Source: Escherichia coli (GTDB taxonomy: Bacteria > Pseudomonadota > Gammaproteobacteria > Enterobacterales > Enterobacteriaceae). From it: a stretch of 64,000 nucleotides of DNA. This document shows, in pieces, positions 1-64,000 of the stretch. The stretch lies in the NCBI RefSeq assembly GCF_048403405.1, contig NZ_CP183129.1; one strand, written 5' to 3'. Below the pieces are notes generated by a model that saw only the letters and a list, made by a program, of their open reading frames with translations, was not told the DNA's origin and made no database searches. Numbering within the stretch: the first letter of the stretch is position 1; every line of letters starts with the position of its first letter. Both the position numbers and the translations under genes were made by a program.

Positions 1-756
1 CAACCCGGTATACATCGCCACTTTTTCGGCAAACATCCGGTGCGCCGCATCAATCCGCTGCTGCATGTCCTGGCGAACCTCTGCCGGCAACGCTTCAAAC
101 TGATTGCCATCCACCTTGTGCGCCCCGGCATAAATCAGCGTGATATCCACACCGGCCTGCGCCAGATGACCGGCATAGCTGACATGGCTCATCATCACGC
201 CAATGGAGCCGATACGGGATGTCTGGGTAACCAGCCGTCGGGAGCAGGCCGACGCCAGCAGCATGGCTGCAGAACAGGCAGTGTCATTGCACAGTGCCCA
301 GACCGGCTTCTGCTGACGGAGGCGGTAAATCATGTCAGCGCAGTCAAACGCGCCGGCGGCCTGCCCGCCCGGACTGTCAATGTCCAGCAGTACGCCCCGC
401 ACCTGGCTATCCGCCATTGCCTGCTGAAGACAGGCGACAATGCCGTCATAGCCTGTCATTCCGGAAAATGGCCGCATACCGCCCAGCCGGTGCACCAGCG
501 TGCCGGTCACCGGCAGTACAGCAATACCGTTCACCACCCGGTAAACACGGGCCGGTCGTTTACCTCCGGCCATGTACTCGTCCGTTTCAGCCAGCATTCC
601 GGGAGCATCAAGCTGTACCTGTTGTTGTGGTACCGAAAGACTTGCTGCCCCTATCTCGCGCCCGAGCGCGCAAAAGAAAACCCGCGCATAGGCGGGCTCC
701 AGAAGCAGCGGTTCATTGAATGCTGCGGCAATAATGTGTGAAAGATTACGTCTCAC
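1..756 (-). CDS. Head maturation protease/scaffold, lambda gpC-like (S49 peptidase family); 3' end cut by window edge
   Basis: Minus frame open from GTG at 756 to position 1; my translation ...NEPLLLEPAYARVFF...GIAVLPVTGTL...QRIDAAHRMFAEKVAMYTGL matches lambda C as I recall it. Confidence 0.85.
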   Translation of the reverse strand, partial: MRRNLSHIIAAAFNEPLLLEPAYARVFFCALGREIGAASLSVPQQQVQLDAPGMLAETDEYMAGGKRPARVYRVVNGIAVLPVTGTLVHRLGGMRPFSGMTGYDGIVACLQQAMADSQVRGVLLDIDSPGGQAAGAFDCADMIYRLRQQKPVWALCNDTACSAAMLLASACSRRLVTQTSRIGSIGVMMSHVSYAGHLAQAGVDITLIYAGAHKVDGNQFEALPAEVRQDMQQRIDAAHRMFAEKVAMYTGL

Positions 757-2338
757 GTGGTGTTGTCTCCTCTTCCGGCCTGCGACTCTCCGCTATCTGC
801 TGCTGATACGCCTGCGCTATCCACACCGGACGTGAGAGTCCGGCTTTTTCCCGCTCTGCAGATTCCCTGACCTGCTGGCGGAAAATGTCCTGATAATCCT
901 CGCCCATCAGCGCCAGCTCTTTCTCATACGTGCTCAGTCCGGCCTCAATGCGCATCACTGATTCCTGAACCTCCTTGAGCCCGTCAATGGCCATTCTTCC
1001 GGCTCCAATCCACTCAGCCCGTGACCAGGCTGATCGCGCCTGATAAAAATCAAAACGTGCCCGTGGCGGACGAATAATCCCCCGAAGAAGTGCCTCTTCC
1101 AGCCAGCAGGAAAACATCTGCGTGGCCAGCCGGGACGCAATAAATTTTCGCCGCCCCATAAAATAGCGCCACGACTCATTGGCGGATGCGCGGGCACTTG
1201 AATAACTGACCTTCGAGTAATCACGGGACAACTGTTCGTAGGAAACGCCAAGACCGGCGGCGATATACCGCAGCAGCGCCTGTTCAAGCGCCGAAAATCC
1301 ATTGTCTGAATCCTGCGCGGTCTGAAGTTTCAGATCATCACCGGGGAAAAGGTGCGGAATTTTGACACCGCCCAGCGTCACGCTATTCGTGTCATACCAG
1401 GTGGAGAACTTATCCAGAATATTAATAAGCGGATTATCCTTCTGCCCCTGCGGCGCACCGGCGATATATTCAAAGGCCTTTTCGGTATCAAGGTCACTTT
1501 CAATCGTCGCTGCATACATCGCCTTCACTATGGCCGACTGAAGCTGTGTTGCCTGCAGGGAATCGAGCATCTTCAGCCGTTCCATAACGCTGTAAAACTG
1601 ATTGGCTCCACGGGTCTGCCCGTCCTCCACCGGCTCGAAAATATGCAGCATGGCCGGACGCCCGGTGGGAAGTTCACGCGGGATCCGTTCCCATCGTCCA
1701 CTCCCGGAGAACGGAAAATCATCCTCACAGATATGGTACGCGACGGCACGGCCATATCGATCGACCTCCACCCCGGCCCGCAGAAAACGGTTCCCGATAC
1801 CATGTCCTGGCGTGTCCACCCGTTTCGGACTCACGGCTTTAAAACGCGTACGAAACAGTTGCGTGCTCTCCGGATCCCAGACCGGCTGCACAAAGATTTC
1901 GCCGTTAAACGCATGAACGCCCACACCTTCACGAATAAATTCTGTAAACGTGCGTTTCCCTTCCACGTCGATCTCGCCAAACACCCCTTCTGCGTATTCT
2001 GACCAGGCCGCCTCCACCTCATCGACAAAACTTTTTGTCGCGGTCTCCCGCATCCCCAACCAGCGCCAGTTCGGGCGGTAGCTGATAAGAAACATATGCC
2101 CGACAATGTGATCCTTATGCAGGGCCACCGCATTGGCCGCTATCCCGTTATTGCGCACCAGATCATCTGCCCGGGCATTCCCCAGACGCAACGCGGGCAG
2201 CAGGGCCGCATCGGCACTCTGCGCCGGTGGCAACCACTCCGCCATTTGCCCGCCAAATCCTGCGCCGCCCCCGTTGTAGCTGAGGCTCTCCCGAAGCGGA
2301 ACGCCGTTCACATCAATCAGGACAGGCGTTCGTTTCAT
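746..2338 (-). CDS. Portal protein (lambda gpB-like)
   Basis: 530-aa ORF starting MKRTPVLIDVNGVPLRESLSYNGGGAGFGGQ; position between W and C as in lambda. Confidence 0.9.
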   Translation of the reverse strand: MKRTPVLIDVNGVPLRESLSYNGGGAGFGGQMAEWLPPAQSADAALLPALRLGNARADDLVRNNGIAANAVALHKDHIVGHMFLISYRPNWRWLGMRETATKSFVDEVEAAWSEYAEGVFGEIDVEGKRTFTEFIREGVGVHAFNGEIFVQPVWDPESTQLFRTRFKAVSPKRVDTPGHGIGNRFLRAGVEVDRYGRAVAYHICEDDFPFSGSGRWERIPRELPTGRPAMLHIFEPVEDGQTRGANQFYSVMERLKMLDSLQATQLQSAIVKAMYAATIESDLDTEKAFEYIAGAPQGQKDNPLINILDKFSTWYDTNSVTLGGVKIPHLFPGDDLKLQTAQDSDNGFSALEQALLRYIAAGLGVSYEQLSRDYSKVSYSSARASANESWRYFMGRRKFIASRLATQMFSCWLEEALLRGIIRPPRARFDFYQARSAWSRAEWIGAGRMAIDGLKEVQESVMRIEAGLSTYEKELALMGEDYQDIFRQQVRESAEREKAGLSRPVWIAQAYQQQIAESRRPEEETTPRET

Positions 2339-2541
2339 AACCTCACTCCCAGCGGACGACGGCGACGGCGGGTTGTCCCCAGTACCAACTCAGCATCATT
2401 GATCGCACGGTTAAGCTCATCCAGAGAGGCCGCCGTATATTCAATTCTTCGTCCATCTTTCTGGACAGACACCACCCGTTTACCGGTTAATAAATCAAGG
2501 CGCGCCTGACGCAGCGCCTGCAGTTCAGCGACTGTAACCAT
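2335..2541 (-). CDS. Head-tail joining protein (lambda gpW-like)
   Basis: 68-aa ORF between terminase large subunit and portal, overlapping both. Confidence 0.85.
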   Translation of the reverse strand: MVTVAELQALRQARLDLLTGKRVVSVQKDGRRIEYTAASLDELNRAINDAELVLGTTRRRRRPLGVRL

Positions 2542-4453
2542 TCACTCCTCCGGACAGCTTCGCTGCCAGTTCTTTAAGGGTTGGCCGGGTCGTCTCTTCT
2601 TCCCGGGATTTTGCCAGTACAGCCAGATCAAGCTGCCAGCGTTGCACGGACACACGTAATGCCGCGTAGGCATACACCAGGCAGTCCAGCGCTTCGTTAC
2701 GCCGCTTTTTGTTATCCCACAGCAGACGCATCTTTCCTTTTTCCCACTTCTCCACAAGCTCTTCCGCGACCAGTTGCTGCGCCTCTGTCTGCGAAAAAAT
2801 CTCCGGATCATCAGGAAAACGGATGGCATACGACGTGGCTTCATCCGCAGGCGTGGGCTCGGCTTTCATACGGGCATAGAGAATTTCTTTTGCGGTGTCC
2901 GTCCCCACTTCACACAGATAAACGCCCCGCTGATTGCGGGTTTTCGGCATGGTGATCACCGGCTTGCCATAGACAGACGCGCCTTTTACCGGCAGCACAC
3001 GGAAAACACCGTGTTTTTTTGACCTCTGGTAGACGATTTCACCATCGATCCCCCCGGTGTCCCAGCAGACACGGGAAATGGTCATTTCGGTGCCATCCGC
3101 ATGGCGGTATTTTTTGTTGATCGCCGCATCCACACGTAACAGCGTCTCTTCCTCATCAGGACGCCCCATAATGATGATTTTATCCACCAGAAAAGCTTCC
3201 TCTCCCGGTGCCCATCCCCAGACATACATCTCAAAACGGTTTCGCTGCGAGTCAATGCCCGCCGTCAGATAAACCACCCGGGCAGGCACCGCCGCCGTGT
3301 AACGCACAACCTTATCCATCAGCACCTGGTGATCGAGTTTTTCGCCCACGGCCTCTTCCCAGGTCTCGCCCAGCGTGGTGTTCACAAAGGTTTTCAGGCC
3401 GTTGGGATCTTTCAGTGCATCCAGCCAGTCATAGACTATCTGTACCCAGGTGGTGAACGGACTGTACGCTGTCCAGATATGGAACGTGATGGAGCGCGGC
3501 GGCGGAATTTCATTATCCGCGGCGCTGAAAAACGTCAGACCGTCACGGGTCCACATCCCCGTGTTTTCACAGATCCACCGCCCGTTGCTCTGGTCAAGCT
3601 CAGACTGATGGATCACGCAGCCATGATGTTCACAGAGGTAGAAAACGCTTTCGGGGCTGTCCTTCTCCCATTTAAGGCCAAAAGGCGTGGATTCATCGCC
3701 AAATTTCAGATACTGCTCCTCCCCACAGTGTGGGCAGGGCACATAAAAACGCATGAAATGCGCCGACTCGTTGGCCGCTTTTTCGATCTGGCAGGTGCCT
3801 TTGATTTTAGGCGTCGAGCCGCGAATGGATTTGGGCCATACAGAGCCCTCAATACGTTTATCCCCAAGCAGGGTTGGCGAACCCTCTTTTTCGACATCCG
3901 GTTCGAACGAGGAAAGTTCGTCATAGCAGACCACGTCCACGGATTTTTCACGGTAGTTTTTGGCGGCAGCGCCGCCCAGGCACCAGAAACCCACACCCGA
4001 TGAAAAGCGTTTCAGCGTGAGGGTATTGTCACGATGTTTACGCCCCAGCCATGGAAAAAGGTCTTTCAGACATGGCACATCCCGAATCGTCGCCTCCACG
4101 TGAGACTTCATAAAATCTTCAGCGGCAGAATCCGTGGGCTGAAAAAGCAGACTGTTTCGGGATTTATGCTCAATAAAATACCCGACCACCCCCAGCAACA
4201 TCTTTGTATAGCCAACACGGGCAGATTTAATCAGATTAACAGTCCGGATCTGATCATTCCCCATGCTGTTCATGATGGCGATCTGGAACGGCAGCGTTTT
4301 CCATTCTCCCTCACCATATGAAGATTCTTTAGGCAGATAATAATTTTGATCAGCCCATTCAACTGGCGTCACCGGCAATGCCCTTATCAGGGGCTGTAAT
4401 GCTGTTGTGACAGCACTCATCATATTATTCAGTTGTTGCTCTGATATATTCAT
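2525..4453 (-). CDS. Terminase large subunit (lambda gpA-like)
   Basis: ORF track 2525..4510; start moved to ATG at 4453 (MNISEQQL...) by similarity to lambda A N-terminus; conserved WADQNYYLPKES, KSARVGYTKMLLG motifs. Confidence 0.9.
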   Translation of the reverse strand: MNISEQQLNNMMSAVTTALQPLIRALPVTPVEWADQNYYLPKESSYGEGEWKTLPFQIAIMNSMGNDQIRTVNLIKSARVGYTKMLLGVVGYFIEHKSRNSLLFQPTDSAAEDFMKSHVEATIRDVPCLKDLFPWLGRKHRDNTLTLKRFSSGVGFWCLGGAAAKNYREKSVDVVCYDELSSFEPDVEKEGSPTLLGDKRIEGSVWPKSIRGSTPKIKGTCQIEKAANESAHFMRFYVPCPHCGEEQYLKFGDESTPFGLKWEKDSPESVFYLCEHHGCVIHQSELDQSNGRWICENTGMWTRDGLTFFSAADNEIPPPRSITFHIWTAYSPFTTWVQIVYDWLDALKDPNGLKTFVNTTLGETWEEAVGEKLDHQVLMDKVVRYTAAVPARVVYLTAGIDSQRNRFEMYVWGWAPGEEAFLVDKIIIMGRPDEEETLLRVDAAINKKYRHADGTEMTISRVCWDTGGIDGEIVYQRSKKHGVFRVLPVKGASVYGKPVITMPKTRNQRGVYLCEVGTDTAKEILYARMKAEPTPADEATSYAIRFPDDPEIFSQTEAQQLVAEELVEKWEKGKMRLLWDNKKRRNEALDCLVYAYAALRVSVQRWQLDLAVLAKSREEETTRPTLKELAAKLSGGVNGYSR

Positions 4454-4934
4454 CGAGTAAATCCGGTAATTTATCCCCCGCCCGCGCACACTGATTTGCC
4501 CCCTTCGCAATAAGGGTTTTCAGATGGTCAAGATGGCGCGGTGTTAAATCAGGAAACTGTCGCTGCATGGATAAAGGGATGGAATCAAGCGTACTGGATA
4601 ACGCCATTGCCAGCTTGCTGAGGGCAAAAATACAGAACCCGGTATCAATAAGTTTTCCTTTTGACACCTCATTTTTTAACTGCTGTGTAACAGCCTGTTC
4701 TGCTGTCAGTTCCCATCTGGCAATAAGCAATTTCTCCTCATAGTCGTCTTCGCTATCGCCATCAGGCACATCGTTTTTACTTCTTCTCAGATACGATATG
4801 TAAAAATCGCGCCAGGCATCCAGATCCAGTTGCCCTCGCTTATTCGATATCGGGGCACCCGGCAATTTCTGCAATCTGCGAAGCTGGCGATCGGTCAGAC
4901 TTAAATGCCTGGCAACTTCAGTCTGCGTAGCCAC
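4425..4934 (-). CDS. Terminase small subunit (lambda Nu1-like)
   Basis: 169-aa ORF, GTG start with upstream GAGGTGAGGA; C-terminal half resembles Nu1 (…PLSMQRQFPDL…RHLDHLK…). Confidence 0.8.
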   Translation of the reverse strand: MATQTEVARHLSLTDRQLRRLQKLPGAPISNKRGQLDLDAWRDFYISYLRRSKNDVPDGDSEDDYEEKLLIARWELTAEQAVTQQLKNEVSKGKLIDTGFCIFALSKLAMALSSTLDSIPLSMQRQFPDLTPRHLDHLKTLIAKGANQCARAGDKLPDLLDEYIRATTE

Positions 4935-5129
4935 TCCTCACCTCGCAAAAACTCTCACTTCACAATCACAACAAAACCGGTCATGTCCGGCTTACATGTC
5001 TATTTTTTGTGCATGTCCGGTTCACAGAAGACCTCTTTTTTTATTTTTCATATAGTTAACTTGAAGAGAAACCGGACATGGTTCCCGGAAAATTTTCATA
5101 AATAGCGAAAACCCGCGAGGTCGCCGCCC
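4935..5129. other. cos site: cosN cohesive end at 5118..5129 (AGGTCGCCGCCC, revcomp GGGCGGCGACCT) with cosB-like region toward Nu1
   Basis: 5101..5129 is the reverse complement of the lambda left-end sequence GGGCGGCGACCTCGCGGGTTTTCGCTATT; immediately upstream of Nu1. Confidence 0.8.
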
Positions 5130-5277
5130 CGTAACCTGTTGGATCGACGGAAAGGACCCGAAAACGAGAATAATTATCACTTACAGCAAGAATCGAATCT
5201 GATCTATTATGGTGCTTGCTATTATGTGCCGGCACAAGTGCGTCGTTTACCGTCATTTCACACAGAGGCATCATCAA

Positions 5278-5529
5278 ATGAAAATCAGAAATATTCTCGC
5301 TATCTCCCTTGCAACATCATCCTTCAGTTGCCTGGCATTTAAATCCTCGCCCAATGTGCTACCAGGACCAACGAATCAACTAACTGCGGTAGAAAGTAAA
5401 ATTATCGGACATTTTTATGCCCCACACAGTGCATTACCCGGAACAACCATCACAGGGACATGTGACGCCTCCCCCGTCCCGGGATGCACCTGTCCGTTTT
5501 GTACTATGCTGCGTAGCCAAAACCGATAA
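5278..5529 (+). CDS. Hypothetical small secreted Cys-rich protein (83 aa)
   Basis: ATG at 5278 after AGAGG; N-terminal signal-like MKIRNILAISLATSSFSCLA; CDASPVPGCTCPFC cluster; AT-rich; opposite strand to late operon. Confidence 0.3.
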   Translation: MKIRNILAISLATSSFSCLAFKSSPNVLPGPTNQLTAVESKIIGHFYAPHSALPGTTITGTCDASPVPGCTCPFCTMLRSQNR

Positions 5530-5590
5530 CATCCGCATTTACCTGGTATTACATGATGAGTTCACGCAGCGACTGATAGAGGAAGGAAAG

Positions 5591-5770
5591 ATGGTTAGTA
5601 AAAGCAAGGCGCATTGCCGCCGCATGCTGCAGGCATTGCAACAGACGAGAGCAGGTATTTTTGACCAGTTGGAAAACTGCCAGCATACTTTGCCCGAGTA
5701 TATCGCCATCTCATCGGAAACCAGTGCAACTCTTATTCATCGGGTTCCACCAGAGAAAAAGAAGAAATGA
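5591..5770 (+). CDS. Hypothetical small protein (59 aa)
   Basis: ATG at 5591 preceded by GGAAGGAAAG; no recognisable homology. Confidence 0.25.
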   Translation: MVSKSKAHCRRMLQALQQTRAGIFDQLENCQHTLPEYIAISSETSATLIHRVPPEKKKK

Positions 5771-5892
5771 ACAGTGAGGCGTTGTGTGGCATACAACGCC
5801 TTCTTCCATCATTCCTCGTCAGCCATGACAAAAATATAACCGCTGGCTCTTTCATTTTTCTCCTGCGTCCAGCCCCTCTCTACCTGGAAGCA

Positions 5893-6219
5893 TCAAGGAC
5901 GTGACGGCGTAAAGATAAATTGTCTCTTCACTCCCTGACAGGGGCGATTCTTTTCAAATCGCCATTTCGCCATGGCCTTCACCACTTCATCACGAAACAA
6001 ATTATGAGGCTCTGAGCGGAGAAAAACGATCCGTGTCACAGTCCCATCAGCACCAATATCGAACTTAACCTCAACCAGCCCCTTGATATAATTTGCTGCA
6101 GCATATTCCGGATATCGTGGATACACCGTCACTAATTGCCGGGGCTCATCAGCTTTTTGCTGCGAGCATCCCACTGCCAGGACAGATAACAGAAAAAGTA
6201 GTAAAAGGCGTCTTTTCAT
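5893..6219 (-). CDS. Lipoprotein with TonB C-terminal domain
   Basis: Start ATG 6219 after AGGAAT; lipobox LAVGC; …YPRYPEYAAANYIKGLVEVKFDIGADGTVTRIVFLRSEPHNLFRDEVVKAMAKWRFE aligns with TonB C-terminal domain. Confidence 0.75.
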   Translation of the reverse strand: MKRRLLLLFLLSVLAVGCSQQKADEPRQLVTVYPRYPEYAAANYIKGLVEVKFDIGADGTVTRIVFLRSEPHNLFRDEVVKAMAKWRFEKNRPCQGVKRQFIFTPSRP

Positions 6220-6529
6220 TTTTATTCCTACGGGTCTTATTCTGACAATATATCCTGTGTTCCAGACTGCCACATCACCACATCCTGTGCCATTATCTGA
6301 CTCACATTACATACATCGCATCGGGATACAGTAGTAGCACTTTCTGTAATACAGCTTCCTGTTTCTTCCACCATCGCACCGGGATAAACCCGCGAATCAT
6401 TAACGCGGTAAAAACCCGGTGTGCATCGTTTTTAATTATCCCCGCACACTCGCGCAGAGGAGTCTCCCTGTCGGGCTGCGGTCTCTGTTAATGAGGGAAT
6501 ATAGCGACGATACGGCGCATCAACAAAAC

Positions 6530-7003
6530 TTATTTCAGGCACTGAGTGCGGATATAGTCCTGTGCCCCTTCCAGTTGCTTGTGCATCGTCATCAGCCGCT
6601 CTCTGAGGGTGAAATAATCCCGTGTAACGGTGTCTGCCAGTTGGGGGCCGGTTGCATTATCCACGCCGGAGGTGGTGGGGGCTTCACGCACGGAGCCTGG
6701 ACAGGTGGCGTTGATCCGCAGGCGCTTACGACCAGCGGCAACGTCAGCGCGAAGAGTTTCATTTTCAGCTCTCGCATCGGCTAATTCCCTCGAGTATTTT
6801 GCATCGAGCGCAGCAACATCGCGCTGGCGCACCTGCATATCAGTAATGGTTGCGTTCGCCAGCTTCAGTTCACTGGCTTTGTTATCGCGCTGCGCTTTGT
6901 AGGTAATCGCGTTATCACGGTAATGGTCTGTTGCCATCCACAGCGCACCACAGGCCACCAGCAGAATAACGATAAACGCGGAAAGCATTCGGTTTATGTT
7001 CAC
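6530..7003 (-). CDS. Rz i-spanin
   Basis: 157 aa; [14 protein letters not shown]…DYFTLRERL…QLEG matches lambda Rz. Confidence 0.9.
6592..6777 (-). CDS. Rz1 o-spanin lipoprotein, embedded in Rz in +1 frame (true start probably internal MKLFALTL)
   Basis: [10 protein letters not shown] lipobox and [14 protein letters not shown] proline-rich motif as in lambda Rz1. Confidence 0.8.
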
Positions 7004-7131
7004 CCCAGCAACCCCGACGAAGACAACATCATCCAGGCCATGGAAAGAAAAAGAGCAACCAGCATTAGTGAAAATGAAATGCCGACAATTACACAGAGGA
7101 TCTTCGCCAGCGTTATGAGTTTGTCTGACAT
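7000..7131 (-). CDS. Hypothetical single-pass membrane peptide (43 aa)
   Basis: ATG 7131 preceded by AAGGGAGGA; stop overlaps Rz start (ATGA); hydrophobic core [26 protein letters not shown]. Confidence 0.45.
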
Positions 7132-7145
7132 GCTTAATCCTCCCT

Positions 7146-7328
7146 TCACGATTTCAACGCAATGACCAGTTTTGCCAGCCCATACAGCATCGGGGACACA
7201 GCAACACCGACCGCCACCCACTTAATGGCAAAAGCCAGTGCTCTGCTGATGTCATCAGTTACAGGCGCTTTCAGTTCAAGGCCATTTTTCATAGTCAACC
7301 TCAACAGAATTCGTTTACACTTCGCCAT
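7146..7328 (-). CDS. Hypothetical small protein with C-terminal hydrophobic helix (60 aa; alternative start at 7292)
   Basis: ATG 7328 preceded by AAGGGAGA; ends 14 nt before next ORF; …[27 protein letters not shown]. Confidence 0.45.
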
Positions 7329-7484
7329 GTTCTCCCTTGCCTTACTCAAGGTCAGAAACACAAAACCTCGCTTGGTGCCAACAAACGGGGTTTTTACTTT
7401 TATTCACTTACGTTTCGCCAGTTCGCAGGATTTCGTGTTATCCGCCCGCGTGGCCATTCCTCATTTTTCAGCAAAATATTCTGC

Positions 7485-8018
7485 TTATCTGTCGATACCC
7501 CAGCACGCCAGCGCGCTCTCCTGGTCACGACGGGATACCTGACCGTAACAGTTGTTTGAACGAATACGGCAGTCTCTGCCACCGTCCTTAATCCACCAGC
7601 GAATCGCTTCGCAGGCACCTTTTCGATCACCAGCATTAATTCGTCTGTAAAACGTCGACGGGAAACACTTACCGGGATCAATGTTGTACGGACAGAATGA
7701 CGCGATCCCCGCTTTCTGGGGTTCGGTCAGCGGCACTCTGATGTTTTTCTCCACCCACGCCAGCGCTTTATCACGCTCAATGGCGTTAACCTGGTCGCAT
7801 TTTTCCTTCGACAACTTCATGCCCGGAACGACAGGTTTGCCATCCACCATGATGGCACCACGGCAGATGGTCCAGATACCTGCACCATCACGGTATGCCG
7901 TGGTGTGGTTGCCTTCCTTTTCATCCAGAAACTGGTCGAGAATGTCAGGCGCAGGCGCACCAGCGGCAATCAGCGCCAGAACGGCAGCCGACAGGCCGTA
8001 TTTGATTTTGGTGTTCAT
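7485..8018 (-). CDS. SAR endolysin (T4-lysozyme-like, phage 21 R type)
   Basis: N-terminal hydrophobic SAR segment YGLSAAVLALIAAGAPA; E-x8-D-x5-T catalytic spacing in EGNHTTAYRDGAGIWT. Confidence 0.85.
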   Translation of the reverse strand: MNTKIKYGLSAAVLALIAAGAPAPDILDQFLDEKEGNHTTAYRDGAGIWTICRGAIMVDGKPVVPGMKLSKEKCDQVNAIERDKALAWVEKNIRVPLTEPQKAGIASFCPYNIDPGKCFPSTFYRRINAGDRKGACEAIRWWIKDGGRDCRIRSNNCYGQVSRRDQESALACWGIDR

Positions 8019-8054
8019 GGATATATTAAATATTCAGCCGCTGTCCCTGGCCCA

Positions 8055-8945
8055 CTAAATACGCACTTTAAGATAAGTCAGCCCCGGATGAAGCCAGTAA
8101 GCCGGCACTTTTTTAAAGGGTGGAGTATTAAAATCACGAAGAAGAGCCTCCCGCACAATTGCATCCTTATCAGCACCACTGGCCAGCGCTTCAATCTCAG
8201 CGGCTACCTGAAGATATCCCATGCAACGGCCAACGCGCTTCATCAGCCCCTGCTTTTTATTGTTCTTCAGGTAATCAATGGCAAATTCAATGAGCTCCTC
8301 ACTGTGCTGGTGCGATGGAGGTGTTACTTTCCCATTTTCTGAGATGGTTATTTTCCCAGCATCACCGGATACAACAAAGGATGGCCGGTTACACTCCCAT
8401 TCCGGGTCACTGAAATTATCATTATGAATACTGAAACACTCTGCGAGATTTCTGCTCATCACTTTCCGACAATAATCGTCAAACGCAGCAAACTGCTTTT
8501 CATCGCCAGAAGGCACCAATATCGACCATTTCTTATTCAGCTCAACGACGTAGCTCTCCAGTTTTTCAATACGTGATTCAACATCATCTTTTTCTGACCG
8601 CAGTGTTGACGGCGGCATCTTCAGAGAACAAGTAATTCTTCCCGGTAGCTTTCCTTTGTAGGTTATCAACATATCCTGCGCCTCTAAAATTACGGGGCGC
8701 TTTTCCGGCAACGGTTCGTTCCATTCACATAACCCGGCAGCAACATCCATGAAAAACTGCTTCGCCTGCTTTTTCGCCTCAGCTTCGTAAAACTCCAGCG
8801 TGGCACCTTCAGTACGGTCAAGACTAATCGCCACATCTGGCAACAACAGCGACGCTTGCCCGTCACCTTCCGACTTCACAGTAACAGTAACCTTATCCCC
8901 GTAATTATTTATCCCCTTAACAACCAGTTCATATTTTTTATTCAT
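8055..8945 (-). CDS. Hypothetical 296-aa protein inserted between holin and endolysin
   Basis: Long ORF, ATG 8945 four nt after holin stop with GGGGAGAG upstream; ends 36 nt before endolysin; no TM segment, no motif I recognise. Confidence 0.7.
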   Translation of the reverse strand: MNKKYELVVKGINNYGDKVTVTVKSEGDGQASLLLPDVAISLDRTEGATLEFYEAEAKKQAKQFFMDVAAGLCEWNEPLPEKRPVILEAQDMLITYKGKLPGRITCSLKMPPSTLRSEKDDVESRIEKLESYVVELNKKWSILVPSGDEKQFAAFDDYCRKVMSRNLAECFSIHNDNFSDPEWECNRPSFVVSGDAGKITISENGKVTPPSHQHSEELIEFAIDYLKNNKKQGLMKRVGRCMGYLQVAAEIEALASGADKDAIVREALLRDFNTPPFKKVPAYWLHPGLTYLKVRI

Positions 8946-8949
8946 CACT

Positions 8950-9165
8950 TTACTCTCCCCGCGCCGCCTTACGCCGGTCCTCTTTGATTTTGAAATACAG
9001 GTTAGTCAGATATGTCAGCAGCCCAAACAGCAGACTCCCCAGCACGCCTATTGCCGCCCACTGAGACGGGGAAACCCTGTCCAGCAACTGCAGGAACCAG
9101 TAGCCCGTTCCCACCGCTGACGTGGTGTATGACACACCTGTTGTGATTTTTTCCATCTGGTACAT
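8950..9165 (-). CDS. Class II holin, phage 21 S21 pinholin type, dual-start motif MYQM
   Basis: [71 protein letters not shown] matches S21 as I recall it; two Met three codons apart. Confidence 0.85.
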
Positions 9166-9198
9166 ACCCCGTCTCCCGTTATCCGGAAGCTGACAACA

Positions 9199-9229
9199 AT
9201 AAAAAAGCCACCAGTTAAGTACTGATGGC
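9199..9229 (-). terminator. Hairpin plus U-run upstream of holin (Q-dependent read-through terminator candidate)
   Basis: GCCAUCAGU / ACUGGUGGC stem (one G-U) followed by UUUUUU on minus strand. Confidence 0.4.
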
Positions 9230-9472
9230 TCTGATAACTCATGCAGGCGTCTCAGACGCCCCACTGACACTACCGGTGAGTTTAACGATACCTTCCATTT
9301 GACTGGCTCACTTTTTATGATGATGCCGGTGCATTTATCTCCAGCACCAGACTTTCTATCTCAACGCCATACGTTGCATTTTTGGTAATATCCGTCAGCG
9401 TCAGTGCATTTAGTCCCACTGCCAGACCGTCTTTTATGGCCTGGAATGCCGGGCCAGTACGATGACGTAGTA

Positions 9473-9661
9473 TCACTCCGGCTCAGTTGCACCACTGACC
9501 ACCACATCACCTTCTGCTGCAATCGCCTGCATCAGGGTATAAGGGGTTATGGCCACCGGACTACCAAACGGCTGCCAGCCCTCTTTCAGTTTATGTGTCA
9601 GCTTTTCCGCAAGATCTGACGGCGACGCCGCCCTGACAACATCATAGTGTTTAAATGCCAT
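9473..9661 (-). CDS. Small conserved phage protein (possibly DUF1737-like)
   Basis: ATG 9661 preceded by GGTGGAAAG; MAFKHYDVVRAASPSDLAEKL…; family assignment from memory only. Confidence 0.5.
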   Translation of the reverse strand: MAFKHYDVVRAASPSDLAEKLTHKLKEGWQPFGSPVAITPYTLMQAIAAEGDVVVSGATEPE

Positions 9662-9921
9662 GGTTCTTTCCACCATCTGAAAAATGATTCTTTAAAATAC
9701 CTGACATGTAATACAGAAAAAACACAAAACCATACCTTAAATAAAAACCTCATCATCAAGCAGATATGCATGGATAAACTACAAGACGAGATATAAACCA
9801 CCCTGCATTTAAATAAACAATAAACAACATCAGAAAAATAATTCTGCTCTATGGTTTACAATCAAAAATATCATTTATACTTTTCAGAACATCACCAGCA
9901 AGGCATAAACAAGGAAACTAA

Positions 9922-10257
9922 ATGAAGTGGATTGTGATTGATACAGTTATCCAGCCATCATGCGGAATATCTTTTTCAGTCATATGGAGTAAAATAAAAT
10001 TAATAATCTGGTATCAATCGGATGCTTTCTTACCTCCTGAAAGTATATTTACACTGACTCACACAGGTATCATGCTCAATAACAAAGTGCTACCTGTAAC
10101 CATTTACAACGTAGTACCATTCAATAAAACATTCTGGAATTTAATCAAAAACAGCCAGGAATGCCCTACAAATACAGATAACGTATTGAATGAATGCTTT
10201 AATAACCGTTGCACTCTGCAAATATGTCCTTATGGGCTAAAACAACAAAGTCCATAA
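9922..10257 (+). CDS. Hypothetical protein (111 aa), AT-rich moron on opposite strand to late operon
   Basis: ATG preceded by AAGGAAACTAA; strongly AT-rich relative to flanks; candidate promoter TTTACA-15nt-TATACT upstream; GC hairpin downstream (10295..10316). Confidence 0.5.
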
Positions 10258-10614
10258 GGAGTTTACTCACATCTGACAAAATCAATATAAACAGCCCCTC
10301 CGGAGAGGGGCTGGAGAGTGGCGCTATGTGCCATTGCATGGTGCCGGGTGCCTCCCGGTGAATTCAGTACCAGCACCTGAATCCGCGATTATCCCATATA
10401 CCTACTCGCTGATTGCCCCTCCGCACAGGGGGATTCACCATGCCAGTTTCTTTTAACAAACTCCCCGCAAACCAGACAACAGTCAACCGCCTGAATTGTG
10501 AAGTATTTAAAAATTTCTCCCGCTAACTGATACCCGGCTAACAGTCTGGCGTTTTCTTTTTCAGCAACGGGAAAGCAACAACCACCACACCCACCAGCCG
10601 CCCATTTACCACAA

Positions 10615-10639
10615 ATAAAAAAGCCTTCAGGACTGAAGG
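10615..10639 (-). terminator. Rho-independent terminator after small HTH gene
   Basis: CCUUCAG/CUGAAGG stem followed by U-run on minus strand. Confidence 0.55.
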
Positions 10640-10824
10640 TGTCTGTAACAACCAAACTGATAGTCTGCCAGACCCGCCATAACAAGCTGGGTCAGTATTA
10701 ACTGGCAGCGTTCGCGTGAAAGGTAAGTATTCTGTGCAATCTCCCTGACTGTCGCCGGGTCGGTAACGCTTAATTCATTAAACACCACTCTGGCGGCTTC
10801 TGTCATATCCTGCTGTTTTAGCAT
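10627..10824 (-). CDS. Small putative winged-helix/HTH protein (65 aa)
   Basis: Internal ATG 10824 with GGAAAAGGGAAAAAG upstream; the ORF-track start at 10959 abuts a terminator U-run with no RBS; …TVREIAQNTYLSRERCQLILTQLVMAGL. Confidence 0.45.
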   Translation of the reverse strand: MLKQQDMTEAARVVFNELSVTDPATVREIAQNTYLSRERCQLILTQLVMAGLADYQFGCYRHLQS

Positions 10825-10947
10825 GTCTTTTTCCCTTTTCCGGTTAACGTGACATACCAATAACTCTTGTCGAAAAAGCCGGCAAGCTGAAAGACCCGTA
10901 TTCGCAACCACCAGCGCGTTTACTGTACTGACGCGATTTTCGGACAT

Positions 10948-10976
10948 AAAAAAAACCACCTGGCGGTGGTTTTTTC
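10948..10976. terminator. Bidirectional rho-independent terminator just downstream of Q (tR'-like candidate)
   Basis: AAAAAAAACCACC-TGGC-GGTGGTTTTTT: perfect stem flanked by A-run and T-run. Confidence 0.6.
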
Positions 10977-11036
10977 TTACTTTGCCATCACGTACAAAAT
11001 CGGCAAAATATCAGATTTATACGAAACATACGCGAT

Positions 11037-11726
11037 TTAATTGACTTTTGCAATATCTCGTCGTGAAAAGGTCGCTTTTTGTTGCGCTCTTATTTTCACG
11101 GAGCAAATCAAGGATTCTCTATCGAGGCGCTTAAAAATATCGCACATCTCACGCCAGTAGTTCGCATAATTATGGCTCCAGTTATCAGGCTTAACTCCAC
11201 ACAGTCTGGCAAGCTCCTGTCTCTGGTAGACCTCACACCCGGTAACCCATCCTCTGACATCCTGTGCCGCCAGCCAGATCAACTTCTTCACACGCTCCAG
11301 CGTTTTCACTGCAATTTTTCTGGAGCCGGACTGAGTTTTAAATTCACTCCACCCCCACTGCGTTATCGCGATCTGATGCTCCCAGCAAATGTTTCCGCCA
11401 TAACACCACAACAACCACGCCTTCTGATGTTCTTCCAGTTCCAGAACAGCACGCCGCCACGATGATGTTGCAAACTCAACAGGACTGACCAGCGCAATTG
11501 ATGAGCCTTTCGCCAGTGATTGTTTACCCTGGATCGGGGGATTATCCCGCGTGATCATTTTTCCGGTTACCTCATCGCGGTAACGAATTTTTTTGCGTCT
11601 GTAACGCCCTGTATCGAACAGGGCATTTTCCTGCCAGGCTTCCAGCTGGCATTTTGTCGACCCACTGAGATCTGCAGTGGCAATCATGAGTTGCTCACGA
11701 ACAAACTGTAAATACTGGTTATTCAT
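11037..11726 (-). CDS. Late-gene antiterminator Q (phage 82 / Qin quuQ type)
   Basis: ATG 11726 with GAGGTG upstream; MNNQYLQFVREQLMIATADLSG…; position between rusA and tR'-like terminator. Confidence 0.75.
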   Translation of the reverse strand: MNNQYLQFVREQLMIATADLSGSTKCQLEAWQENALFDTGRYRRKKIRYRDEVTGKMITRDNPPIQGKQSLAKGSSIALVSPVEFATSSWRRAVLELEEHQKAWLLWCYGGNICWEHQIAITQWGWSEFKTQSGSRKIAVKTLERVKKLIWLAAQDVRGWVTGCEVYQRQELARLCGVKPDNWSHNYANYWREMCDIFKRLDRESLICSVKIRAQQKATFSRRDIAKVN

Positions 11727-12087
11727 GCACACCCACCTCTGTAATTCTTATCTCCAGCCGTCCACCAGATACTGGCTGGCCACGTACAATATTGATTTCA
11801 TCAAACTGCTCATCGTCCATTAACAACCCCGCGTGCGTCAGCGCATCCAGTGGTGCTTTCAGAATATTGTCCAGGTCACGACGACGCTTATCCGGTGGCT
11901 CTGCAATAATTTTTATTGCCAGCCGTCCGGACAGGCTTAATTTCAGTCGCTGCTGGCGAACAATAAGCGCCACTGCCCGGCGATAACGCTCCCCGGCTTT
12001 TGATACAAAATATGTGCTGCCACGGCGTCGCCAGTAAGTGTTCACCGTCGGCGAGTAAGGCAAAACAAATTCTATGCGTTCGGTCAT
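11719..12087 (-). CDS. rusA: Holliday junction resolvase RusA
   Basis: 122 aa; …RRRDLDNILKAPLDALTHAGLLMDDEQ… with catalytic acidic residues as in RusA. Confidence 0.9.
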   Translation of the reverse strand: MTERIEFVLPYSPTVNTYWRRRGSTYFVSKAGERYRRAVALIVRQQRLKLSLSGRLAIKIIAEPPDKRRRDLDNILKAPLDALTHAGLLMDDEQFDEINIVRGQPVSGGRLEIRITEVGVHE

Positions 12088-13146
12088 TTATGCTTTCCAC
12101 TTCAGAACACCCGAATTTCTCGCGTGCATTAAAAAACGAATCAGCAACAACAACTGACTACCGTGTTTTTCTTCAAAATCTTTTACCCCGGCGTGTAGTT
12201 CGTTATGGCATTTACGACACAGCGGAATAACAAACAAATCGTCAGCCTTTGTTCCCATCCCTCCCAGTCCATGACCAATGATGTGATGCGGATCATCTGC
12301 CTGATTGCCACACGTCATGCATTTCTGCGTTTTTACCCAGCGCGTGTATACAGGCATCTCTTCCCGTTGTGGTTTCTGGCGCTGGAGATACTGAGCCGGA
12401 GATTCCGGATCAACGGCAATGCTGACCACCGTCTTTTCCTGTGGTGGGTTCTGTTGCTGGTGGGCGTGAGGCAGCGGCGCAAGATTTTTTGTGCGCTGTT
12501 TCAGTATGCTGGTGGCGGTCTGCTCTCCCGGTACGATGTCGCTTTCACGGTACATTGAGCGGATTTTTTCCGCACGCAACCCCAGCGAACGACGTAATAC
12601 CGCTTCCGGTAGCGCGTCCGCCACCTGATTGCGGACCGCCCACCAGGATAATTCAGCCAGCGATAATTCCCGTTCCTGCGAGCCATTCATTGCATGGCGT
12701 ATGACGTCAATCATCCATGCAGACAGGTTTTGGTGAGCAAGTTGCCCGAGTGATTCGGAGGTCTGGTCGCGCAGCTGGTTGTCGCAGTGCCAGCACAACA
12801 CCATTGCGCCGGTACCATAACGGTGAATGACGGTTTCACTGTGGTGATAATCGCCGTGTGGCCACTGGCAGGATTTAACATGGCGCAGTAACCAGTCAGA
12901 CAATGCGCCAGCGCCACCAGCAGCACGAATCACTCGTTCGTCGCTGAAAAATGGCAGTAATGATTTATCCTCCGCCAGCGGCTGGCGAACGGCAGGAACG
13001 ACCCCGGACGACAGATTACGCATGCTTTTCGGTTCCGGCTCCACCAGTACCCGGGTATTGTGGAATACCGGCATGGATTCACGGCCCGGTTTTAGCACCA
13101 CCAGCCCAAGTTCCGGTACCAGAACAGGTCGAAGTAATACCCGCAC
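12088..13146 (-). CDS. DUF968-type phage protein (YdfU-like) with C-terminal HNH-like zinc motif
   Basis: 352-aa ORF; CMTCGNQADDPHHIIGHG…CRKCHNELH; sits next to rusA/Q as ydfU does in Qin; start (GTG 13146 vs ATG 13074) uncertain. Confidence 0.7.
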   Translation of the reverse strand: MRVLLRPVLVPELGLVVLKPGRESMPVFHNTRVLVEPEPKSMRNLSSGVVPAVRQPLAEDKSLLPFFSDERVIRAAGGAGALSDWLLRHVKSCQWPHGDYHHSETVIHRYGTGAMVLCWHCDNQLRDQTSESLGQLAHQNLSAWMIDVIRHAMNGSQERELSLAELSWWAVRNQVADALPEAVLRRSLGLRAEKIRSMYRESDIVPGEQTATSILKQRTKNLAPLPHAHQQQNPPQEKTVVSIAVDPESPAQYLQRQKPQREEMPVYTRWVKTQKCMTCGNQADDPHHIIGHGLGGMGTKADDLFVIPLCRKCHNELHAGVKDFEEKHGSQLLLLIRFLMHARNSGVLKWKA

Positions 13147-13147
13147 G

Positions 13148-13426
13148 TTACCTCCAGATGCGTTGCTGGAATGTGCGGGACGGACGCGGTGGCCGTTCGG
13201 AGTAAGGGAGCCTGACGGAGATTATCCAGTGACGATAATCGAGGCTGAGGGCTTTCTTAATCTCGTATCCGTGTCTGCGGTAGCACTGAATTAGCCACTC
13301 GGCCTGTTCTTCAGTGCATGGGGGATGCTGGTACCAGTCTGACTTAAATGCATGAGAATACCGCTCGTGCGTGTGGGCAAGAACGGTCGAATTATCATGA
13401 TTGTAATATTTTGCGTTGCGTGCCAT
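13148..13426 (-). CDS. Hypothetical small phage protein (92 aa)
   Basis: ORF in operon orientation, stop abuts next gene start. Confidence 0.5.
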   Translation of the reverse strand: MARNAKYYNHDNSTVLAHTHERYSHAFKSDWYQHPPCTEEQAEWLIQCYRRHGYEIKKALSLDYRHWIISVRLPYSERPPRPSRTFQQRIWR

Positions 13427-13492
13427 CGGTTTTCTCCGGTGGCACGGTGTTACTCAGCGGGAGTTCAGCCCCGCGCAAGATTGTAGATGAGT

Positions 13493-13744
13493 TTATTCTT
13501 CTGAAAAAGCAGAAAAGCCAGCTTTTATTCCGATCTCTTTCAATGCCTGTAATGAAGTGACAAACTCACCGTCGTGCAAGATAAATCCGTCCGTCACTCG
13601 GGCATCCACAAAATTAATTAACGCAGCCCCATTTTTTTGCAAACACACAATGCGGTAATGGCTAACAATATTTCCATTTTCAACGCACACAGCATAGAGG
13701 CCATCTTCACAAAAAATTTTACGCAGTTCTTCGATGTTCATCAT
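13493..13744 (-). CDS. Hypothetical small phage protein (83 aa; same position and size as Qin rem)
   Basis: ORF immediately downstream of hok as rem is in Qin; identity not verified. Confidence 0.5.
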   Translation of the reverse strand: MMNIEELRKIFCEDGLYAVCVENGNIVSHYRIVCLQKNGAALINFVDARVTDGFILHDGEFVTSLQALKEIGIKAGFSAFSEE

Positions 13745-13860
13745 CAGAATCCTTCCGGATAATTAGCTCTCCCCTTTAAGGGACCATCCCTCTTATCCCT
13801 GCGCGCTACTTAAGTATTTTTGATTCTATTCCGGCACCGTCCAGAACTTCAAATGCGTTG

Positions 13861-13892
13861 AAAATAAAAACAAAAACCCGCCGAAGCGGGTT
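13861..13892 (-). terminator. Rho-independent terminator at 3' end of hok mRNA
   Basis: AACCCGC-CGAA-GCGGGTT stem followed by long U-rich run on minus strand. Confidence 0.6.
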
Positions 13893-13960
13893 AAGTGCGG
13901 GTGCGTTGAGGATGCCTGCCACATCAGAGGTGGCGAGGGATTTCTCCCTCGCCTGGTCTC

Positions 13961-14116
13961 TTACTCCTCAGGTTCGTAAGCTGTGAAGACAGCGACCTCC
14001 GTCTGGCCGGTTCGGATTCGTACCTCGCAGAGGTCTTTCCTCGTTACCAGTGCCGTCACTATGACGGTTAAACAGATGACGATCAGGGCGATTAACATCG
14101 CCTTTTGCTGCTTCAT
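13961..14116 (-). CDS. Hok-family type I toxin (51 aa)
   Basis: Below ORF-track length cut-off; my translation MKQQKAMLIALIVICLTVIVTALVTRKDLCEVRIRTGQTEVAVFTAYEPEE is the canonical Hok/HokD sequence. Confidence 0.85.
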   Translation of the reverse strand: MKQQKAMLIALIVICLTVIVTALVTRKDLCEVRIRTGQTEVAVFTAYEPEE

Positions 14117-14129
14117 AGCCTGCTTCTCC

Positions 14130-14235
14130 TTGACCTTTCGGTCCGTAAGAGGCTAATCTCTATGTGTCGCATAGATATGGCCTCAGATTAATGTTAAGCG
14201 TCTTGCAGGACGCGTAATGTTAACTGGGGCTTTTC
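14130..14235 (+). ncRNA. Putative Sok-like antisense RNA with its promoter, antisense to hok leader
   Basis: TTGACC-17/18nt-TAATCT promoter on plus strand overlapping hok translation start; short hairpin GCGUC…GACGC downstream; inferred from hok/sok architecture. Confidence 0.3.
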
Positions 14236-14374
14236 TCTATCTGCCTTTTGGTGTTCATGCCTGAGACAGATAGCCTCAAGCACCCGCAGTTATTCTACTT
14301 AACTAAGATTTCCCCGCAAACCGTTTTTGTCCGGCACAGTAAATATCCAACTAAACCAATGGCGTTCGCTGTAT

Positions 14375-14554
14375 TTACCGCCAGTATTCAATGCACATGA
14401 CCGCCATGAACACCCCTAAAAAAAGGGCATTTATATGTCCAAACATTAATATCAAAACATCAATTTTTTCCATATACCTTGCTGTGAAGATGATGGGCAT
14501 ACATGATGCGAACAACCAGAACGCAACAAACAAAAACTGCAATGCGTTTTTCAT
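14375..14554 (-). CDS. Hypothetical small two-helix membrane protein (59 aa)
   Basis: ATG 14554 after GGGGGAA; MKNALQFLFVAFWLFASCMPIIF…LFLGVFMAVMCIEYWR; AT-rich island between hok and nin genes. Confidence 0.45.
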   Translation of the reverse strand: MKNALQFLFVAFWLFASCMPIIFTARYMEKIDVLILMFGHINALFLGVFMAVMCIEYWR

Positions 14555-14674
14555 TATTCCCCCTACAATCAATGTGCAATAACATTTAAACACACCTCAA
14601 TTTGGCCGGACATATAAATATCTAAACCAGAAAAAATCACTTACATAGCGTTACAAACTCTTTAGTCTAAATAT

Positions 14675-15661
14675 TCATCGTAAAACATCCTCCACGCTTA
14701 TCAGTCCATTTCGTTTCAGGTAATCCATCGCCTTCTCCGGTAATTTGCAGTCCGGCTGAGCTTTTTTCAGTTGACTGACCAGTCGTTTAACCCACATTGT
14801 TAATTCGCTAACCTGGTTACCTAGCGCTGGCGACGCTACTGTCTGTTCCAGAACGTCATCAGGTACTACCGGCTCTACTGCCAACTGACTGGCATATTTG
14901 TTAATGGTAACGATAAGCTCTTGCTCGGCCTCATCCAGACAATCACCGATACCTCGCCTGTCACCGTCAAAATCATCGAAATCGGCGCGAATCCTGGCAA
15001 CCTCCCGGATTGCGGACAACACCTCACCAGGAATTACCGGAGAGTTGCCCGATAGTGCATTCTGCTCCAGTGATGCCTTTACAAACCACGCGGCCTGAAC
15101 TATTACGCCATGAATCCAGCGCAAATCAGCATCGCGATCTTTCTTTTTCATCTTTTCGCCACTTAAAGCCTGGCTTATGTGGCTACGTACAAGGTCTTCA
15201 TGTAACACCTTCGCATCCTCAATGGTGAAACCACCAGGCAGGCGAGCCGGGGTTACATGAGGGTTGCCTTCCCCCTGACTCTGAAGCATGGCGGCGCGGT
15301 AGGCATTCCAGCCTCTCACCTCTGCAATAGCGGCAACATCATCGACCGCGTACATTTTAAGAGGGTTAGGCATTGGTTTTTCTTCAGATACTACTGGCAC
15401 TGGAGGGGCGGCATAAACAGGAATAACGTCCGCTTGCTCTTTATTGCTTTCATCCGTTAAAGCCCAGAATAATTTCCCGGCCGGATGTTTGAAAATATAA
15501 GCAACTGGTTCTGCGCTATCAGCTTCGCGCCGCTTCTGTAGCTCTGCTGCCATTGCGCTCACGACTTCAACTGGTGCCCTTGCAGCAAACTCTATGTTGG
15601 TGATAAGCTCATTAAGATATTGCTCGCTGGGATACTGTTTCTTATTGGTAATAGTGGTCAT
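14675..15661 (-). CDS. Hypothetical phage protein (328 aa) sharing N-terminal module with 16025..16432
   Basis: Long ORF; contains PVYAAPPVPVVSEEK also present in upstream paralogue. Confidence 0.7.
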   Translation of the reverse strand: MTTITNKKQYPSEQYLNELITNIEFAARAPVEVVSAMAAELQKRREADSAEPVAYIFKHPAGKLFWALTDESNKEQADVIPVYAAPPVPVVSEEKPMPNPLKMYAVDDVAAIAEVRGWNAYRAAMLQSQGEGNPHVTPARLPGGFTIEDAKVLHEDLVRSHISQALSGEKMKKKDRDADLRWIHGVIVQAAWFVKASLEQNALSGNSPVIPGEVLSAIREVARIRADFDDFDGDRRGIGDCLDEAEQELIVTINKYASQLAVEPVVPDDVLEQTVASPALGNQVSELTMWVKRLVSQLKKAQPDCKLPEKAMDYLKRNGLISVEDVLR

Positions 15662-16023
15662 GCTGTAGCCCCTTCTTGATATTTTTCAAACCAGAACACA
15701 ACCGGGTCAGATTTCATTTCAACCAATCCCATACGAACCAGCGCTTTGCCTTTCCCGGACGCAAGGAATTCACGACGACCATCACTGATAATTCGCCGAT
15801 AGTCTTCCAGGCTACTGCAATGCTTGTGCAGATTGCATGGGTGGCATGCCGGAACCATGTTGGATATATCGTCACGTTCCTGGTGAAGCATATTTCCATT
15901 AAAACGAATGACCGGTTTTACATGGTCTGCATGCCACTTTTCGCCAAGTTCACAGCCGCAATAAGCACAGCGACCGCCAAACTTCATGCGCAATTCTGCA
16001 CGTTGTTTTTTCGTCAGTGCCAT
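15658..16023 (-). CDS. HNH endonuclease
   Basis: CAYCGCEL…HADHVKPV…N…CHPCNLHK HNH motif; 121 aa. Confidence 0.8.
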   Translation of the reverse strand: MALTKKQRAELRMKFGGRCAYCGCELGEKWHADHVKPVIRFNGNMLHQERDDISNMVPACHPCNLHKHCSSLEDYRRIISDGRREFLASGKGKALVRMGLVEMKSDPVVFWFEKYQEGATA

Positions 16024-16024
16024 A

Positions 16025-16432
16025 TCAGTCTCCTTTGATGCCAGTGTTTACAACCTGGCAGGCCTCTTTGAGCACCCAGTCAACAGCGTCTTTCCATGCT
16101 CCGGTTTCGACTGGCGGATTTTCACGCTTAACCTTTTCATAGAAGCGCACGGCTTTAACCAGTCCTTCAGACACAACCGGCACAGGTGGAGCTGCGAATA
16201 GTGGTTTAGGTGATATCTCCGCACGTTTTGCGTATGCTTCAACTGTGTCAGGATTAAACAGGATTATGTTTTCGCCGCATTTCCACGCTATCGGTTCCGC
16301 TTCTAGCGATGCCAGTGCAATTTTGAATAACTCACCCTCTACCCGTGCCATCCCTGAATTCGTGTGGCATTTCGCAATCGCTATTTTTAATTTGGCTTCT
16401 TCGATTAATTGCTCTTTTGTTAATTCAGTCAT
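16025..16432 (-). CDS. Hypothetical phage protein (135 aa), paralogous N-terminal module
   Basis: Contains PLFAAPPVPVVSEG; stop abuts HNH gene. Confidence 0.65.
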   Translation of the reverse strand: MTELTKEQLIEEAKLKIAIAKCHTNSGMARVEGELFKIALASLEAEPIAWKCGENIILFNPDTVEAYAKRAEISPKPLFAAPPVPVVSEGLVKAVRFYEKVKRENPPVETGAWKDAVDWVLKEACQVVNTGIKGD

Positions 16433-16527
16433 TTTTCATTACCGCCCTTTCGGGCGGCCTCCTGATGTTCTGAGGGTGCAGAAATCCCTCCGGTTAAGGA
16501 TAAAATTTTTAACAGTGCTAAATTTAA

Positions 16528-16884
16528 TTATTCAGTTCTGGATTTTGTCGCCCTGCATATCCGCGCTTTCGCGTTACGCTCAATCTGAATTAACTTTTCT
16601 ATATTTTTCCGCCTTTCCTGTTCCTCCTGGCGCAATAGCCTTACATCATCTGCCAGTCTGGTTTCTCTTTTCGCCACAGAGAGCATCCAGTCAAACGGCT
16701 CCACAACTGCACCGCAGATTTTACAGCGGACCTGACGCTCTTTTTCGTCAACCCGAACAGAGGCGTGATGACAATATGGTCTTTCCGATGACTCATAAAG
16801 AAAATTAACCTGATTACGAGGGTCATCCTCTTTTACCGGAAATAAAACGATATTGCTTAACTCATCCTCTGGTTTTATTTCCAT
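16528..16884 (-). CDS. Hypothetical protein with putative zinc ribbon (118 aa)
   Basis: CHH…CKIC motif followed by charged coiled-coil-like tail. Confidence 0.55.
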   Translation of the reverse strand: MEIKPEDELSNIVLFPVKEDDPRNQVNFLYESSERPYCHHASVRVDEKERQVRCKICGAVVEPFDWMLSVAKRETRLADDVRLLRQEEQERRKNIEKLIQIERNAKARICRATKSRTE

Positions 16885-17323
16885 GCTCCTCTCCTTTGAT
16901 GCGAATGCCAGCGACGCGTAATGCGTGTTCTAGGTCAATCAGGTAAAGCCAACTGCCATTTTCTTTAGGTATCATGACATGTCGCTCATCTGCATTTATC
17001 GGGTGTCCATATCGAAGGTCGTAGCGAGTCGGTAATTGAACTTCCCGCGCTTCCAGTTCAGCAATACGCTTACTCCCATCAGAGATAACGCCTTCGTAAT
17101 ACTCACGCTGCTCGTTGAGTTGTGATTTTGCTTCTTCCAGTCCATCCAGCAAATCAGCGATAATATCCGCTTCCCGATGACGGATGTGACGCTTAAACGC
17201 AGCAAGAGCCGCATCACAATCCCGTTCAGCATTTGGGCTGTCCGGGATAGCCTGATACCACGCCAGCGTCGACTGATAGTTTTGTGCTGCCTCACGAAGC
17301 GCCTCATAGTTAACCTCTCTCAT
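16862..17323 (-). CDS. Hypothetical phage protein (153 aa)
   Basis: ORF overlapping neighbours by a few nt in operon orientation. Confidence 0.55.
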   Translation of the reverse strand: MREVNYEALREAAQNYQSTLAWYQAIPDSPNAERDCDAALAAFKRHIRHREADIIADLLDGLEEAKSQLNEQREYYEGVISDGSKRIAELEAREVQLPTRYDLRYGHPINADERHVMIPKENGSWLYLIDLEHALRVAGIRIKGEEHGNKTRG

Positions 17324-17616
17324 TGAGCCACCTCCTGATAAATCACCGCATGCCCCAGTTTCTCCGCCAGTGCCAGCTCTGCCTTAGCGCCCGCTGACCG
17401 CTGCCAGCCATTCAGCATGTAAATCGCATCCACACAACGAATCATTGCCATGCAAATATCCATGTAGTGCGGCTGTGTCAGCCCGTCCGGAAGTACTGCC
17501 GGGTTTAAGACGGTATGCCCTTCCCGTTTCAGTTCCTCTTCCGCCTTGTGAAACGCCTCACGGTTGAAATTTTCATATCCCGTCATTGGACCGGCAATAT
17601 AAACTCTCACCCTCAC
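17320..17616 (-). CDS. Nucleoside 2-deoxyribosyltransferase-like protein (DUF4406-like)
   Basis: VRVYIAGPMTGYENFN… motif typical of the family; GTG start at 17616 overlapping upstream stop (GTGA); ORF track gives longer 17320..17685. Confidence 0.6.
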   Translation of the reverse strand: MRVRVYIAGPMTGYENFNREAFHKAEEELKREGHTVLNPAVLPDGLTQPHYMDICMAMIRCVDAIYMLNGWQRSAGAKAELALAEKLGHAVIYQEVAQ

Positions 17617-18020
17617 TCCATCACCTCCTGAAAGTTTCCCCGATAGAACGCCAGCACACGCTGCATGACTTCGCTCTGGCGGCACTCACGACAAATTATG
17701 TTCTGCCGTCTGTTGTAACGACGTATTTCTCCGTCAGGTAACTTTCGAATCAGTGTCGGGTCAGCAGCCTTCTCCGGTGTCTTACGCCATACGCGATACG
17801 CCTGCTCTGATGGAAATACCCCGCAACCAGAGAGCCAGACATCACCACTGGCCGCAAGCGCACCAGATAAACGACGAATAGCGGTCTTACTGACACCCGT
17901 TTTATCTGCCAGTTGTCGAAAAGTTTCTCGTCCGCTCAGGCGCACGAATTCCACAATGCGCGCCTTCACTTCTTCCCGCTCTTCTGGTGTAAATACTTTT
18001 GCCATAAGCGCCTCCGGCAA
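17613..18020 (-). CDS. Hypothetical HTH-containing phage protein
   Basis: 135 aa; …QLADKTGVSKTAIRRLSG… HTH-like segment. Confidence 0.55.
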   Translation of the reverse strand: MPEALMAKVFTPEEREEVKARIVEFVRLSGRETFRQLADKTGVSKTAIRRLSGALAASGDVWLSGCGVFPSEQAYRVWRKTPEKAADPTLIRKLPDGEIRRYNRRQNIICRECRQSEVMQRVLAFYRGNFQEVME

Positions 18021-18809
18021 TCACTTTTCCGATACAACACGGCGGGAAGAATCACTAATCTGTCGAACAATATCCCGGTGCTTGTTCAGCTCCCGCAGCG
18101 CGGCGCAGACTCGCTCCCACTTCTGAACATCACTTTTCGCCCTGCGCAGCGCCAGGTTTGCCCTGCGAAGGGACGGAAAAATCAGCTCATCTGCTTGCGT
18201 TTCGGTAAACGATGGCAACGGCTGCACAATGTCCGCCACAGTTTCTGTTTTAATTTCTTCCTGTGTTGCGGCTTCCCGGACTGGTAACGCAGCACCTGCT
18301 GGCTGAGGAAAGGCCTTACCATCACTTTCCGTTACCAGCGCGGCTTTCGGCTCTGCTGGTAAATTATCGCCCGGCATGCAGTAACGAAATTTACCGTTCT
18401 GATTAACGCGTGCCAGCCGCCCCGTTGCGGTTACCACCGCCAGCGTGGAGGCAACCTTGCGAGTACTGACGCCGAACTTACCCGCCAGTTCCTCACACGT
18501 TTTAGCACCATCCTGACCGATAAACTCAATCATCATGTCTGCGGTAACTTTTTGTTCGACCTCCCCGGTCAGCATATCCTGTGCTTCAGATTTTACTGGC
18601 CGCTCTTCGGTTACCCGGGATTCACCTTCGCCAGCCAGAAACCAGGTGTGACCAGTTTTATCAACGACGCCATTTCTTTTGAGTTCCCACAGCTCGTTGA
18701 GAACCTCTTCACGACTGATATCAAGTCGCGCGGCCAGTTCTACCGATGTGGCTTTTCCCATTGCTTTCAGTGCGTCAAATACGGTTTCCATTAAAATTTC
18801 CTCCGACAA
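18021..18809 (-). CDS. Hypothetical protein with two winged-helix-like segments (262 aa)
   Basis: [30 protein letters not shown] and [33 protein letters not shown]. Confidence 0.6.
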
Positions 18810-18824
18810 AATCGTTTCTCAGAT

Positions 18825-19490
18825 TCAAATAAAACCAGCTGCCTTCCGGCGTTCGTATTCCTGTTTCAGCCGTTCAATTGGCGTTGGCCCTTGCGGGTGT
18901 TTCGCCCCTTCCAGTTGTCGTCGCACTGGCGGAACACTCATCCCGTTACCAACATGCTTTGCCCATTTCGTCAGTTGCCGTTCTGCAAGTCGTTTTAACT
19001 CACCCTGCGTCATCTGGCGCTCAATCCCTCTGGTACGCATTTCGAGGCAGATGTGGTACAGCACAGGCTGAGGCCACGGATATTTGTCGCTTCCGTCATA
19101 TCGCCAGGACTCATCACGCCAGCGGCGGTACTCCTCCATCACAGCATCCACCGTCAGGCCAAATGGATTGGCCCCGCTTTCTGAAATCAGCGCCACAAAC
19201 TCAGCCAGGTCCGGAGGCCATGTTTCACCCGCCCGGCAGCGGTCCATGCACTGGCGGCAGACCTGTCGGATTTGCTGCTCAGTCATCGCGCCAATCTGTG
19301 CAATCCAGAGCTTCGAAGGTGCGGCCCCGTTCTTCTGGGTCCAGCGGTTCGAATAAACCTCCCCCATGAGTTCCCACAGCTTCCAGACCGTTTCCGTCGC
19401 TGATAAATCCGTTTTCACGTTCCCACTGCTCACGTGCTGCCCGAATTTCCTGAACTGCCCGTGATGCGGTGCCACCTGGTGCTGCTGCAT
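18825..19490 (-). CDS. Replication protein P-like (helicase loader); start uncertain
   Basis: …WPPDLAEFVAL…KYPWPQP… resembles lambda P; ORF overlaps 3' end of O by about 210 nt; internal starts at 19370 or 19286 possible. Confidence 0.65.
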   Translation of the reverse strand: MQQHQVAPHHGQFRKFGQHVSSGNVKTDLSATETVWKLWELMGEVYSNRWTQKNGAAPSKLWIAQIGAMTEQQIRQVCRQCMDRCRAGETWPPDLAEFVALISESGANPFGLTVDAVMEEYRRWRDESWRYDGSDKYPWPQPVLYHICLEMRTRGIERQMTQGELKRLAERQLTKWAKHVGNGMSVPPVRRQLEGAKHPQGPTPIERLKQEYERRKAAGFI

Positions 19491-20319
19491 GGTTTACCCC
19501 CTTGCTGACTGGTTTAACCTGCGCCCTGACGTGATTTACGTGACGGGCGAATTTCTGCTCCCACTGAATCTGCGTAAACACTTTCCCCTCCGCTGCCCAG
19601 TAGTCCCGGAAGGCGGCAAGTTCAGCAGGTGTAAATTCTGTCTCCGGCAAAGCCATCCCCCACAACGCAGCCCGTCGTCGAAAATCCCGTGACGGATACC
19701 AGCTATCGGTCATCGGAAATTTTCCGATGGGTTCGCTCAGGCCATCCAGGAATACAAGGGGTGCTGCCTGTAACGACAAAACTTCCTGCTCACTGGTCGG
19801 AGCACTCTCGCGTGCGTTATGTGTGGGGTTTAGATCTTTGGGTTCCTTTGGGTTCCGTGATCCGTTTTTGGGTGTCTTTGATGGAAAATTTGGGTGTCTT
19901 TGGTTATTTTCCATGCAGCTAAGAGTTCCGTTTTTGGGTCTGTTTTGTGCTGAAACATAACCATTTTCGGTACTGTTTTTATTAACAGCACCAATTTTAC
20001 CCACCTTTAAAGACTCCCGTTTTTGGGTGTATTCAGGCTCGGCAACACTTTCTTCTACACCGATAAGTCGGTACACCACAATTTGCTTTGTTCTGCCTTT
20101 TCTCTCACCGGTATCAACAATTAACCCAATCTCCATCAGGTGTCGTAAGCTGTCCTGCACAGTCTTTTTGTTCAGTTCCGTTACTTCTGCCAGTGCAGAT
20201 ACAGACGGGTATGCACACAAATCGGCACCGCACATATCAGCAAGCCAGGTCAATACAGACTTACTGGATGAACTGCCGGTTTTCACCTTTTTAGCCCATC
20301 GTAGTGCATCGATACTCAT
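19279..20319 (-). CDS. Replication initiator O-like protein with N-terminal HTH domain
   Basis: ATG 20319 with AGGGGT upstream (MSIDALRWAKK…); iteron repeats inside the gene. Confidence 0.75.
   Translation of the reverse strand: MSIDALRWAKKVKTGSSSSKSVLTWLADMCGADLCAYPSVSALAEVTELNKKTVQDSLRHLMEIGLIVDTGERKGRTKQIVVYRLIGVEESVAEPEYTQKRESLKVGKIGAVNKNSTENGYVSAQNRPKNGTLSCMENNQRHPNFPSKTPKNGSRNPKEPKDLNPTHNARESAPTSEQEVLSLQAAPLVFLDGLSEPIGKFPMTDSWYPSRDFRRRAALWGMALPETEFTPAELAAFRDYWAAEGKVFTQIQWEQKFARHVNHVRAQVKPVSKGVNHAAAPGGTASRAVQEIRAAREQWERENGFISDGNGLEAVGTHGGGLFEPLDPEERGRTFEALDCTDWRDD
19835..20035. repeat. Putative replication origin iterons inside O gene
   Basis: Repeated CCGTTTTTGGGTGT-like units at 19861..19876, 19926..19942, 20016..20032 plus TTTGGGTTCC/TTTGGGTGTC partial copies; adjacent A/T-rich stretch. 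Confidence 0.6.
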
Positions 20320-20842
20320 ACAAACCCCTGGCAGACATTTGTTTATCTGCAAAGTAATATTGATATTGCTGACGATACGCATGCTTGAAAGCAATAGCTT
20401 TTTCTATAAGCTCGTCAGTCTCACGTTCCACAACAGCTGGATCCGCAAAAAGCAGCCCGGACTCCACCACATCGCCATATTCTTTGTTTAATCCGGCGAT
20501 CATGTACGTAATGCTTTTTCCATCACTGATCTCACGATACAACCTGAAATCACTAATTCGGATAGCCTCCATAATTGCCGGAATCAGCGCCGTGAATTTT
20601 TTCCGCTTATCCCTGGTGTCGATAGCTTTCCAGCGTTCGAATATCTTCACCCGGTTAACGCCCAGCGCCCGTTGATCAACCTCGCCATCATTAAACGTGA
20701 CGCGTTGAACATCGATGTTCGGGCGTTCTTTCAGAGCCCAGAATGCTTCCGTGATTAATATCGTCGCTTGCTCCTGTGTCATTCCTGGTCGACATACCCA
20801 GGCATCCAGAGCCTCACAAACCTGTTCAGGGGTGATTTTCAT
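20291..20842 (-). CDS. Early regulatory protein, possibly YdaT-like
   Basis: 183 aa directly downstream of cro-like gene; …KRKKFTALIPAIMEAIR… resembles what I recall of YdaT; low certainty. Confidence 0.5.
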   Translation of the reverse strand: MKITPEQVCEALDAWVCRPGMTQEQATILITEAFWALKERPNIDVQRVTFNDGEVDQRALGVNRVKIFERWKAIDTRDKRKKFTALIPAIMEAIRISDFRLYREISDGKSITYMIAGLNKEYGDVVESGLLFADPAVVERETDELIEKAIAFKHAYRQQYQYYFADKQMSARGLYEYRCTTMG

Positions 20843-21053
20843 TGTTCAACCGCCCCGCCCGCTTTGCCTTACGATATTCGTCATAAACTTTGGGGTCGTA
20901 CTGAAGTTCCCCGCCGGATGCCTCCTGTAGACGCATCGCGCGACCTTCAGGAACCAGTTTCCCCCATGCAGCAACGCTTGCCAGCCTAACTCCTGCGGCA
21001 TTGGCAAGCTTTGTTTTGCTGCCAAAAAACGCTATAGCATCAATTTTCAACAT
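20826..21053 (-). CDS. Cro-like repressor (DicC/YdaS type)
   Basis: 75 aa MLKIDAIAFFGSKTKLANAAGV…; divergent from DicA-like repressor. Confidence 0.75.
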   Translation of the reverse strand: MLKIDAIAFFGSKTKLANAAGVRLASVAAWGKLVPEGRAMRLQEASGGELQYDPKVYDEYRKAKRAGRLNNENHP

Positions 21054-21129
21054 ATCGAACTCCTTAGATTTTCCTAAGGAAACTAGATCGTAGAGAAACC
21101 TAAGTCAAGAAAAATTAGAATTACCTAAT
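21054..21129. promoter_or_regulatory. Divergent immunity promoter/operator region
   Basis: 20-bp element TCCTTAG-ATTTTC-CTAAGGA at 21061..21080 (7-bp inverted repeats) plus further CCTAAG half-site. Confidence 0.6.
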
Positions 21130-21537
21130 ATGAAAAACGAAACCTTCGGTGCTCGCCTCTTATACAGGCGTAAAAAATTAAAACTGTCTCAGGCCGCATT
21201 AGGTAAGCTGGTCAAAGTGGCTCACGTAACAATTTCTCAATGGGAAAGAGATGAAACACAGCCAGCGGGGAAGAGATTATTCGCACTGAGCCAGGCGCTT
21301 CAGTGCTCGCCGACTTGGCTTCTTTTTGGAGATGAAGATAAGCAACCAGGCGAACCGATCCCAGATAATCAGCCAGTTAATCTGACAGAAGATCAAAAAG
21401 AGTTGCTTCAACTGTTCGACGCACTGCCTGAGTCAGAGCAAAAGGCTCTGTTGTCAGAGATGCGTGCTCGAGTTGAGAATTTCAACAAACTTTTTGAAGA
21501 ACTACTCAAAGCTCGCAAAAGAAGCGCAAATAAATAA
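21130..21537 (+). CDS. DicA-like XRE-family repressor (cI analogue)
   Basis: 135 aa; HTH KLSQAALGKLVKVAHVTISQWERDET. Confidence 0.8.
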   Translation: MKNETFGARLLYRRKKLKLSQAALGKLVKVAHVTISQWERDETQPAGKRLFALSQALQCSPTWLLFGDEDKQPGEPIPDNQPVNLTEDQKELLQLFDALPESEQKALLSEMRARVENFNKLFEELLKARKRSANK

Positions 21538-21573
21538 CCCTCCCTTTTTTTTCGCCACTCTCTGTAATAAAAA

Positions 21574-21602
21574 GCACAAACTTTCAAATGCTTGTGTTTT
21601 TT
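21574..21602 (+). terminator. Hairpin plus T-run after repressor gene
   Basis: GCACAA…TTGTGT stem (long loop) followed by TTTTTT. Confidence 0.4.
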
Positions 21603-21637
21603 ACATCAAAAAACTTAGGTTTTTCTACACAAAAAGC

Positions 21638-21667
21638 TTGACCATAATTCTTAGGTTATTCTAAATT
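21638..21667 (+). promoter_or_regulatory. pL-like early promoter with operator half-sites
   Basis: TTGACC-17nt-CTAAAT; CTTAGG at 21613..21618 and 21650..21655 matching operator half-sites of the divergent region. Confidence 0.5.
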
Positions 21668-21743
21668 CTACTCATCAAGACACCGCACGGTGTTCTCAGC
21701 AAACAGTTCCGCTACCCTGGCGTTAAGGGGAAATGAGGTCAGC

Positions 21744-21896
21744 ATGGATACTATCGATCTTGGCAACAACGAATCTCTGGTATGCGGCGTGTTTCCCAAC
21801 CAGGACGGCACGTTTACCGCGATGACGTATACCAGAAGCAAAACGTTTCAAACTGAAGCTGGCGCGCGTCGCTGGTTAACCAGAAACACTGACTGA
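21744..21896 (+). CDS. YdfA-like small protein (DUF1391-like, 50 aa)
   Basis: ATG 21744 after GAGGT; MDTIDLGNNESLVCGVFPNQDGTFTAMTYT…; first gene after DicA-like repressor as in Qin. Confidence 0.65.
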   Translation: MDTIDLGNNESLVCGVFPNQDGTFTAMTYTRSKTFQTEAGARRWLTRNTD

Positions 21897-21907
21897 TGAG
21901 GTTGACG

Positions 21908-22282
21908 ATGGAATTTAAAGATTTACCAGTACCATTCCAGGAAATGGCATCGAATGTGGTTCGCTCTCAACTGGCGACTCTTGACCTGAGTACCGTAGAA
22001 AAAGAAACCATCGATACTATATCCGGTAACGTGCGTCGTGCCTTTATCGGTCTGTACGAAGAGAAGCAGCTCTCTGATAACCAGGATTTACATGAAAAAT
22101 ACTTCCTGGAATTAATGGACATCATTAATAAAGGATTTGGCTTGTTAATGAAAAAGAAAGGGATTCGAATAGCTCCCCTTGAAAATCATTTTACAGCGAG
22201 CAGTATTAATTCCTGTGATTTAAAGCATCACACATCCGATGGGAAAGTTGAATCAAACAACAAAATATCAATTAATCATTAA
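21908..22282 (+). CDS. Hypothetical protein (124 aa)
   Basis: ATG 21908 after GAGG, 11 nt past ydfA-like stop. Confidence 0.5.
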   Translation: MEFKDLPVPFQEMASNVVRSQLATLDLSTVEKETIDTISGNVRRAFIGLYEEKQLSDNQDLHEKYFLELMDIINKGFGLLMKKKGIRIAPLENHFTASSINSCDLKHHTSDGKVESNNKISINH

Positions 22283-22581
22283 TTTATTCACAGGTGAGGT
22301 AGAGTGCGTGCGCCGGACACGGATAAGAATCCGGCACTGACAGTTTACTAAAAAGGATATATCCCTGAAAAGTCAGGGCATAACACGAAAGCGCCCGGCG
22401 AAGTTAGTCTCTCTGTATAGGTCGTCGTTAAATTTAATTCGATCGTGCGCTTCCGGTTGTGGCAATCCGCGAAATGGCGCGGCGGTAAGTATGGCTGGGG
22501 TTTCCTCCATTGCTCCAGAAAATGCACCGGGTTGTCAGGTTGACCATACGCTTAAGTGACAGCCCCGCCACAATACCCATG

Positions 22582-22633
22582 TGTAGTCTTTGGTGGCATC
22601 AGTTCTACTCCGTGACTGCTCTGCCACCCTTTT
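22582..22633 (+). ncRNA. dicF: DicF-like small RNA
   Basis: GGTGGCATCAGTTCTACTCCGTGACTGCTCTGCCACCC + TTTTT closely matches the K-12 DicF sequence as I recall it, with compensating stem changes; sits between ydfA-like genes and dicB. Confidence 0.75.
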
Positions 22634-23109
22634 TAAAGTGAATTTTGTGATGCGGTGAATGCGGCTAAGCGCACGCGGAACAGTTAAAACCAAAAACAGT
22701 GTTATGGGTGGATTCTCTGTATCCGGCGTTAATTGTTAACTGGTTAACGTCACCTGGAGGCACCAGGCACCGCATCAACAAAGTTCACTTCGGTGATGAA
22801 AGGTAAGAGAAAATGTTGAATGTAGCTATTGAAAACCAGAACGGGTGGAATTATAGTGCACCTGCACCTCATAAAACGGGTGCCGGGCGTGGAAACCCGG
22901 AATTCAATCAAGCGCATAACCGCGCTCAGGCGGTTTTTTTATGCGTCAAGCACAGCCACATTCAGATTATGGTGGGGCGTGCAGGGCAGCTGCAAGGCTG
23001 GCCGGATTCTTGGTTGACCGGTATTTCCACCCCTGTACGCCTCACCACCCTTATGGTCGTGGAAAACCTTGGTGGTGAGTTATTAATACTCAACCAAGAG
23101 GCTGCCATT

Positions 23110-23667
23110 ATGGCTACTATCCCTACCCTTTCTCACCCTGACGTAACCATCGAAAATGGTCGCGCTGTCACTACGTCTGTTGCGGTTGCAGAGTTCTTCC
23201 GCAAAATGCACAAGGACGTTCTGCGCAAAATTGAAACGCTAGAATGCTCTGAAGATTTTAACGAGCGCAATTTTACGCCCGTTACCTACACCGACGCCAA
23301 AGGCGAAAAACGCCCCATGTACCAAATCACCAAAAACGGCTTCGTTTTCCTGGTGATGGGGTTCACAGGTAAAAAAGCCGCAACTTTCAAAGAAGCCTAC
23401 ATCGCTGAGTTCGATCGCATGGAGGAAGAACTGCGCCAGAATAACGCCCCGTCTCCCGACAAAATGATTCACGGGGACGGACGCACCCTGGTTATCCGTC
23501 TCGACGAACACGGCAATATCAAATTCACTGAAACCGTTCCTGACGGCGCAATGGTCTGCACCCTGGATACCTTCCGGTTTTATCTGGAGAAACAAGGATG
23601 GACTCTTGTAAACCGGAGCGCAATTAAAAATATGACTGTGGAGCAATTGCTAAAAATTCATTGTTGA
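23110..23667 (+). CDS. Rha-family phage regulatory protein
   Basis: ATG 23110 after AAGAGG; …ENGRAVTTSVAVAEFFRKMHKDVLRKIETL… Rha domain; ORF track extends in frame to 22813 but that part contains a terminator-like hairpin. Confidence 0.8.
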   Translation: MATIPTLSHPDVTIENGRAVTTSVAVAEFFRKMHKDVLRKIETLECSEDFNERNFTPVTYTDAKGEKRPMYQITKNGFVFLVMGFTGKKAATFKEAYIAEFDRMEEELRQNNAPSPDKMIHGDGRTLVIRLDEHGNIKFTETVPDGAMVCTLDTFRFYLEKQGWTLVNRSAIKNMTVEQLLKIHC

Positions 23668-23677
23668 GGACGCGATA

Positions 23678-23866
23678 ATGGAAACGTCACTACCAAACGT
23701 TAATACGTCTGACGGGTGCTTTAATATTGGTGTTCTGCTCAGTAACAGGGATTTCACCGAGGATGCAATCAATATGAGAAAATATGAACCCTACCTGCTG
23801 AATGACAATTCCATACTCTCCAGAATTGCCCTTCTTAAACTCGGTATTTTCGGAGAGTGGCGATGA
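23678..23866 (+). CDS. dicB: Cell-division inhibitor DicB
   Basis: 62 aa METSLPNVNTSDGCFNIGVLLSN…, same length and strong similarity to K-12 DicB. Confidence 0.85.
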   Translation: METSLPNVNTSDGCFNIGVLLSNRDFTEDAINMRKYEPYLLNDNSILSRIALLKLGIFGEWR

Positions 23867-24066
23867 ACACATTATTCGTACTCATTCTGACTGTACATCT
23901 CAATACTGGTGAGTCGCTTGATGCAATCACCGGCATGTACAACTCAATGAAAGAATGCATGGCTGCCGCAGCGGAACAGAAAATTCCCGGCAACTGTTAT
24001 CCGGTCGATAAAGTTATTCACATGGACAATAACGAAATCCCGGCGGGGCTTAAAACAGCACCGTAA
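23857..24066 (+). CDS. YdfD-like small protein
   Basis: …NTLFVLILTVHLNTGE…AAAAEQKIPGNCYPVDKVIH…; directly after dicB as ydfD in Qin. Confidence 0.7.
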   Translation: MAMNTLFVLILTVHLNTGESLDAITGMYNSMKECMAAAAEQKIPGNCYPVDKVIHMDNNEIPAGLKTAP

Positions 24067-24143
24067 TTAATATCCGGTTTCATTTTTATATGCCAGCAAT
24101 GGCAGGGATTTGTTCACCCTTAAATCTGTAATGAGGTTTATCA

Positions 24144-26600
24144 ATGAGCACTGATAAAGAAGAAATTGCACTATATTACGAAGCCAAAAATGACAAAATC
24201 AGAAAACGTCTTGGAATTAAAGGCGGTTTTTACTGGCGCACAGCAAAAAAATTATCGGTTGCAATATCACGCGGTGTTGTCGCAATGGACGATGCCGGAT
24301 TTGACAAAGAGGATTTTAAAAAACCTGTTCGCGTCCATTTACCCGTTGTGAATGACCTTCCTCCGGAAGGCGTGTTTGATACCGAATTCTGCAACCGATA
24401 CGAAAAGGGCGGTGAAGATGGTATCACAATGGTACTTATCGCGCCCTCGCCCTCTGTTCAGGATAAACCAGCCAGCACTGACAATACCAACGTCAACGGC
24501 GAAGACATGGCTGAGATTGAGGAGAACATGCTCCTGCCGGTTTCAGGTCAGATTCTGCCTGTTCGATGGCTGGCACAGCACGGCAGCGAAAAACCGATCA
24601 CACACGTTTCGCGGGACGAACTGCGCACATTACATAACGCACAGGATGAAAAACTTCCCGCCGTTACCGCGCTGGCCATCTCAAATAAAGCAGCGCAACT
24701 CGAACCGCTGGAAATTCGCGATCTCCACAAACTGGTTCGTGACACGGACAAAGTTTTCCCTAATCCTGGTAATTCAGACCTGGGACTGATGACTGCTTTT
24801 TTCGAAGCATACCTGGGCGCTGACTACACCGATCGCGGTCTGCTGACAAAAGAGTGGATGAAAGGAAATCGTGTTTCACGCATCACCCGCACGGCTTCCG
24901 GTGCTAATGCCGGTGGAGGGAACAAAACCGATCGCAATCCGAATTTAGTACACACCTTCGATACGCTGGATGTGGAGATTGCAGCGGCCACACTTCCGAT
25001 GGATTTTAATATTTATGAAATTCCGGGCAGCGTTTATCGTCGCGCAAAAGAAGTCGTCCGGAAGAAAGAAAGTCCGTTCAAAGAATGGTCCGCAGCACTT
25101 CGCGCAATCCCGGGTATCCTGGATTATTCCCGCGCCGCTATTTTTGCACTTATCCGAAGCGCACACCCTGAATTTTATCACTACCCGGGACGCCTTCAGG
25201 GGTATATCAACGCCTATTTGACGGAAACTGATCACGAGAACCCTACCGAGGAAACTCTCGCTGCTGCACGACATACACCGGAAAAAGATATCCTGGAAGA
25301 AGTTAACCGCGAACTGGCTGCTGAACGCGAAACAGAAGAAGAAAAAAATAATGAGGAAAAATCACAACCGTCTGACGCAATGGCAGATGAACAGGCAACG
25401 ACTGAAGCAATGGAGCCGAATACAACTGAACATCGCCAGGACACGCAATCGCTGGATACTCAGGCACAGATAGATCCGGTTAATCAGGTAAAAGTTACCG
25501 CTGACGAAGTAAACAAAATTATGCAGGCAGCCAATATCAGCCAGCCTGACGCCGATAAGTTGCTTGCGGCCTCTCGCGGAGAATTTGTTGCAGGGATTAG
25601 CGACCCGAATGATCCGAAATGGGTCAAGGGGATGGAAACCCGCGATTCTGTGAACCAGAACCAGCAAGAAACGGAACAGAACGGCCAGAAAGCGGAACAA
25701 AACAGCCCAAATGCGTTACAAAACGAGCCAGAAACGAAACAACCTGAACCAGTAGTGCAACAGGAACCGGAAAAGATCTGCACCGCCTGCGGTCAGACCG
25801 GCGGCGGCAACTGCCCTGATTGTGGCGCGGTGATGGGCGACGCAACATACCAGGAAACATTCAATGAAGAGAATCAGGTTGAAGTTCAGGAAAATGATCC
25901 GGAGGAAATGGAAGGCACTGAACATCCACACAAGGAGAACCCTGGCGGCAATCAGCATCACGATAGCGATAGTGAAACTGGCGAGGCGACAGATCACTCA
26001 GTTAAGGTGAACGGTCATCATAAAGGCACATCCACCAGCGGGACGTGTGACCATCTAATGATCGACCTTGAAACCATGGGAAAAAATCCAGATGCCCCGA
26101 TTATCTCAATAGGTGCAATATTTTTCGATCCGCAAACCGGAGATATGGGACCGGAATTTAGTAAGACTATCGATCTGGAAACTGCTGGCGGAGTCATTGA
26201 TCGGGACACCATTAAATGGTGGCTTAAGCAATCACGCGAAGCGCAATCTGCCATTATGACCGATGAAATCCCGTTAGATGATGCACTGTTACAATTGCGG
26301 GAATTTATCGACGAAAACTCCGGCGAATTTTTTGTTCAGGTCTGGGGAAATGGAGCCAACTTCGACAACACGATTTTGCGCCGTTCATACGAACGGCAGG
26401 GGATCCCCTGCCCGTGGCGTTACTACAACGATCGCGATGTACGCACAATCGTTGAGCTGGGGAAAGCCATAGACTTCGATGCCAGAACGGCTATTCCATT
26501 CGAAGGTGAGCGCCATAATGCACTTGATGACGCCCGTTACCAGGCAAAATACGTTTCAGTTATCTGGCAAAAACTGATCCCGAGTCAGGCTGATTTTTAA
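24144..26600 (+). CDS. Large phage exonuclease: N-terminal domain, acidic/Gln-rich linker, C4 zinc ribbon, C-terminal DEDDh 3'-5' exonuclease domain
   Basis: 818 aa; MIDLETMG (Exo I), WGNGANFDNTIL (Exo II), HNALDDARYQAKY (Exo III); CTACGQTGGGNCPDCG ribbon; same position as the 'exodeoxyribonuclease VIII' genes of lambdoid prophages. Confidence 0.8.
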   Translation: MSTDKEEIALYYEAKNDKIRKRLGIKGGFYWRTAKKLSVAISRGVVAMDDAGFDKEDFKKPVRVHLPVVNDLPPEGVFDTEFCNRYEKGGEDGITMVLIAPSPSVQDKPASTDNTNVNGEDMAEIEENMLLPVSGQILPVRWLAQHGSEKPITHVSRDELRTLHNAQDEKLPAVTALAISNKAAQLEPLEIRDLHKLVRDTDKVFPNPGNSDLGLMTAFFEAYLGADYTDRGLLTKEWMKGNRVSRITRTASGANAGGGNKTDRNPNLVHTFDTLDVEIAAATLPMDFNIYEIPGSVYRRAKEVVRKKESPFKEWSAALRAIPGILDYSRAAIFALIRSAHPEFYHYPGRLQGYINAYLTETDHENPTEETLAAARHTPEKDILEEVNRELAAERETEEEKNNEEKSQPSDAMADEQATTEAMEPNTTEHRQDTQSLDTQAQIDPVNQVKVTADEVNKIMQAANISQPDADKLLAASRGEFVAGISDPNDPKWVKGMETRDSVNQNQQETEQNGQKAEQNSPNALQNEPETKQPEPVVQQEPEKICTACGQTGGGNCPDCGAVMGDATYQETFNEENQVEVQENDPEEMEGTEHPHKENPGGNQHHDSDSETGEATDHSVKVNGHHKGTSTSGTCDHLMIDLETMGKNPDAPIISIGAIFFDPQTGDMGPEFSKTIDLETAGGVIDRDTIKWWLKQSREAQSAIMTDEIPLDDALLQLREFIDENSGEFFVQVWGNGANFDNTILRRSYERQGIPCPWRYYNDRDVRTIVELGKAIDFDARTAIPFEGERHNALDDARYQAKYVSVIWQKLIPSQADF

Positions 26601-26661
26601 TGTTCAACCGTCGCCAGTTGTCGTTGATATTCTGCAACTGGCGCGTTCCGGAGTGATAGCC

Positions 26662-26931
26662 ATGAGCGAACAGTACCTGATAACGCTCGACGAGTGGAAA
26701 CCAAAACGGTTCAGTCTCCCAATAACAAACACTACCCTGGTGAAATACGGAAAACTAGGATACATCGTTCCAAGACCACAAAAAATTCGTGGGCGTTGGC
26801 TGATAGATCGCCGAGCAGTATTTGTTGGGCCTGGTGAAACGGGAATTGCGCCGGAAATTCATACTGGCGATGATGATGCACTGAAGGAGATTTTAACTCA
26901 TGTCACCGAGGCCACGAAAAAACAGCACTGA
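26662..26931 (+). CDS. xis: Excisionase (putative)
   Basis: Small ORF immediately upstream of and overlapping int by about 30 nt; ATG 26662 chosen over GTG 26653. Confidence 0.6.
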   Translation: MSEQYLITLDEWKPKRFSLPITNTTLVKYGKLGYIVPRPQKIRGRWLIDRRAVFVGPGETGIAPEIHTGDDDALKEILTHVTEATKKQH

Positions 26932-28018
26932 CGTAGCCGGTCTTTACGAAAAGTTTGATCGCAGAACTGGCAGAGTTTACTACCAGTATAAAAATCCTGT
27001 GACTGGAAAATTTCACGGACTCGGAACAGACAAAGGTAAGGCAGAAAAAATCGCTTCCACAGCCAATCAGCGAATAGCTGCAGCAGAAGCTGAATATTTC
27101 ATGCGCAAAATTGATGAAAGTCCGTCAGCAACAAAACGTCGGGGTATCAGATTAAAGGCATGGGTTGATCGATATCTGAAAATACAGGACACGCGACTGA
27201 AAAATGGAGATATTGCAGCTACAACTCACAAAGAAAAAACTCGAATGGCTGCATACCTGGTTTCCCGTCTGGGAAACCACCCATTGAAAGAACTGGAAGT
27301 AAGAGACTTTGCATTAATACTGGATGAGTGGCTGGATAAAGACATGGTCAGCACAGCGAGAGTAAATCGTGGATTATGGGTTGATATTTATAAAGAAGCA
27401 CAGCATGCAGGGGAAGTTCCTCCTGGATGGAATCCTCCGGAGGCTACCCGTAAACCGATCCCTAAAGTAACCAGAGCCAGGCTCACCATGGAAGACTGGC
27501 AAAAAATTTACAATGCAACGCCTGAAAAACACTTTATCCGTAACGCAATGCTTCTTGCGATTGTTACTGGTCAGCGCCGTGATGACATTTGCCACATGCG
27601 TTTTTCAGATGTGTGGAACGAACACTTGCATATCACCCAGGGAAAAACCGGAATGCGTCTGGCGTTACCGCTTACACTACGCTGTGATGCCATTGGGATA
27701 ACGTTAAAAGAAGTTATTGATGGGTGCCGAGACAGAATATTAAGTCCATATCTAATCCATAGTCGGCACCAGAAACAACCGAAGCCGATGAGTAAAGACA
27801 ACCTGAGCGACTACTTTGCCAAAGCACGGGATCTGGCTGGGATAATTCCACCAGCAGGAAAAACTCCGCCAACATTTCATGAACAACGCTCTCTATCAGA
27901 ACGGCTGTACCGTGCACAGGGTATCGATACAAAAACATTACTAGGACATAAAGTCCAGGCAACCACCGATCGCTATAACGATACTCGAGGTCAGGAATGG
28001 GTTAAGTTGGTTATTTGA
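26900..28018 (+). CDS. int: Tyrosine integrase (lambda Int family)
   Basis: 372 aa; C-terminal HEQRSLSERLY…LLGHK…RYNDTRGQEW resembles lambda Int catalytic region. Confidence 0.9.
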   Translation: MSPRPRKNSTDVAGLYEKFDRRTGRVYYQYKNPVTGKFHGLGTDKGKAEKIASTANQRIAAAEAEYFMRKIDESPSATKRRGIRLKAWVDRYLKIQDTRLKNGDIAATTHKEKTRMAAYLVSRLGNHPLKELEVRDFALILDEWLDKDMVSTARVNRGLWVDIYKEAQHAGEVPPGWNPPEATRKPIPKVTRARLTMEDWQKIYNATPEKHFIRNAMLLAIVTGQRRDDICHMRFSDVWNEHLHITQGKTGMRLALPLTLRCDAIGITLKEVIDGCRDRILSPYLIHSRHQKQPKPMSKDNLSDYFAKARDLAGIIPPAGKTPPTFHEQRSLSERLYRAQGIDTKTLLGHKVQATTDRYNDTRGQEWVKLVI

Positions 28019-28068
28019 CAAACACCATATGGAATATCCGTCACCATCTCAGGAAAAAAGTGTTGTAA

Positions 28069-28188
28069 AATGCGTGGCCTAGTTTTGGGGAAACGTTTTG
28101 GAGAGATTTTGGAGAAAGGAAAAAATTGAATAAATTCAAAATCCTGAAAGTGCTCCACCTTATGAATAAGAAGGTGGAACTCGAATGA
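28069..28188 (+). other. Attachment junction (attR-like) carrying a phage-supplied 3' end of potB
   Basis: Frame ending …KILKVLHLMNKKVELE-TGA with stop overlapping potC ATG (ATGA); last residues NKKVELE equal native PotB C-terminus as I recall it. Confidence 0.6.
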
Positions 28189-28979
28189 TCGGTCGACTGC
28201 TTCGCGGCGGTTTTATGACCGCTATCTACGCGTACCTGTATATTCCAATCATTATTTTGATTGTGAACTCGTTCAACAGCTCGCGCTTTGGCATCAACTG
28301 GCAGGGTTTTACCACTAAATGGTATAGCCTGCTGATGAACAACGACAGTCTGTTGCAGGCAGCTCAGCATTCATTGACGATGGCGGTGTTTTCAGCGACG
28401 TTTGCTACGCTTATCGGTTCACTGACTGCAGTTGCGCTGTACCGTTATCGCTTTCGCGGTAAACCGTTCGTTAGCGGAATGCTGTTCGTGGTGATGATGT
28501 CGCCAGATATTGTGATGGCGATTTCGCTGCTGGTGCTGTTTATGCTGCTGGGTATTCAGCTTGGCTTCTGGTCGCTGCTGTTCTCGCATATCACCTTCTG
28601 CCTGCCATTTGTGGTGGTGACAGTGTATTCGCGCCTGAAAGGTTTTGACGTGCGAATGCTGGAAGCGGCGAAAGATCTCGGTGCCAGCGAATTTACCATT
28701 CTGCGAAAAATCATTCTGCCACTGGCAATGCCAGCGGTAGCGGCGGGCTGGGTGTTAAGCTTTACCCTGTCGATGGACGATGTAGTAGTTTCTTCGTTCG
28801 TCACCGGACCAAGCTATGAAATTCTGCCGTTAAAAATTTATTCGATGGTCAAAGTCGGCGTATCGCCGGAAGTTAACGCGCTGGCAACCATATTACTGGT
28901 GCTGTCGCTGGTGATGGTAATTGCCAGCCAGCTTATTGCTCGTGATAAAACGAAAGGTAACACAGGGGACGTTAAATGA
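28185..28979 (+). CDS. potC: Spermidine/putrescine ABC transporter permease PotC
   Basis: 264 aa, full-length. Confidence 0.95.
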   Translation: MIGRLLRGGFMTAIYAYLYIPIIILIVNSFNSSRFGINWQGFTTKWYSLLMNNDSLLQAAQHSLTMAVFSATFATLIGSLTAVALYRYRFRGKPFVSGMLFVVMMSPDIVMAISLLVLFMLLGIQLGFWSLLFSHITFCLPFVVVTVYSRLKGFDVRMLEAAKDLGASEFTILRKIILPLAMPAVAAGWVLSFTLSMDDVVVSSFVTGPSYEILPLKIYSMVKVGVSPEVNALATILLVLSLVMVIASQLIARDKTKGNTGDVK

Positions 28980-30022
28980 AAAAATGGTCACGCCACCTGC
29001 TCGCGGCGGGTGCTCTGGCACTGGGCATGAGCGCCGCTCACGCCGATGACAACAACACGCTGTATTTCTACAACTGGACCGAGTACGTGCCGCCAGGACT
29101 GCTTGAGCAGTTCACCAAAGAAACCGGTATTAAGGTTATCTATTCGACTTACGAGTCGAACGAAACCATGTACGCGAAGCTGAAAACGTACAAAGACGGT
29201 GCCTATGACCTGGTGGTTCCTTCAACCTATTACGTCGATAAAATGCGTAAAGAAGGGATGATCCAGAAGATCGACAAGTCGAAGTTAAGCAACTTCAGCA
29301 ACCTCGATCCAGACATGCTCAACAAGCCGTTTGACCCGAATAACGACTACTCCATTCCGTATATCTGGGGGGCGACGGCGATTGGCGTTAACGGTGATGC
29401 GGTAGATCCGAAATCCGTTACCAGCTGGGCCGATCTGTGGAAGCCTGAGTACAAAGGCAGCCTGCTGCTGACCGACGATGCCCGTGAAGTGTTCCAGATG
29501 GCGCTGCGCAAACTGGGCTACTCCGGTAACACTACCGATCCGAAAGAGATTGAAGCTGCATATAACGAGTTGAAAAAACTGATGCCAAACGTCGCGGCGT
29601 TTAACTCCGATAACCCCGCTAACCCGTATATGGAAGGCGAAGTTAACCTCGGCATGATCTGGAACGGTTCTGCTTTCGTTGCACGCCAGGCGGGTACGCC
29701 AATTGATGTGGTGTGGCCGAAAGAAGGCGGCATTTTCTGGATGGACAGCCTGGCGATCCCGGCAAATGCCAAAAACAAAGAAGGCGCGCTGAAATTGATC
29801 AACTTCCTGCTGCGCCCGGATGTGGCAAAACAGGTTGCAGAAACTATCGGTTATCCAACGCCAAACCTTGCGGCGCGTAAGCTGTTAAGTCCGGAAGTGG
29901 CGAACGATAAAACGCTCTACCCGGATGCTGAAACCATTAAAAATGGTGAATGGCAGAATGACGTTGGCGCAGCCAGCAGCATTTATGAAGAGTATTATCA
30001 GAAGCTGAAAGCAGGACGTTAA
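28976..30022 (+). CDS. potD: Spermidine/putrescine periplasmic binding protein PotD
   Basis: 348 aa with signal peptide. Confidence 0.95.
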   Translation: MKKWSRHLLAAGALALGMSAAHADDNNTLYFYNWTEYVPPGLLEQFTKETGIKVIYSTYESNETMYAKLKTYKDGAYDLVVPSTYYVDKMRKEGMIQKIDKSKLSNFSNLDPDMLNKPFDPNNDYSIPYIWGATAIGVNGDAVDPKSVTSWADLWKPEYKGSLLLTDDAREVFQMALRKLGYSGNTTDPKEIEAAYNELKKLMPNVAAFNSDNPANPYMEGEVNLGMIWNGSAFVARQAGTPIDVVWPKEGGIFWMDSLAIPANAKNKEGALKLINFLLRPDVAKQVAETIGYPTPNLAARKLLSPEVANDKTLYPDAETIKNGEWQNDVGAASSIYEEYYQKLKAGR

Positions 30023-30030
30023 TTCAGCAA

Positions 30031-30060
30031 GCGGGCGGTGGTATTACCGCCCGTTTTTTA
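30031..30060 (+). terminator. Rho-independent terminator after potD
   Basis: GCGGGCGGT…ACCGCCCG stem followed by TTTTTT. Confidence 0.6.
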
Positions 30061-30079
30061 TTTAGCAAGGATGTGGCTA

Positions 30080-30541
30080 ATGAGTCAGGACAGTAGAGTT
30101 TTCTTTCGTATATTCCTCGGTATCGGTCTGGTACTGATCCTCATTTCTGTTGTTGTCTTTTATAACCAGTTCACCTATAGCAAAGACGCGATTCATACTG
30201 AAGGCGTCATTGTTGATACCGTCTGGCACTCCAGTCATTCTCATCGCACGGGTAAAAATGGTTCGTGGTATCCCGTCGTTGCCTTTCGTCCAACGCCAGA
30301 TTACACGCTAATTTTCAATTCGAGTATTGGCAGCGATTTTTATGAAGACAGCGAAGGCGATAAAGTTAATGTTTATTATTCTCCAGGACATCCTGAAAAG
30401 GCTGAGATAAATAACCCGTGGGTTAATTTTTTTAAATGGGGATTTATCGGCATTATGGGCGTTATTTTTATCTCCGTCGGTTTATTAATCAGTATGCCCT
30501 ACTCTAAAAAGACACGCAGGAAACGGAAGTCCCGCCCATGA
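30080..30541 (+). CDS. ymfA: Inner membrane protein YmfA
   Basis: ATG 30080 (MSQDSRVFF…) gives 153 aa. Confidence 0.8.
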
Positions 30542-31323
30542 AAAAAATCATATTATTGCTCAGTTTACTGATACTCCTGCCTCTGACGGCAACCAGTAAT
30601 CCATTGATTCCAATAATGAAGACTCTTTTTACAGATGTTACAGGTACTGTACCAGATGCTGAAGAGATCGCGCATAAAGCCGAGCTTTTTCGCCAACAAA
30701 CCGGGATTGCGCCGTTTATCGTGGTTGTACCTGGCGTTAATGAAGCAAGCTTCAGGCAAAATGGCAAAGCGATGCTGGCGCATGCGTCATCTTCATTGAG
30801 TGATGTAAAAGGCAGCGTCCTGTTACTTTTTACCACCCGCGAGCCACGGTTAATTATGATAACCAACGGCCAGGTTGAAAGCGGTCTGGACGATAAACAT
30901 CTCGGCCTTCTGGTAGAAAATCACACTCAGGCTTATTTACATGCGGACCTCTGGTATCAGGGAATCAATAATGCATTGGCTGTTTTACAAGCACAGATAT
31001 TAAAACAACCGACGCCGCCACTGACATATTATCCGCATCCCGGACAACAGCAGGAGAATGATCCTCCCGGCAGTACCACGATATTAGGTCTTTTTGCCTG
31101 GGCAGTTGCATTCATCGTCTTTACTGCATTTTTTTACTACACGACGCGCCTTAATTATGCATTAAAGTTTGCAGTGGCGATGACTATTGCCAATATGGGT
31201 TATCAGGCTTTATGCCTGTATATCGATAATAGCTTTGCGATTACCAGAATATCGCCACTCTGGGCAGGACTGATTGGTGTCTGTACGTTTATTGCCGCGT
31301 TGTTATTGACGAGTAAACGGTAA
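30538..31323 (+). CDS. ycfZ: Inner membrane protein YcfZ
   Basis: 261-aa ORF with signal peptide and C-terminal TM segments. Confidence 0.85.
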
Positions 31324-31344
31324 AAGAGGCAGTAAAGTGTGCGT

Positions 31345-31445
31345 CTATTATGCCGGAGGCGGCGTAAACGCCTTATCCGGCCCACAAACCCGCAAATTCA
31401 ATTAATTGCGTCCCCTTGTAGGCCTGATAAGCGTAGCACATCAGG
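31345..31445. repeat. REP/BIME-like palindromic elements
   Basis: GCCGGAGGCGGCGTAAACGCCTTATCCGGCC and TGTAGGCCTGATAAGCGTAGCACATCAGGCA. Confidence 0.6.
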
Positions 31446-31459
31446 CAATTCTTCCCGCT

Positions 31460-32281
31460 TTATAAGCCCTTCAGCAACTTTTCAACAAACTCTGGCACCA
31501 CCTGGCTTGCCGGGCCGTAATATTTCTCGGCAAATTCATTACCGACCTGGCTTGGTTCAAGATTCAGTTCCACGGTGTGCGCGCCATGCAGTTTCGCTTC
31601 GTGAACAAACCCAGCTGCCGGATAAACATGCCCGGAAGTACCAATGGCAATGAAAATATCGGCCATCGACAACGCCATATAAATTTCATCCATGCCGAGT
31701 GGCATTTCGCCAAACCAAACGACGTGCGGGCGCAAGGGCGCCGGGAACTGGCAACAATGGCATTTATCTTCTGGCGTAACGTCTCCGGTCCAGTCGAGAA
31801 CCTGACCACTTTGCGAACAGCGAACTTTCAGCAGTTCCCCATGCATATGAATGACATTGGTATTACCTGCGCGTTCATGCAGGTTGTCGATATTCTGCGT
31901 CACCAGCAAAAAGCGATCGCCGAGGGCGTCTTGCAGTTTAGCCAGCGCAAGATGCGCGGCGTTAGGCTGAATTTCTGGCTGCTGTAGCTGTCGACGACGG
32001 GCGTTATAAAACGCTTGCACCAGTTCAGGATCGCGATCGAAACCTTCCGGCGTTGCCACATCTTCAACCCGATGTTCTTCCCACAGGCCATCTGCGGCGC
32101 GAAAGGTACGAATACCTGATTCCGCAGAAATCCCTGCCCCTGTCAGTACGAGTACTCTTGGTTTTTCCATTGCTTCCGGCACCACTTTATCTCTGAAAAA
32201 AATACGCTGACGCAAACGCTCGCGCAGACGGCGTTTATTTTTACGAAAACGACTTAACCGATGACCCCGACGCGACAGCAT
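31460..32281 (-). CDS. cobB: NAD-dependent protein deacylase CobB (Sir2 family)
   Basis: 273-aa ORF; possible premature stop relative to 279-aa reference (see findings). Confidence 0.9.
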
Positions 32282-32296
32282 AGCAACCTCTGTTGT

Positions 32297-33208
32297 TTAA
32301 TCGGTTAGATGTAGGAAAGCCGCACCACGCATTCCTCCCGCATCACCGTGGCGCGCGCGTTCAATGCGCGGAACACGAGCTACAGGTAAGAGATGACGAG
32401 GCAGCCTGTCCGCCAGTTGCGTTGTGATTGCCGGGAAATTCGATAAGCCACCACCAATGACGACCAGGTCAGGGTCAACAATGGTCAGGATATTTCCCAG
32501 ACAAACCGCTAATAAATCCAGATAACGCTCAACGTGCGCCCTTGCCTGCTCATCGCCTTGATCATAAAGCGCAATAATTTCGGGAGCCTGCAACGGTTGA
32601 TGATAATAGTGTTGATACAGCCATGCAAAACCGCGACCAGACAGATAATTTTCAATGCAGCCATGCTGACCACAGCCGCAGCGGCGTAACGGGAAATCCA
32701 GCCCCATCATGGTTAACGCATCAACCGGCAGACGCATATGGCCAAACTCGCCGGTAATATAGCTTTTACCGGTAATTGGTTTACCGTTGAAAATCAGCCC
32801 GCCGCCAACGCCGGTGCCGAGAATCAACCCCATCACCAGTGGATATTGAGTAAATTCATCATCCCAGGCTTCTGAAAGGGCAAAACAGTTGGCATCGTTA
32901 TCAAGGCGTACATCGCGATCAAGACGTGCACTCAGGTCGGCACGGAGCGGTTTACCGCTAGCAGCGGGGACATTGGCAGCATACAGCGTACCATCTTCTG
33001 TTTCCGGCATTCCCGGAATACCGATGCCGACAGAACCTTTACAGCCAAAACGCTTATCGGCTTCAGCCACCAGCTCGCACACTGCATCTAAAAATGCGTC
33101 ATAGCTGTCACGCGGTGTCGGCACCCGCTTTTCCCACTGCAACTGCCGACCGCTATCAAACACGCCAAGCGCAATTTTCGTTCCACCAATATCAAACCCG
33201 TAATACAT
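32297..33208 (-). CDS. nagK: N-acetyl-D-glucosamine kinase
   Basis: Start at [16 protein letters not shown] (303 aa). Confidence 0.9.
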
Positions 33209-33236
33209 TGCCGCTCCTTGTTTTAATGTACTGCCT

Positions 33237-36485
<3,249 letters not shown>

Positions 36486-36635
36486 TCAATCGGCTAAAGT
36501 GCCTCATTTTATCATCGGCCATGTGGCCTGATCTTTATCTGAAAAATAACCAAATACAGACAGATACGCATTACACCTCGGGTCATAACCTGCAGGATCA
36601 ACCGCATGTAAATTAAAAAAGAGCGTGTTGTCCTG

Positions 36636-37709
36636 ATGAAACAAAAAGAGCTATGGATTAACCAGATCAAAGGGTTATGTATTTGTCTGGTGGTGATTTA
36701 TCACTCGGTCATTACCTTTTATCCGCATCTGAGCACTTTCCAGCATCCGTTATCGGAAGTCCTGAGCAAATGCTGGATCTATTTCAATCTTTACCTTGCA
36801 CCCTTTCGTATGCCGGTTTTTTTCTTTATATCCGGCTATTTGATTCGCCGCTATATCGACAGCGTACCGTGGGGAAATTGTCTCGATAAACGGATCTGGA
36901 ACATCTTCTGGGTGCTGGCGCTTTGGGGCGTGGTGCAGTGGCTGGCGTTAAGTGCGCTGAACCAGTGGCTAGCACCTGAGCGCGATTTAAGCAATGCCTC
37001 CAATGCCGCGTATGCCGATTCCACCGGTGAGTTCCTGCACGGGATGATCACCGCCAGCACCAGTTTGTGGTATCTGTATGCGTTAATTGTTTATTTCGTG
37101 GTATGTAAAATTTTTAGCCGTCTGGCGCTGCCACTATTCGCCTTGTTTGTACTGATGAGTGTGGCGGTTAATTTCGTTCCCACGCCGTGGTGGGGAATGA
37201 ACAGTGTGATCCGCAATTTGCCTTATTACAGCCTTGGCGCATGGTTTGGCGCAACATTAATGACCTACGTTAAAGAGGTGCCGTTGCGCCGCCATCTGCT
37301 GATGGCTTCTTTGCTAACCGTTCTGGCGGTCGGTGCCTGGTTGTTTACTATCTCGCTGCTGTTGTCGCTGGTATCGATTGTGGTGATCATGAAGCTGTTT
37401 TATCAATACGAGCAACGTTTCGGTATGCGCTCCACCAGCCTGCTGAATGTGATTGGCTCCAACACCATTGCTATCTACACCACCCATCGCATTCTGGTTG
37501 AAATATTCAGCTTAACTCTGCTTGCGCAAATGAACGCAGCACGCTGGTCGCCGCAAGTGGAATTGGCGCTCCTGTTGGTTTATCCCTTTGTCAGTTTGTT
37601 GATTTGTACTGTTGCGGGCTTGCTGGTAAGAAAACTTTCGCAGCGCGCATTCAGCGATCTGTTGTTCTCCCCGCCTTCTCTGCCCGCTGCCGTCAGTTAC
37701 TCCCGCTAA
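36636..37709 (+). CDS. ycfT: Inner membrane acyltransferase-family protein YcfT
   Basis: 357 aa multi-pass membrane protein. Confidence 0.85.
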   Translation: MKQKELWINQIKGLCICLVVIYHSVITFYPHLSTFQHPLSEVLSKCWIYFNLYLAPFRMPVFFFISGYLIRRYIDSVPWGNCLDKRIWNIFWVLALWGVVQWLALSALNQWLAPERDLSNASNAAYADSTGEFLHGMITASTSLWYLYALIVYFVVCKIFSRLALPLFALFVLMSVAVNFVPTPWWGMNSVIRNLPYYSLGAWFGATLMTYVKEVPLRRHLLMASLLTVLAVGAWLFTISLLLSLVSIVVIMKLFYQYEQRFGMRSTSLLNVIGSNTIAIYTTHRILVEIFSLTLLAQMNAARWSPQVELALLLVYPFVSLLICTVAGLLVRKLSQRAFSDLLFSPPSLPAAVSYSR

Positions 37710-37836
37710 GCCATCGCCCCAGCAGGGGCGATTCAATTTGCTAAACCATGTCGATTACGGATAATGAACAGCATTGCTTATCAGAGATATGCCCCCATAT
37801 GTTGAGGCATATCCTAACGAGAATCTGACAACCGTT

Positions 37837-40800
37837 ATGCCTGAACAATATCGTTATACGCTGCCCGTCAAAGCGGGTGAGCAGCGTCTGCTGGGCGAGT
37901 TAACCGGCGCTGCCTGCGCGACGCTGGTAGCGGAAATTGCCGAACGTCACGCCGGTCCGGTGGTACTTATTGCACCAGATATGCAAAATGCCCTGCGTTT
38001 GCATGATGAAATCAGCCAGTTCACCGATCAGATGGTGATGAATCTGGCGGACTGGGAAACCCTCCCTTACGACAGTTTTTCGCCTCATCAGGACATTATC
38101 TCCTCGCGTCTTTCCACCCTTTACCAGTTACCATCGATGCAGCGTGGCGTACTGATTGTTCCGGTGAATACGCTTATGCAGCGCGTTTGCCCGCACAGTT
38201 TTCTCCACGGCCATGCGCTGGTGATGAAAAAAGGTCAGCGCCTGTCACGAGATGCATTACGAACCCAACTGGACAGCGCAGGTTATCGCCATGTTGACCA
38301 GGTGATGGAGCACGGCGAATACGCCACGCGCGGCGCGTTGCTGGATCTCTTCCCGATGGGGAGTGAGCTGCCTTATCGTCTTGATTTCTTTGATGATGAA
38401 ATCGACAGCCTGCGGGTGTTTGACGTCGATAGCCAGCGCACGCTGGAGGAAGTAGAAGAGATCAATCTGCTGCCCGCGCACGAATTTCCGACCGATAAAG
38501 CGGCAATTGAACTGTTCCGCAGCCAGTGGCGTGATACCTTCGAAGTGAAGCGCGACCCGGAACATATTTATCAGCAAGTGAGTAAAGGCACATTACCTGC
38601 CGGGATCGAGTACTGGCAGCCGCTATTCTTCAGCGAACCGCTGCCGCCACTGTTCAGTTATTTCCCTGCCAATACGCTGTTGGTGAATACTGGCGATCTG
38701 GAAAACAGTGCCGAACGTTTCCAGGCTGACACGCTGGCGCGTTTTGAAAATCGCGGCGTCGATCCGATGCGTCCACTGTTGCCACCACAATCGCTCTGGC
38801 TGCGGGTAGACGAGCTCTTTTCAGAGCTGAAAAACTGGCCGCGTGTGCAGCTAAAAACTGAACATTTACCGACAAAAGCCGCGAATGCCAATTTAGGTTT
38901 CCAGAAACTGCCAGACCTGGCCGTTCAGGCACAACAAAAAGCGCCGCTGGATGCGCTGCGTAAGTTCCTCGAGTCTTTCGACGGTCCGGTGGTGTTCTCG
39001 GTAGAAAGTGAAGGTCGCCGTGAAGCGCTGGGTGAACTGCTCGCGCGAATTAAAATTGCTCCGCAACGCATTATGCGTCTTGATGAAGCCAGCGACCGTG
39101 GGCGTTATCTGATGATTGGCGCTGCCGAACATGGTTTTGTCGATACGGTACGTAATCTGGCGCTGATCTGCGAAAGCGATCTGCTCGGTGAACGTGTTGC
39201 CCGTCGTCGTCAGGACTCTCGCCGCACCATCAACCCCGATACACTGATCCGTAACCTCGCGGAGCTGCACATTGGTCAGCCGGTGGTCCATCTGGAGCAC
39301 GGCGTCGGGCGCTATGCCGGAATGACCACGCTCGAAGCTGGAGGCATTACTGGCGAGTATTTGATGCTCACCTATGCCAACGACGCCAAACTGTATGTTC
39401 CGGTGTCGTCACTGCATCTGATTAGCCGTTACGCAGGTGGCGCGGAAGAAAACGCCCCGCTGCATAAACTTGGCGGCGATGCGTGGTCACGCGCGCGGCA
39501 GAAAGCGGCGGAAAAAGTGCGTGATGTGGCGGCAGAATTACTGGATATTTACGCGCAACGCGCCGCCAAAGAGGGCTTCGCGTTTAAACACGATCGCGAG
39601 CAGTATCAGTTGTTCTGCGACAGCTTCCCGTTTGAAACCACGCCGGATCAGGCACAGGCCATTAATGCGGTACTTAGCGACATGTGTCAGCCGCTGGCAA
39701 TGGATCGTCTGGTGTGCGGCGATGTTGGCTTTGGTAAAACAGAAGTGGCGATGCGCGCCGCTTTCCTGGCAGTAGATAACCACAAGCAGGTGGCGGTGCT
39801 GGTGCCTACCACCCTTCTCGCGCAGCAGCATTACGACAACTTCCGCGACCGTTTCGCCAACTGGCCGGTACGTATCGAAATGATCTCCCGTTTCCGCAGC
39901 GCCAAAGAGCAGACGCAAATCCTTGCGGAAGTGGCGGAAGGGAAAATCGATATTCTGATCGGTACGCACAAACTGCTGCAAAGTGACGTCAAGTTTAAAG
40001 ATTTAGGCCTGCTGATTGTCGATGAAGAACACCGCTTCGGGGTGCGTCATAAAGAGCGCATTAAAGCGATGCGCGCGAACGTGGATATTCTGACGCTTAC
40101 CGCTACGCCGATCCCACGTACGCTGAATATGGCGATGAGCGGAATGCGCGATCTGTCGATTATTGCCACGCCGCCCGCCCGTCGTCTGGCGGTCAAAACG
40201 TTTGTCCGCGAGTATGACAGTCTGGTGGTCAGGGAGGCGATCCTGCGTGAAATTTTGCGCGGGGGGCAGGTTTATTATCTTTACAATGATGTGGAAAACA
40301 TCCAGAAAGCCGCCGAACGGCTGGCGGAACTGGTGCCAGAAGCGCGTATTGCTATCGGTCACGGGCAGATGCGTGAGCGCGAGCTGGAACGGGTGATGAA
40401 TGATTTCCATCATCAACGTTTCAACGTGCTGGTTTGTACCACCATTATCGAAACCGGGATCGACATCCCGACTGCCAACACCATAATCATTGAACGCGCG
40501 GATCACTTCGGTCTGGCGCAACTGCACCAGTTACGCGGTCGCGTCGGACGTTCGCATCATCAGGCATATGCATGGCTGCTGACGCCGCATCCAAAAGCGA
40601 TGACTACCGATGCGCAAAAACGTCTTGAAGCGATTGCCTCGCTGGAAGATCTCGGGGCAGGTTTTGCGCTGGCAACGCACGATCTGGAGATTCGCGGCGC
40701 GGGTGAACTGCTTGGCGAAGAACAAAGCGGCTCAATGGAAACCATCGGTTTCTCGCTGTATATGGAGTTGCTGGAAAACGCCGTCGATGCGCTGAAAGCC

Positions 40801-41283
40801 GGACGCGAGCCGTCGCTGGAAGATCTCACCAGTCAGCAAACAGAAGTCGAGCTGCGGATGCCGTCGCTGTTGCCGGATGATTTCATTCCTGACGTGAATA
40901 CGCGTTTGTCGTTCTATAAACGTATTGCCAGCGCCAAAACGGAAAACGAACTGGAAGAGATCAAAGTTGAGCTTATCGATCGCTTCGGCCTGCTGCCGGA
41001 TCCGGCGCGTACCCTGCTGGATATTGCCCGTCTGCGCCAGCAAGCGCAGAAACTGGGGATCAGGAAGCTGGAAGGTAATGAGAAAGGCGGCGTGATCGAA
41101 TTTGCCGAGAAGAATCACGTTAATCCGGCCTGGTTGATTGGTTTGCTGCAAAAACAGCCGCAGCATTACCGCCTTGATGGTCCGACGCGCCTGAAGTTTA
41201 TTCAGGATTTGAGTGAGCGGAAAACGCGTATCGAATGGGTACGCCAGTTTATGCGTGAACTGGAAGAGAACGCCATCGCTTAA
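37837..41283 (+). CDS. mfd: Transcription-repair coupling factor Mfd
   Basis: ATG 37837 (MPEQYRYTLPVKAGEQ…) gives 1148 aa; helicase motifs GFGKTEVA, DEEHRFG. Confidence 0.95.
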   Translation: MPEQYRYTLPVKAGEQRLLGELTGAACATLVAEIAERHAGPVVLIAPDMQNALRLHDEISQFTDQMVMNLADWETLPYDSFSPHQDIISSRLSTLYQLPSMQRGVLIVPVNTLMQRVCPHSFLHGHALVMKKGQRLSRDALRTQLDSAGYRHVDQVMEHGEYATRGALLDLFPMGSELPYRLDFFDDEIDSLRVFDVDSQRTLEEVEEINLLPAHEFPTDKAAIELFRSQWRDTFEVKRDPEHIYQQVSKGTLPAGIEYWQPLFFSEPLPPLFSYFPANTLLVNTGDLENSAERFQADTLARFENRGVDPMRPLLPPQSLWLRVDELFSELKNWPRVQLKTEHLPTKAANANLGFQKLPDLAVQAQQKAPLDALRKFLESFDGPVVFSVESEGRREALGELLARIKIAPQRIMRLDEASDRGRYLMIGAAEHGFVDTVRNLALICESDLLGERVARRRQDSRRTINPDTLIRNLAELHIGQPVVHLEHGVGRYAGMTTLEAGGITGEYLMLTYANDAKLYVPVSSLHLISRYAGGAEENAPLHKLGGDAWSRARQKAAEKVRDVAAELLDIYAQRAAKEGFAFKHDREQYQLFCDSFPFETTPDQAQAINAVLSDMCQPLAMDRLVCGDVGFGKTEVAMRAAFLAVDNHKQVAVLVPTTLLAQQHYDNFRDRFANWPVRIEMISRFRSAKEQTQILAEVAEGKIDILIGTHKLLQSDVKFKDLGLLIVDEEHRFGVRHKERIKAMRANVDILTLTATPIPRTLNMAMSGMRDLSIIATPPARRLAVKTFVREYDSLVVREAILREILRGGQVYYLYNDVENIQKAAERLAELVPEARIAIGHGQMRERELERVMNDFHHQRFNVLVCTTIIETGIDIPTANTIIIERADHFGLAQLHQLRGRVGRSHHQAYAWLLTPHPKAMTTDAQKRLEAIASLEDLGAGFALATHDLEIRGAGELLGEEQSGSMETIGFSLYMELLENAVDALKAGREPSLEDLTSQQTEVELRMPSLLPDDFIPDVNTRLSFYKRIASAKTENELEEIKVELIDRFGLLPDPARTLLDIARLRQQAQKLGIRKLEGNEKGGVIEFAEKNHVNPAWLIGLLQKQPQHYRLDGPTRLKFIQDLSERKTRIEWVRQFMRELEENAIA

Positions 41284-41426
41284 TGGTAAATCGGGGGCGT
41301 TTCTGCGCCCCCATCTGCAACATTTACAAATTCTTTGCACTTCCCTGCACTATCCGACACTGTCACCATCCATAATTCAGGCTTATCTGTTTATTACAAT
41401 AACCTTATATTTATTATGGATTTTTG

Positions 41427-42389
41427 GTGATGATCAAAACGCGTTTTTCTCGCTGGCTAACGTTTTTTACGTTCGCCGCTGCCGTGGCGCTGGCGCTACC
41501 GGCAAAAGCCAACACCTGGCCGCTGCCGCCAGCGGGCAGTCGTCTGGTTGGCGAAAACAAATTTCATGTGGTGGAAAATGACGGTGGTTCTCTGGAAGCC
41601 ATCGCCAAAAAATATAACGTCGGCTTTCTCGCTCTGTTACAGGCTAACCCCGGCGTTGATCCTTACGTACCGCGCGCGGGCAGCGTGTTAACGATCCCGT
41701 TGCAAACCCTACTTCCAGATGCGCCGCGCGAAGGCATTGTGATCAATATTGCGGAGCTGCGTCTCTATTACTACCCGCCGGGTAAAAATTCGGTAACCGT
41801 GTATCCAATAGGTATTGGTCAGTTGGGTGGTGACACGCTGACACCGACAATGGTGACCACCGTTTCAGACAAACGAGCAAACCCAACCTGGACGCCAACG
41901 GCAAACATCCGCGCCCGTTATAAAGCACAGGGAATTGAGTTGCCTGCGGTAGTGCCGGCTGGACCGGATAATCCAATGGGCCATCATGCGATTCGTCTGG
42001 CGGCCTATGGCGGCGTTTATTTGCTTCATGGTACGAACGCCGATTTCGGCATTGGCATGCGGGTAAGTTCTGGCTGTATTCGTCTGCGTGATGACGATAT
42101 CAAAACACTCTTTAGCCAGGTCACCCCAGGCACCAAAGTGAATATCATCAACACTCCGATAAAAGTCTCTGCCGAACCAAACGGTGCGCGTCTGGTTGAA
42201 GTACATCAGCCGCTGTCAGAGAAGATTGATGACGATCCGCAGCTGCTGCCAATTACGCTGAATAGCGCAATGCAATCATTTAAAGATGCAGCACAAACTG
42301 ACGCTGAAGTGATGCAACATGTGATGGATGTCCGTTCCGGGATGCCGGTGGATGTCCGCCGTCATCAAGTGAGCCCACAAACTCTGTAA
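41427..42389 (+). CDS. ldtC: L,D-transpeptidase LdtC (YcfS)
   Basis: LysM plus YkuD domain (…HGTN…SSGCIRL); start among TTG 41424/GTG 41427/ATG 41430. Confidence 0.9.
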   Translation: MMIKTRFSRWLTFFTFAAAVALALPAKANTWPLPPAGSRLVGENKFHVVENDGGSLEAIAKKYNVGFLALLQANPGVDPYVPRAGSVLTIPLQTLLPDAPREGIVINIAELRLYYYPPGKNSVTVYPIGIGQLGGDTLTPTMVTTVSDKRANPTWTPTANIRARYKAQGIELPAVVPAGPDNPMGHHAIRLAAYGGVYLLHGTNADFGIGMRVSSGCIRLRDDDIKTLFSQVTPGTKVNIINTPIKVSAEPNGARLVEVHQPLSEKIDDDPQLLPITLNSAMQSFKDAAQTDAEVMQHVMDVRSGMPVDVRRHQVSPQTL

Positions 42390-42398
42390 ATCCTGGAT

Positions 42399-42433
42399 AA
42401 AAAAAATCCCCGCGACACGGCATGTCGCGGGGA
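42399..42433 (-). terminator. Rho-independent terminator for bhsA
   Basis: TCCCCGCGACA…TGTCGCGGGGA stem with U-run on minus strand. Confidence 0.6.
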
Positions 42434-42471
42434 AAAAATCAGCAGTAGCAGGCATTAATGAGGGTTAATGC

Positions 42472-42729
42472 TTATTTATAAATTACTGCTGTTCCATGGA
42501 GGGTATTTGGACCGGTTACAGAAGTAATACGGAATGATTTTGCGCCCATCTCATCCGCTTTTTGCGCCAGCTGCTCTTCCAGCGATCCCAGATTTGTCCC
42601 CGCGTTAGCACTGATAGTACCGACTTTTTGTTGGCCTTCTGGCGTTGACTGAACTTCGACAGCCGCAAAGCTGGCAAATGACATTGAGCTTAAAATCGCC
42701 GCAGCGATGAGGGTTTTTACGTTTTTCAT
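42472..42729 (-). CDS. bhsA: Multiple stress resistance protein BhsA (YcfR)
   Basis: 85 aa with signal peptide. Confidence 0.9.
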   Translation of the reverse strand: MKNVKTLIAAAILSSMSFASFAAVEVQSTPEGQQKVGTISANAGTNLGSLEEQLAQKADEMGAKSFRITSVTGPNTLHGTAVIYK

Positions 42730-42989
42730 AATAGTGGCCTTATGCAGATGAATGACGTCGCAAGCAATTACTTAACGATCGATAACTAAATGATAGATGT
42801 GATCTGGATCACATACAAGATATTTTTTATAACAATCATTAATTAATTTAAAAATCTTTAAATTTCAGTTAAATAGAAAGCAATTATTTTTATGGGATCT
42901 GGACTGGTGAACGGAGGTGATTATTTTTATAATAACCTTTCATTCACAGTCACCAGGTACAACGGCATCATGGCAACTGACTCAACACA

Positions 42990-43601
42990 ATGTGTAAAAA
43001 AAGCCGTGGCCGCCCAAAAGTGTTCGACAGGGATGCCGCGCTTGATAAGGCCATGAAATTGTTCTGGCAACACGGTTATGAAGCGACTTCTCTTGCGGAC
43101 CTCGTCGAAGCGACCGGAGCCAAAGCGCCCACGCTATACGCGGAATTTACCAACAAAGAGGGGTTATTTCGCGCCGTACTCGACCGCTATATCGATCATT
43201 TTGCCGCTAAGCATGAAGCACAGCTGTTTTGTGAAGAGAAAAGCGTGGAGACTGCGCTGGCTGACTATTTTGCTGCCGTCGCCAACTGCTTTACCAGCAA
43301 AGACACCCCGGCTGGCTGCTTTATGATCAACAACTGCACCACCCTCTCCCCGGATTCCGGAGATATCGGCAATACGCTGAAATCACGCCATGCGATGCAA
43401 GAGCGCACTTTGCAGCAGTTTTTATGTCAACGACAAGCGCGCGGGGAAATCCCGACCCACTGTGACGTGACGCATCTGGCAGAATTCCTTAATTGTATTA
43501 TTCAGGGGATGTCGATCAGCGCACGCGAAGGTGCATCGCTGGAAAAACTGATGCAGATTGCCCGAACGACTTTGCGTTTATGGCCCGAACTGGTGAAATA
43601 A
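42990..43601 (+). CDS. comR: TetR-family repressor ComR (YcfQ); N-terminus possibly altered by a 1-nt deletion
   Basis: 203-aa ORF from ATG 42990; upstream ATG 42970 is out of frame by one base across an A7 run. Confidence 0.85.
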   Translation: MCKKSRGRPKVFDRDAALDKAMKLFWQHGYEATSLADLVEATGAKAPTLYAEFTNKEGLFRAVLDRYIDHFAAKHEAQLFCEEKSVETALADYFAAVANCFTSKDTPAGCFMINNCTTLSPDSGDIGNTLKSRHAMQERTLQQFLCQRQARGEIPTHCDVTHLAEFLNCIIQGMSISAREGASLEKLMQIARTTLRLWPELVK

Positions 43602-43606
43602 GGCGC

Positions 43607-43640
43607 AAAAAAAGCCCCTCAGCCTGAGCGAATGAGGGGC
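43607..43640 (-). terminator. Terminator for ycfJ
   Basis: GCCCCTC…GAGGGGC stem followed by U-run on minus strand. Confidence 0.5.
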
Positions 43641-43662
43641 TAAATTGCAGAGTACAGCCTTG

Positions 43663-44202
43663 TTATACTTTGTTATTCAAAATCAGTTGCCCGTTGCTAT
43701 CTAGCGGGATCTGCGTACCCGGATCGCGGTCCATGCGGATTTTGCCCTGCTGATCGCCAATCTTATAGGTCACATCATAACCGAGCATTTTTTCTGACTT
43801 GTCATACACCGTTTTACAACGCTGTTGCGTAGTCGTGTAAGTATCGCTTTCCTGGAGAGAGCCCTGGATCTGGTTACCGGCATAGCCACCTCCCAGCGCC
43901 CCCACAACAGTGGCGACATCTTTACCGCGACCACCGCCAAACTGATGCCCTATCACGCCGCCAGCAACAGCGCCGAGCACCGACCCGGTAATGCGATTTT
44001 CATCCTGCACCGGTCGACGATGGGTCACTGTGACGTTGCGACACTCCTGACGCGGTGTTTTAACCGTTTCCTTGATTGGGGTTGCAGAAACAACCTGAGC
44101 GTATTGCGGGCCCCGTTCAAACACGTTCAGACTGGCCACTGCCGCTACGCCCAGCGCAGCTGCGACACCAATCCCGATACCCGCCAACATTGATTTATTC
44201 AC
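43663..44202 (-). CDS. ycfJ: Glycine-zipper outer-membrane-associated protein YcfJ
   Basis: Start at MNKSMLAGIGIGVAAALG (179 aa). Confidence 0.85.
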   Translation of the reverse strand: MNKSMLAGIGIGVAAALGVAAVASLNVFERGPQYAQVVSATPIKETVKTPRQECRNVTVTHRRPVQDENRITGSVLGAVAGGVIGHQFGGGRGKDVATVVGALGGGYAGNQIQGSLQESDTYTTTQQRCKTVYDKSEKMLGYDVTYKIGDQQGKIRMDRDPGTQIPLDSNGQLILNNKV

Positions 44203-44309
44203 GGGAACACCTCCTTCTTTGCTGTTATGCCAATCATGCAAGCGAAGGAGAAAAGCAGCTATCAGACAGAAGATGAAAAGCGCGGGAATGGCTGGAAATA
44301 CTTAGGGAT

Positions 44310-44428
<119 letters not shown>

Positions 44429-44435
<7 letters not shown>

Positions 44436-45733
44436 AACTTCAAACGTGGACGGATAACGCGGTTAATACTCCCCACCAGCATCATTAATCCGGTTTTAAA
44501 GTAACCATGCAGCGCAATCTGATGCATTCTGTACAGCGAGATGTATACAAAGCGCGCAATTCGTCCTTCAATCATCATTGAGCCGCGCGTCAGGTTACCC
44601 ATCAGGCTACCGACGGTGGAGAAGTTCGACAGCGATACCAGAGAACCGTGATCTTTATACTGATAATTTTTCAGCGGCTTACCATTCATCTGCGCCAGAA
44701 TGTTGTTCATTGCGCAGGTTGCCATCTGGTGTGCGGCCTGCGCACGCGGCGGAACAAAGCCCCCTTCCGGACGCGGGCATGACGCGCAATCGCCAATAGC
44801 GTAAATGTCTGGATCGCGAGTGGTTTGCAGCGTCGGTTCCACCACCAGCTGGTTGATACGGTTGGTTTCAAGACCACCGATATCTTTCAGGAAGTCTGGC
44901 GCTTTGATCCCGGCTGCCCACACCATCAGATCAGCCTCAATATATTCGCCATCTTTAGTATGCAGGCCGCCTTCATCAGCACTGGTGACCATGGTTTGCG
45001 TCAGCACGCGAACGCCAAGTTTCGTTAACTCATTATGGGCCGCAGCAGAGATACGTGGCGGTAATGCAGGCAAAATACGTTCGCCCGCTTCTACCAGCGT
45101 TACGTTCAGGGCTTCGTTGGTCAGACCTTTATAGCCGTAGCTGTGCAGTTGCTTGACCGCGTTGTGCAATTCAGCGGAGAGTTCTACACCCGTCGCGCCG
45201 CCACCGACAATCGCAATGTTCACTTTGCCATTCGCGCCCAGGTTGGCGGAGTATTTCAGGAACAGATTCAGCATCTCCTGGTGGAAGCGACGCGCCTGGT
45301 GCGGGTTATCGAGGAAAATGCAGTTCTCTTTGACACCTGGTGTATTGAAATCGTTAGAGGTGCTACCCAGCGCCATTACCAGAGTGTCATAGGCGATTTT
45401 ACGTTCCGGAACCAGCAGTTCACCTTTCTCGTCGCGCAGTTCTGCAATAGTGATTGTTTTCGCTTCACGATCAATATCAATGACGGAACCCAGCTGGAAC
45501 TGGAAACCATGATTGCGCGCATGGGCCAGATAGCTCAACGCATCGACGCCTTCATCAAGCGAGCCAGTCGCTACTTCGTGCAGCAGCGGTTTCCACAGGT
45601 GGCTGTGGTTACGATCGACCAGCGTAATTTTGGCTTTTTTCTTGCGTCCCAGCTTATGCCCCAGCTGTGTTGCCATTTCCAGCCCACCAGCACCGCCGCC
45701 GACAATCACAATTTTTTTCAATGGCGTAGTCAA
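44429..45733 (-). CDS. ndh: NADH dehydrogenase II
   Basis: TTG start at 45733 ([17 protein letters not shown]…) gives 434 aa. Confidence 0.9.
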
Positions 45734-45994
45734 CGTGACCCCCTTAAATTTATTAACCAATTGTTAATTAATGGTTATTAGCATAGCTCTTAATTAACAA
45801 CAGGTTACAGCAATGAAAATGTTCTTCGCTAATGAGAATAACATGAATGGTGCATTGGTCATACCAAAATTGATGTTAATCAAGTTTTGTTGCTGAAAAG
45901 ATAGGCGACTTTACCGGGTGAGATCAAAAAACAGAGTTTGTTGTTTATTATTTGAGCGAATTTGTGAGAGTGATATAGAGTGAGGTGTGTATGG

Positions 45995-46125
<131 letters not shown>

Positions 46126-46132
46126 AGGGCAT

Positions 46133-46675
46133 TTACCCGAGGGTTTTGAACGCTTTAATGCGCTGCAAATGCGGGGAGATATTCTTGAATTTGTGCGTCT
46201 GCTCTTCGTCCCAGACAATCTCGTAATAATGATGCAGCTCTTCAGATGTCCGCTGGCTGTTAAGCGCTTCATCATTACGCGACAAAATCACCAGGCAACG
46301 ATCGCGATTCTTCTCACGGAAGTTGGTCACACACTTAGTGGCAATATCGGCATACTCTTCCGGGCGATCAATCTTGCCTTCCATGTTCTCATAAGGGAAC
46401 AAATTAGGGTTGAAGATCACCTGGCGGATATCGCAAAGAAAACCAATCCGTTCCGCCCAGTATCCGCCCAGACCAACGCCGCAAATCAGCGGACGCTCGT
46501 CGACGTTCAGTTGCAACATTTTGTCCACTTCTTTGAGCAGATGCTGCATATCATGTTTCGGATGCCGCGTACTGTAGCTTATCAAGCGTACATCCGGGTC
46601 AATAAACTGCAATTGTAAGACTTTCTCGTGGTTACCCGGACTGTTAGAGTCAAAACCGTGTAAATAGATAATCAT
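46133..46675 (-). CDS. ycfP: Alpha/beta hydrolase YcfP
   Basis: Start at [14 protein letters not shown] (180 aa). Confidence 0.85.
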
Positions 46676-46697
46676 CGCTTCCTCACATAAGCCAGGG

Positions 46698-48538
<1,841 letters not shown>

Positions 48539-48558
<20 letters not shown>

Positions 48559-49183
48559 CTTTACCTGACCAGATAATTTCGCCCGTCTGCACCAGCATCA
48601 GCTGCATTTGTAGGGTCGGAGCGTTAACGTTGCCAGAGGCGCTGGAGTACAGCACGTAATGAGCGCCGACATTGCGGGCAATGCCTATGGCTTTACTACG
48701 GGTGCCTAAACTGTCCTGCGGCGACAAACCTAACTGTTGCTTTGCCATCGACAGCTGCTGGGCGGAAACCAGGGTAAATTTACCGTTATTAGCCAGCGCA
48801 TTTCGCAGCGTTTCGGTCGCTTCTGCGGCATTCAGCGAACCGTTAGTACGGTTGTTAACGCTATCAACCAGCAGGACGCTACCCGCAGTCACGCCGTCAG
48901 CCCCAAGCATCTTACTGACCATCGGCTGCATTGCGCCATTCCAGTCATAATGGCGAATATGCGGCGCAGGCGGCGCCGTTTGATCTTCGTGCTCAATTGG
49001 GCCTGGCTGCTGCGGTATCGTCGGCACCGATGGCACTGTGGGGACAGGCTGTTGCGGCTCGGCTGGTTGTTCCGGCGCTGGTTTCACTTCTTCTACCGGT
49101 GCAGGTTCACGTTGCCCCACACACCCGGCGAGAAACATCGCCAGCGCGGTAATCAAGGCGTAGCGACTCATTTTTGTCATCAA
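48539..49183 (-). CDS. lpoB: PBP1b activator lipoprotein LpoB
   Basis: Lipobox LAGC; Pro-rich linker. Confidence 0.9.
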
Positions 49184-49193
49184 GATTCACCCC

Positions 49194-49571
49194 TTACAAA
49201 TATAGATAAAGTCTGACTTTGTGCGCCCCCAGAAAATTGGCGCTGCCGTACAGCGTTACCGCCGAATGTGCGGGAATGGTAACGCTGCGTGGCCTTTCCA
49301 GAGGATGCATCTCCAGCCCTCTGGCGTCATACCAGTAAAAACGATAATGAACGGTAACGGGTTCTTGCCTTTCGTTATAAAGCGTTGAGGATGCTGAAGG
49401 TTGAATATCAGACGTCGAAAGGACGGGCTTTTCTGCACTGATGCCCGCAGCCAATAAAGATGACTCCATCACCAGCGATTGCTCATCATTCACCGGAATT
49501 TCCGGATGTGAACGACAGCCCACCAGCACTAACAACGCCAGAGACACCAGCCCAAAGCATCCTTTTCTCAT
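49194..49571 (-). CDS. ycfL: Lipoprotein YcfL
   Basis: 125 aa, lipobox LVGC. Confidence 0.85.
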   Translation of the reverse strand: MRKGCFGLVSLALLVLVGCRSHPEIPVNDEQSLVMESSLLAAGISAEKPVLSTSDIQPSASSTLYNERQEPVTVHYRFYWYDARGLEMHPLERPRSVTIPAHSAVTLYGSANFLGAHKVRLYLYL

Positions 49572-49573
49572 CG

Positions 49574-49933
49574 TTACAGACCTTTATGCGCCAGCATTGG
49601 TCCCAGCGGACGGCCACCCAACAAGTGCATATGGATGTGGTAAACCTCTTGTCCGCCGTGGCGGTTGGTGTTCATGATCAGACGATAGCCATCTTCGGCA
49701 ATACCTTCTTGCTCAGCAATTTTTGCCGCTACGGTGATCATGCGTCCCAGCGCCTGCTCATGCTCAGCAGACACGTCGTTCACAGTCGGAATGAGGATAT
49801 TTGGAATGATCAGAATATGCGTTGGCGCTTGCGGCGAAATATCGCGAAACGCCGTTACCAGATCATCCTGGTAGACGATATCGGAGGGGATCTCACGACG
49901 AATAATTTTGCTAAATATAGTTTCTTCTGCCAC
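49574..49933 (-). CDS. hinT: Purine nucleoside phosphoramidase HinT (HIT family)
   Basis: GTG start 49933; [12 protein letters not shown] motif. Confidence 0.9.
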
Positions 49934-50266
49934 GACATTTTCCTTTTTCAAATAGCCATGCGTTGCGCCATGCTACGCCGCGCCACACTGCGAGTATAGA
50001 GTATGGTCGAGTTAAACCTGCTCTTTCAACCTTAACTCACGATTTCTTAAGCAAAAAATCGTTTTGCTGCCGTATATATCGCCATTATTCCCATTTCTGC
50101 CTGCGAATGCGCTGAAAAGACATTCTTTGTTTGGTTTACACGTCAAATATGAATGCGTATATTTCTCATTTGCATTTACATGCAAAATTATTCGCACACT
50201 AAATATAACCGCTCATCACCCTGCTCCGGCATGAGCCTGACGACAACATAAACCAAGAGATTTCAG

Positions 50267-52456
50267 ATGCTTTCAACACAATTTAACAGGGATAATCAAT
50301 ATCAAACCACCTCCAAGCCGTCACTGCTTGCCGCCTGCATAGCACTGGCACTCTTACCTTCCGCCGCTTTTGCTGCACCAGCCACTGAAGAAACGGTGAT
50401 TGTTGAGGGTTCAGCCACTACTCCAGTTGATGACGAAAATGATTACAGCGTAACGTCTACCTCTGCGGGTACCAAAATGCAGATGACTCAACGTGATATT
50501 CCTCAGTCGGTCACTATTGTTAGCCAGCAGCGGATGGAAGATCAGCAGTTACAAACGCTGGGCGAAGTGATGGAAAACACGCTGGGGATCAGCAAAAGTC
50601 AGGCGGATTCCGATCGTGCTCTTTATTATTCCCGCGGATTCCAGATCGATAACTATATGGTTGATGGTATCCCCACCTATTTTGAATCGCGCTGGAATCT
50701 GGGCGACGCACTTTCTGATATGGCACTGTTTGAACGCGTAGAAGTTGTGCGTGGCGCGACAGGCCTCATGACCGGGACGGGTAATCCATCTGCGGCAATT
50801 AATATGGTTCGAAAACACGCGACCAGTCGTGAATTTAAAGGCGATGTCTCGGCGGAATACGGTAGCTGGAACAAAGAACGGTATGTGGCGGATATACAAA
50901 GCCCACTCACCGAAGATGGTAAAATCCGCGCACGAATTGTCGGCGGCTACCAGAATAACGACTCATGGCTGGACCGCTACAACAGTGAAAAGACCTTCTT
51001 CTCCGGCATTGTCGATGCTGATTTAGGCGATCTTACGATGCTTTCAGCCGGTTACGAATATCAGCGTATTGATGTTAATAGCCCAACCTGGGGCGGTTTA
51101 CCGCGCTGGAATACTGATGGCAGCAGCAACAGTTACGATCGCGCACGCAGTACCGCACCTGACTGGGCGTACAACGATAAAGAGATCAACAAGGTCTTTA
51201 TGACCCTGAAGCAGCGGTTTGCTGATACCTGGCAAGCGACACTGAATGCCACCCACTCCGAAGTCGAATTTGACAGCAAAATGATGTATGTCGATGCCTA
51301 TGTAAACAAAGCGGATGGTATGCTGGTTGGGCCATACAGTAATTATGGACCTGGCTTTGATTATGTCGGCGGCACCGGTTGGAACAGCGGCAAACGTAAA
51401 GTTGATGCGCTGGATTTGTTCGCTGACGGTAGTTATGAATTGTTTGGTCGTCAGCACAATCTAATGTTTGGTGGCAGTTACAGCAAACAAAACAATCGTT
51501 ACTTCAGTTCATGGGCCAACATCTTCCCGGATGAAATTGGCAGTTTCTACAACTTTAATGGCAATTTCCCACAAACCGACTGGTCACCACAGAGTCTGGC
51601 GCAGGACGATACCACACATATGAAATCGTTATATGCTGCCACTCGTGTCACCCTTGCCGATCCGCTGCATCTGATCCTCGGCGCACGTTATACCAACTGG
51701 CGGGTTGATACGCTGACTTACAGCATGGAGAAAAACCACACCACGCCTTATGCTGGTTTGGTATTTGACATCAATGACAACTGGTCGACCTACGCCAGCT
51801 ATACCTCTATTTTCCAGCCGCAAAATGATCGTGACAGTTCAGGCAAATATCTGGCTCCAATCACCGGTAACAACTACGAGCTGGGTCTGAAATCGGACTG
51901 GATGAATAGCCGTCTGACCACCACGTTAGCCATCTTCCGTATTGAGCAGGATAATGTCGCTCAGTCCACCGGTACACCTATCCCCGGCAGCAACGGCGAA
52001 ACCGCCTATAAAGCGGTGGATGGGACAGTCAGTAAAGGTGTGGAATTTGAACTCAACGGCGCAATTACCGACAACTGGCAGCTGACGTTTGGCGCAACGC
52101 GCTATATTGCAGAGGATAACGAAGGAAACGCCGTTAATCCTAATCTGCCACGCACCACGGTTAAAATGTTCACCAGCTACCGGTTGCCTGTCATGCCAGA
52201 GTTGACGGTCGGCGGTGGTGTTAACTGGCAAAATCGCGTGTATACCGACACCGTGACACCGTATGACACCTTCCGCGCCGAGCAAGGTAGCTACGCGCTG
52301 GTGGATCTCTTCACCCGCTACCAGGTGACGAAAAACTTCTCGTTACAGGGGAACGTCAATAACCTGTTCGACAAAACCTACGATACCAACGTGGAAGGTT
52401 CTATCGTCTACGGCGCACCGCGTAATTTCAGCATTACCGGCACGTATCAATTCTGA
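50267..52456 (+). CDS. fhuE: TonB-dependent ferric-coprogen/rhodotorulic acid receptor FhuE
   Basis: 729 aa, signal peptide, TonB box region, C-terminal …TGTYQF. Confidence 0.95.
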   Translation: MLSTQFNRDNQYQTTSKPSLLAACIALALLPSAAFAAPATEETVIVEGSATTPVDDENDYSVTSTSAGTKMQMTQRDIPQSVTIVSQQRMEDQQLQTLGEVMENTLGISKSQADSDRALYYSRGFQIDNYMVDGIPTYFESRWNLGDALSDMALFERVEVVRGATGLMTGTGNPSAAINMVRKHATSREFKGDVSAEYGSWNKERYVADIQSPLTEDGKIRARIVGGYQNNDSWLDRYNSEKTFFSGIVDADLGDLTMLSAGYEYQRIDVNSPTWGGLPRWNTDGSSNSYDRARSTAPDWAYNDKEINKVFMTLKQRFADTWQATLNATHSEVEFDSKMMYVDAYVNKADGMLVGPYSNYGPGFDYVGGTGWNSGKRKVDALDLFADGSYELFGRQHNLMFGGSYSKQNNRYFSSWANIFPDEIGSFYNFNGNFPQTDWSPQSLAQDDTTHMKSLYAATRVTLADPLHLILGARYTNWRVDTLTYSMEKNHTTPYAGLVFDINDNWSTYASYTSIFQPQNDRDSSGKYLAPITGNNYELGLKSDWMNSRLTTTLAIFRIEQDNVAQSTGTPIPGSNGETAYKAVDGTVSKGVEFELNGAITDNWQLTFGATRYIAEDNEGNAVNPNLPRTTVKMFTSYRLPVMPELTVGGGVNWQNRVYTDTVTPYDTFRAEQGSYALVDLFTRYQVTKNFSLQGNVNNLFDKTYDTNVEGSIVYGAPRNFSITGTYQF

Positions 52457-52467
52457 ATAACACCTGT

Positions 52468-52491
52468 AAAAAAGGCAGCCATCCGGCTGCC
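52468..52491 (-). terminator. Terminator for ptsG
   Basis: GGCAGCC-ATCC-GGCTGCC stem with U-run on minus strand. Confidence 0.6.
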
Positions 52492-52515
52492 TTAGTCTCC
52501 CCAACGTCTTACGGA

Positions 52516-53949
52516 TTAGTGGTTACGGATGTACTCATCCATCTCGGTTTTCAGGTTATCGGATTTAGTACCGAAAATCGCCTGAACACCAGAACCAGCA
52601 ACCACTACGCCCGCTGCGCCCAGTTTCTTCAGGCCAGCCTGATCCACTTTAGACACATCAGCAACGCTGACGCGCAGACGGGTAATACATGCGTCGAGGT
52701 TAGTAATGTTTTCTTTACCACCAAATGCAGCAACCAGAGCCGGTGCCATTTCGCTGGTACCTGTCGCTTTTGCATCTTCAGTCGCATCTTCACGACCCGG
52801 CGTTTTCAGATCCAGTGCTTTAATCAGCACGCGGAAGATGGTGTAGTAAACAATCGCATAACCGATACCGACGATCGGGAACAGCCACAGTTTGCTGCTG
52901 TTACCAGACAGAACGATGAAGTCGATCAGACCGTGCGAGAACGACGTACCGTCACGCATCCCCAGAAGAATACAGATTGGGAATGCCAGGCCTGCCAGAA
53001 TCGCGTGGATGATGTACAGGATCGGCGCAACGAACATGAAGGAGAACTCGATCGGCTCGGTGATACCGGTCAGGAACGAGGTCAGCGCCGCGGAGATCAT
53101 AATACCGCCCACTTTCGCGCGGTTTTCTGGTTTAGCAGAGTGCCAGATAGCAATTGCGGCAGCTGGCAGACCGTACATTTTGAACAGGAAGCCACCAGAC
53201 AGTTTACCCGCAGTCGGGTCACCCGCCATATAACGCGGAATGTCGCCGTGGAAAACCTGACCTGCTGCGTTGGTGTATTCACCAATTTGCATCTGGAAAG
53301 GTACGTTCCAGATGTGGTGCAGACCAAACGGTACCAGGCAACGTTCGATGAAACCGTAAATGCCAAACGCAACTACCGGGTTCTGGTAAGCAGCCCACTG
53401 AGAGAAGGTCTGGATTGCAGAACCAATCGGCGGCCAAATGAAGGACAGCACAACGCCAGTAAAGATGGCAGCCAGGCCAGAAATGATCGGCACAAAGCGT
53501 TTACCGGCAAAGAAGCCAAGATACTCAGGCAGCTTAATACGGTAGAAACGGTTAAACATGTACGCTGCGATCGCACCGGAGATAATCCCTCCGAGTACGC
53601 CAGTATCCGCCAGGTGTTTAGAGGCGATTTCTTCAGCAGGTAAATGCAGTACCAGTGGCGCAACCACGGCCATGGTTTTAACCATGATGCCATAGGCAAC
53701 AACTGCGGCCAGCGCGGATACGCCATCGTTATTGGTAAAGCCGAGGGCGACACCGATCGCAAAAATCAGTGGCATGTTTGCAAAGACGGAACCGCCTGCT
53801 TCTGCCATAACATGCGATACAACGGCGGGCAGCCAGCTGAAATTCGCGGAACCGACGCCCAGCAGAATACCTGCGATAGGCAGTACGGATACCGGCAGCA
53901 TCAGCGATTTACCGACCTTTTGCAGGTTAGCAAATGCATTCTTAAACAT
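52516..53949 (-). CDS. ptsG: Glucose-specific PTS enzyme IICB
   Basis: 477 aa. Confidence 0.95.
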
Positions 53950-54241
53950 AATTGAGAGTGCTCCTGAGTATGGGTGCTTTTTTACGTTCTCACGCGTGGC
54001 AAGGGGGAGAGCCTCGCCGTGTACAGGGCATCTAAGCGCCCTTTATTTATTACACAGAGTAAAATAATTCAGTGCCGATTTGTTTGACGGCTATCACGTT
54101 TCAACTTCAGATCATTGGAGAAGTTGCACATTTTGACAAAACATATGTCACAATATTTCAAACGTGGTTATTCACCGCCCAATTTTCGGCGGTGAACTTT
54201 ACTCGTTTTAGCCATTAATTACGAGCTTTAAAAAAACTCAT

Positions 54242-55039
54242 TCAACGGATGGATTGAAGGCGGGAAGCGTCGATGTGAAACAGACGGGCGAAGTTATCGG
54301 TGGTTACCTGCGCCAGTTCTTCAACGGCAACACCTTTCAACACAGCCATGTATTCTGCAACGTCACGAACCATCGCAGGTTGATTCTCTTTTCCTCGATG
54401 CGGCACCGGTGCAAGGTAAGGTGAGTCAGTTTCTACCAGTAACCGATCCAGGGGGACATAACGCGCAGCATCGCGCAGTTGCTCCGCATTACGGAAGGTC
54501 ACAATGCCGGAAAAGGAGATGTAAAATCCGAGATCCAGTAATTTACCCGCCGTTTCTCTGTCCTCTGTAAAACAGTGTAGTACGCCACCGCAATCCGTCA
54601 CTTTTTCTTCGCGCAGAATTGCCAGCGTATCGGCGCGGGCGTCACGGGTATGGACGATAACCGGCTTGTTCAGTTCACGACCAATCTGGATATGATGGAT
54701 GAAGGACTCTTGCTGCCGTACTTTAGTTTCCGGCGTGTAATAATAATCCAACCCGGTTTCACCCAGCGCAACAACGCCCTCTTCTGCCGCCAGACGGCGT
54801 AAATCTTCTACATCGTAGGGATCATTCTGGTTGAGTGGATGCACGCCACAAGAAAATACGACGTTGTCACGTTCGCCTACCAGATCCCGCATGTGTAAAT
54901 AACCCGGTAATGTTGTGGCGACTGCCAGACAAAATTTCACATCGCGTGCGGCGGCTTTCGCCAGAACGTCATCCACGTCCTTATGCAAAGATTCATAATC
55001 CAGACCATCGAGATGGCAGTGTGAGTCGACTAAAAACAT
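54242..55039 (-). CDS. ycfH: TatD-family metal-dependent hydrolase YcfH
   Basis: Start at [11 protein letters not shown] (265 aa). Confidence 0.9.
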
Positions 55040-55049
55040 GATGTCTCTC

Positions 55050-56054
55050 TTAAAGATGAGGAACCGGTAGCACAACGCCCGGTTGCAGGTAATGCTCAAT
55101 ACGCAGTAAAAGATCGGTGATGAGAAGCTCGCGGTTGATGCCTGTGACAGACATTAACTGTTCACGAATGTGGCAAACATCCCCCAGTATAGCCTGCAGG
55201 CGCGAGGGAGAAAGATGGTTTGCCAGTTCGACGACCAGTCCCGGCACATCAACATTGGTCACCTGCGCAGCGCCATGATGGCGTTTTAGCGCATCCATCA
55301 GCAACGTTGCCAGCCAGTGTAAACGCGCCGGAGCTTGTTCATGATTAAGGGCCGCTAGCAGCGAATACCAGTCGCCCGATGGCACGCTATATGCCAACGC
55401 CTGACACAATGTTTCACGAGCCTGCCAGTTATCTCCCTGAAACAACGCCAGTGCCGCGCCAGGCGAACCGGCGCTTAAGCGCAATGCGGCAAGTAATGCA
55501 TCCTGTGACATTGTCACTTCGCGTGAAAGCCAGGTCACGGCGTACTGTTCCGGCGGCGGCGCAAGGTAATGTAACCGACAACGACTACGTAATGTTGCCA
55601 GTAAACGTTCAGGCTCGCGGGTAGCCAGGAAAAACCAGGTTTCTGCTGGTGGCTCTTCAAGCGTTTTCAGCAATGCGTTAGCCGCGGCGTCGGTCAGTAA
55701 GGCAGCATCGGTTACCCAGACAACTTTCGCACCACCTAAGCGGGCGTGCTCATTCAGTTTTTCAGTGACCTCACGTACCGCATCAATGCCCAGCGTATTT
55801 TTCCCTTTTTCGGGAGCCAGGGTGTAATAATCGGGATGCGTGCCAGCCTGCATCAACTGACATCCACGACAGTGACCGCAACTTTTGTGGCCCTGCGGTT
55901 GTTGGCAGAGTAAATAACGGCTCAGGGCGTAGATTAAAGCATCATCGCCCATGCCCGGTAACGCCTGAATGAGCAGCGCATGGTGACCTCTTCCGGCCTG
56001 ATAGCTGGCTACCAGTTTTTCGAAATCAGGTCGTAACCATGGATACCATCTCAT
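55050..56054 (-). CDS. holB: DNA polymerase III delta-prime subunit
   Basis: Start at [14 protein letters not shown] (334 aa); zinc module C…C..C. Confidence 0.9.
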
Positions 56055-56692
56055 GCGTCCAACTCCTTCACCCAATTGGTCACGGTAGTGCGGATTGCAT
56101 CCATCACGGACTCCAGCGGCTGGGTGGCATCAATGGTATGAATGCTTTTATCTTGTGCTGCCAGTTCCAGATAGCGGGCGCGGGTGCGATTAAAGAAATC
56201 GAAAGACTCTTGCTCAATACGATCCAGCTCGCCGCGCGCACGCGCGCGTTTTAAGCCAACTTCCGGGGTAACATCGAGATAGAGCGTTAAGTCGGGGCGA
56301 AAATCCCCGAGAACAGCATCACGCAATGTTGCCAGCATATGTTGGTCAATACCACGTCCGCCGCCCTGATACGCCTGAGTGGAGAGATCGTGGCGATCGC
56401 CAATCACCCAGGTGCCGTTAGCCAGCGCAGGTTTGATGACCGTTTCTACCAGTTGAACGCGCGCGGCATAAAACATCAGAACTTCGGCTTTATCGGTAAT
56501 GACTTCATCGCCTACCGATTTGATATCCAGTACCAGGCTTCTTAACTTTTCGGCAAGTTGCGTACCGCCAGGTTCCCGAGTGAAAACCATGTCGCGGATA
56601 CCCAGTTGCTCGAGCGTCTCAACCACCACGTTACGCGCGGTAGTTTTGCCTGCGCCTTCCAGCCCCTCAATGACGATATACTTACTGCGCAT
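56051..56692 (-). CDS. tmk: Thymidylate kinase
   Basis: 213 aa; P-loop GLEGAGKTT. Confidence 0.95.
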
Positions 56693-57704
56693 TTTTTTCC
56701 TTAAGCACTTTCAGATAATCCTGCACAGACTTGTTATGACTGGCAAGATTGGTATTAAACGTGTGACCACCTTTACCATCGGCCACAAAATAGAGATACG
56801 GCGTTTTTGCCGGATGCGCAGCAGCCTTCAGCGAATCCGCCCCCGGCGTAGCTATTGCACCTGGCGGCAAACCGGTAATGGTATAGGTGTTATACGCTGT
56901 CGGCGTTTCCAGGTCTGCACGAGAAAGTTTGCCATTATAACGCTCTCCCATCCCGTAAATCACGGTCGGGTCGGTCTGCAGGCGCATACCAATGCGTAAC
57001 CGGTTGATAAATACCGAGGCAACCTGATCGCGTTCACTGGCAACGGCGGTTTCTTTTTCGATAATTGATGCCATCGTCACCAGCTGGTTTTTATCTTTAT
57101 AGGGCAGACCGTCCGCACGCCCTTCCCAGGCGCTATCGACCGCTTTCACCATTTTCTTGTGCGCTCGCTTGAGTAACGCGACATCGGTGGTATTGGCGGT
57201 ATACATCCAGGTGTCTGGCCAGAACCAACCTTCAATCCACTCTGGGTTTTCCAGTTCAAGTGCCTGCGCTACGGTGGCGTACTTATCGTCGCTCAGCGTA
57301 TGCTTGATATACGGGGCCTCACGCAATTGCTTGAGGTAATCGCTTAAACGCATCCCTTCTACCAGTCGCAGAGGGAACTGTGCTTCTTTACCGCTTTCCA
57401 GCAATTTCAGCATCTCACGTACGGTCATCTGCGGTGTAAAGCGGTAAGTCCCGGCTTTAAAGTGAGAAAGATCCGGTTCGATACGCAGCAGCCATTGGAA
57501 AACCCGTGGGCGATTGATGATCTTATCGGCATAAAGCTGTTCACCGAGCGCCAGACGTCCGGTCCCTGGCTTTAGGGTAAATATCGTCTCTTCTTTGATA
57601 AGCAATTTGCTGTCGGCAAGATGGCGAACCTTCCAGACGCCCACACCAGCGGCGATACCCAGTACCACCAGCAATAACAAGATAATCAATAACACTTTTT
57701 TCAT
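56682..57704 (-). CDS. mltG: Endolytic murein transglycosylase MltG (YceG)
   Basis: 340 aa with N-terminal TM anchor. Confidence 0.9.
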
Positions 57705-57706
57705 GA

Positions 57707-58516
57707 CTAATTCGGGCGCTCACAAAGTGGGGCTAAATATTCATATAACGTTGCTGACGAAAAGGAGACATCGCCACAGGCACGTACGGGCATCACTGGC
57801 ATTAACGCATTACAAATAACCATCTCATCTGCCTGCAACGCCTCCTCCAGCGAGGCTTGCACTTCGACAAGCTGATAAGAGGATTGTGCCAGTAAACGGA
57901 TACAGAATTGTCGCATAATGCCGTTAACACCTGCCTGATCCAGTCGCGGCGTATAAACTACGTTGCCCTTCCGCCAGAACAAATTAGCCGCACAGCATTC
58001 CGTAACCCACCCTTCGCTGTCAAGGACCAGCGCCTCATCAGCGTTTGTCTGCTCAAGATGAGAGCGGATCAATACTTGCTCAAGCCGATTAAGATGTTTA
58101 ATACCTGCAAGATGAGGATTGCGCCCCAGCCGCACCGGGCTTAGCGCCAACGTCATCCCCTCGTTACGCAAACGGTCGTAATGTGCGGGATAAACCGTAA
58201 CGGAGAGAATCCGCGTTGCCGGTCCGCTGTTCAATGTGCTGTATCCTCGCCCGCCACTACCGCGACTGATCACCACTTTCAGCACACCATTTTGCTGTTC
58301 TGCTGCCAGCGTTTTCATCTCTAGTTCAAGCTGAGGCCAGAAGTCACAGGAAATCATCAACCGCTGACAAGCATCCTGTAGTCGCTGGATATGCGCCGAT
58401 AACAAACTGACTTTACCGTCGATAACTCTGGCGGTGGTAAAACAACCATCACCAAACTGCGTTGCCCGATCGCTTACTGCCAGCGATTCCTGCTTATGAC
58501 CGTTAATTAAGAACAT
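57707..58516 (-). CDS. pabC: Aminodeoxychorismate lyase
   Basis: 269 aa. Confidence 0.9.
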
Positions 58517-58635
58517 ACCGGCTCCTTATCAGAGAATTGTTAGTGTGGCAGCATGTTCACTACGGAACAAGTCAGAATAAAAGCTAAGAAAAAAGGCCCG
58601 CAAGCGGACCTTTTATAAGGGTGGGAAATGACAAC

Positions 58636-59907
<1,272 letters not shown>

Positions 59908-59964
59908 CTAGTGGGACAAAAAGATAAAACTCAGGCGGTCGAACGACCGCCTGGAGATGTTCAC

Positions 59965-60201
59965 TTACGCCTGGTGGCCGTTGATGTAATCAATGGCAGC
60001 CTGAACGGTGGTGATTTTCTCAGCTTCTTCGTCCGGAATCTCAGTATCAAACTCTTCTTCCAGAGCCATTACCAGCTCAACGGTGTCAAGAGAATCCGCG
60101 CCCAGGTCTTCAACGAAAGAAGCATTGTTGGTAACTTCTTCCTGCTTAACGCCCAGCTGTTCGCCGATAATTTTCTTAACGCGTTCTTCGATAGTGCTCA
60201 T
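59965..60201 (-). CDS. acpP: Acyl carrier protein
   Basis: 78 aa; [20 protein letters not shown]. Confidence 0.95.
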
Positions 60202-60411
60202 ACTCTTAAATTTCCTATCAAAACTCGCTTTCGCGATGGTTTTCGTAGTGTATAAAATGTTGAAAAATTTGCAACTAAATCCCGGCAGGTCTTACCACGA
60301 TTTTACGTTATTTTGAGGCCTTACCCCCCAATAACGCAAATCATTTTGCACTAATTATTACTCATAACCACGCAGACTGCGCGCAACATGAGCATTTTGT
60401 GCAAATCGCGG

Positions 60412-61146
60412 TCAGACCATGTACATCCCGCCGTTCACATGCAAAGTTTCACCCGTGATGTAAGCTGCTTCGTCGGATGCCAGGAATGCAACCGCGTTGG
60501 CGATTTCCTGTGCGCCGCCGAGGCGACCCGCAGGAACCTGCGCCAGGATACCCGCACGCTGGTCATCGCTCAGCGCACGTGTCATGTCCGTTTCAATAAA
60601 GCCCGGAGCAACAACGTTTACAGTAATACCGCGTGACGCAACTTCGCGCGCCAGTGATTTACTGAAGCCGATCAAGCCCGCTTTCGCCGCAGCGTAGTTG
60701 GCCTGACCGCCATTTCCCATGGTACCAACCACAGAACCGATAGTGATAATACGACCATGACGCTTTTTCATCATAGCGCGCATTACCGCTTTTGACAGAC
60801 GGAAAACAGATGAAAGGTTGGTTTCGATAATATCGTTCCACTCTTCATCTTTCATTCGCATTAACAGGTTATCACGAGTGATACCGGCATTATTGACCAG
60901 GATATCCACTTCACCAAATTCTGCGCGAATTTTTTCCAGAACAGATTCGATAGATGCCGGGTCGGTCACATTCAACATCAGACCTTTGCCGTTGGCACCT
61001 AAATAATCACTGATCGCCTGAGCGCCATTTTCACTGGTCGCAGTGCCAATAACTTTCGCGCCACGGGCTGCGAGCGTTTCAGCAATTGCGCGACCAATTC
61101 CGCGGCTTGCACCGGTTACCAGTGCGATTTTTCCTTCAAAATTCAT
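60412..61146 (-). CDS. fabG: 3-oxoacyl-ACP reductase
   Basis: 244 aa; TGASRGIG Rossmann motif. Confidence 0.95.
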   Translation of the reverse strand: MNFEGKIALVTGASRGIGRAIAETLAARGAKVIGTATSENGAQAISDYLGANGKGLMLNVTDPASIESVLEKIRAEFGEVDILVNNAGITRDNLLMRMKDEEWNDIIETNLSSVFRLSKAVMRAMMKKRHGRIITIGSVVGTMGNGGQANYAAAKAGLIGFSKSLAREVASRGITVNVVAPGFIETDMTRALSDDQRAGILAQVPAGRLGGAQEIANAVAFLASDEAAYITGETLHVNGGMYMV

Positions 61147-61158
61147 GATTTTCCTCTT

Positions 61159-62088
61159 TTAAAGCTCGAGCGCCGCTGCCATCGCTGAAGGTTCGTTCAG
61201 CGCCGAGGCGGTCAGGGTGTCGACAATGCGTTTCGTCAGGCCAGTAAGCACTTTGCCCGGGCCGACTTCATAGAGATGTTCTACGCCTTGCGCTGCCATG
61301 TATTCAACAGACTTCGTCCACTGAACCGGGTTATACAACTGACGTACCAGTGCGTCACGGATGGCATCACCATTGGTTTCGCATTTCACATCAACGTTAT
61401 TCACAACAGGTACTGTTGGTGCGTTAAAGGTGATTTTCGCTAATTCTACTGCCAGTTTGTCGGCTGCTGGTTTCATCAGCGCACAGTGAGACGGTACGCT
61501 CACTGGTAACGGCAGAGCGCGTTTTGCGCCCGCAGCTTTACAGGCAGCGCCAGCACGCTCAACTGCTTCTTTATGACCGGCAATAACCACCTGTCCCGGA
61601 GAGTTAAAGTTTACCGGAGAAACGACCTGACCTTCTGCAGCTTCTTCACACGCTTTCGCAATAGACGCATCATCCAGACCGATGATTGCCGCCATAGCGC
61701 CCGTGCCTTCCGGTACGGCTTCTTGCATAAACTTACCGCGCATCTCAACCAGACGCACCGCATCAGCGAAATCAATCACACCAGCGCAAACCAGCGCGGA
61801 GTATTCCCCCAGGCTGTGACCGGCCATCAATGCCGGTGCTTTACCGCCCTGCTGCTGCCATGCGCGGTACAGCGCAACAGATGCAGTCAACAGCGCTGGC
61901 TGGGTTTGCCAGGTTTTATTCAGTTCTTCAGCTGGCCCCTGCTGGGTCAGCGCCCACAGGTCGTAGCCCAGCGCCGCAGAAGCTTCAGCAAACGTTTCTT
62001 CGACAATTGGATAGCTCGCCGCCATATCAGCCAGCATTCCAACGGTTTGAGAACCCTGTCCAGGGAACACAAATGCAAATTGCGTCAT
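61159..62088 (-). CDS. fabD: Malonyl-CoA:ACP transacylase
   Basis: 309 aa; GHSLGE active site. Confidence 0.95.
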   Translation of the reverse strand: MTQFAFVFPGQGSQTVGMLADMAASYPIVEETFAEASAALGYDLWALTQQGPAEELNKTWQTQPALLTASVALYRAWQQQGGKAPALMAGHSLGEYSALVCAGVIDFADAVRLVEMRGKFMQEAVPEGTGAMAAIIGLDDASIAKACEEAAEGQVVSPVNFNSPGQVVIAGHKEAVERAGAACKAAGAKRALPLPVSVPSHCALMKPAADKLAVELAKITFNAPTVPVVNNVDVKCETNGDAIRDALVRQLYNPVQWTKSVEYMAAQGVEHLYEVGPGKVLTGLTKRIVDTLTASALNEPSAMAAALEL

Positions 62089-62103
62089 GTTTTAATCCTT
62101 ATC

Positions 62104-63057
62104 CTAGAAACGAACCAGCGCGGAGCCCCAGGTGAATCCACCGCCAAAGGCTTCAAGCAGAACCAACTGCCCCGGCTTAATGCGCCCGTCGCGTACAGCT
62201 TCATCCAGCGCGCACGGGACAGAGGCCGCAGAGGTATTACCGTGGCGATCCAGCGTCACCACGACATTGTCCATCGACATACCGAGTTTTTTCGCCGTTG
62301 CACTGATAATACGCAGGTTAGCCTGATGCGGAACCAGCCAGTCCAGTTGAGAACGGTCAAGATTATTCGCCGCCAGCGTCTCATCAACGATGTGCGCCAG
62401 TTCCGTTACCGCAACCTTGAAGACTTCGTTGCCCGCCATCGTCAGATGAATTGAATTCTCTGGATTCACGCGGTCAGCATTAGGCAGCGTCAGCAATTCA
62501 CCATAGCTACCGTCGGCATGTAGATGGGTGGAGATGATTCCCGGCTCTTCAGAGGCAGCCAGCACCGCAGCGCCCGCGCCATCGCCAAAAATAATAATAG
62601 TCCCACGGTCTGTTGGATCGCAGGTGCGCGCCAGTACATCGGAACCGACGACCAGAGCATACTTCACCGCCCCAGATTTCACGTATTGATCGGCTACGCT
62701 TAATGCATAGGTGAAACCTGCGCAGGCTGCTGCAACGTCAAATGCCGGGCAACCTTTAATGCCCAGCATGCTTTGAATCTGACAAGCTGCGCTCGGGAAA
62801 GCGTGCGTAGCAGAAGTCGTTGCCACAACGATCAGGCCAATCTGGTCTTTCTCAATGCCCGCCATCTCAATTGCGCGTGTCGCCGCTTCAAAGCCCATGG
62901 TTGAAACGGTTTCGTTTGGCGCGGCAATGTGGCGTTCGCGGATACCGGTACGAGTGACAATCCACTCGTCAGAGGTGTCCACCATTTTTTCCAAATCGGC
63001 GTTTGTCCGCACTTGTTCGGGCAGATAGCTGCCAGTACCAATAATCTTCGTATACAT
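62104..63057 (-). CDS. fabH: 3-oxoacyl-ACP synthase III
   Basis: 317 aa. Confidence 0.95.
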
Positions 63058-63124
63058 GTACGCTCAGTCACTTTTCGGTTATATACCGTCACTTGCAAAC
63101 TGCGAGTTCGCTGGCAGCGTCCTG

Positions 63125-64000
63125 CTACCGCAGAGTTCCGCTTTTGCCACCGTCCAGCAGCTCAAAACCAGCTGGGTATACAGATTCCAGGCGAGCGGCA
63201 ATTCGCTGAGGAACTTGTCGCTGCACCGCCTGCACTGCCTGTTCAATCGCGACCGCAAAAGCTCGCTGATTGGCTGCACCATGACTTTTTATCACCGTGC
63301 CGCGCAATCCTAACAGACAGGCGCCGTTATACTGGTCGGGGTTGAGGTGACTGAATCGCCTCGTCAGGCTCTTTTGTAGCCAACGCTTTAATAACAGTAG
63401 CCACCACGACCGTTTTTTCCCTTCACCCTGAGATTTCAGCAGAGAAAGGAACATCCTGACAACACCTTCCATCGTCTTTAATGTGACATTTCCTGTAAAG
63501 CCGTCACAAACCAGCACATCTGTCTTGCCAGTTAACAACTCATTGGCTTCAAGATAGCCGATATAATTGATAGAAGGGATTGTTTTAAGCACCGCTGAGG
63601 CATCCCGAATACTGTCGAGACCCTTTACTTCTTCTTCACCAATATTGAGCAACGCCACGCGAGGATTGGGAATTTCCACCACCTCTTCAGCCAGAACTGA
63701 GCCCATAATGGCAAATTGCACCAACATTGTGCTGTCACAATCGACGTTGGCCCCTAAATCGAGGACCACCGTTTTGCCCTTTTGCTGATGCGGTAATACC
63801 GTCACCAGCGCCGGACGCTCAATCCCCTCCAGGGGCTTGAGTAATAATTTTGCCAGCCCCATCAGCGCCCCGGTATTACCGGCACTGACACAGGCTTGCG
63901 CTCGACCTTCTTTCACCAGCTCCAGGGCCACGCGCATTGAACTCCCACGACTGGCGCGGATAGCTTGCGAAGGCCGGGCATCACTGGCGATAACTGACTG
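63125..64000 (-). CDS. plsX: Phosphate acyltransferase PlsX, 5' end beyond window
   Basis: ORF track gives C-terminal 270 aa from an internal Met; gene expected to continue past 64000. Confidence 0.9.

What the first reader, a model, noticed from the sequence alone, without database searches (positions are those of the whole stretch)
13861..14554. Hok-type toxin locus with candidate Sok promoter, plus adjacent AT-rich small membrane protein
A canonical 51-aa Hok ORF (missed by the ORF track because it is under 60 aa) lies in the nin region with a terminator downstream and a plus-strand promoter-like element overlapping its translation start, as expected for Sok. Unlike Qin hokD, no relBE genes precede it. 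Just upstream is a separate AT-rich 59-aa two-helix membrane ORF with a GGGGG RBS and no known function, which could be another toxin or an immunity factor.
Basis: partly seen in the sequence, partly recalled or inferred. Interest (0 to 1): 0.45.

Follow-up and report, generated by a model that had tools for sequence, protein, structure and literature searches.

The report
Intact prophage hok/sok toxin locus
This is an ordinary, already catalogued hok/mok/sok toxin-antitoxin module (toxin identical to E. coli HokD) in the late-early region of a lambda-like prophage. It sits next to a real but uncharacterised 59-residue membrane protein gene that does not appear to be functionally tied to it.

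Summary
All genes lie on the minus strand.

**Hok locus.** Positions 14116..13961 encode a 51-aa protein 100% identical to K-12 HokD (Pfam HOK_GEF, E 1.2e-23). Upstream lies a complete hok leader: Rfam RF01794 scores 106.7 bits against a gathering score of 59.
- Its 5' tac element (14285-14274) pairs with an fbi element (13911-13899) just before the terminator (13892-13875).
The start near 14166 aligns with the annotated sokW of phage 933W, whose locus has been tested experimentally.
Here it is a 19-codon frame (14172..14113) whose UGA overlaps the hok AUG. In 933W it is an in-frame 70-aa extension.
- The window holds no relBE. K-12 keeps only 14 nt upstream of hokD.

The identical 931 bp occurs in many E. 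coli genomes annotated as hokD, so this part is already known.

**The 59-aa ORF (14554..14375).** It is a real gene. A 44%-identical, equally long paralog exists elsewhere in E. coli, with dN/dS 0.21, no indels, and 0 of 5000 shuffles matching its score. It has no family, RefSeq leaves it unannotated in the genomes inspected, and the paralog has no hok nearby. A toxin or immunity role is therefore unsupported.

The parts
14292..14320 (-). Candidate hok promoter: -35 TTTGCG at 14320..14315, 17-nt spacer, -10 TAGAAT at 14297..14292. The +1 G falls at 14285.
   Evidence: Read from the sequence. It is conserved with 933W upstream of the hok leader, and the left edge of the shared hok module in phages falls just upstream. 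It was not flagged by the scan, so this is an inference.
13872..14285 (-). Full-length hok mRNA, about 414 nt (leader, mok, hok, 3' UTR).
   Evidence: The Rfam RF01794 model starts at 14285. The MFE fold is -168.8 kcal/mol with z -8.0 and closes the 5' end on the 3' end.
14274..14285 (-). tac element (GGGUGCUUGAGG) at the 5' end of the hok mRNA.
   Evidence: It pairs with 13899-13911 in both the MFE and centroid structures. Across 42 unique related sequences, all 12 pairs stay Watson-Crick or G-U, apart from one A-C pair in a single sequence.
14114..14285 (-). hok leader matching the Rfam family 'sok' (RF01794), which models the sense strand up to the hok AUG.
   Evidence: 106.7 bits against a gathering score of 59, E 1.2e-24, model positions 1-157 of 157.
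14181..14184 (-). mok Shine-Dalgarno sequence GAGG.
   Evidence: Read from the sequence. It is the same motif as the R1 mok SD described in PMC9841398.
14113..14172 (-). mok leader frame: 19 codons (MRHIEISLLRTERSRRSRL) with a UGA stop at 14115..14113 overlapping the hok AUG (AUGA).
   Evidence: Derived from the sequence. The same ATG starts the annotated 70-aa mokW of 933W, but a -2/+1 indel pattern shifts the frame here. About 100 related loci carry the short form and about 55 the in-frame form.
14130..14159 (+). Sok promoter: -35 TTGACC at 14130-14135, 18-nt spacer, -10 TAATCT at 14154-14159.
   Evidence: It is homologous to the sokW promoter (TTGCCT, 17 nt, TAACCT) of 933W/Sp5. Mutating the -10 element of that promoter abolished antitoxin activity (PMC8621323). 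The consensus scan did not flag it.
14166..14236 (+). Sok antisense RNA, about 70 nt: a 13-nt single-stranded 5' tail across the mok start, a long hairpin at 14179-14231, then UUUU at 14232-14235.
   Evidence: The ends were mapped from the annotated sokW of 933W through the alignment. The fold is -31.9 kcal/mol with z -5.7. The transcript itself is inferred.
14126..14131 (-). hok Shine-Dalgarno sequence AAGGAG, preceded by a small hairpin (GACC-GAAA-GGUC).
   Evidence: Read from the sequence. In 933W the hairpin arms change together, from GACC/GGUC to UGCC/GGCA.
13961..14116 (-). hok coding sequence, 51 aa, identical to HokD.
   Evidence: RefSeq annotates the identical gene as hokD (WP_000813254.1).
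13899..13911 (-). fbi (fold-back inhibition) element CCUCAACGCACCC.
   Evidence: It pairs with tac. Three of its positions show C-to-U changes that keep G-U pairing.
13866..13892 (-). Intrinsic terminator of the hok mRNA (stem 13892..13875 plus a T-run).
14375..14554 (-). 59-aa two-helix small membrane protein gene (ORF59), function unknown. Its Shine-Dalgarno-like GGGGG lies at 14563..14559.
   Evidence: Comparison with the paralog gives dN/dS 0.21, no indels, and stop-free reading in this frame only. AlphaFold predicts two helices with pLDDT 78.6. It is intact in 118 of 119 loci sampled by DNA pattern.
14330..14668 (-). AT-rich cassette (33-38% G+C) carrying ORF59. It is bounded by the stop codon of the upstream 328-aa gene and by the left edge of the hok module.
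   Evidence: Composition. The segment is present at 95% identity or more in 1569 of 5426 complete E. coli genomes.

Best explanation
The region holds two independent neighbours in the nin-type region of a lambda-like E. coli prophage, both read on the minus strand.

**1. A complete hok/mok/sok type I toxin-antitoxin module.**
- A weak promoter (-10 TAGAAT) makes a hok mRNA of about 414 nt.
- The 5' tac element of that mRNA pairs with the 3' fbi element. This closed form is neither translated nor bound by Sok.
- Slow 3' trimming removes fbi. The leader then refolds and exposes the mok ribosome-binding site.
- Ribosomes translating the 19-codon mok frame stop at a UGA that overlaps the hok AUG. 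This opens the hok ribosome-binding site and allows synthesis of the 51-aa Hok, a membrane-depolarising toxin.
- The unstable, roughly 70-nt Sok RNA is made from the opposite strand starting near 14166. It pairs with the mok start region, and RNase III then destroys the duplex.
- When Sok synthesis falls (prophage loss, or induction as shown for hokW-sokW), Hok is made. It either kills the cell or speeds lysis.

**2. ORF59,** a genuine 59-aa inner-membrane helical hairpin carried on its own AT-rich cassette. It is most likely an accessory prophage ('moron'-type) membrane protein that acts independently of Hok. Its activity is unknown.

**Shown here:** sequence identity to HokD, the Rfam match, the tac/fbi pairing, the mok frame, homology of the Sok promoter and hairpin, and coding constraint on ORF59.

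**Inferred from the family:** mRNA processing, translational coupling, RNase III cleavage, the biological role of the module, and any function of ORF59.
For: - **Hok.** It is 100% identical to K-12 HokD and matches HOK_GEF. The identical DNA is annotated hokD in RefSeq genomes.
- **Leader.** It matches Rfam RF01794 over the whole model, well above the gathering score.
- **tac/fbi.** The pairing is predicted in both the MFE and centroid structures (z -8.0) and is maintained in 42 unique relatives, with only G-U-compatible changes in fbi.
- **Sok.** Its promoter, start and hairpin are collinear with sokW of 933W at about 91% identity. The RNA folds as a single-stranded tail plus a hairpin followed by a U-run. 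hokW-sokW has been shown to be a working type I system that depends on RNase III and Hfq and aids phage release (PMC8621323).
- **mok.** In R1, mok must be translated up to the hok start but not beyond it, and 19 mok codons precede hok (PMC9841398). That matches the 19-codon frame here. Its sequence is identical in every short-form locus sampled.
- **HokD toxicity.** The HokD coding sequence was toxic in a recent survey, which also found hok genes enriched in prophages (bioRxiv 10.1101/2025.08.07.668861).
- **ORF59.** Its paralog P0042 is 44% identical, is also 59 aa, and aligns without gaps. NG86 dN/dS is 0.21. BLOSUM62 scores 157 in the ORF frame against 62 or less in the other five frames. 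None of 5000 column shuffles reached the observed score, and only 3 of 5000 left both sequences stop-free.
Against: - No expression data exist for this window. The Sok and hok promoters both deviate from consensus, and the scan flagged neither.
- Chromosomal hok loci tested earlier did not mediate post-segregational killing (cited).
- Close relatives of this locus are repeatedly disrupted by insertion sequences or by a relBE-carrying insertion. The module can evidently be lost without harm.
- Within the 95%-or-more-identical population, ORF59 shows 9 nonsynonymous and 0 synonymous variable sites, whereas hok, rem and the neighbouring 92-aa ORF give pN/pS of 0.26-0.48.
- ORF59 has no recognisable promoter.
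- RefSeq leaves ORF59 unannotated in the genomes inspected.
- No family, structure or defence-system match gives ORF59 a function.
Confidence: 0.85

Rival explanations
1. The hok locus is an inert relic. Like the K-12 chromosomal hok loci, it is carried along by the prophage but no longer expresses toxin or provides stabilisation, lysis help or defence.
For: - Chromosomal hokA, hokB and hokC loci did not mediate post-segregational killing in earlier work (summarised).
- Relatives of this locus are interrupted by an IS plus flxA-ydfV-relBE block at the hok start, or by an IS3-family element upstream of the promoter.
- The hok -35 and the Sok -10 are weak by consensus.
Against: - Every known regulatory element is intact and the long-range pairing is maintained.
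- The mok frame is kept open up to the hok AUG in all sampled loci of this haplotype.
- hok shows pN/pS of 0.48 rather than neutral drift.
- The closest studied relative, hokW-sokW, is active.
Confidence: 0.15
2. The 59-aa ORF is a chance open frame in an AT-rich spacer. Its hydrophobicity would then be a by-product of T-rich codons, and it makes no protein.
For: - Nine nonsynonymous and no synonymous variable sites were seen among about 200 close relatives.
- Frameshifted or truncated versions exist in protein databases.
- There is no Pfam, PHROG or NCBIfam match.
- PGAP does not call it.
- No promoter was found.
Against: - A 59%-identical DNA paralog keeps the same start, stop and length with no indel, whereas the flanks need 26 gap columns to align.
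- dN/dS is 0.21, and only this frame is stop-free in both copies. None of 5000 shuffles reached the observed protein similarity.
- The T7 run inside the ORF is intact in 118 of 119 loci sampled by DNA pattern.
- A Shine-Dalgarno-like AGGG(G/A) is conserved before the ATG in both lineages.
Confidence: 0.12
3. The 59-aa protein is functionally coupled to Hok, either as a second membrane toxin under its own antisense control or as an immunity factor that protects the lysogen from Hok.
For: - In every sampled locus of this lineage the ORF sits about 90 nt upstream of the hok mRNA start.
- It is a small membrane hairpin, as many toxins and immunity proteins are.
Against: - The linkage is explained by recent common ancestry, since the segment is 95% identical or more everywhere.
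- The paralog lineage lies in a Rac-site prophage remnant, between an integrase fragment and ABC-3 (sit-type) transporter gene fragments. The contig checked had no hok or sok match.
- Only 2 of 79 phage records with the hok module cover most of the query including the ORF (a third covers the ORF but not hok). About 1068 of 5408 E. coli records do.
- No antisense RNA family, promoter or terminator was detected around the ORF.
- There is no PADLOC or toxin-family match.
Confidence: 0.1

Closest known systems
hokW-mokW-sokW of Stx phages 933W and Sp5 (E. coli O157:H7)
   Same: The module is collinear at about 91% nucleotide identity, from the hok promoter to the fbi element. It shares the leader, the Sok promoter position, the Sok hairpin and a 51-aa toxin, and it is also carried by a prophage. 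Activity has been shown experimentally, including dependence on RNase III and Hfq and an effect on phage release.
   Different: - mokW is a 70-aa in-frame extension of HokW. Here a -2/+1 indel pattern gives a 19-codon mok that ends on the hok AUG.
- The same 1-nt indel changes the Sok -35 from TTGCCT to TTGACC and the spacer from 17 to 18 nt.
- The Hok C-terminus differs (TAYEPEE here, VDYESEK there).
- The sequence after fbi differs.
- In 933W the module is not in the nin region.
hokD (relF) of the K-12 Qin cryptic prophage
   Same: The Hok protein is identical, and the 3' UTR, fbi, terminator and downstream rem-ydfU-Q gene order are the same.
   Different: K-12 keeps only 14 nt upstream of the hokD AUG. 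The promoter, tac, mok and sok are replaced by relBE. Related loci show the intermediate state: an intact leader, then a 3.3-kb block of IS-flxA-ydfV-relBE, then hokD. The window holds the uninterrupted form.
hok/mok/sok (parB) of plasmid R1
   Same: It has the same architecture and presumably the same logic: tac/fbi closure, a mok SD GAGG, 19 mok codons before hok, a hairpin just before the hok SD, and a Sok promoter overlapping the hok ribosome-binding region.
   Different: HokW, the close relative of this toxin, is only 44% identical to R1 Hok. R1 mok continues for 70 codons overlapping hok. R1 is a plasmid stabilisation system, whereas this module is prophage-borne.
E. coli 83972 HMPREF0358_2809 (P0042), the only divergent relative of ORF59
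   Same: It is 59 aa, 44% identical and aligns without gaps. It shares the motifs SC-PII-T, MFGH-NAL, GVF and IE-WR, sits in an AT-rich unannotated segment, and lies in a prophage-derived context.
   Different: It lies at the Rac attachment region, between an integrase fragment and ABC-3 (sit-type) transporter gene fragments. The contig checked had no hok or sok match. It is equally uncharacterised.

Membership tests
Hok/Gef toxin family (Pfam PF01848) | The protein matches the family profile above the curated cut-off. | tested here: met
   82.9 bits against a cut-off of 22, E 1.2e-23. PHROG 251 matches at E 2.8e-33. The protein is 100% identical to K-12 HokD.
Hok/Gef toxin family (Pfam PF01848) | The peptide is toxic to the cell membrane when expressed. 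| not testable with these tools
   The literature reports HokD and HokW as toxic on induction.
hok/mok/sok type I toxin-antitoxin locus (hok mRNA family) | The leader has the conserved sequence and structure of hok mRNAs. | tested here: met
   Rfam RF01794 scores 106.7 bits against a gathering score of 59, covering model positions 1-157 of 157 and ending at the hok AUG.
hok/mok/sok type I toxin-antitoxin locus (hok mRNA family) | Long-range tac (5' end) to fbi (3' end) pairing closes the full-length mRNA. | tested here: met
   Twelve pairs between 14285-14274 and 13899-13911 appear in both the MFE and centroid folds. They are kept in 42 unique relatives apart from one A-C pair in a single sequence, with only C-to-U (G-U compatible) changes in fbi. 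There is no double-sided covariation, so the support is conservation plus thermodynamics.
hok/mok/sok type I toxin-antitoxin locus (hok mRNA family) | A mok leader frame with its own SD is translated at least up to the hok start. | tested here: met
   GAGG at 14184..14181, ATG at 14172, 19 codons, and a UGA overlapping the hok AUG. This is a variant, because it ends at the hok start rather than overlapping hok. That is consistent with the R1 mutational data.
hok/mok/sok type I toxin-antitoxin locus (hok mRNA family) | A cis-antisense Sok gene (promoter, 5' tail across the mok start, terminator hairpin) is present. | tested here: met
   The match is at sequence level only. It is collinear with the annotated sokW and has a hairpin plus U-run with z -5.7. 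The promoter is weak by consensus and was not flagged by the scan.
hok/mok/sok type I toxin-antitoxin locus (hok mRNA family) | Sok RNA is made and represses Hok synthesis. | not testable with these tools
   This has been shown for hokW-sokW, which is about 91% identical. It is not shown for this allele.
Protein-coding gene (status of ORF59) | The frame is preserved and under purifying selection between divergent homologs. | tested here: met
   Compared with P0042: 44% identity, no gaps, dN/dS 0.21, and only this frame open in both copies. None of 5000 shuffles reached the observed score. Within the close population the signal is absent, with 0 synonymous and 9 nonsynonymous sites.
Type I toxin (ORF59 as a second toxin) | An overlapping or adjacent antisense RNA gene controls the small hydrophobic ORF. 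| tested here: inconclusive
   No Rfam match and no promoter or terminator was found on the opposite strand at 14375-14680. The same scan also missed the Sok promoter, so its absence here is weak evidence.
Hok immunity or partner protein (ORF59) | It co-occurs with hok across lineages. | tested here: not met
   The paralog contig checked had no hok or sok match. Most hok modules in phages and genomes lack ORF59.

The most novel reading that the evidence does not exclude
Two readings remain open.

1. ORF59 and its paralog may define an overlooked family of two-helix inner-membrane proteins of E. coli prophages. The two DNA segments are present in about 29% and 19% of complete genomes, and RefSeq leaves them unannotated in the genomes inspected. 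The protein could have a real phenotype, such as superinfection exclusion, modulation of lysis, or membrane toxicity.

2. The short-mok haplotype may be a natural demonstration that mok only needs to be read up to the hok AUG. In that haplotype a single-base indel both resets the mok frame and retunes the Sok -35 element.
Probability: 0.3. Interest if true: 0.4.

Novelty: already known. Interest (0 to 1): 0.17.

Why it matters
For the hok/sok part, little is new. Identical DNA is annotated as hokD in many E. coli genomes, the sister locus hokW-sokW has been dissected experimentally, and the enrichment of hok in prophages has been reported.

The window is still a clean example of the uninterrupted ancestor of the K-12 relBE-hokD arrangement. 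It also carries a mok frame that stops exactly on the hok start codon, which agrees with recent mutational data from plasmid R1.

The 59-aa gene is a modest lead. It is a constrained small membrane protein, widespread in E. coli, that automated RefSeq annotation skips and that has no assigned function.

Tried and rejected
- **Consensus promoter scan.** It found neither the Sok nor the hok promoter. I rejected it as a test, because the homologous and experimentally validated sokW promoter has an equally weak -10 element.
- **Family searches for ORF59.** Pfam, PHROGs, NCBIfam and PADLOC gave nothing.
- **PDB profile search.** No hit.
- **Foldseek of the AlphaFold hairpin against viral structures.** No hit at E of 0.001 or below, which is uninformative for a two-helix fold.
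- **Scan of GTDB species representatives.** The only hit was a contig labelled Collinsella that carries E. coli-type prophage DNA.
- **The plus-strand 63-aa ORF (14391-14582), called 'hornerin' in one phage record.** Rejected, because the paralog has two stops in that frame and similarity there is low.
- **Weak Rfam hits (isrK, rsmX, ceN48).** All are below their gathering scores and lie on the hok 3' hairpins or leader. I treated them as chance.
- **An apparent 'endosymbiont-like' context for the distant ORF59 homologs.** This probably reflects fragmented gene calls in low-quality assemblies. The paralog is also found in an ordinary E. coli chromosomal context.
- **Frameshifted ORF59 variants in the protein database.** They are not representative. 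An unbiased DNA-pattern sample found the T7 run intact in 118 of 119 loci.
Full report
**Context.** The genes around the finding are all read on the minus strand. From high to low coordinates the order is:
- a lambda-P-like replication gene (18825-19490);
- DUF1627, Ead/Ea22-like and HNH genes;
- a 328-aa ORF (15661-14675);
- the 59-aa ORF, then hok;
- a Rem homolog (13744-13493, 93% identical to K-12 Rem);
- a 92-aa ORF;
- a DUF968/YdfU-type gene (13146-12088);
- RusA (12087-11719) and antiterminator Q (11732-11037).

The 931 bp from 13750 to 14680 are 100% identical in at least 25 complete E. coli chromosomes, and 757 records have a best match at 99% identity or more. RefSeq annotates hokD there.

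**The Hok gene and its mRNA.** The ORF at 14116..13961 encodes MKQQKAMLIALIVICLTVIVTALVTRKDLCEVRIRTGQTEVAVFTAYEPEE. It matches Pfam HOK_GEF (E 1.2e-23) and PHROG 251, and is identical to K-12 HokD.

Rfam family RF01794 is named 'sok' but models the sense-strand hok leader up to the AUG. It matches 14285..14114 over its full length at 106.7 bits, against a gathering score of 59.

Folding the 414-nt transcript from 14285 to 13872 gives -168.8 kcal/mol (z -8.0). In both the MFE and centroid structures, the first 12 nt (GGGUGCUUGAGG, tac) pair with CCUCAACGCACCC at 13911-13899 (fbi), which lies immediately upstream of the terminator at 13892-13875. In 42 unique related sequences these 12 pairs stay intact apart from one A-C pair in a single sequence, and the fbi changes seen are C-to-U substitutions that keep G-U pairing. 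That amounts to conservation rather than true covariation.

A small hairpin just before the hok Shine-Dalgarno sequence does change on both arms between haplotypes, from GACC/GGUC to UGCC/GGCA. A likely hok promoter (-10 TAGAAT at 14297..14292) sits seven bases before the modelled 5' end. This is read from the sequence and is inferred.

**Sok.** Phage 933W annotates mokW, hokW and a 71-nt sokW. The window aligns to it from the promoter to fbi, at about 91% identity.

The promoter is TTGACC (14130-14135), 18 nt, TAATCT (14154-14159). In 933W it is TTGCCT, 17 nt, TAACCT. The simple scan missed both, because the -10 matches only 3 of 6 positions. However, Takada et al. showed that mutating the -10 element of the sokW promoter abolishes protection. 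They also showed that hokW-sokW is a type I system dependent on RNase III and Hfq, and that it increases Sp5 phage release after mitomycin C (PMC8621323).

The predicted Sok RNA has a 13-nt single-stranded 5' tail covering the mok start codon, a long hairpin (14179-14231) and then UUUU (z -5.7).

The ATG at 14172, with GAGG at 14184..14181, is the same start as mokW. The window differs from 933W by a 2-nt deletion just after the ATG and a 1-nt insertion at 14133. As a result the frame runs for 19 codons (MRHIEISLLRTERSRRSRL) and stops at a UGA overlapping the hok AUG (AUGA).

In 933W the frame continues in phase into hok as a 70-aa protein. Both haplotypes are common: about 100 sampled loci carry the short form and about 55 the in-frame form. 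These counts include some contigs fetched twice.

Saturation mutagenesis of R1 hok/sok showed that mok must be translated up to the hok start but not beyond, and that 19 mok codons precede hok (PMC9841398). The short form should therefore still couple translation. The same single-base difference also changes the Sok -35 element and spacer.

**Relation to K-12 hokD.** The window has no relB or relE. K-12 shares only 14 nt upstream of the hokD AUG, and everything further upstream is relE.

Five related viral contigs show an intermediate arrangement:
- ORF59, the hok promoter, the leader, mok and sok are all intact;
- homology then stops at ...GGAGAAGCAGGCTAT;
- a 3.3-kb block follows, carrying an IS transposase, flxA, a ydfV-like gene, relB and relE;
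- the repeat AGGAGAAGCAGGCTATG and hokD then resume.

The window is therefore the uninterrupted form of the locus that is rearranged in Qin.

**The 59-aa ORF.** MKNALQFLFVAFWLFASCMPIIFTARYMEKIDVLILMFGHINALFLGVFMAVMCIEYWR is encoded at 14554..14375, with GGGGG four bases before the ATG. The segment is 33-38% G+C. It has no Pfam, PHROG, NCBIfam, PADLOC or PDB match.

The 351-bp segment occurs in 1569 of 5426 complete E. coli genomes at 95% identity or more. PGAP leaves the ORF unannotated in the genomes inspected.

*Evidence within the close population.* This is ambiguous. There are 9 nonsynonymous and no synonymous variable sites. For comparison, pN/pS is 0.48 for hok, 0.29 for rem and 0.26 for the 92-aa ORF. 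That pattern fits neutrality (probability about 0.16) better than constraint. The frame itself is intact in 118 of 119 loci sampled by a DNA pattern.

*Evidence from a divergent relative.* This is decisive. An exhaustive HMMER search found one divergent relative. It is typified by E. coli 83972 HMPREF0358_2809 (P0042), which is also 59 aa and 44% identical, and aligns without gaps.
- The DNA is 59% identical with no indel across the ORF, while the flanks need 26 gap columns to align.
- Only the ORF frame is stop-free in both copies.
- BLOSUM62 similarity is 157 in that frame and 62 or less in the other five.
- NG86 dN/dS is 0.21.
- None of 5000 column shuffles reaches the observed score.

The antisense 63-aa ORF, which one phage record annotates, fails this test. 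AlphaFold predicts two helices, 2-27 and 30-58, with pLDDT 78.6.

I conclude that ORF59 is a real small membrane protein gene.

*Relation to hok.* The paralog lies between an integrase fragment next to ttcA and ABC-3 (sit-type) transporter gene fragments, followed by uspF and ompN. This is the Rac attachment region. The contig checked had no hok or sok match, and the paralog segment is present in 1045 genomes.

Conversely, only 2 of 79 phage records with the hok module cover most of the query including ORF59. A third, PhiR42_1, covers ORF59 and the leader but not hok. The constant adjacency in this lineage therefore reflects recent common descent rather than a functional pairing.

The function of ORF59 remains unknown. 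My best guess is an accessory prophage membrane protein. The toxin and immunity ideas have no positive support.

**Verdict.** The hok/sok interpretation is correct but incomplete, and it describes something already known and annotated. The small ORF is real and uncharacterised, and it is probably unrelated to Hok.

Noticed in passing
L087 8075-11690 (same contigs as L078, L080-L083); compare window 14116-14131: Related prophages keep ORF59 and the whole hok leader, mok and sok. They then carry a 3.3-kb insertion (IS transposase, flxA, a ydfV-like gene, relB, relE) exactly at the hok start, with GGAGAAGCAGGCTAT repeated at both junctions, followed by hokD. This looks like the intermediate that led to the K-12 Qin relBE-hokD arrangement. 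It leaves an orphan Sok gene 3.3 kb from its toxin.
   Followed up: partly
L029 3194-4456 (equivalent to window ~14362-14365): A 1263-bp IS3-family element (orfA/orfB, IS600-like) is inserted between the ORF59 stop and the hok promoter, with a 4-bp repeat at the junctions. This echoes the IS-inactivated hok loci of K-12.
   Followed up: partly
window 14133 and 14168-14170: The mok region exists as two haplotypes. One is a 19-codon frame ending on the hok AUG. The other is a 70-aa in-frame Mok-Hok fusion frame. The single-base indel at 14133 also switches the Sok -35 element between TTGACC and TTGCCT and the spacer between 18 and 17 nt.
   Followed up: yes
L209 6001-6180 (E. coli, region ttcA - integrase fragment - ORF - ABC-3 (sit-type) fragments - uspF - ompN): A 44%-identical, 59-aa paralog of ORF59 sits in a prophage remnant at the Rac attachment region. 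Its DNA segment is present in 1045 of 5426 complete E. coli genomes, and RefSeq leaves it unannotated in the records listed.
   Followed up: partly
window 14375-14554: Among about 200 close relatives, all 9 variable sites in ORF59 change the amino acid (A16V, M28I, I31V, M37I, H40Y, A43V, V48G, V52G, M53T) and none is synonymous. The deep comparison with the paralog nevertheless shows purifying selection. The cause could be relaxed or diversifying selection, or simply a small sample.
   Followed up: partly
window 13975-13978 (minus strand): Hok codon 47 is UAC followed by G (UACG). A recent preprint states that hokD mRNA, like hokB, undergoes A-to-I editing by TadA that recodes a tyrosine to cysteine. 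The motif is present here.
   Followed up: no
window 14655-14668 (minus strand) and L206 ~715-730: Immediately after the stop codon of the upstream gene there is a short palindrome, TTTAG-A-CTAAA. The ORF59 paralog locus has CTTCAG-T-CTGAAG at the aligned place, so both arms change together. Its meaning is unknown.
   Followed up: no
window 13823-13852 (minus strand): A promoter-like site (TTGAAG, 18 nt, TAGAAT) lies between the hok terminator and the rem start at 13744. It may drive rem independently.
   Followed up: no
L208 (contig JAIJJM010000167.1): A contig labelled as a Collinsella sp. metagenome-assembled genome carries the E. coli-type ORF59-hok segment at 95% identity. Binning contamination is the likely cause.
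   Followed up: no

Follow-up and report, generated by a model that had tools for sequence, protein, structure and literature searches.

A predicted HNH endonuclease cassette at a gene-boundary slot between two mosaic genes of an Escherichia coli lambda-like prophage

Introduction

Lambdoid phages reportedly are mosaics that exchange material at gene boundaries and gain whole genes by 'moron'-type insertion, as described by Hendrix, Juhala, and Clark. In T4-like phages, mobE and segA-G are free-standing homing genes (PMC2790892; PMC2988022), and HNH genes have a sporadic distribution in lambdoid phages and appear to be mobile (PMC12315714). Nuclease genes of the T5orf172 and IPA-HNH families also are located at the edges of exchange between phages in ICP1, T4 and other lytic phages (Barth et al., 2023; PMC10448857). 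Recombination by Red-type recombinases extends to sequences that are short and diverged, and exchange at short homologies has experimental support (PMC3945230). Mosaicism has been described for the Ea22 genes of lambda and Stx phages, and DUF551 has been termed a portable domain (PMC10834534). Ea22 proteins possess a conserved terminal K/R-G-E tripeptide whose significance was left unexplained (PMC7093339).

Here a locus of an E. coli lambda-like prophage is examined in which three minus-strand genes abut within a 64,000-nucleotide stretch of DNA (the window). The two outer genes appear to be mosaics akin to those described for Ea22, and the central HNH gene resembles free-standing homing genes in its placement.

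Results

Arrangement of the Three Genes

The locus is flanked by the replication genes on one side and by hokD/rem/DUF968/RusA/Q on the other. The open reading frames, all on the minus strand, encode a 135-aa protein (p135; 16025..16432; WP_000137948), a free-standing HNH endonuclease of 121 aa (15658..16023; WP_001229301) and a 328-aa protein (p328; 14675..15661). The p135 stop codon TGA (16027-16025) is followed by one nucleotide and then by the HNH ATG (16023-16021), and the HNH stop shares nucleotides with the p328 ATG in an ATGA overlap (15661-15658). The sizes, the placement of the HNH gene between the outer genes, and the overlapping or abutting stops and starts thus are as the original prediction described. 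The RefSeq (PGAP) annotation of p328 includes the last 205 codons only (14675..15289). A neighboring 153-aa gene (16862..17323) carries the RefSeq name ead/Ea22-like.

p135 and p328 Share a Layout and Two Short Blocks

The outer proteins each contain the AAPPVPVVSE motif noted originally, with 10 consecutive identical residues: F79-AAPPVPVVSE-G90 in p135 (16163..16198, minus strand) and Y83-AAPPVPVVSE-E94 in p328 (15380..15415, minus strand). In a single BLASTP comparison, residues 45-89 of p135 and 50-93 of p328 were identical at 21 of 49 positions (43%; E = 4e-5), and similarity between the proteins was confined to ~45 residues. In both proteins, a second conserved block, AEP-I/V-A-W/Y, precedes the motif by ~35 residues and hence the similarity is more than an isolated coincidence. 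The first ~44-49 residues and the segment between the blocks showed no detectable similarity. Thus, the pairwise alignment matches two short blocks instead of the motif alone, but nothing else, and the similar N-terminal region that had been proposed holds for the layout of blocks and not for the sequence that flanks the motif. A MAFFT pairing of the C-terminal p135 sequence AWKDAVDWVLKEAC with GWNAYRAAMLQ of p328 was dropped as the profile-profile probability in hhalign was 0.2%.

The shared orientation, adjacency, motif and layout (helix, joint, segment, joint) of the outer genes would fit a recent tandem duplication with later divergence in which the HNH gene landed between the copies. However, beyond the stretch in which only 21 of 49 residues are identical nothing aligns, and the segments that follow the motif are unrelated by the same hhalign comparison. 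Although the motif residues are identical, seven of 10 codons differ at third (synonymous) positions, so that these sites are saturated. In addition, each gene is closer to relatives in other genomes than to its neighbor, and the matches place the copies with different partners. A recent tandem duplication is therefore very improbable, and this element of the original prediction is not upheld, particularly as the motif joins many unrelated segments in other proteins.

The Outer Proteins Are Assembled from Segments Between Peptide Joints

The p135 protein comprises an N-terminal helical module (aa 1-44) followed by a first joint, ALASLEAEPIAW, a variable segment, B, that extends to aa 78, the second joint FAAPPVPVVSE, and a C-terminal module, X (aa 90-135), that ends in ...GIKGD*. 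In p328, an N-terminal module (aa 1-49) is followed by a remnant of joint 1 (SAEPVAY), a variable segment, joint 2 (YAAPPVPVVSE), a segment that ends in a third joint (GWNAYRAAMLQ; aa 117-127), a long middle region, and a C-terminal module, D (aa 281-328; GNQVSELTMWVKRL...LISVEDVLR; 14678..14821, minus strand). The p135 protein matched phrog_660 (E = 9.5e-51; profile positions 3-143 of 193). The first 97 residues of p328 matched phrog_6847 (E = 2.3e-55), and residues 281-328 matched phrog_660 positions 146-193. Neither protein matched a Pfam family at E ≤ 1 or had NCBIfam or PADLOC matches. The ead/Ea22-like signature (PF13935/IPR025153), which consists of an N-terminal segment and a central coiled-coil, was absent from both in Pfam searches, and the C-terminus of p328 has module D in place of DUF551 (PF04448).

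Mosaic relatives of p328 number at least 7,972, most with a DUF551 C-terminus, and most of the closest relatives also carry PF04448. The joints in the family read ...IALASLEAEP(V/I)AW, L(F/Y)xAPPxPVV(P/S)E and GWNxCRxAMLQ, respectively. Among 40 distinct relatives, at least five alternative N-terminal helices and at least five alternative B segments are located between identical joints, and the coverage breakpoints of relatives coincide with the joints; the breakpoints for p135 fall at aa ~63, 78, and 88-96. In relatives, the motif ends at least 14 unrelated types of upstream segment and precedes at least nine types of downstream module. The 5′ codons of joint 2 track the upstream module and the 3′ codons track the downstream module. 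On this sequence evidence, p135 and p328 are distinct members of an Ea22-like/DUF551-associated mosaic family of the lambdoid early region. The family is very large, and in it short conserved peptide joints connect unrelated interchangeable segments. AAPPVPVVSE is the second of these joints, shows peptide-level conservation, and acts as a site of crossover. The AF2 model of p135 was of low confidence (pLDDT 63; pTM 0.36) and was used cautiously for secondary structure only. The model places helices at residues 6-44, short strands at 48-77, and helices at 89-132. Residues 77-85 have pLDDT values <50, and the overlap of joint 2 with this predicted unstructured stretch is consistent with a linker.

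A Continuous Relative Differs by More than the HNH Gene

A continuous 187-aa gene in four loci (L098, L094, L095, L116) joins p135 residues 1-124 through a short linker to the C-terminal 48 residues of p328. The continuous loci are 93.7% identical to the window over 16900-16058 and 92.5% identical over 14821-14675, and module D has 92.5% nucleotide identity to L098 3418-3564. The blastn breakpoints at 16058 and 14821 delimit a segment of 1,236 bp in the window (14822..16057, minus strand) that is replaced by 42 bp in L098-type prophages. Within this segment are the final 11 p135 codons, the HNH gene, and codons 1-280 of p328.

The matching backbone flanks of the continuous gene and the span of phrog_660 across p135 and the p328 C-terminus could signify that an ancestral gene of A-B-X-D composition was split by the HNH gene into the 135- and 328-aa halves. 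However, the difference of 1,236 vs. 42 bp includes an extra 280 codons of p328, a complete N-terminal and middle region with its own start, helix module, and joints. Furthermore, ...IKGD/E*, with which the X module ends, is an ordinary gene terminus in many settings, and the continuous form is rare, with two full-length matches compared to 127 genomes with the window arrangement. Module D, which in relatives is the C-terminus of the continuous gene, also is the C-terminus of a 114-aa gene downstream of the HNH gene in ArgO145. No relative was found in which removal of the HNH gene only restores a single reading frame; instead, empty junctions all retain the stop codon, one nucleotide, and start codon of two separate, unfused adjacent genes. 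The splitting of one gene is accordingly quite unlikely. Thus, the continuous gene that was to be sought in relatives that lack the HNH gene does exist, but the difference is the HNH gene plus 280 codons and not the HNH gene alone.

The HNH Gene Occupies a Slot at a Gene Boundary

Alignment of empty and occupied junctions placed the boundary at AAAGGAGACTGATATG (16021..16036, minus strand), in which the Shine-Dalgarno sequence AAGGAG also encodes K-G-D and is followed by the stop codon, one nucleotide, and the start codon (ATG) of the next gene. The cassette enters this Shine-Dalgarno/stop/start junction between TGAT and ATG(AC), such that the slot reads ...AAAGGAGAnTGAT/ATGACnACT..., with the slash denoting the insertion point. 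The inserted cassette proper is 362 nt (15662..16023, minus strand). The upstream ribosome-binding site comes to serve the cassette, which brings GAAGGGG as a new site for the displaced p328 gene and forms its TGA stop from the downstream ATG+A, so that expression of the neighbors would be preserved. The pattern AARGGAGNNTGANRTG has one match in the window compared to 0.21 expected, which is not significant alone as 17 of 100 shuffles had at least one match. Instead, the pattern is meaningful because in related loci the junction accompanies K/R-G-E/D termini in 50 of 50 cases; the p135 end is ...IKGD and that of its relatives is ...IKGE.

The same site is empty in certain prophages (L107, L146, L011, and L168 and L169, in which the junction was sequence-verified) and occupied in L109, ArgO145, and the window, with L107 vs. 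L109/ArgO145 and L146/L011 vs. the window as empty and occupied pairs. When the HNH gene was deleted artificially from the window, the resulting junction had a contiguous match in E. coli 631 (87/87 nt; 90.8%; NZ_CP040263.1 1609394-1609480), and positions 24-87 matched further genomes at 98.4%. Strain 118UI also has an empty junction (NZ_CP032515.1 2927250-2927313). Other occupants of the slot are a PD-(D/E)XK-fold nuclease gene, a DUF4014 gene, DUF4014 with HNH, and small ORFs. In L099 and L109 both flanks are common (86-93%) and the cassettes differ. The PD-(D/E)XK cassette, which is absent from the window, encodes a 171-aa protein that was assigned to this restriction-endonuclease-like fold by fold prediction and in which the D...(D/E)xK motif is conserved, with E37, D40, E53, and K55 invariant; no match was found among PDB sequences.

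The HNH gene has ~98% nucleotide identity to ArgO145 gp11 within unrelated flanks. Its borders are at about -12 and +12/13 nt in ~75 of 80 loci, and similarity ends there on both sides with no gradient, although the flanks are different modules that are unable to show one. At least 19 flank combinations were recorded, drawn from at least 14 upstream and at least 11 downstream flank classes. The insertion that was suggested originally is borne out by these reproducible borders and by junctions that lack HNH but have matching flanks. On these comparisons, the HNH gene is a discrete, independent 362-bp cassette in a gene-boundary slot.

The HNH Gene Is Conserved and Patchily Distributed

The HNH protein matched PF01844 (31.7 bits; cut-off 21.4; E = 1.8e-7) and phrog_2118, 'HNH endonuclease' (E = 1e-56). 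Residues C19, C22, D33, H34, N55, C60, C63, N64, H66, and H68 are all present, and the catalytic D-H...N...H residues and two CxxC zinc pairs are invariant in 22 distinct proteins. The alleles were intact in 40 of 43 cases and have a pN/pS of 0.07, which denotes strong purifying selection. By intactness, pN/pS, and invariant residues, the gene is judged to be functional. The alleles diverge by ~12% at synonymous sites, which suggests an old resident instead of a recent sweep. The gene is patchy, being present in 7% of complete E. coli genomes (384 of 5,426). About 300 genomes match only the part of the query that holds the last 14 HNH codons, and a 55-aa chimera in RM10410 that retains only these codons was verified. 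Remnants are about as frequent as intact copies.

A role as a packaging nuclease of the HK97 gp74 type was discounted as the gene is not beside terminase genes. Against Septu PtuB and retron-associated HNH effectors, the protein scored 11.8 bits for NF041761 (cut-off 150) and 21.8 bits for TIGR02646 (cut-off 52; E = 1.6e-4), with a weak PADLOC match (E = 2.8e-8). No PtuA-type partner ATPase was matched among the neighbors in PADLOC, and a Septu or retron nuclease was rejected with scores far below cut-offs. These weak similarities, the tight translational coupling by the 1-nt gap and ATGA overlap, and the hypervariable neighbors might be viewed as traits of a single functional system, for example in defense or anti-defense, with HNH as the effector and p135 and p328 as variable sensors or decoys. 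However, the association is facultative: HNH is found with the diverse upstream and downstream neighbors listed above, and the slot may be empty or otherwise filled. As all defense-family scores are below cut-offs, the partner ATPase is lacking, and the outer proteins have no PADLOC match, a three-gene system is highly unlikely.

Discussion

The reading considered probable as a whole is that the outer genes belong to the mosaic family, that the HNH gene is an independent cassette, and that its spread is selfish. The HNH gene would be a selfish or semi-selfish free-standing nuclease gene that passes from one co-resident lambdoid phage to another when these recombine at the conserved junction, probably with stimulation by HNH cleavage of junctions that lack the gene, although the junction-mediated exchange of cassettes itself would need no nuclease. 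The 55-aa chimera and the genomes with remnants only may represent turnover by gain and decay.

That the cassette is purely passive, moving by Red/RecA recombination at junctions while the nuclease serves the phage and not its own spread, is a possible if rather unlikely alternative. Candidate uses for such a nuclease are recombination and competition with other phages or host DNA. Non-nuclease occupants (DUF4014 and small ORFs) with identical junctions suggest that the junction alone may explain mobility, the use of short, diverged homologies by Red-type recombinases (PMC3945230) is in keeping with this, and the sharp borders lack a co-conversion gradient, albeit that the flanks derive from different modules. 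The low pN/pS and synonymous divergence also would befit a useful gene that has been kept for long. In contrast, two unrelated nuclease folds recur in the slot, HNH is patchy with many flank combinations, and the abundance of remnants fits a cycle of gain, decay, and loss.

Within the preferred reading of selfish spread, true endonuclease-driven homing, as raised in the original prediction for a target gene next to HNH, is proposed tentatively and is somewhat doubtful: non-nuclease cassettes use the slot as well, the co-conversion tract that accompanies double-strand-break repair on homologous flanks is not apparent in the aligned loci, and a protein of 121 aa without a recognizable DNA-binding extension could scarcely fit a separate domain for sequence recognition. 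A bolder proposal, which is unlikely, is that AAAGGAGAnTGAT/ATGACnACT is recognized or cut by the slot nucleases, HNH or the PD-(D/E)XK protein, and that the breaks both copy cassettes into unfilled junctions and seed shuffling of the adjacent Ea22-like/DUF551 modules. The locus then would be a nuclease-driven diversification hot spot for early proteins that influence lysis or lysogeny. The natural empty and occupied alleles make homing by a temperate-phage HNH protein directly testable.

For annotation, the two 'hypothetical proteins' can be assigned to the Ea22-like/DUF551-associated mosaic family, p328 is truncated in RefSeq, and the HNH gene is facultative. Moreover, a nucleotide-exact reusable slot in lambdoid and Stx prophages is now defined. 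Judged by sequence comparison, the locus neatly exemplifies phage mosaicism as already known and is not a new system, and the general picture of phage mosaicism is unchanged. As in lambdoid mosaicism and morons, presence and absence concern entire genes with borders at gene boundaries, and the exchangeable units are flanked by short boundary sequences that are conserved. Here, however, the boundary is nucleotide-exact (AAAGGAGAnTGAT/ATG), determines that the upstream protein ends in K/R-G-E/D, and delimits a slot that is filled repeatedly by nucleases.

As with the T4-like homing genes mobE and segA-G (PMC2790892; PMC2988022), a small nuclease gene, of the HNH type also in mobE, is located between undisrupted genes, is patchy across related phages, and is present or absent at one site. 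In contrast, the gene studied here, a candidate homing gene, encodes a 121-aa protein with no recognizable DNA-binding extension, resides in a temperate lambdoid prophage, displays no visible co-conversion tract, and is inserted at a generic ribosome-binding-site/stop/start junction that is open to non-nuclease cassettes. As in the lytic phages of Barth et al. (2023; PMC10448857), nuclease genes edge recombined blocks with shuffling of adjacent domains, but there is no bracketed high-identity 'HEG island'.

Ea22 of lambda and Stx phages (PMC7093339; PMC10834534) likewise has mosaic blocks, alternative C-terminal domains, and the K/R-G-E end, and in phage EC.W1-9 a true Ea22-type protein has the p135 X module as its C-terminal domain. 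By contrast, p135 and p328 lack the Ead_Ea22 signature and are encoded between the replication genes and Q instead of in the exo-xis region. The K/R-G-E tripeptide would arise by translation of the Shine-Dalgarno/stop/start junction rather than by family descent. Thus, the junction offers a simple reason for the conserved C-terminus of Ea22.

Results

The window derives from an E. coli lambdoid prophage. Many E. coli chromosomes match region 14300-16900 with 100% identity, and in 127 complete genomes ≥80% of this region is found in one place. RefSeq places replication genes on one side of it and hokD, rem, DUF968, RusA and Q on the other; the Ea22-like cluster therein is flanked by the replication genes and Q, whereas lambda ea22 is in the exo-xis region. 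Three minus-strand genes were studied: p135 (135 aa; 16025..16432), HNH (121 aa, WP_001229301; 15658..16023) and p328 (328 aa; 14675..15661). The predicted location of HNH between the outer genes with abutting or overlapping ends was borne out: one base separates the p135 stop from the HNH ATG, and the HNH stop and p328 start overlap as ATGA. The RefSeq/PGAP CDS for p328 (14675-15289) comprises only the final 205 codons, beginning at M125 inside a GWNAYRAAMLQ joint. As the omitted 124 codons match phrog_6847 (E = 2.3e-55) and the upstream ATG overlaps the HNH stop, the full 328-aa form is more likely than the short CDS. The 5′ part of p328 (15200-15661) also matches 246 places, carrying DUF551 protein annotation, on E. 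coli plasmids of ~86-110 kb that may be phage-plasmids.

The motif AAPPVPVVSE was found in both outer proteins as predicted (F79-G90 in p135; Y83-E94 in p328). BLASTP aligned p135 residues 45-89 with p328 residues 50-93 (21/49 identical, E = 4e-5). A second short block, AEP-I/V-A-W/Y, aligned in addition to the proline motif, but no alignment was obtained beyond these two blocks. Among motif codons for identical residues, 7/10 differ between the genes, invariably at the third position; conservation is at the peptide and not the DNA level. The segments that follow the motif showed no relationship when their profiles were compared. Collectively, these results argue against a recent duplicate pair, as the suggested duplication would have it. 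PHROG profiles link both proteins to one loose family set (phrog_660, 5117 and 60). Both window motifs carry Ser (TCT; 16169-16171 and 15386-15388) in a ...VVSE form that is rarer than the ...VVPE of relatives (10 vs 58), and the exact form (GTx TCT GAA) is confined to window-type loci among those fetched. Its sharing by joints 780 bp apart could reflect a short gene-conversion tract between them or chance.

Relatives of p135 identified in tblastn and protein searches match in part only and break at its residues ~63, 78 and 88-96, and p328 produced at least 7,972 matches with coverage of 24% to 100%, the majority ending in DUF551. The family pattern was read from 40 distinct relatives in IMG/VR loci. 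At least five unrelated N-terminal helices each end in ...IALASLEAEP(V/I)AW, and at least five unrelated middle segments each end in the proline joint, L(F/Y)xAPPxPVV(P/S)E, which is followed by alternative modules, several ending in a third joint, GWNxCRxAMLQ. Taken over all loci, 14 types of segment precede the proline joint and 9 types of module follow it; codons in the 5′ part of the joint vary together with the preceding segment, and those in the 3′ part with the module that follows. These patterns identify AAPPVPVVSE, at the sequence level, as a conserved joint and crossover point, and establish a mosaic family with conserved joints. In a low confidence AF2 model of p135 (pLDDT 63), residues 77-85 (pLDDT < 50) follow short strands and precede helix 89-104, the first in the C-terminal part, an arrangement consistent with a linker. 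Ea22 genes have been termed mosaic and DUF551 a portable domain previously (PMC10834534, PMC7093339). The third joint in the window (15281-15313), GWN(A/D)CR(A/E)AML(Q/H), is preceded by at least seven unrelated variable segments in relatives. In some relatives the C-terminal X module of p135 (aa 90-135) runs on as KEAC-RAAMLKG or KEAC-CAAILGKAD, resembling this joint.

Ea22 proteins share a conserved K/R-G-E C-terminus, the significance of which was left unexplained (PMC7093339). Judged by sequence, this terminus is the translated gene-boundary junction AAAGGAGAGTGA-N-(A/G)TG, comprising Shine-Dalgarno, stop and start (window 16021-16036; loci L001-L166). KGE was the commonest C-terminal tripeptide in the fetched loci (1,138 unique ORFs), and a start codon lay ≤12 nt past 50/50 K/R-G-E/D termini from at least eight unrelated protein tails. 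In the neighboring 153-aa Ea22-like gene (16862-17323), the reading frame runs past ...GIRIKGE into EHGNKTRG, and the gene extends over the start of a 118-aa gene (16528-16884, phrog_1621) whose ATG also is preceded by AAAGGAG.

HNH shares 98% identity with phage ArgO145 gp11, with all surroundings different. Cassette borders were set from 80 IMG/VR loci encoding a ≥95% identical protein. In ~75 of these, similarity to the window starts 0-23 nt upstream of the ATG (mode -12) and stops 5-22 nt past the stop (mode +12/13). The flanks fell into 14 upstream and 11 downstream classes in 19 combinations. The downstream gene almost always is another mosaic-family member; upstream, DUF4014 is the usual neighbor, with the X module or an '...GIRIKGE' end of Ea22 type in some cases. 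The insertion point was fixed to the base by comparing empty and occupied junctions that share their neighbors: in L107, ...aaggaaagcTGAT is followed directly by ATGACCACT..., and in L109 and ArgO145, ...aaggaaagcTGAT is followed by ATGGCACTGACG...HNH...ggggctacgGC and then ATGACGACT.... Comparison of empty loci L146 and L011 with the window gave the same point with the X module upstream. The 362-bp cassette relies on the upstream ribosome-binding site, carries GAAGGGG for the displaced gene, and takes its stop codon from that gene's ATG+A.

When HNH was deleted artificially from the window junction, the resulting 87-nt query matched E. coli 631 contiguously (87/87 nt, 90.8%), and positions 24-87 matched further genomes at 98.4%. 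In strains 631 and 118UI, '...IKGE*' is followed by one base and a gene with a p328-type N-terminal module, HNH being absent. The proposed insertion of HNH therefore is upheld, with empty and occupied alleles of a precise slot. Other occupants across prophages are a 171-aa gene, DUF4014 alone, DUF4014 with HNH, and small ORFs; L099 and L109 have both flanks in common (86-93%) but different cassettes. The alignments thereby delineate a precise cassette slot with empty, HNH and other alleles. That non-nuclease cassettes occupy the same slot, and that no co-conversion tract is visible around HNH where the flanks compared are different modules, speak for a passive route in which short-homology recombination (PMC3945230) moves HNH, a serious rival to cleavage-assisted spread, although a somewhat less likely one. 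HNH itself is found in 384/5,426 complete E. coli genomes, usually as one copy. DNA alleles are intact in 40/43 cases, pN/pS is 0.07 with synonymous divergence of ~12%, and every catalytic and zinc residue is invariant, a firm indication that the gene is intact and under selection.

The 171-aa family (L005:1489-2004, L099:3428-3943, L006:1648-2163; phrog_9263/631, no Pfam), an uncharacterized alternative tenant of the slot outside the window, is spread across Enterobacterales and sometimes is fused to an Ead_Ea22 (PF13935) N-terminus in Salmonella. Residues E37, D40, E53 and K55 are invariant, and the family is a candidate PD-(D/E)XK-fold nuclease.

A continuous gene at this position, which the original prediction proposed to look for, does exist in relatives, but differs from the window by more than HNH. 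The 187-aa gene in L098, L094, L095 and L116, the first with the same backbone as the window, comprises p135 residues 1-124 joined through a linker of 14 residues to the 48 C-terminal residues of p328. Homology to the window spans 16900-16058 (93.7%) and 14821-14675 (92.5%), so the window has 1,236 bp where relatives have 42 bp. As this segment includes the p135 tail and 280 codons of p328 in addition to HNH, a clean split of one gene by HNH was rejected. Among complete genomes, the uninterrupted gene is rare, with 2 full-length matches.

Approximately 300 other complete genomes match just the last ~63 nt of the HNH query. In E. coli RM10410 (NZ_CP042350.1; L167:1384-1551), a 55-aa ORF (WP_000207997) matching window 15646-15708 joins an N-terminal helix module at EAEP-V to the final 14 HNH codons, with microhomology CCGGTTG at the join. 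This chimera looks like a deletion footprint of HNH loss.

Discussion

The original observation was confirmed and its interpretation supported in part. We advance tentatively a scheme in which HNH would spread through recombination at the junction and would probably promote this spread by cleaving junctions that are empty. The closest known systems are free-standing homing endonucleases of the T4 type (PMC2790892, PMC2988022), nuclease genes located where phages exchange DNA (PMC10448857), the gene-boundary mosaicism of lambdoid phages, the Ea22 literature, and the HNH genes of lambdoid phages, which have been described as sporadic in occurrence and apparently mobile (PMC12315714).

What the first reader, a model, noticed from the sequence alone, without database searches (positions are those of the whole stretch)
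19835..20035. Iteron array inside the O gene
At least three copies of CCGTTTTTGGGTGT plus related TTTGGGT(T/G)(C/T)C units lie within the O coding region next to an A/T-rich stretch, the same layout as ori-lambda. This marks the likely replication origin and suggests the replication module is intact.
Basis: seen in the sequence. Interest (0 to 1): 0.25.

Follow-up and report, generated by a model that had tools for sequence, protein, structure and literature searches.

The report
Prophage replication origin repeats inside initiator gene
A cluster of short DNA repeats inside a prophage's replication-initiator gene is real and is very probably the binding-site array of that prophage's replication origin, an ordinary lambda-style arrangement carried by a lambda O-like gene that has a different C-terminal half.

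Summary
All six TTTGGGT heptamers in the 64-kb window lie in 19837-20028. The 14-mer CCGTTTTTGGGTGT occurs twice exactly and once with one mismatch, and nowhere else at up to 2 mismatches.

The repeats sit in codons 97-165 of a 346-aa gene on the minus strand (19279-20319). This gene sits where lambda O would, in the order cI / cro / ydaT-like / this gene / lambda-P-like. It is not a Pfam lambda-O member. It has an HTH_36-type winged helix, a disordered linker encoded by the repeats, and a DnaT ssDNA-binding domain.

The repeats are constrained as DNA, not as peptide:
- They are read in all three frames.
- In 37 clusters of relatives from Escherichia, Edwardsiella, Vibrio, Acinetobacter and Burkholderia phages and uncultivated viral contigs, CCCAAAAACGG is about 53-fold enriched at the same place in the gene.
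- All 56 PKNG motifs there use Pro=CCC, against 12% CCC elsewhere in those genes.

The core resembles lambda's iteron. Edwardsiella phage GF-2 joins this N-terminal domain and its repeats to a lambda-O C-terminus.

The "same layout as ori-lambda" claim is only partly right. The A/T-rich stretch is modest (70% at most), lies inside the array, and no A/T-rich tract follows the last iteron. Origin activity is inferred, not shown. This is a new member of a known kind, of low interest.

The parts
19279..20319 (-). Replication initiator gene (346 aa from the ATG; functional counterpart of lambda O). It has an N-terminal winged helix, a disordered linker and a DnaT-like ssDNA-binding domain.
   Evidence: ORF. 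PGAP CDS in the 100%-identical strain 7/2. Pfam DnaT PF17948 at 61.5 bits and HTH_36 at 20.8-23.5 bits, just below the cut-off of 25. AlphaFold model. Foldseek match to DnaT ssDNA-binding domain structures 6aeq/4ou6 at 54-58% identity and TM 0.9.
20035..20319 (-). N-terminal winged-helix domain (aa 1-95), the predicted iteron-binding domain.
   Evidence: pLDDT is about 86-97. Helices are H3-11, H17-29, H40-47 and H51-64, with a wing at E67-74/E80-85. Relatives score 42-49 bits on HTH_36. The motif DTGE(R/K)xGxT is conserved (D, T, G, G and T invariant; E and R nearly so).
20014..20033 (-). Iteron I1: AATACACCCAAAAACGGGAG, read as Y-T-Q-K-R-E.
   Evidence: Invariant in 6 E. coli variants. Relatives have a first copy at the same gene position (nt 271-292).
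19958..19977 (-). Degenerate iteron I2: AACAGTACCGAAAATGGTTA.
   Evidence: Three of the six aligned variants have ACCGAAAACGG here, which is closer to the family consensus.
19925..19944 (-). Iteron I3: AACAGACCCAAAAACGGAAC, read as R-P-K-N-G-T.
   Evidence: This is the most variable copy among the E. coli variants.
19881..19900 (-). Variant iteron I4: AAGACACCCAAATTTTCCAT. The left half is conserved and the right half is TTCC instead of CGG.
   Evidence: The same CCCAAAtTTCC or CCGTTTTTCC variant recurs near the 3' end of the arrays of relatives L120, L134, L149, L239 and L232.
19859..19878 (-). Iteron I5: AAGACACCCAAAAACGGATC, read as T-P-K-N-G-S.
   Evidence: Invariant in 6 variants.
19836..19855 (-). 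Perfect tandem GAACCCAAAG x2. It corresponds to a second kind of 10-12-nt unit (GGAAYC / GAATCT...) that follows the last iteron in relatives.
   Evidence: One unit is deleted in strain 06_3044, which frameshifts and splits the gene.
19943..20010 (.). Most A/T-rich part of the gene (65-70% A+T per 40 bp), between I1 and I3. It is a candidate unwinding region, but this is weak.
   Evidence: In the closest relatives (L134, L147) the A/T maximum also lies inside the array. In at least 13 other clusters it lies 20-140 nt after the last iteron, at 70-88% A+T.
19519..19719 (-). DnaT-like ssDNA-binding domain (aa 201-267).
   Evidence: Pfam PF17948 E=6.5e-17. Foldseek 6aeq_A E=1.9e-6, 58% identity, rmsd 1.1 A.
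18825..19286 (-). Lambda-P-family gene (helicase loader). The PGAP start is at 19286, but the ORF is open upstream to 19490.
   Evidence: Pfam PF06992 at 59.3 bits. BLASTP to lambda P gives E=2e-6. PGAP annotation.
20291..21053 (-). Upstream genes of the same rightward-type operon: a Cro/DicC-like gene (20826-21053) and a YdaT-like gene (20291-20842).
   Evidence: Pfam P22_Cro at 50 bits and YdaT_toxin at 25 bits. PGAP annotation.
21130..21537 (+). Divergent CI/DicA-like repressor gene.
   Evidence: Pfam HTH_3 at 52.7 bits. PGAP annotation.

Best explanation
The repeats are iterons, the binding sites of the origin of replication of a lambdoid prophage, embedded in the gene for the protein that binds them. 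The prophage is integrated next to potC in an E. coli chromosome.

Shown here:
- There is a strand-specific array of three full copies of A(C/G)ACCCAAAAACGG plus variant copies. It is encoded in the disordered linker between an N-terminal winged-helix domain and a C-terminal DnaT-type ssDNA-binding domain.
- The motif is maintained as DNA and not as peptide, at the same position in relatives as low as 37-49% identical in the N-terminal domain.
- A lambda-P-family gene follows immediately.

Inferred:
- After derepression, transcription from the cro-side promoter produces the initiator.
- Its winged-helix domains bind the iterons, probably as dimers on the short CCC...GGG dyad, and wrap the DNA into an O-some-like complex.
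- A nearby stretch of low stability opens. The internal 65-70% A/T spacer is the best candidate.
- The DnaT-like domain holds the single strand, and the P-like protein delivers host DnaB, starting theta replication.
For: 1. Clustering. All 6 TTTGGGT sites and all 3 near-exact 14-mers in 64 kb lie in 192 nt.

2. DNA-level constraint.
- The CC(C/G)AAA core starts at all three codon positions among the seven copies.
- In 37 clusters of relatives, CCCAAAAACGG at up to 2 mismatches occurs at 11.4 per kb in the post-domain linker on the coding strand, against 0.21 per kb elsewhere.
- 29 of 37 clusters have at least 3 copies. 31 of 36 clusters with hits use at least 2 reading frames.
- All 56 PKNG peptides in those linkers are encoded CCC-AAA-AA(C)-GGN. 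CCC is used 56/56 times against 29/249 Pro codons elsewhere in the same genes. AAA is used 56/56 times against 60% elsewhere.

3. Likeness to lambda. Lambda's iterons ATCCCTCAAAACGAGGGA and ATCCCTCAAATTGGGGGAT share the CCC-AAAA(C/T)-GGG grammar and the same place after the winged helix. The comparable copies are phiV10 ATCCCAAAAACGGGAT and GF-2 ATCCCAAAATTGGGAT.

4. Modularity.
- GF-2 gp62 joins this N-terminal domain and its iterons to a lambda-O-type C-terminus. It aligns with lambda-type O proteins from aa 41/60 to the end at 44-49% identity.
- Homology of the window gene to Rac-type ydaU, which has a DUF1376 N-terminus and no such repeats, stops at 19839, exactly at the array's edge.

5. 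Protein architecture. AlphaFold gives a confident winged helix (aa 1-95), a disordered region at aa 97-193 and a DnaT domain. A P-family gene lies downstream.

6. Literature.
- Lambda's ori is 4 iterons plus an AT-rich tract in the middle of O (PMC7466680, PMC3349717).
- P22 and L gene 18 carry their own in-gene repeats (10.1101/2020.10.05.325894).
- HTH_36 + DnaT_C with a P-like partner is described as derived from lambda O/P, and the domesticated chromosomal copies (dopC) have no iterons (PMC5509034). So the protein does not need the repeats.
Against: - There is no experimental evidence of binding or origin activity for this family in anything I could search.
- There is no lambda-like strong A/T-rich tract. 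The maximum is 70% A+T, it is internal, and the 40 bp after the last iteron are 50-57% A+T.
- Only I1 has a clear CCC...GGG dyad. The iterons are dispersed with spacings of 57, 32, 44, 22, 20 and 10 nt rather than lambda's regular 20-24 nt.
- Homology of the N-terminal domain to lambda O is weak when tested directly: hhalign E=0.011 with probability 3.9%, and Pfam Phage_rep_O far below its cut-off.
- Close E. coli variants are at least 95% identical, so they say little about selection.
Confidence: 0.8

Rival explanations
1. The initiator does bind these sites, but they serve mainly in control (autoregulation of the operon, titration or handcuffing, exclusion of related phages). Strand opening and replication start happen elsewhere in the prophage.
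For: No strong A/T-rich unwinding element adjoins the array. In lambda, plasmid-borne iterons without the AT-rich tract are enough to inhibit replication of related phages (PMC3349717). Up to 4 copies of this module occur in one genome, so cross-talk is possible.
Against: In every characterised lambdoid case the in-gene iterons are the origin (PMC7466680). In at least 13 related clusters an A/T-rich tract of 70-88% directly follows the array, as in lambda. No other repeat array was seen in the replication region.
Confidence: 0.1
2. The array is a genuine origin architecture, but in this prophage lineage it is a decaying relic. The downstream unwinding tract was lost at the mosaic junction with the Rac-type C-terminal module, so the module no longer fires.
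For: The mosaic junction lies right at the array's 3' edge. The post-iteron region is not A/T-rich here, unlike in many relatives. The same prophage carries pseudogenes (DicB, YdfR and DUF1737 fragments). One strain has a 10-bp slippage that splits the gene.
Against: The N-terminal domain plus array is at least 95% identical in 907 of 5426 complete E. coli genomes, with the ORF intact in nearly all. The closest clades (L120, L134, L147) keep the same layout at only about 55% protein identity, which argues for maintenance. The initiator and P ORFs are intact.
Confidence: 0.08
3. The DNA repeats are only a by-product of a repetitive, low-complexity peptide linker (PKNG-type repeats) and have no role as DNA.
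For: The array encodes P-K-N-G-like peptides in a region predicted to be disordered. In some relatives (phiV10, H20) the spacings are multiples of 3.
Against: The same DNA core is read in three frames in the window and in at least 2 frames in 31 of 36 clusters. Synonymous sites are frozen: CCC 56/56 against 12% background. The domesticated dopC lacks the repeats (PMC5509034).
Confidence: 0.02

Closest known systems
ori-lambda inside gene O of phage lambda and of Stx phages 933W and P27
   Same: - Direct repeats lie inside the initiator gene, just after its winged-helix DNA-binding domain, and encode the inter-domain linker.
- The core grammar is CCC-AAAA(C/T)-GGG.
- A P-family helicase-loader gene follows.
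- The gene lies in the cro-side early operon.
   Different: - The initiator fails Pfam Phage_rep_O, and its C-terminal half is a DnaT ssDNA-binding domain instead of the lambda O C-terminus.
- There are 3 full plus 2 variant iterons spread over about 175 bp, followed by a 10-bp tandem. Lambda has 4 contiguous 18-bp iterons and the Stx phages have 6.
- The dyad arms are shorter.
- There is no 38-bp high-A/T tract after the array.
HTH_36 + DnaT_C 'O-like' proteins with a P-like partner (phage progenitors of DopC/DopE, Brezellec et al. 2017, PMC5509034); phiV10 gp43/gp44
   Same: The domain architecture and gene order are the same. phiV10 gp43 is 40% identical over aa 33-261 and carries 6-7 copies of CCCAAAAACGGGA at the same place.
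   Different: The domesticated dopC has no iterons. I did not find the in-gene iteron array of the phage forms described in the papers I could search. The window protein has an extra C-terminal tail of about 70 aa that overlaps the P reading frame.
Edwardsiella phage GF-2 gp62 ('replication initiation O-like')
   Same: It has the same N-terminal domain family (39-43% identity) and iterons at the same position (ATCCCAAAATTGGGAT x3 plus ACCCAAAAACGGGAT).
   Different: Its C-terminal half is of lambda-O type. An A/T-rich tract follows the array.
P22 gene 18 and phage L gene 18 in-gene repeats
   Same: The principle is the same: each initiator type has its own repeats inside its coding region (10.1101/2020.10.05.325894).
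   Different: The repeat sequences differ (L: TGTCCAACGGA), and the partner is a DnaB-type helicase (gp12) rather than a P-type loader.
Iteron plasmids (RepA/pi/TrfA-type winged-helix initiators)
   Same: Winged-helix initiators bind several direct repeats next to an unwinding element, and titration or handcuffing is possible.
   Different: Plasmid iterons lie outside the rep gene, and there is no sequence relationship tested here.

Membership tests
lambda-type origin (ori-lambda kind) | Array of at least 3-4 direct repeats (iterons) recognised by the initiator | tested here: met
   There are three copies of A(C/G)ACCCAAAAACGG at up to 1 mismatch, plus 2 variant copies and a 10-bp tandem. All lie on one strand within 19836-20033. 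Binding itself was not tested.
lambda-type origin (ori-lambda kind) | Array lies inside the initiator's own coding region, between its two domains | tested here: met
   The array spans gene nt 290-484 of 1041, which is aa 97-165. This falls within the disordered stretch aa 97-193, between the winged helix (aa 1-95) and the DnaT domain (aa 201-267).
lambda-type origin (ori-lambda kind) | Each iteron is an imperfect inverted repeat of about 18-19 bp | tested here: inconclusive
   I1 has CACCC...GGGAG arms matching at 4 of 5 positions. I3 and I5 have weaker arms, and I4 has none. Relatives such as phiV10 and GF-2 have clear ATCCC...GGGAT dyads.
lambda-type origin (ori-lambda kind) | Strongly A/T-rich tract (about 38-40 bp) directly after the last iteron | tested here: not met
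   The 40 bp after I5 are 50-57% A+T. The only A/T-rich stretch (65-70%) lies between I1 and I3. The feature is present in at least 13 of 37 related clusters.
lambda-type origin (ori-lambda kind) | Initiator belongs to the lambda O family (Pfam PF04492 Phage_rep_O) | tested here: not met
   The score is 14.6 bits against a cut-off of 28.7. BLASTP to lambda O is not significant. hhalign gives E=0.011 with probability 3.9%. There is an indirect link through GF-2 gp62.
lambda-type origin (ori-lambda kind) | Adjacent P-family helicase-loader gene | tested here: met
   Pfam PF06992 scores 59.3 bits against a cut-off of 26. BLASTP to lambda P gives E=2e-6.
lambda-type origin (ori-lambda kind) | Initiator binding to the repeats and origin-dependent replication | not testable with these tools
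   This needs EMSA or footprinting and a mini-replicon assay.
HTH_36 + DnaT_C 'O-like' initiators (DopC progenitor type) | N-terminal HTH_36 winged helix | tested here: inconclusive
   The window protein scores 20.8-23.5 bits against a cut-off of 25. Its relatives at 39-48% identity score 42-49 bits. The model shows a confident winged helix, and Foldseek finds generic winged-helix regulators.
HTH_36 + DnaT_C 'O-like' initiators (DopC progenitor type) | C-terminal DnaT ssDNA-binding domain | tested here: met
   Pfam PF17948 scores 61.5 bits against a cut-off of 25. Foldseek matches 6aeq_A and 4ou6_B at 54-58% identity, TM 0.89-0.91 and rmsd about 1 A.
HTH_36 + DnaT_C 'O-like' initiators (DopC progenitor type) | In-gene CCCAAAAACGG-type repeats after the winged helix (a feature defined here for the phage-borne forms) | tested here: met
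   The window has 3 consensus hits. 29 of 37 clusters have at least 3. Enrichment is 53-fold. Synonymous sites are frozen.

The most novel reading that the evidence does not exclude
The window exemplifies a widespread origin class that has not been described as such. In this class a winged-helix (HTH_36-type) initiator recognises one nearly invariant core, CCCAAAAACGG, in relatives from Escherichia, Edwardsiella, Vibrio, Acinetobacter and Burkholderia phages and uncultivated viral contigs. This contrasts with the lambda-type O genes examined here, whose iteron arms differ from phage to phage.

In the E. coli branch this origin-binding module is fused to a copy of the host DnaT ssDNA-binding domain (54-58% identical). 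That fusion may feed origin opening into helicase loading by a route different from lambda O-P. It may also let co-resident prophages that carry the same module (up to 4 per genome) fire or titrate each other's origins.
Probability: 0.3. Interest if true: 0.45.

Novelty: new member of a known kind. Interest (0 to 1): 0.25.

Why it matters
- It places the probable replication origin of a very common E. coli prophage replication module. The module is in 906 of 5426 complete genomes, including O157:H7, O26, O111 and O145 STEC.
- It shows that the gene PGAP labels only 'DnaT-like ssDNA-binding domain-containing protein' is the origin-binding initiator.
- Prophage replication affects induction yield and, in Stx phages, toxin output. 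Papers that type Stx-phage replication regions (Eru types, some of which pair a YdaT-like gene with an HTH_36 protein; I did not match this module to any of them) do not mention origins.
- Beyond that, the finding is textbook lambda biology applied to a domain-swapped initiator.

Tried and rejected
- **Peptide-repeat explanation.** Rejected by frame usage and codon analysis.
- **Direct homology to lambda O.** BLASTP was not significant, Pfam Phage_rep_O was below its cut-off, and hhalign was weak. Only the indirect link through GF-2 holds.
- **Own repeats in Rac-SA53 ydaU, which shares the C-terminal half.** None were convincing. Its N-terminal part has no detectable DNA similarity to the window's. 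RefSeq labels one partly matching E. coli gene a DUF1376 domain protein. I did not scan ydaU itself.
- **E. coli variants for selection on the iterons.** All are at least 95% identical, so this is nearly uninformative.
- **First viral-contig scan.** It returned only near-identical E. coli prophages. Re-ordering the alignment gave diversity.
- **Host-factor sites.** DnaA boxes gave only 1-mismatch hits, no IHF consensus was found, and there are two GATC sites. Nothing stands out.
- **Promoter and terminator scan of the region.** No promoter-like sites were found. The single terminator-like site lies at the end of P.
- **Helical phasing.** The spacings of 57, 32, 44, 22, 20 and 10 nt are only loosely multiples of 10-11, so I make no claim from them.
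- **Literature searches.** I searched for these iterons, the motif itself, and DnaT plus iterons. Nothing specific turned up.
- **H133 partial hit.** It is just a truncated prophage.
Full report
**1. Observation**

On the + strand, CCGTTTTTGGGTGT is exact at 19862-19875 and 20017-20030. CCGTTTTTGGGTCT is at 19928-19941. No other site in the 64-kb window matches at up to 2 mismatches on either strand. TTTGGGT occurs six times in the whole window, and all six lie on one strand within 19837-20028. The count itself is ordinary. The clustering has a rough chance probability of 5e-14.

Read on the coding (minus) strand, the units are:

| Unit | Coordinates | Sequence |
|---|---|---|
| I1 | 20033-20014 | AATACACCCAAAAACGGGAG |
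| I2 | 19977-19958 | AACAGTACCGAAAATGGTTA |
| I3 | 19944-19925 | AACAGACCCAAAAACGGAAC |
| I4 | 19900-19881 | AAGACACCCAAATTTTCCAT |
| I5 | 19878-19859 | AAGACACCCAAAAACGGATC |
| Tandem | 19855-19836 | GAACCCAAAG x2 (perfect) |

The A/T-rich stretch is real but modest. It reaches 65-70% A+T per 40 bp, in windows starting at 19943-19970, which is the top 2.3% of the window. It lies between I1 and I3. The 40 bp after I5 are 50-57% A+T.

**2. Genomic setting**

The array is inside a 346-aa ORF on the minus strand (19279-20319). The window DNA is 100% identical to E. coli strain 7/2. There the region is a lambdoid prophage next to potC, with integrase, excisionase, exonuclease, dicB, a Rha-family gene, a cI-like gene, cro, a ydaT-like gene, this gene, 'replication protein P', DUF1627, then Q, lysis and terminase genes.

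Pfam results are as follows:

- This gene: DnaT DNA-binding domain at 61.5 bits, and HTH_36 at 20.8-23.5 bits, just below the cut-off of 25.
- Downstream gene: Phage_lambda_P at 59.3 bits.
- Upstream genes: P22_Cro and YdaT families.

So the gene sits exactly where lambda O sits. It is not a Pfam Phage_rep_O member (14.6 bits against 28.7) and has no significant BLASTP match to lambda O.

The full-length gene is present in 906 of 5426 complete E. coli genomes, including O157:H7, O26, O111 and O145. It is 98.8% identical to the PPompW prophages of STEC O145:H28.

**3. Protein architecture**

An AlphaFold model built from a 16-sequence alignment shows three parts:

- A confident winged helix at aa 1-95 (pLDDT about 86-97).
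- A disordered stretch at aa 97-193 (pLDDT below 50 for most of it).
- A confident helical domain at aa 200-268.

Foldseek matches the last domain to crystal structures of the DnaT ssDNA-binding domain (6aeq, 4ou6) at 54-58% identity, TM 0.9 and rmsd about 1 A. The N-terminal domain matches generic winged-helix regulators. The iteron array (aa 97-165) therefore encodes the start of the flexible inter-domain linker.

**4. DNA element or peptide repeat?**

Three lines of evidence point to a DNA element.

(a) In the window, the CC(C/G)AAA core begins at codon position 1 (I3, I5, T2), position 2 (I1, I2) and position 3 (I4, T1). The same DNA is therefore translated as TQKR, PKNG, HPNF and NPKE.

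(b) I collected 244 loci that encode relatives of the N-terminal domain, from phage records and three IMG/VR scans. They fall into 37 clusters at 90% identity. The consensus CCCAAAAACGG at up to 2 mismatches gave these counts:

- 156 hits in the 13.7 kb just after the domain on the coding strand, or 11.4 per kb.
- 49 hits in 229 kb elsewhere on both strands, or 0.21 per kb.
- 29 of 37 clusters have at least 3 copies, and 34 of 37 have at least 2.
- The first copy usually starts at gene nt 271-292.
- Hits fall in codon frames 0/1/2 as 107/36/15, and 31 of 36 clusters use at least two frames.

(c) Every one of the 56 PKNG peptides in these linkers is encoded CCC-AAA-AA(C/T)-GGN. Pro is CCC 56/56 times, against 29/249 elsewhere in the same genes. 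Lys is AAA 56/56 times, against 60% elsewhere. Asn is AAC 54/56 times, against 61% elsewhere.

Frozen synonymous sites and frame independence show selection on the DNA sequence.

**5. Relation to lambda**

Lambda's annotated iterons are ATCCCTCAAAACGAGGGA, ATCCCCTAAAACGAGGGA, ATCCCTCAAATTGGGGGA and ATCCCTCAAAACAGGGGG. Related arrays read as follows:

- phiV10 gp43: GATCCCAAAAACGGGAT
- GF-2 gp62: GATCCCAAAATTGGGAT
- Vibrio phage H20: GGCCCGAAAACGGTAC
- PhiR12_2, a lambda-type O: TGTCACCAAAACGGTGACA

All sit just after the winged helix.

GF-2 gp62 has this family's N-terminal domain and iterons, but a C-terminal half that aligns with lambda O. tblastn aligns it from aa 41/60 to 280 with lambda-type O proteins at 44-49% identity. 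So the module made of N-terminal domain plus iterons is interchangeable with lambda O's origin-binding half.

Conversely, the window gene's C-terminal half is shared at about 90% nucleotide identity with Rac-type ydaU. That gene's N-terminal part has no DNA similarity to the window's and shows no such repeats. The homology stops at 19839, the very edge of the array.

Brezellec et al. 2017 (PMC5509034) describe HTH_36 + DnaT_C proteins paired with P-like proteins as derived from lambda O/P. They report that the domesticated chromosomal copies lack iterons. This fits the repeats being a requirement of the mobile replicon rather than of the protein.

**6. Differences from ori-lambda**

- Lambda has four contiguous 18-bp iterons followed by a 38-bp highly A/T-rich tract (PMC3349717, PMC7466680). 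Here the copies are spread over about 195 bp with spacings of 57, 32, 44, 22, 20 and 10 nt.
- Only I1 has a clear CCC...GGG dyad.
- No strong A/T-rich tract follows the array.
- After the last iteron, relatives carry a second kind of 10-12-nt repeat (GAATCT... or AACCAGTCAT...). It is often 70-88% A+T and is lambda-like in position in at least 13 of 37 clusters.
- In the window's clade (WIN, L120, L134, L147) this segment is short, A/C-rich and abuts the mosaic junction. The A/T maximum there is inside the array.

The unwinding site in this lineage is therefore uncertain.

**7. Variation**

Among six E. coli variants at 95-100% identity, I1 and I5 are invariant and I3 varies. In three of them I2 reads ACCGAAAACGG, closer to the consensus. 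Strain 06_3044 has lost one 10-bp tandem unit, which frameshifts and splits the gene. Divergence is too low to say more.

**8. Mechanism**

Shown: an array of conserved DNA motifs lies in the linker-coding part of a gene for a winged-helix plus ssDNA-binding protein, upstream of a P-family gene.

Inferred by analogy with lambda:

1. The N-terminal domain binds the iterons and forms an O-some-like complex.
2. Nearby DNA opens.
3. The DnaT-like domain binds the exposed single strand. Lambda O also binds ssDNA of its AT-rich region (PMC7466680).
4. The P-like protein brings DnaB.

**9. Novelty and literature**

I found no description of these iterons or of an origin for this module:

- The Eru typing papers (PMC8044961, PMC8951638) mention YdaT plus HTH_36 types but no origin.
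- A search for the motif itself found only unrelated papers.
- No classical, experimentally studied phage appears among the relatives of the N-terminal domain.

The principle is textbook. The instance is a new member with a swapped C-terminal domain, and interest is low. The mildly unusual point is how well the CCCAAAAACGG core is conserved across distant hosts.

**10. Verdict**

It needs correction on the gene's family and on the 'same layout' claim. Origin activity is unproven.

Noticed in passing
window 19286-19490 (minus strand): The P-family ORF stays open for 204 nt upstream of the PGAP start (19286), out of frame inside the 3' end of the initiator gene. Pfam P-domain homology begins 14 codons before the annotated start. 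Both frames stay open in Rac-SA53 at about 90% identity. The 8 substitutions in the overlap fall at initiator-frame codon positions 1/2/3 as 3/0/5, and at long-P-frame positions as 0/5/3. This could be an overlapping-gene arrangement or a mis-called start.
   Followed up: partly
window 19836-19855; L010:1163-1173: One unit of the perfect 10-bp tandem GAACCCAAAG is deleted in E. coli strain 06_3044. The gene is thereby split into a separate HTH protein and a DnaT-domain pseudogene, an example of slippage in the array.
   Followed up: yes
window 19839 (junction); L001:3001-3567: There is a mosaic boundary here. The C-terminal half of the gene (19279-19839) is about 85-93% identical to genes with a quite different N-terminal half, such as ydaU of phage Rac-SA53 (one E. 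coli match is annotated as a DUF1376 domain protein). The N-terminal half plus array exists in E. coli as essentially one allele (at least 95% identical in 907 genomes).
   Followed up: partly
L137:1501-2325 (IMGVR_UViG_3300021090_000059): One relative of the N-terminal domain has no CCCAAAAACGG copies. It carries four copies of GAAGCAGGTGCAG at the same place. Its wing motif is also altered (DTGDRKG) and it has other N-terminal changes. This looks like a specificity switch.
   Followed up: no
related loci, e.g. L239, L232, L143, L214 gene nt 440-500; L003:1810-1845: A second family-wide repeat type follows the last iteron. It consists of 10-12-nt units such as GAATCTNTCAAT or AACCAGTCATAT, often ending in AAAAATAAAAAA. 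It occupies the position of lambda's A/T-rich tract.
   Followed up: partly
window 22578-22629, 22864-22940, 22965-23052 (+): Rfam matches above gathering score to DicF, isrK and C4 antisense RNA lie in the immunity-left region next to the dicB and Rha genes.
   Followed up: no
window 14114-14285 and 10283-10472 (-): Rfam finds a sok antitoxin RNA, next to hokD in the matching annotation, and the sRNA STnc100 within the prophage.
   Followed up: no
E. coli genomes, e.g. NZ_CP015846.1 and other O157:H7 strains: Some genomes carry up to 4 places matching the N-terminal domain plus array, and up to 6 places matching some part of the whole gene. Several co-resident prophages may therefore share one origin specificity.
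   Followed up: no
L002:3547-3969 (PPompW_14040): PPompW prophages have the same initiator gene (98.8% identical). The next gene is annotated as a 423-bp 'phage replication protein', against 462 bp in the window. I did not check whether it is the same P-family gene.
   Followed up: no

What the first reader, a model, noticed from the sequence alone, without database searches (positions are those of the whole stretch)
21054..21667. Shared CTTAGG-type operator half-sites flank the repressor gene
The divergent promoter region holds a 20-bp palindrome with TCCTTAG / CTAAGGA arms. The promoter downstream of the repressor gene (TTGACC-17-CTAAAT) is overlapped by two further CTTAGG half-sites. This gives an oR/oL-like layout in which the DicA-like repressor would control both the cro-like gene and the ydfA-dicF-dicB early operon.
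Basis: seen in the sequence. Interest (0 to 1): 0.3.

Follow-up and report, generated by a model that had tools for sequence, protein, structure and literature searches.

The report
Operator sites of a DicA-type prophage switch
The repeated CTTAG motifs are the repressor-binding sites of an E. coli prophage on/off switch of the well-studied DicA/DicC (P22-like) type, so the layout is ordinary; only the one-base difference from the K-12 sites is mildly new.

Summary
The 20-bp palindrome TCCTTAGATTTTCCTAAGGA lies at 21061-21080. Four of the six CTTAGG hexamers in the 64-kb window fall within 583 bp. The core TTAG-N6-CTAA occurs only three times in the window, all here.

The sites are not lone half-sites. 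They are five dyads of one geometry (5-6-5 core, 7-6-7 at full length). Three lie between the cro-like and dicA-like genes, 26 and 25 bp apart. Two lie at the promoter of the ydfA-DicF-dicB operon.

The locus is a homologue of the K-12 Qin dicC-dicA-dicBp region. There the operator Oc (TTGTTAG-N6-CTAACAA) has been tested in vivo, and DicC ChIP-seq peaks flank dicA.

Across about 180 related loci the arms are conserved while spacers and flanks vary freely. The base before TTAG follows the repressor lineage: C here, G in K-12, A in a third group. This prophage is therefore most likely a different immunity type from K-12 Qin.

No binding experiment exists for this variant. It is a new member of a known kind, of low interest.

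The parts
20826..21053 (-). cro/DicC-like gene (75 aa), first gene of the leftward early operon (followed by ydaT-like and replication genes)
   Evidence: Pfam P22_Cro, E 2.5e-13. 84% identical to K-12 DicC. RefSeq annotates it as a Cro/CI family regulator.
21061..21080 (.). O1: perfect 20-bp dyad TCCTTAG-ATTTTC-CTAAGGA, the counterpart of K-12 Oc. Predicted main repressor site, covering the -10 edge and start region of the leftward promoter. Its outer arm overlaps the Shine-Dalgarno sequence (AAGGAG) of the cro-like gene.
   Evidence: 0 mismatches to CTTAG-N6-CTAAG. In related loci of the same repressor class the left arm is CTTAG in 21/21 unique sequences and the right arm CTAAG in 19/21, while the spacer shows 6 variants. 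K-12 Oc is TTGTTAGTCATAACTAACAA at the homologous position and is bound by DicA in vivo (PMC3441716).
21080..21085 (-). Inferred -10 (TAGTTT) of the leftward cro-like promoter
   Evidence: Read from the sequence: TTGACT, 17 nt, TAGTTT on the minus strand. K-12 has TTGACT, 17 nt, TATCTT at the same place. PMC3441716 states that Oc overlaps the dicC -10. The promoter scan did not report it because the hexamer matches only 3 of 6. Inference.
21089..21104 (.). O2: dyad CGTAG-AGAAAC-CTAAG (9/10 core match) in the spacer of the leftward promoter, 26 bp from O1
   Evidence: In this repressor class the right arm is conserved in 20/21 and the left arm is CGTAG in 16/21. The K-12 counterpart Om matches its own consensus poorly and was not bound by DicA in vivo (PMC3441716), so occupancy is uncertain.
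21103..21108 (-). Inferred -35 (TTGACT) of the leftward cro-like promoter
   Evidence: Read from the sequence. AGTCAA is conserved in the window-type and K-12-type classes; the third class has GATCAA here. Inference.
21114..21129 (.). O3: symmetric dyad ATTAG-AATTAC-CTAAT that abuts the repressor ATG, 25 bp from O2. Predicted shut-off site for the repressor gene, probably the preferred site of the Cro-like protein.
   Evidence: ATTAG and CTAAT are each 21/21 in this class. A TTAG-N6-CTAA dyad abuts the ATG in all three classes. DicC represses dicA in K-12 (PMC11430063, PMC10448788). K-12 DicA did not bind Oa (PMC3441716).
21130..21537 (+). dicA-like repressor gene (135 aa): an N-terminal domain like that of P22 c2, with no peptidase domain
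   Evidence: Pfam HTH_3, E 4e-14, and no S24 hit. 63% identical to K-12 DicA. Residues 2-69 align to the P22 c2 N-terminal domain, E 1e-21. No Shine-Dalgarno sequence precedes the ATG.
21575..21596 (.). Terminator-like hairpin between an A-run and a T-run, separating the repressor gene from the downstream promoter
   Evidence: reported on the minus strand; on the plus strand the stem is followed by TTTTTT. Relatives carry a hairpin plus T-run at the same place with different sequence.
21614..21629 (.). OB2: distal dyad CTTAG-GTTTTT-CTACA, ending 8 bp upstream of the -35
   Evidence: 2 mismatches. The left arm is CTTAG in 38/40 unique relatives and the distance to the -35 is 8 bp in 36/40. The K-12 counterpart is GTTAG-CTATAG-CATAC.
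21638..21667 (+). dicBp-like promoter: TTGACC (21638-21643), then CTAAAT or TAAATT (21661-21667)
   Evidence: Promoter scan, 9/12 matches. It is homologous to K-12 dicBp, TTGACC-17-TAATCT, which DicA represses 22-fold (PMC10448788).
21650..21665 (.). OB1: proximal dyad CTTAG-GTTATT-CTAAA. It fills the promoter spacer, and its right arm overlaps the -10.
   Evidence: 1 mismatch. CTTAG in 35/40 and CTAAA in 37/40 unique relatives, while the 6 nt between the -35 and the arm show at least 14 variants.
21744..21896 (+). ydfA-like gene (DUF1391), first gene of the controlled rightward operon
   Evidence: Pfam DUF1391, E 8e-28.
22578..22629 (+). DicF small RNA within the same operon
   Evidence: Rfam RF00039, 61 bits against a gathering score of 48.
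23678..23866 (+). dicB cell-division inhibitor gene
   Evidence: Pfam DicB, E 1e-32. RefSeq annotation.

Best explanation
The region is the immunity switch of an E. coli lambdoid prophage of the Qin/DicA type, whose closest structurally solved relative is the P22 c2 N-terminal domain.

A dimer of the 135-aa DicA-like repressor recognises 20-bp dyads of the form xxCTTAG-N6-CTAAGxx.

**Proposed roles of the sites (inferred, not shown)**
- **O1** is the perfect site. It overlaps the -10 and start region of the leftward promoter and silences the cro-like, ydaT-like and replication genes. By analogy with K-12 it also stimulates the repressor's own weak promoter.
- **OB1** fills the spacer of the rightward promoter and overlaps its -10. 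It silences ydfA-DicF-dicB.
- **O2 and OB2** are weaker sites that would add occupancy.
- **O3** abuts the repressor ATG. It is the likely site through which the Cro-like protein, or excess repressor, shuts off the repressor gene. This would give a bistable switch.

**Specificity.** The base immediately before TTAG differs from K-12 (C against G), so this prophage is probably heteroimmune to K-12 Qin.

**Shown here:** the sites, their geometry, their clustering, their homology to the K-12 sites, and their conservation and lineage-specific variation.

**Inferred:** which protein binds which site, the promoter assignments other than dicBp, autoactivation, and heteroimmunity.
For: **Site statistics in the window**
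- 4 of 6 CTTAGG in 583 bp.
- All 3 hits with at most 1 mismatch to the dyad lie here.
- All 3 exact TTAG-N6-CTAA lie here, and the clustering probability is about 5e-5.

**Homology**
- Repressor 63% identical to DicA, cro-like protein 84% identical to DicC.
- The K-12 region has Oc, Oa and two dicBp dyads at the same positions with the same 6-bp spacer.

**Comparative footprint**
- In unique sequences of the window's class, the O1 arms are conserved 21/21 and 19/21 against 6 spacer variants.
- The OB1 arm is conserved 35/40 against at least 14 variants of the adjacent 6 nt.
- In the K-12 class, the arms are conserved 43/44 and 44/44 against 12 spacer variants.

**Lineage-specific base**
- C in 53 unique sequences of the window's lineage.
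- G in 63 of 64 unique sequences of the K-12-type lineages (TQR start of helix 2), the exception being L156.
- A in 9 of the third lineage.
- The same base recurs in both arms of O1 and, in the window-type and K-12-type classes, in the left arms of the dicBp sites.

**Experiments on the K-12 homologue**
- DicA binds Oc, single base changes abolish binding, Oc overlaps the dicC -10, and DicA is needed for dicA transcription (PMC3441716).
- Deleting dicA derepresses dicBp 22-fold, and DicC is needed for spontaneous switching (PMC10448788).
- DicC ChIP-seq peaks lie on both sides of dicA, with a TTNG/CNAA palindrome (PMC11430063).

**Structure.** The DNA-binding domain aligns residue for residue with the P22 c2 N-terminal domain, which has been solved on operator DNA.
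Against: - There is no binding or expression experiment for this variant.
- In K-12, DicA did not bind Om or Oa in the in vivo assay, even though Oa matches the K-12 consensus at 9 of 10 positions (PMC3441716). Sites here with 1-2 mismatches (O2, O3, OB1, OB2) may therefore not be repressor sites on their own.
- Part of O1's outer arm doubles as the Shine-Dalgarno sequence of the cro-like gene, and OB1's right arm doubles as the -10. Some of the conservation therefore has other causes.
- The three classes are clades, so the 'covariation' rests on about four independent lineages.
- In the third class the dicBp proximal arm is CTTAG in 6 of 8 unique sequences rather than ATTAG. The lineage-specific base is therefore strict at O1 but not at every site.
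- PMC10448788 speaks of three operators at dicBp. I find only two at up to 3 mismatches.
Confidence: 0.8

Rival explanations
1. Division of labour. The repressor binds only the perfect O1, and perhaps OB1. The imperfect dyads (O2, O3, OB2) are sites for the Cro-like protein or are non-functional relics. The layout would then only look like lambda's three-operator oR and oL.
For: - K-12 DicA bound Oc but neither Om nor Oa in vivo (PMC3441716).
- The DicC ChIP motif, as described in the figure legend, specifies only the TTNG/CNAA core (PMC11430063).
- O3's outer bases are not lineage-specific.
- HTH sequences of the Cro-like proteins do not sort cleanly by operator class.
Against: - O2 here is a much better match to its class consensus (9/10) than K-12 Om is to its own.
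- The left arms of OB1 and OB2 carry the lineage-specific base in the window-type and K-12-type classes.
- dicBp is genetically DicA-repressed in K-12 (PMC10448788).
Confidence: 0.15
2. The motifs are promoter or ribosome-binding elements, or chance similarity in AT-rich intergenic DNA, and not protein-binding operators.
For: - OB1's right arm is the -10.
- O1's outer arm contains the complement of AAGGAG, the Shine-Dalgarno sequence of the cro-like gene.
- Both regions are AT-rich.
Against: - The left arms of OB1 and OB2 and the inner arm of O1 have no promoter or ribosome-binding role, yet they are the most conserved positions, next to hypervariable neighbours.
- The same dyad geometry recurs five times.
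- The motif is depleted elsewhere in the window: 6 found against 18 expected, 4 of them here.
- In the two large classes the arm base changes in step at several separate sites between lineages.
Confidence: 0.03
3. The two downstream sites are direct repeats (CTTAGGTTnTTCTA) read by a protein that binds direct repeats, as the P2 C repressor does, rather than dyads read by a symmetric dimer.
For: OB1 and OB2 share 13 of 16 bases in direct orientation, and both right arms are degenerate.
Against: - O1 and O3 are clear inverted repeats.
- The K-12 and third-class proximal sites are good dyads: GTTAG...CTAAT or CTAAC, and ATTAG...CTAAT.
- The repressor's DNA-binding domain is of the P22 c2 type, which binds symmetric operators (PMC4267663).
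Confidence: 0.02

Closest known systems
dicC-dicA-dicBp immunity region of the E. coli K-12 cryptic prophage Qin (operators Oc, Om, Oa and the dicB promoter operators)
   Same: - Same gene order and orientation: cro-like gene, repressor, then ydfA-DicF-dicB.
- Repressor of the same length (135 aa), without a peptidase domain.
- Same 7-6-7 dyad with a TTAG/CTAA core.
- O1 against the cro-like -10, a dyad abutting the repressor ATG, a dyad in the spacer of a TTGACC promoter, and a second dyad about 8 bp upstream of the -35.
   Different: - The base before TTAG is C here and G in K-12, at O1 (both arms), OB1 and OB2.
- The repressor is only 63% identical.
- The O1 spacer is AT-rich and non-palindromic (ATTTTC), against TCATAA or CCATGG.
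- O2 is a near-consensus site here but a poor one in K-12.
- The gap between the -35 and the OB1 arm is 6 nt here and 5 nt in K-12.
- The prophage sits beside potC and carries an isrK/C4/Rha module between DicF and dicB.
Phage P22 c2 repressor / Cro with OR and OL operators
   Same: - The N-terminal DNA-binding domain aligns over residues 2-69 (E 1e-21), including the SQWER end of the recognition helix.
- The cro-like gene belongs to the P22_Cro family.
- Divergent repressor and cro genes, with repeated symmetric operators on both sides of the repressor gene.
- The third position of the half-site is a specificity position in P22 as well: T to C abolishes specific binding (PMC4267663).
   Different: - P22 operators are 18 bp with 4 central non-contacted bases (PMC4267663); these are 20 bp with 6.
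- The half-site is ATTTAAG in P22 (recalled from my own knowledge, not checked here) against TCCTTAG.
- P22 c2 has a C-terminal RecA-cleavable domain; this protein has a short helical tail and no Pfam peptidase hit.
- Only two sites were found on the 'left' side here.
Phage lambda CI/Cro with OR1-3 and OL1-3
   Same: - The logic of a bistable switch.
- Three dyads about 25 bp apart between divergent repressor and cro genes.
- A second repressed early promoter on the other side of the repressor gene.
- A repressor gene with no Shine-Dalgarno sequence, starting right at the third operator, like the leaderless PRM transcript.
   Different: - Unrelated operator sequence and length (17 bp in lambda).
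- No peptidase or cooperativity domain; induction is presumably by an antirepressor, as shown for Rem in K-12 (PMC10448788).
- Cooperative binding and looping are untested.

Membership tests
Qin/DicA-type prophage immunity region | Short (about 135 aa) HTH repressor homologous to DicA, without an S24 peptidase domain | tested here: met
   63% identity to K-12 DicA over 131 aa. Pfam gives HTH families only.
Qin/DicA-type prophage immunity region | Divergently transcribed DicC/P22_Cro-family gene | tested here: met
   Pfam P22_Cro, E 2.5e-13. 84% identity to DicC.
Qin/DicA-type prophage immunity region | 20-bp inverted-repeat operator with a TTAG-N6-CTAA core next to the -10 of the cro-like promoter | tested here: met
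   21061-21080 is a perfect dyad. The homologous K-12 Oc was read and is described in PMC3441716.
Qin/DicA-type prophage immunity region | Second promoter downstream of the repressor gene, with an operator in its spacer, driving ydfA-DicF-dicB | tested here: met
   TTGACC-18-TAAATT with CTTAGGTTATTCTAAA inside it. DUF1391, DicF and DicB lie downstream.
Qin/DicA-type prophage immunity region | Same operator specificity as K-12 DicA (half-site TGTTAG) | tested here: not met
   The half-site here is CCTTAG at O1, OB1 and OB2. The difference is fixed across 53 unique sequences of the window's lineage, against 63 of 64 for the K-12-type (TQR helix-2) lineages, the exception being L156. This makes it a member of the family but of a different, probably heteroimmune, specificity class.
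Qin/DicA-type prophage immunity region | Repressor physically binds the operators and represses both promoters | not testable with these tools
   Known only for K-12 (PMC3441716, PMC10448788). Needs EMSA, footprinting or reporter assays.
Lambda/P22-type tripartite OR/OL with RecA-cleavable repressor | Three operators between the repressor and cro genes | tested here: inconclusive
   Three dyads with 0, 1 and 2 mismatches, spaced 26 and 25 bp. In K-12 the two weaker ones were not bound by DicA (PMC3441716).
Lambda/P22-type tripartite OR/OL with RecA-cleavable repressor | Three operators at the leftward-type early promoter | tested here: not met
   Only two dyads with at most 3 mismatches lie between the repressor stop codon and ydfA.
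Lambda/P22-type tripartite OR/OL with RecA-cleavable repressor | C-terminal S24 peptidase / oligomerisation domain | tested here: not met
   No Pfam peptidase hit, and the protein is only 135 aa. Homology to P22 c2 stops at residue 69.

The most novel reading that the evidence does not exclude
DicA-family immunity groups may be set by a one-base, one-residue code.
- The operator base just before TTAG (C, G or A) tracks the residue that follows the conserved Gln at the start of HTH helix 2 (Ala, Arg or Lys).
- It does not track the recognition helix. Two loci with the window's recognition helix (VAHVTISQWE) but Arg at that position have GTTAG operators.

If this is causal, a single Ala-to-Arg change plus C-to-G changes in the operators would convert one immunity type into another. 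It would also explain how several Qin-like prophages can share a cell without cross-repression.
Probability: 0.3. Interest if true: 0.4.

Novelty: new member of a known kind. Interest (0 to 1): 0.2.

Why it matters
**Practical value**
- It gives the operator map of a prophage found intact in at least 177 complete E. coli genomes. An identical repressor is carried by PPompW prophages deposited with Stx2a-phage records.
- This switch controls DicF and DicB, which inhibit cell division and influence phage resistance.
- Knowing that its operators differ from K-12's by one symmetric base predicts that K-12 DicA data cannot be transferred directly to these strains.
- It offers a simple natural system for testing how HTH specificity shifts.

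**Limits**
- It does not change the understanding of lambdoid switches.

Tried and rejected
1. **Recognition helix as the specificity determinant.** I first supposed that helix 3 alone (KVAHVTI against KISHVSV against xxSDVSx) sets the lineage-specific base. This is rejected. L173 and L174 carry VAHVTI yet have GTTAG operators. The residue after the helix-2 Gln fits better, but this rests on only about four lineages.
2. **Third operator at dicBp.** PMC10448788 implies one. None was found at up to 3 mismatches.
3. **Fixed-offset column conservation.** It was blurred by 1-nt indels. I replaced it with separate tabulation of arms and spacers.
4. **Two 2-mismatch dyads at 58635 and 58663 in host DNA.** They lie in an unrelated palindrome beyond a gene end. 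I treat them as chance.
5. **Literature search for the exact operator sequences of this variant.** No paper in the searched library holds them; only K-12 Oc was found.
6. **DicA ChIP data in the TF compendium paper.** The main text does not mention DicA.
7. **Transcription start site of dicBp in PMC10448788.** It is not given.
8. **Similarity of the conserved dicBp leader to the HK022 PL-nun (put) region.** There is no sequence similarity.
9. **Co-residence of the two immunity classes in one genome.** This could not be established from the top-80 locus lists.

Full report
**What is there**

The window is E. coli DNA. The stretch 20800-22300 is 100% identical to many complete genomes, and 177 genomes hold at least 80% of it. 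In strain 7/2 it belongs to a lambdoid prophage that ends with xis and int next to potC.

Around the finding lie:
- a 75-aa P22_Cro-family gene (20826-21053, minus strand), followed by ydaT-like and replication genes;
- a 135-aa HTH_3 repressor gene (21130-21537, plus strand);
- a DUF1391/ydfA-like gene (21744-21896), DicF (22578-22629) and dicB (23678-23866).

The repressor is 63% identical to K-12 DicA, and the cro-like protein is 84% identical to DicC. The repressor's first 69 residues align with the P22 c2 N-terminal domain, E 1e-21. Pfam finds no peptidase domain.

**Checking the observation**

The 20-bp palindrome TCCTTAGATTTTCCTAAGGA is at 21061-21080. TTGACC is at 21638-21643, followed by CTAAAT/TAAATT at 21661-21667. 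CTTAGG is at 21614 and 21650.

| Test | Result |
|---|---|
| CTTAGG or its complement in 64 kb | 6 found, 18 expected; 4 lie within 583 bp |
| Any 4 of 6 random positions within 583 bp | probability about 5e-5 |
| CTTAG-N6-CTAAG, at most 1 mismatch | 3 hits, all here; 0.71 expected |
| TTAG-N6-CTAA, exact | 3 hits, all here |

One correction applies: only the site at 21650 lies within the core promoter. The dyad at 21614 ends 8 bp upstream of the -35.

**Refining the anatomy**

The 'half-sites' are arms of full dyads with one geometry.

| Site | Coordinates | Sequence | Mismatches |
|---|---|---|---|
| O1 | 21063-21078 | CTTAG-ATTTTC-CTAAG | 0 |
| O2 | 21089-21104 | CGTAG-AGAAAC-CTAAG | 1 |
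| O3 | 21114-21129 | ATTAG-AATTAC-CTAAT | 2, symmetric |
| OB2 | 21614-21629 | CTTAG-GTTTTT-CTACA | 2 |
| OB1 | 21650-21665 | CTTAG-GTTATT-CTAAA | 1 |

- O1, O2 and O3 are 26 and 25 bp apart. OB2 and OB1 are 36 bp apart.
- On the minus strand I read TTGACT (21108-21103), 17 nt, TAGTTT (21085-21080). That places O1 at the -10 edge and start region of the cro-like promoter, and O2 in its spacer. This is an inference; the -10 is too weak for the scan.
- O1's outer arm contains the complement of AAGGAG, the Shine-Dalgarno sequence of the cro-like gene.
- O3 abuts the repressor ATG, which has no Shine-Dalgarno sequence.
- A hairpin with a T-run (21575-21596) separates the repressor gene from the downstream promoter.

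**Comparison with K-12 Qin**

The K-12 sequence shows the same plan.
- Oc is TTGTTAG-TCATAA-CTAACAA, next to TTGACT-17-TATCTT on the opposite strand.
- Oa is TTTAG-CATTAG-CTAAC, one base short of the dicA ATG.
- dicBp is TTGACC-GATAT-GTTAG-TCATGG-CTAAT-CT.
- A distal site GTTAG-CTATAG-CATAC lies 8 bp upstream of the -35.

Published work on K-12:
- DicA acts at Oc in vivo, and single base changes in Oc abolish this.
- Oc overlaps the dicC -10, and the dicC start site was mapped by 5'RACE.
- DicA is required for dicA transcription.
- Om and Oa were not bound (all four points from PMC3441716).
- Deleting dicA raises dicBp 22-fold. DicC is needed for spontaneous switching, and the Rem antirepressor relieves repression (PMC10448788).
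- DicC ChIP-seq gives its strongest signal at this locus. [quoted passage not shown]

**Comparative test**

Three scans of viral contigs gave about 180 loci with DicA relatives of roughly 54-100% identity. All counts below are of unique sequences.

Conservation of arms against spacers:

| Class | O1 left arm | O1 right arm | O1 spacer | OB1 left arm | OB2 left arm |
|---|---|---|---|---|---|
| Window's class | CTTAG 21/21 | CTAAG 19/21 | 6 variants | CTTAG 35/40 | CTTAG 38/40 |
| K-12 class | GTTAG 43/44 | CTAAC 44/44 | 12 variants | GTTAG 41/42 | GTTAG 41/41 |

- In the window's class, the 6 nt between the -35 and the OB1 arm take at least 14 forms.
- A third class has ATTAG/CTAAT at O1 in 9/9.
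- Conserved arms beside free spacers and flanks are the pattern expected of protein-contacted sites.
- In the two large classes the coordinated change of one base at several separate sites between lineages argues that the sites are read by the lineage's own repressor.

Caveats:
- The classes are clades, so there are few independent events.
- In the third class the proximal dicBp arm is CTTAG in 6 of 8 unique sequences.
- Part of O1 and part of OB1 overlap a Shine-Dalgarno sequence and a -10.

**What sets the specificity**

I expected the recognition helix to track the operator base. It does not. L173 and L174 have the window's helix (VAHVTISQWE) but GTTAG operators.

The residue after the conserved Gln at the start of helix 2 tracks the base at O1 with one partial exception:

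| Residue after helix-2 Gln | Base before TTAG at O1 | Unique sequences |
|---|---|---|
| Ala | C | 53 |
| Arg | G | 64 (across two different recognition helices; one locus, L156, has A in the left arm) |
| Lys | A | 9 |

This is a correlation over about four lineages. In P22 the third base of the half-site is a contacted specificity position (PMC4267663). However, P22 operators have a 4-bp centre against 6 bp here, so contacts cannot simply be transferred.

HTH sequences of the Cro-like proteins do not sort by class. That fits a Cro-like protein that reads mainly the invariant TTAG/CTAA core.

**Most likely mechanism**

- The repressor dimer occupies O1 and OB1. This blocks the leftward promoter (cro-like, ydaT-like, replication genes) and the rightward promoter (ydfA-DicF-dicB).
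- O2 and OB2 add weaker occupancy.
- The Cro-like protein, made when the repressor fails, acts at O3 to shut off the repressor gene.
- The protein has no peptidase domain, so induction is presumably through an antirepressor rather than RecA cleavage.
- These steps are inferred from K-12 and from site positions. None is shown for this variant.

**Verdict**

This is a new member, with a different operator specificity, of a known kind of switch. Interest is low.

Noticed in passing
window 21672-21743: The leader between dicBp and the ydfA-like ATG is conserved across all repressor classes, even where the downstream gene differs. It holds an inverted repeat CACCGCACGGTG (21682-21693; variants such as CACTGCACAGTG keep the pairing). 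It also holds a small hairpin CGCTA-CCC-TGGCG with compensatory CG-to-AU or GC changes in 4 of 15 sequences. There is no Rfam family here at gathering score and no sequence similarity to the HK022 PL-nun region. It could be an antitermination, processing or protein-binding element. Unexplained.
   Followed up: partly
window 22813-23667: Rfam isrK (22864-22940) and C4 antisense RNA (22965-23052) both lie inside the 5' third of the annotated 284-aa Rha-family ORF. The Rha domain covers only residues 120-205, and the N-terminal part matches Pfam Phage_ASH. Either the annotated start is over-extended or the stretch is read both as RNA and as protein.
   Followed up: partly
window 22578-23866: An antirepressor-type module (isrK/C4 plus the Rha-family gene) sits between DicF and dicB, with a truncated dicB fragment annotated just upstream. 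It appears to be an insertion into the dicBF operon. If it is transcribed from dicBp, it could feed back on the repressor.
   Followed up: no
window 21108-21132: The repressor gene has no Shine-Dalgarno sequence. A possible -10 (TAGAAT, 21116-21121) lies inside O3, 8 nt before the ATG. This suggests a leaderless or nearly leaderless mRNA, like lambda cI transcribed from PRM. A dyad abuts the ATG in all three classes.
   Followed up: partly
L080 and L081, 10-35 nt after the repressor stop codon: In two distant relatives a 9-bp perfect inverted repeat, GCTAAGTTT...AAACTTAGC, contains the operator half-site in the opposite (outward) arrangement just after the repressor gene. It could be a terminator hairpin built from operator-like sequence, or an extra site.
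   Followed up: no
window 21575-21596: The hairpin after the repressor gene is flanked by an A-run and a T-run, so it could terminate transcription in both directions. Relatives have hairpins of different sequence at the same place.
   Followed up: partly
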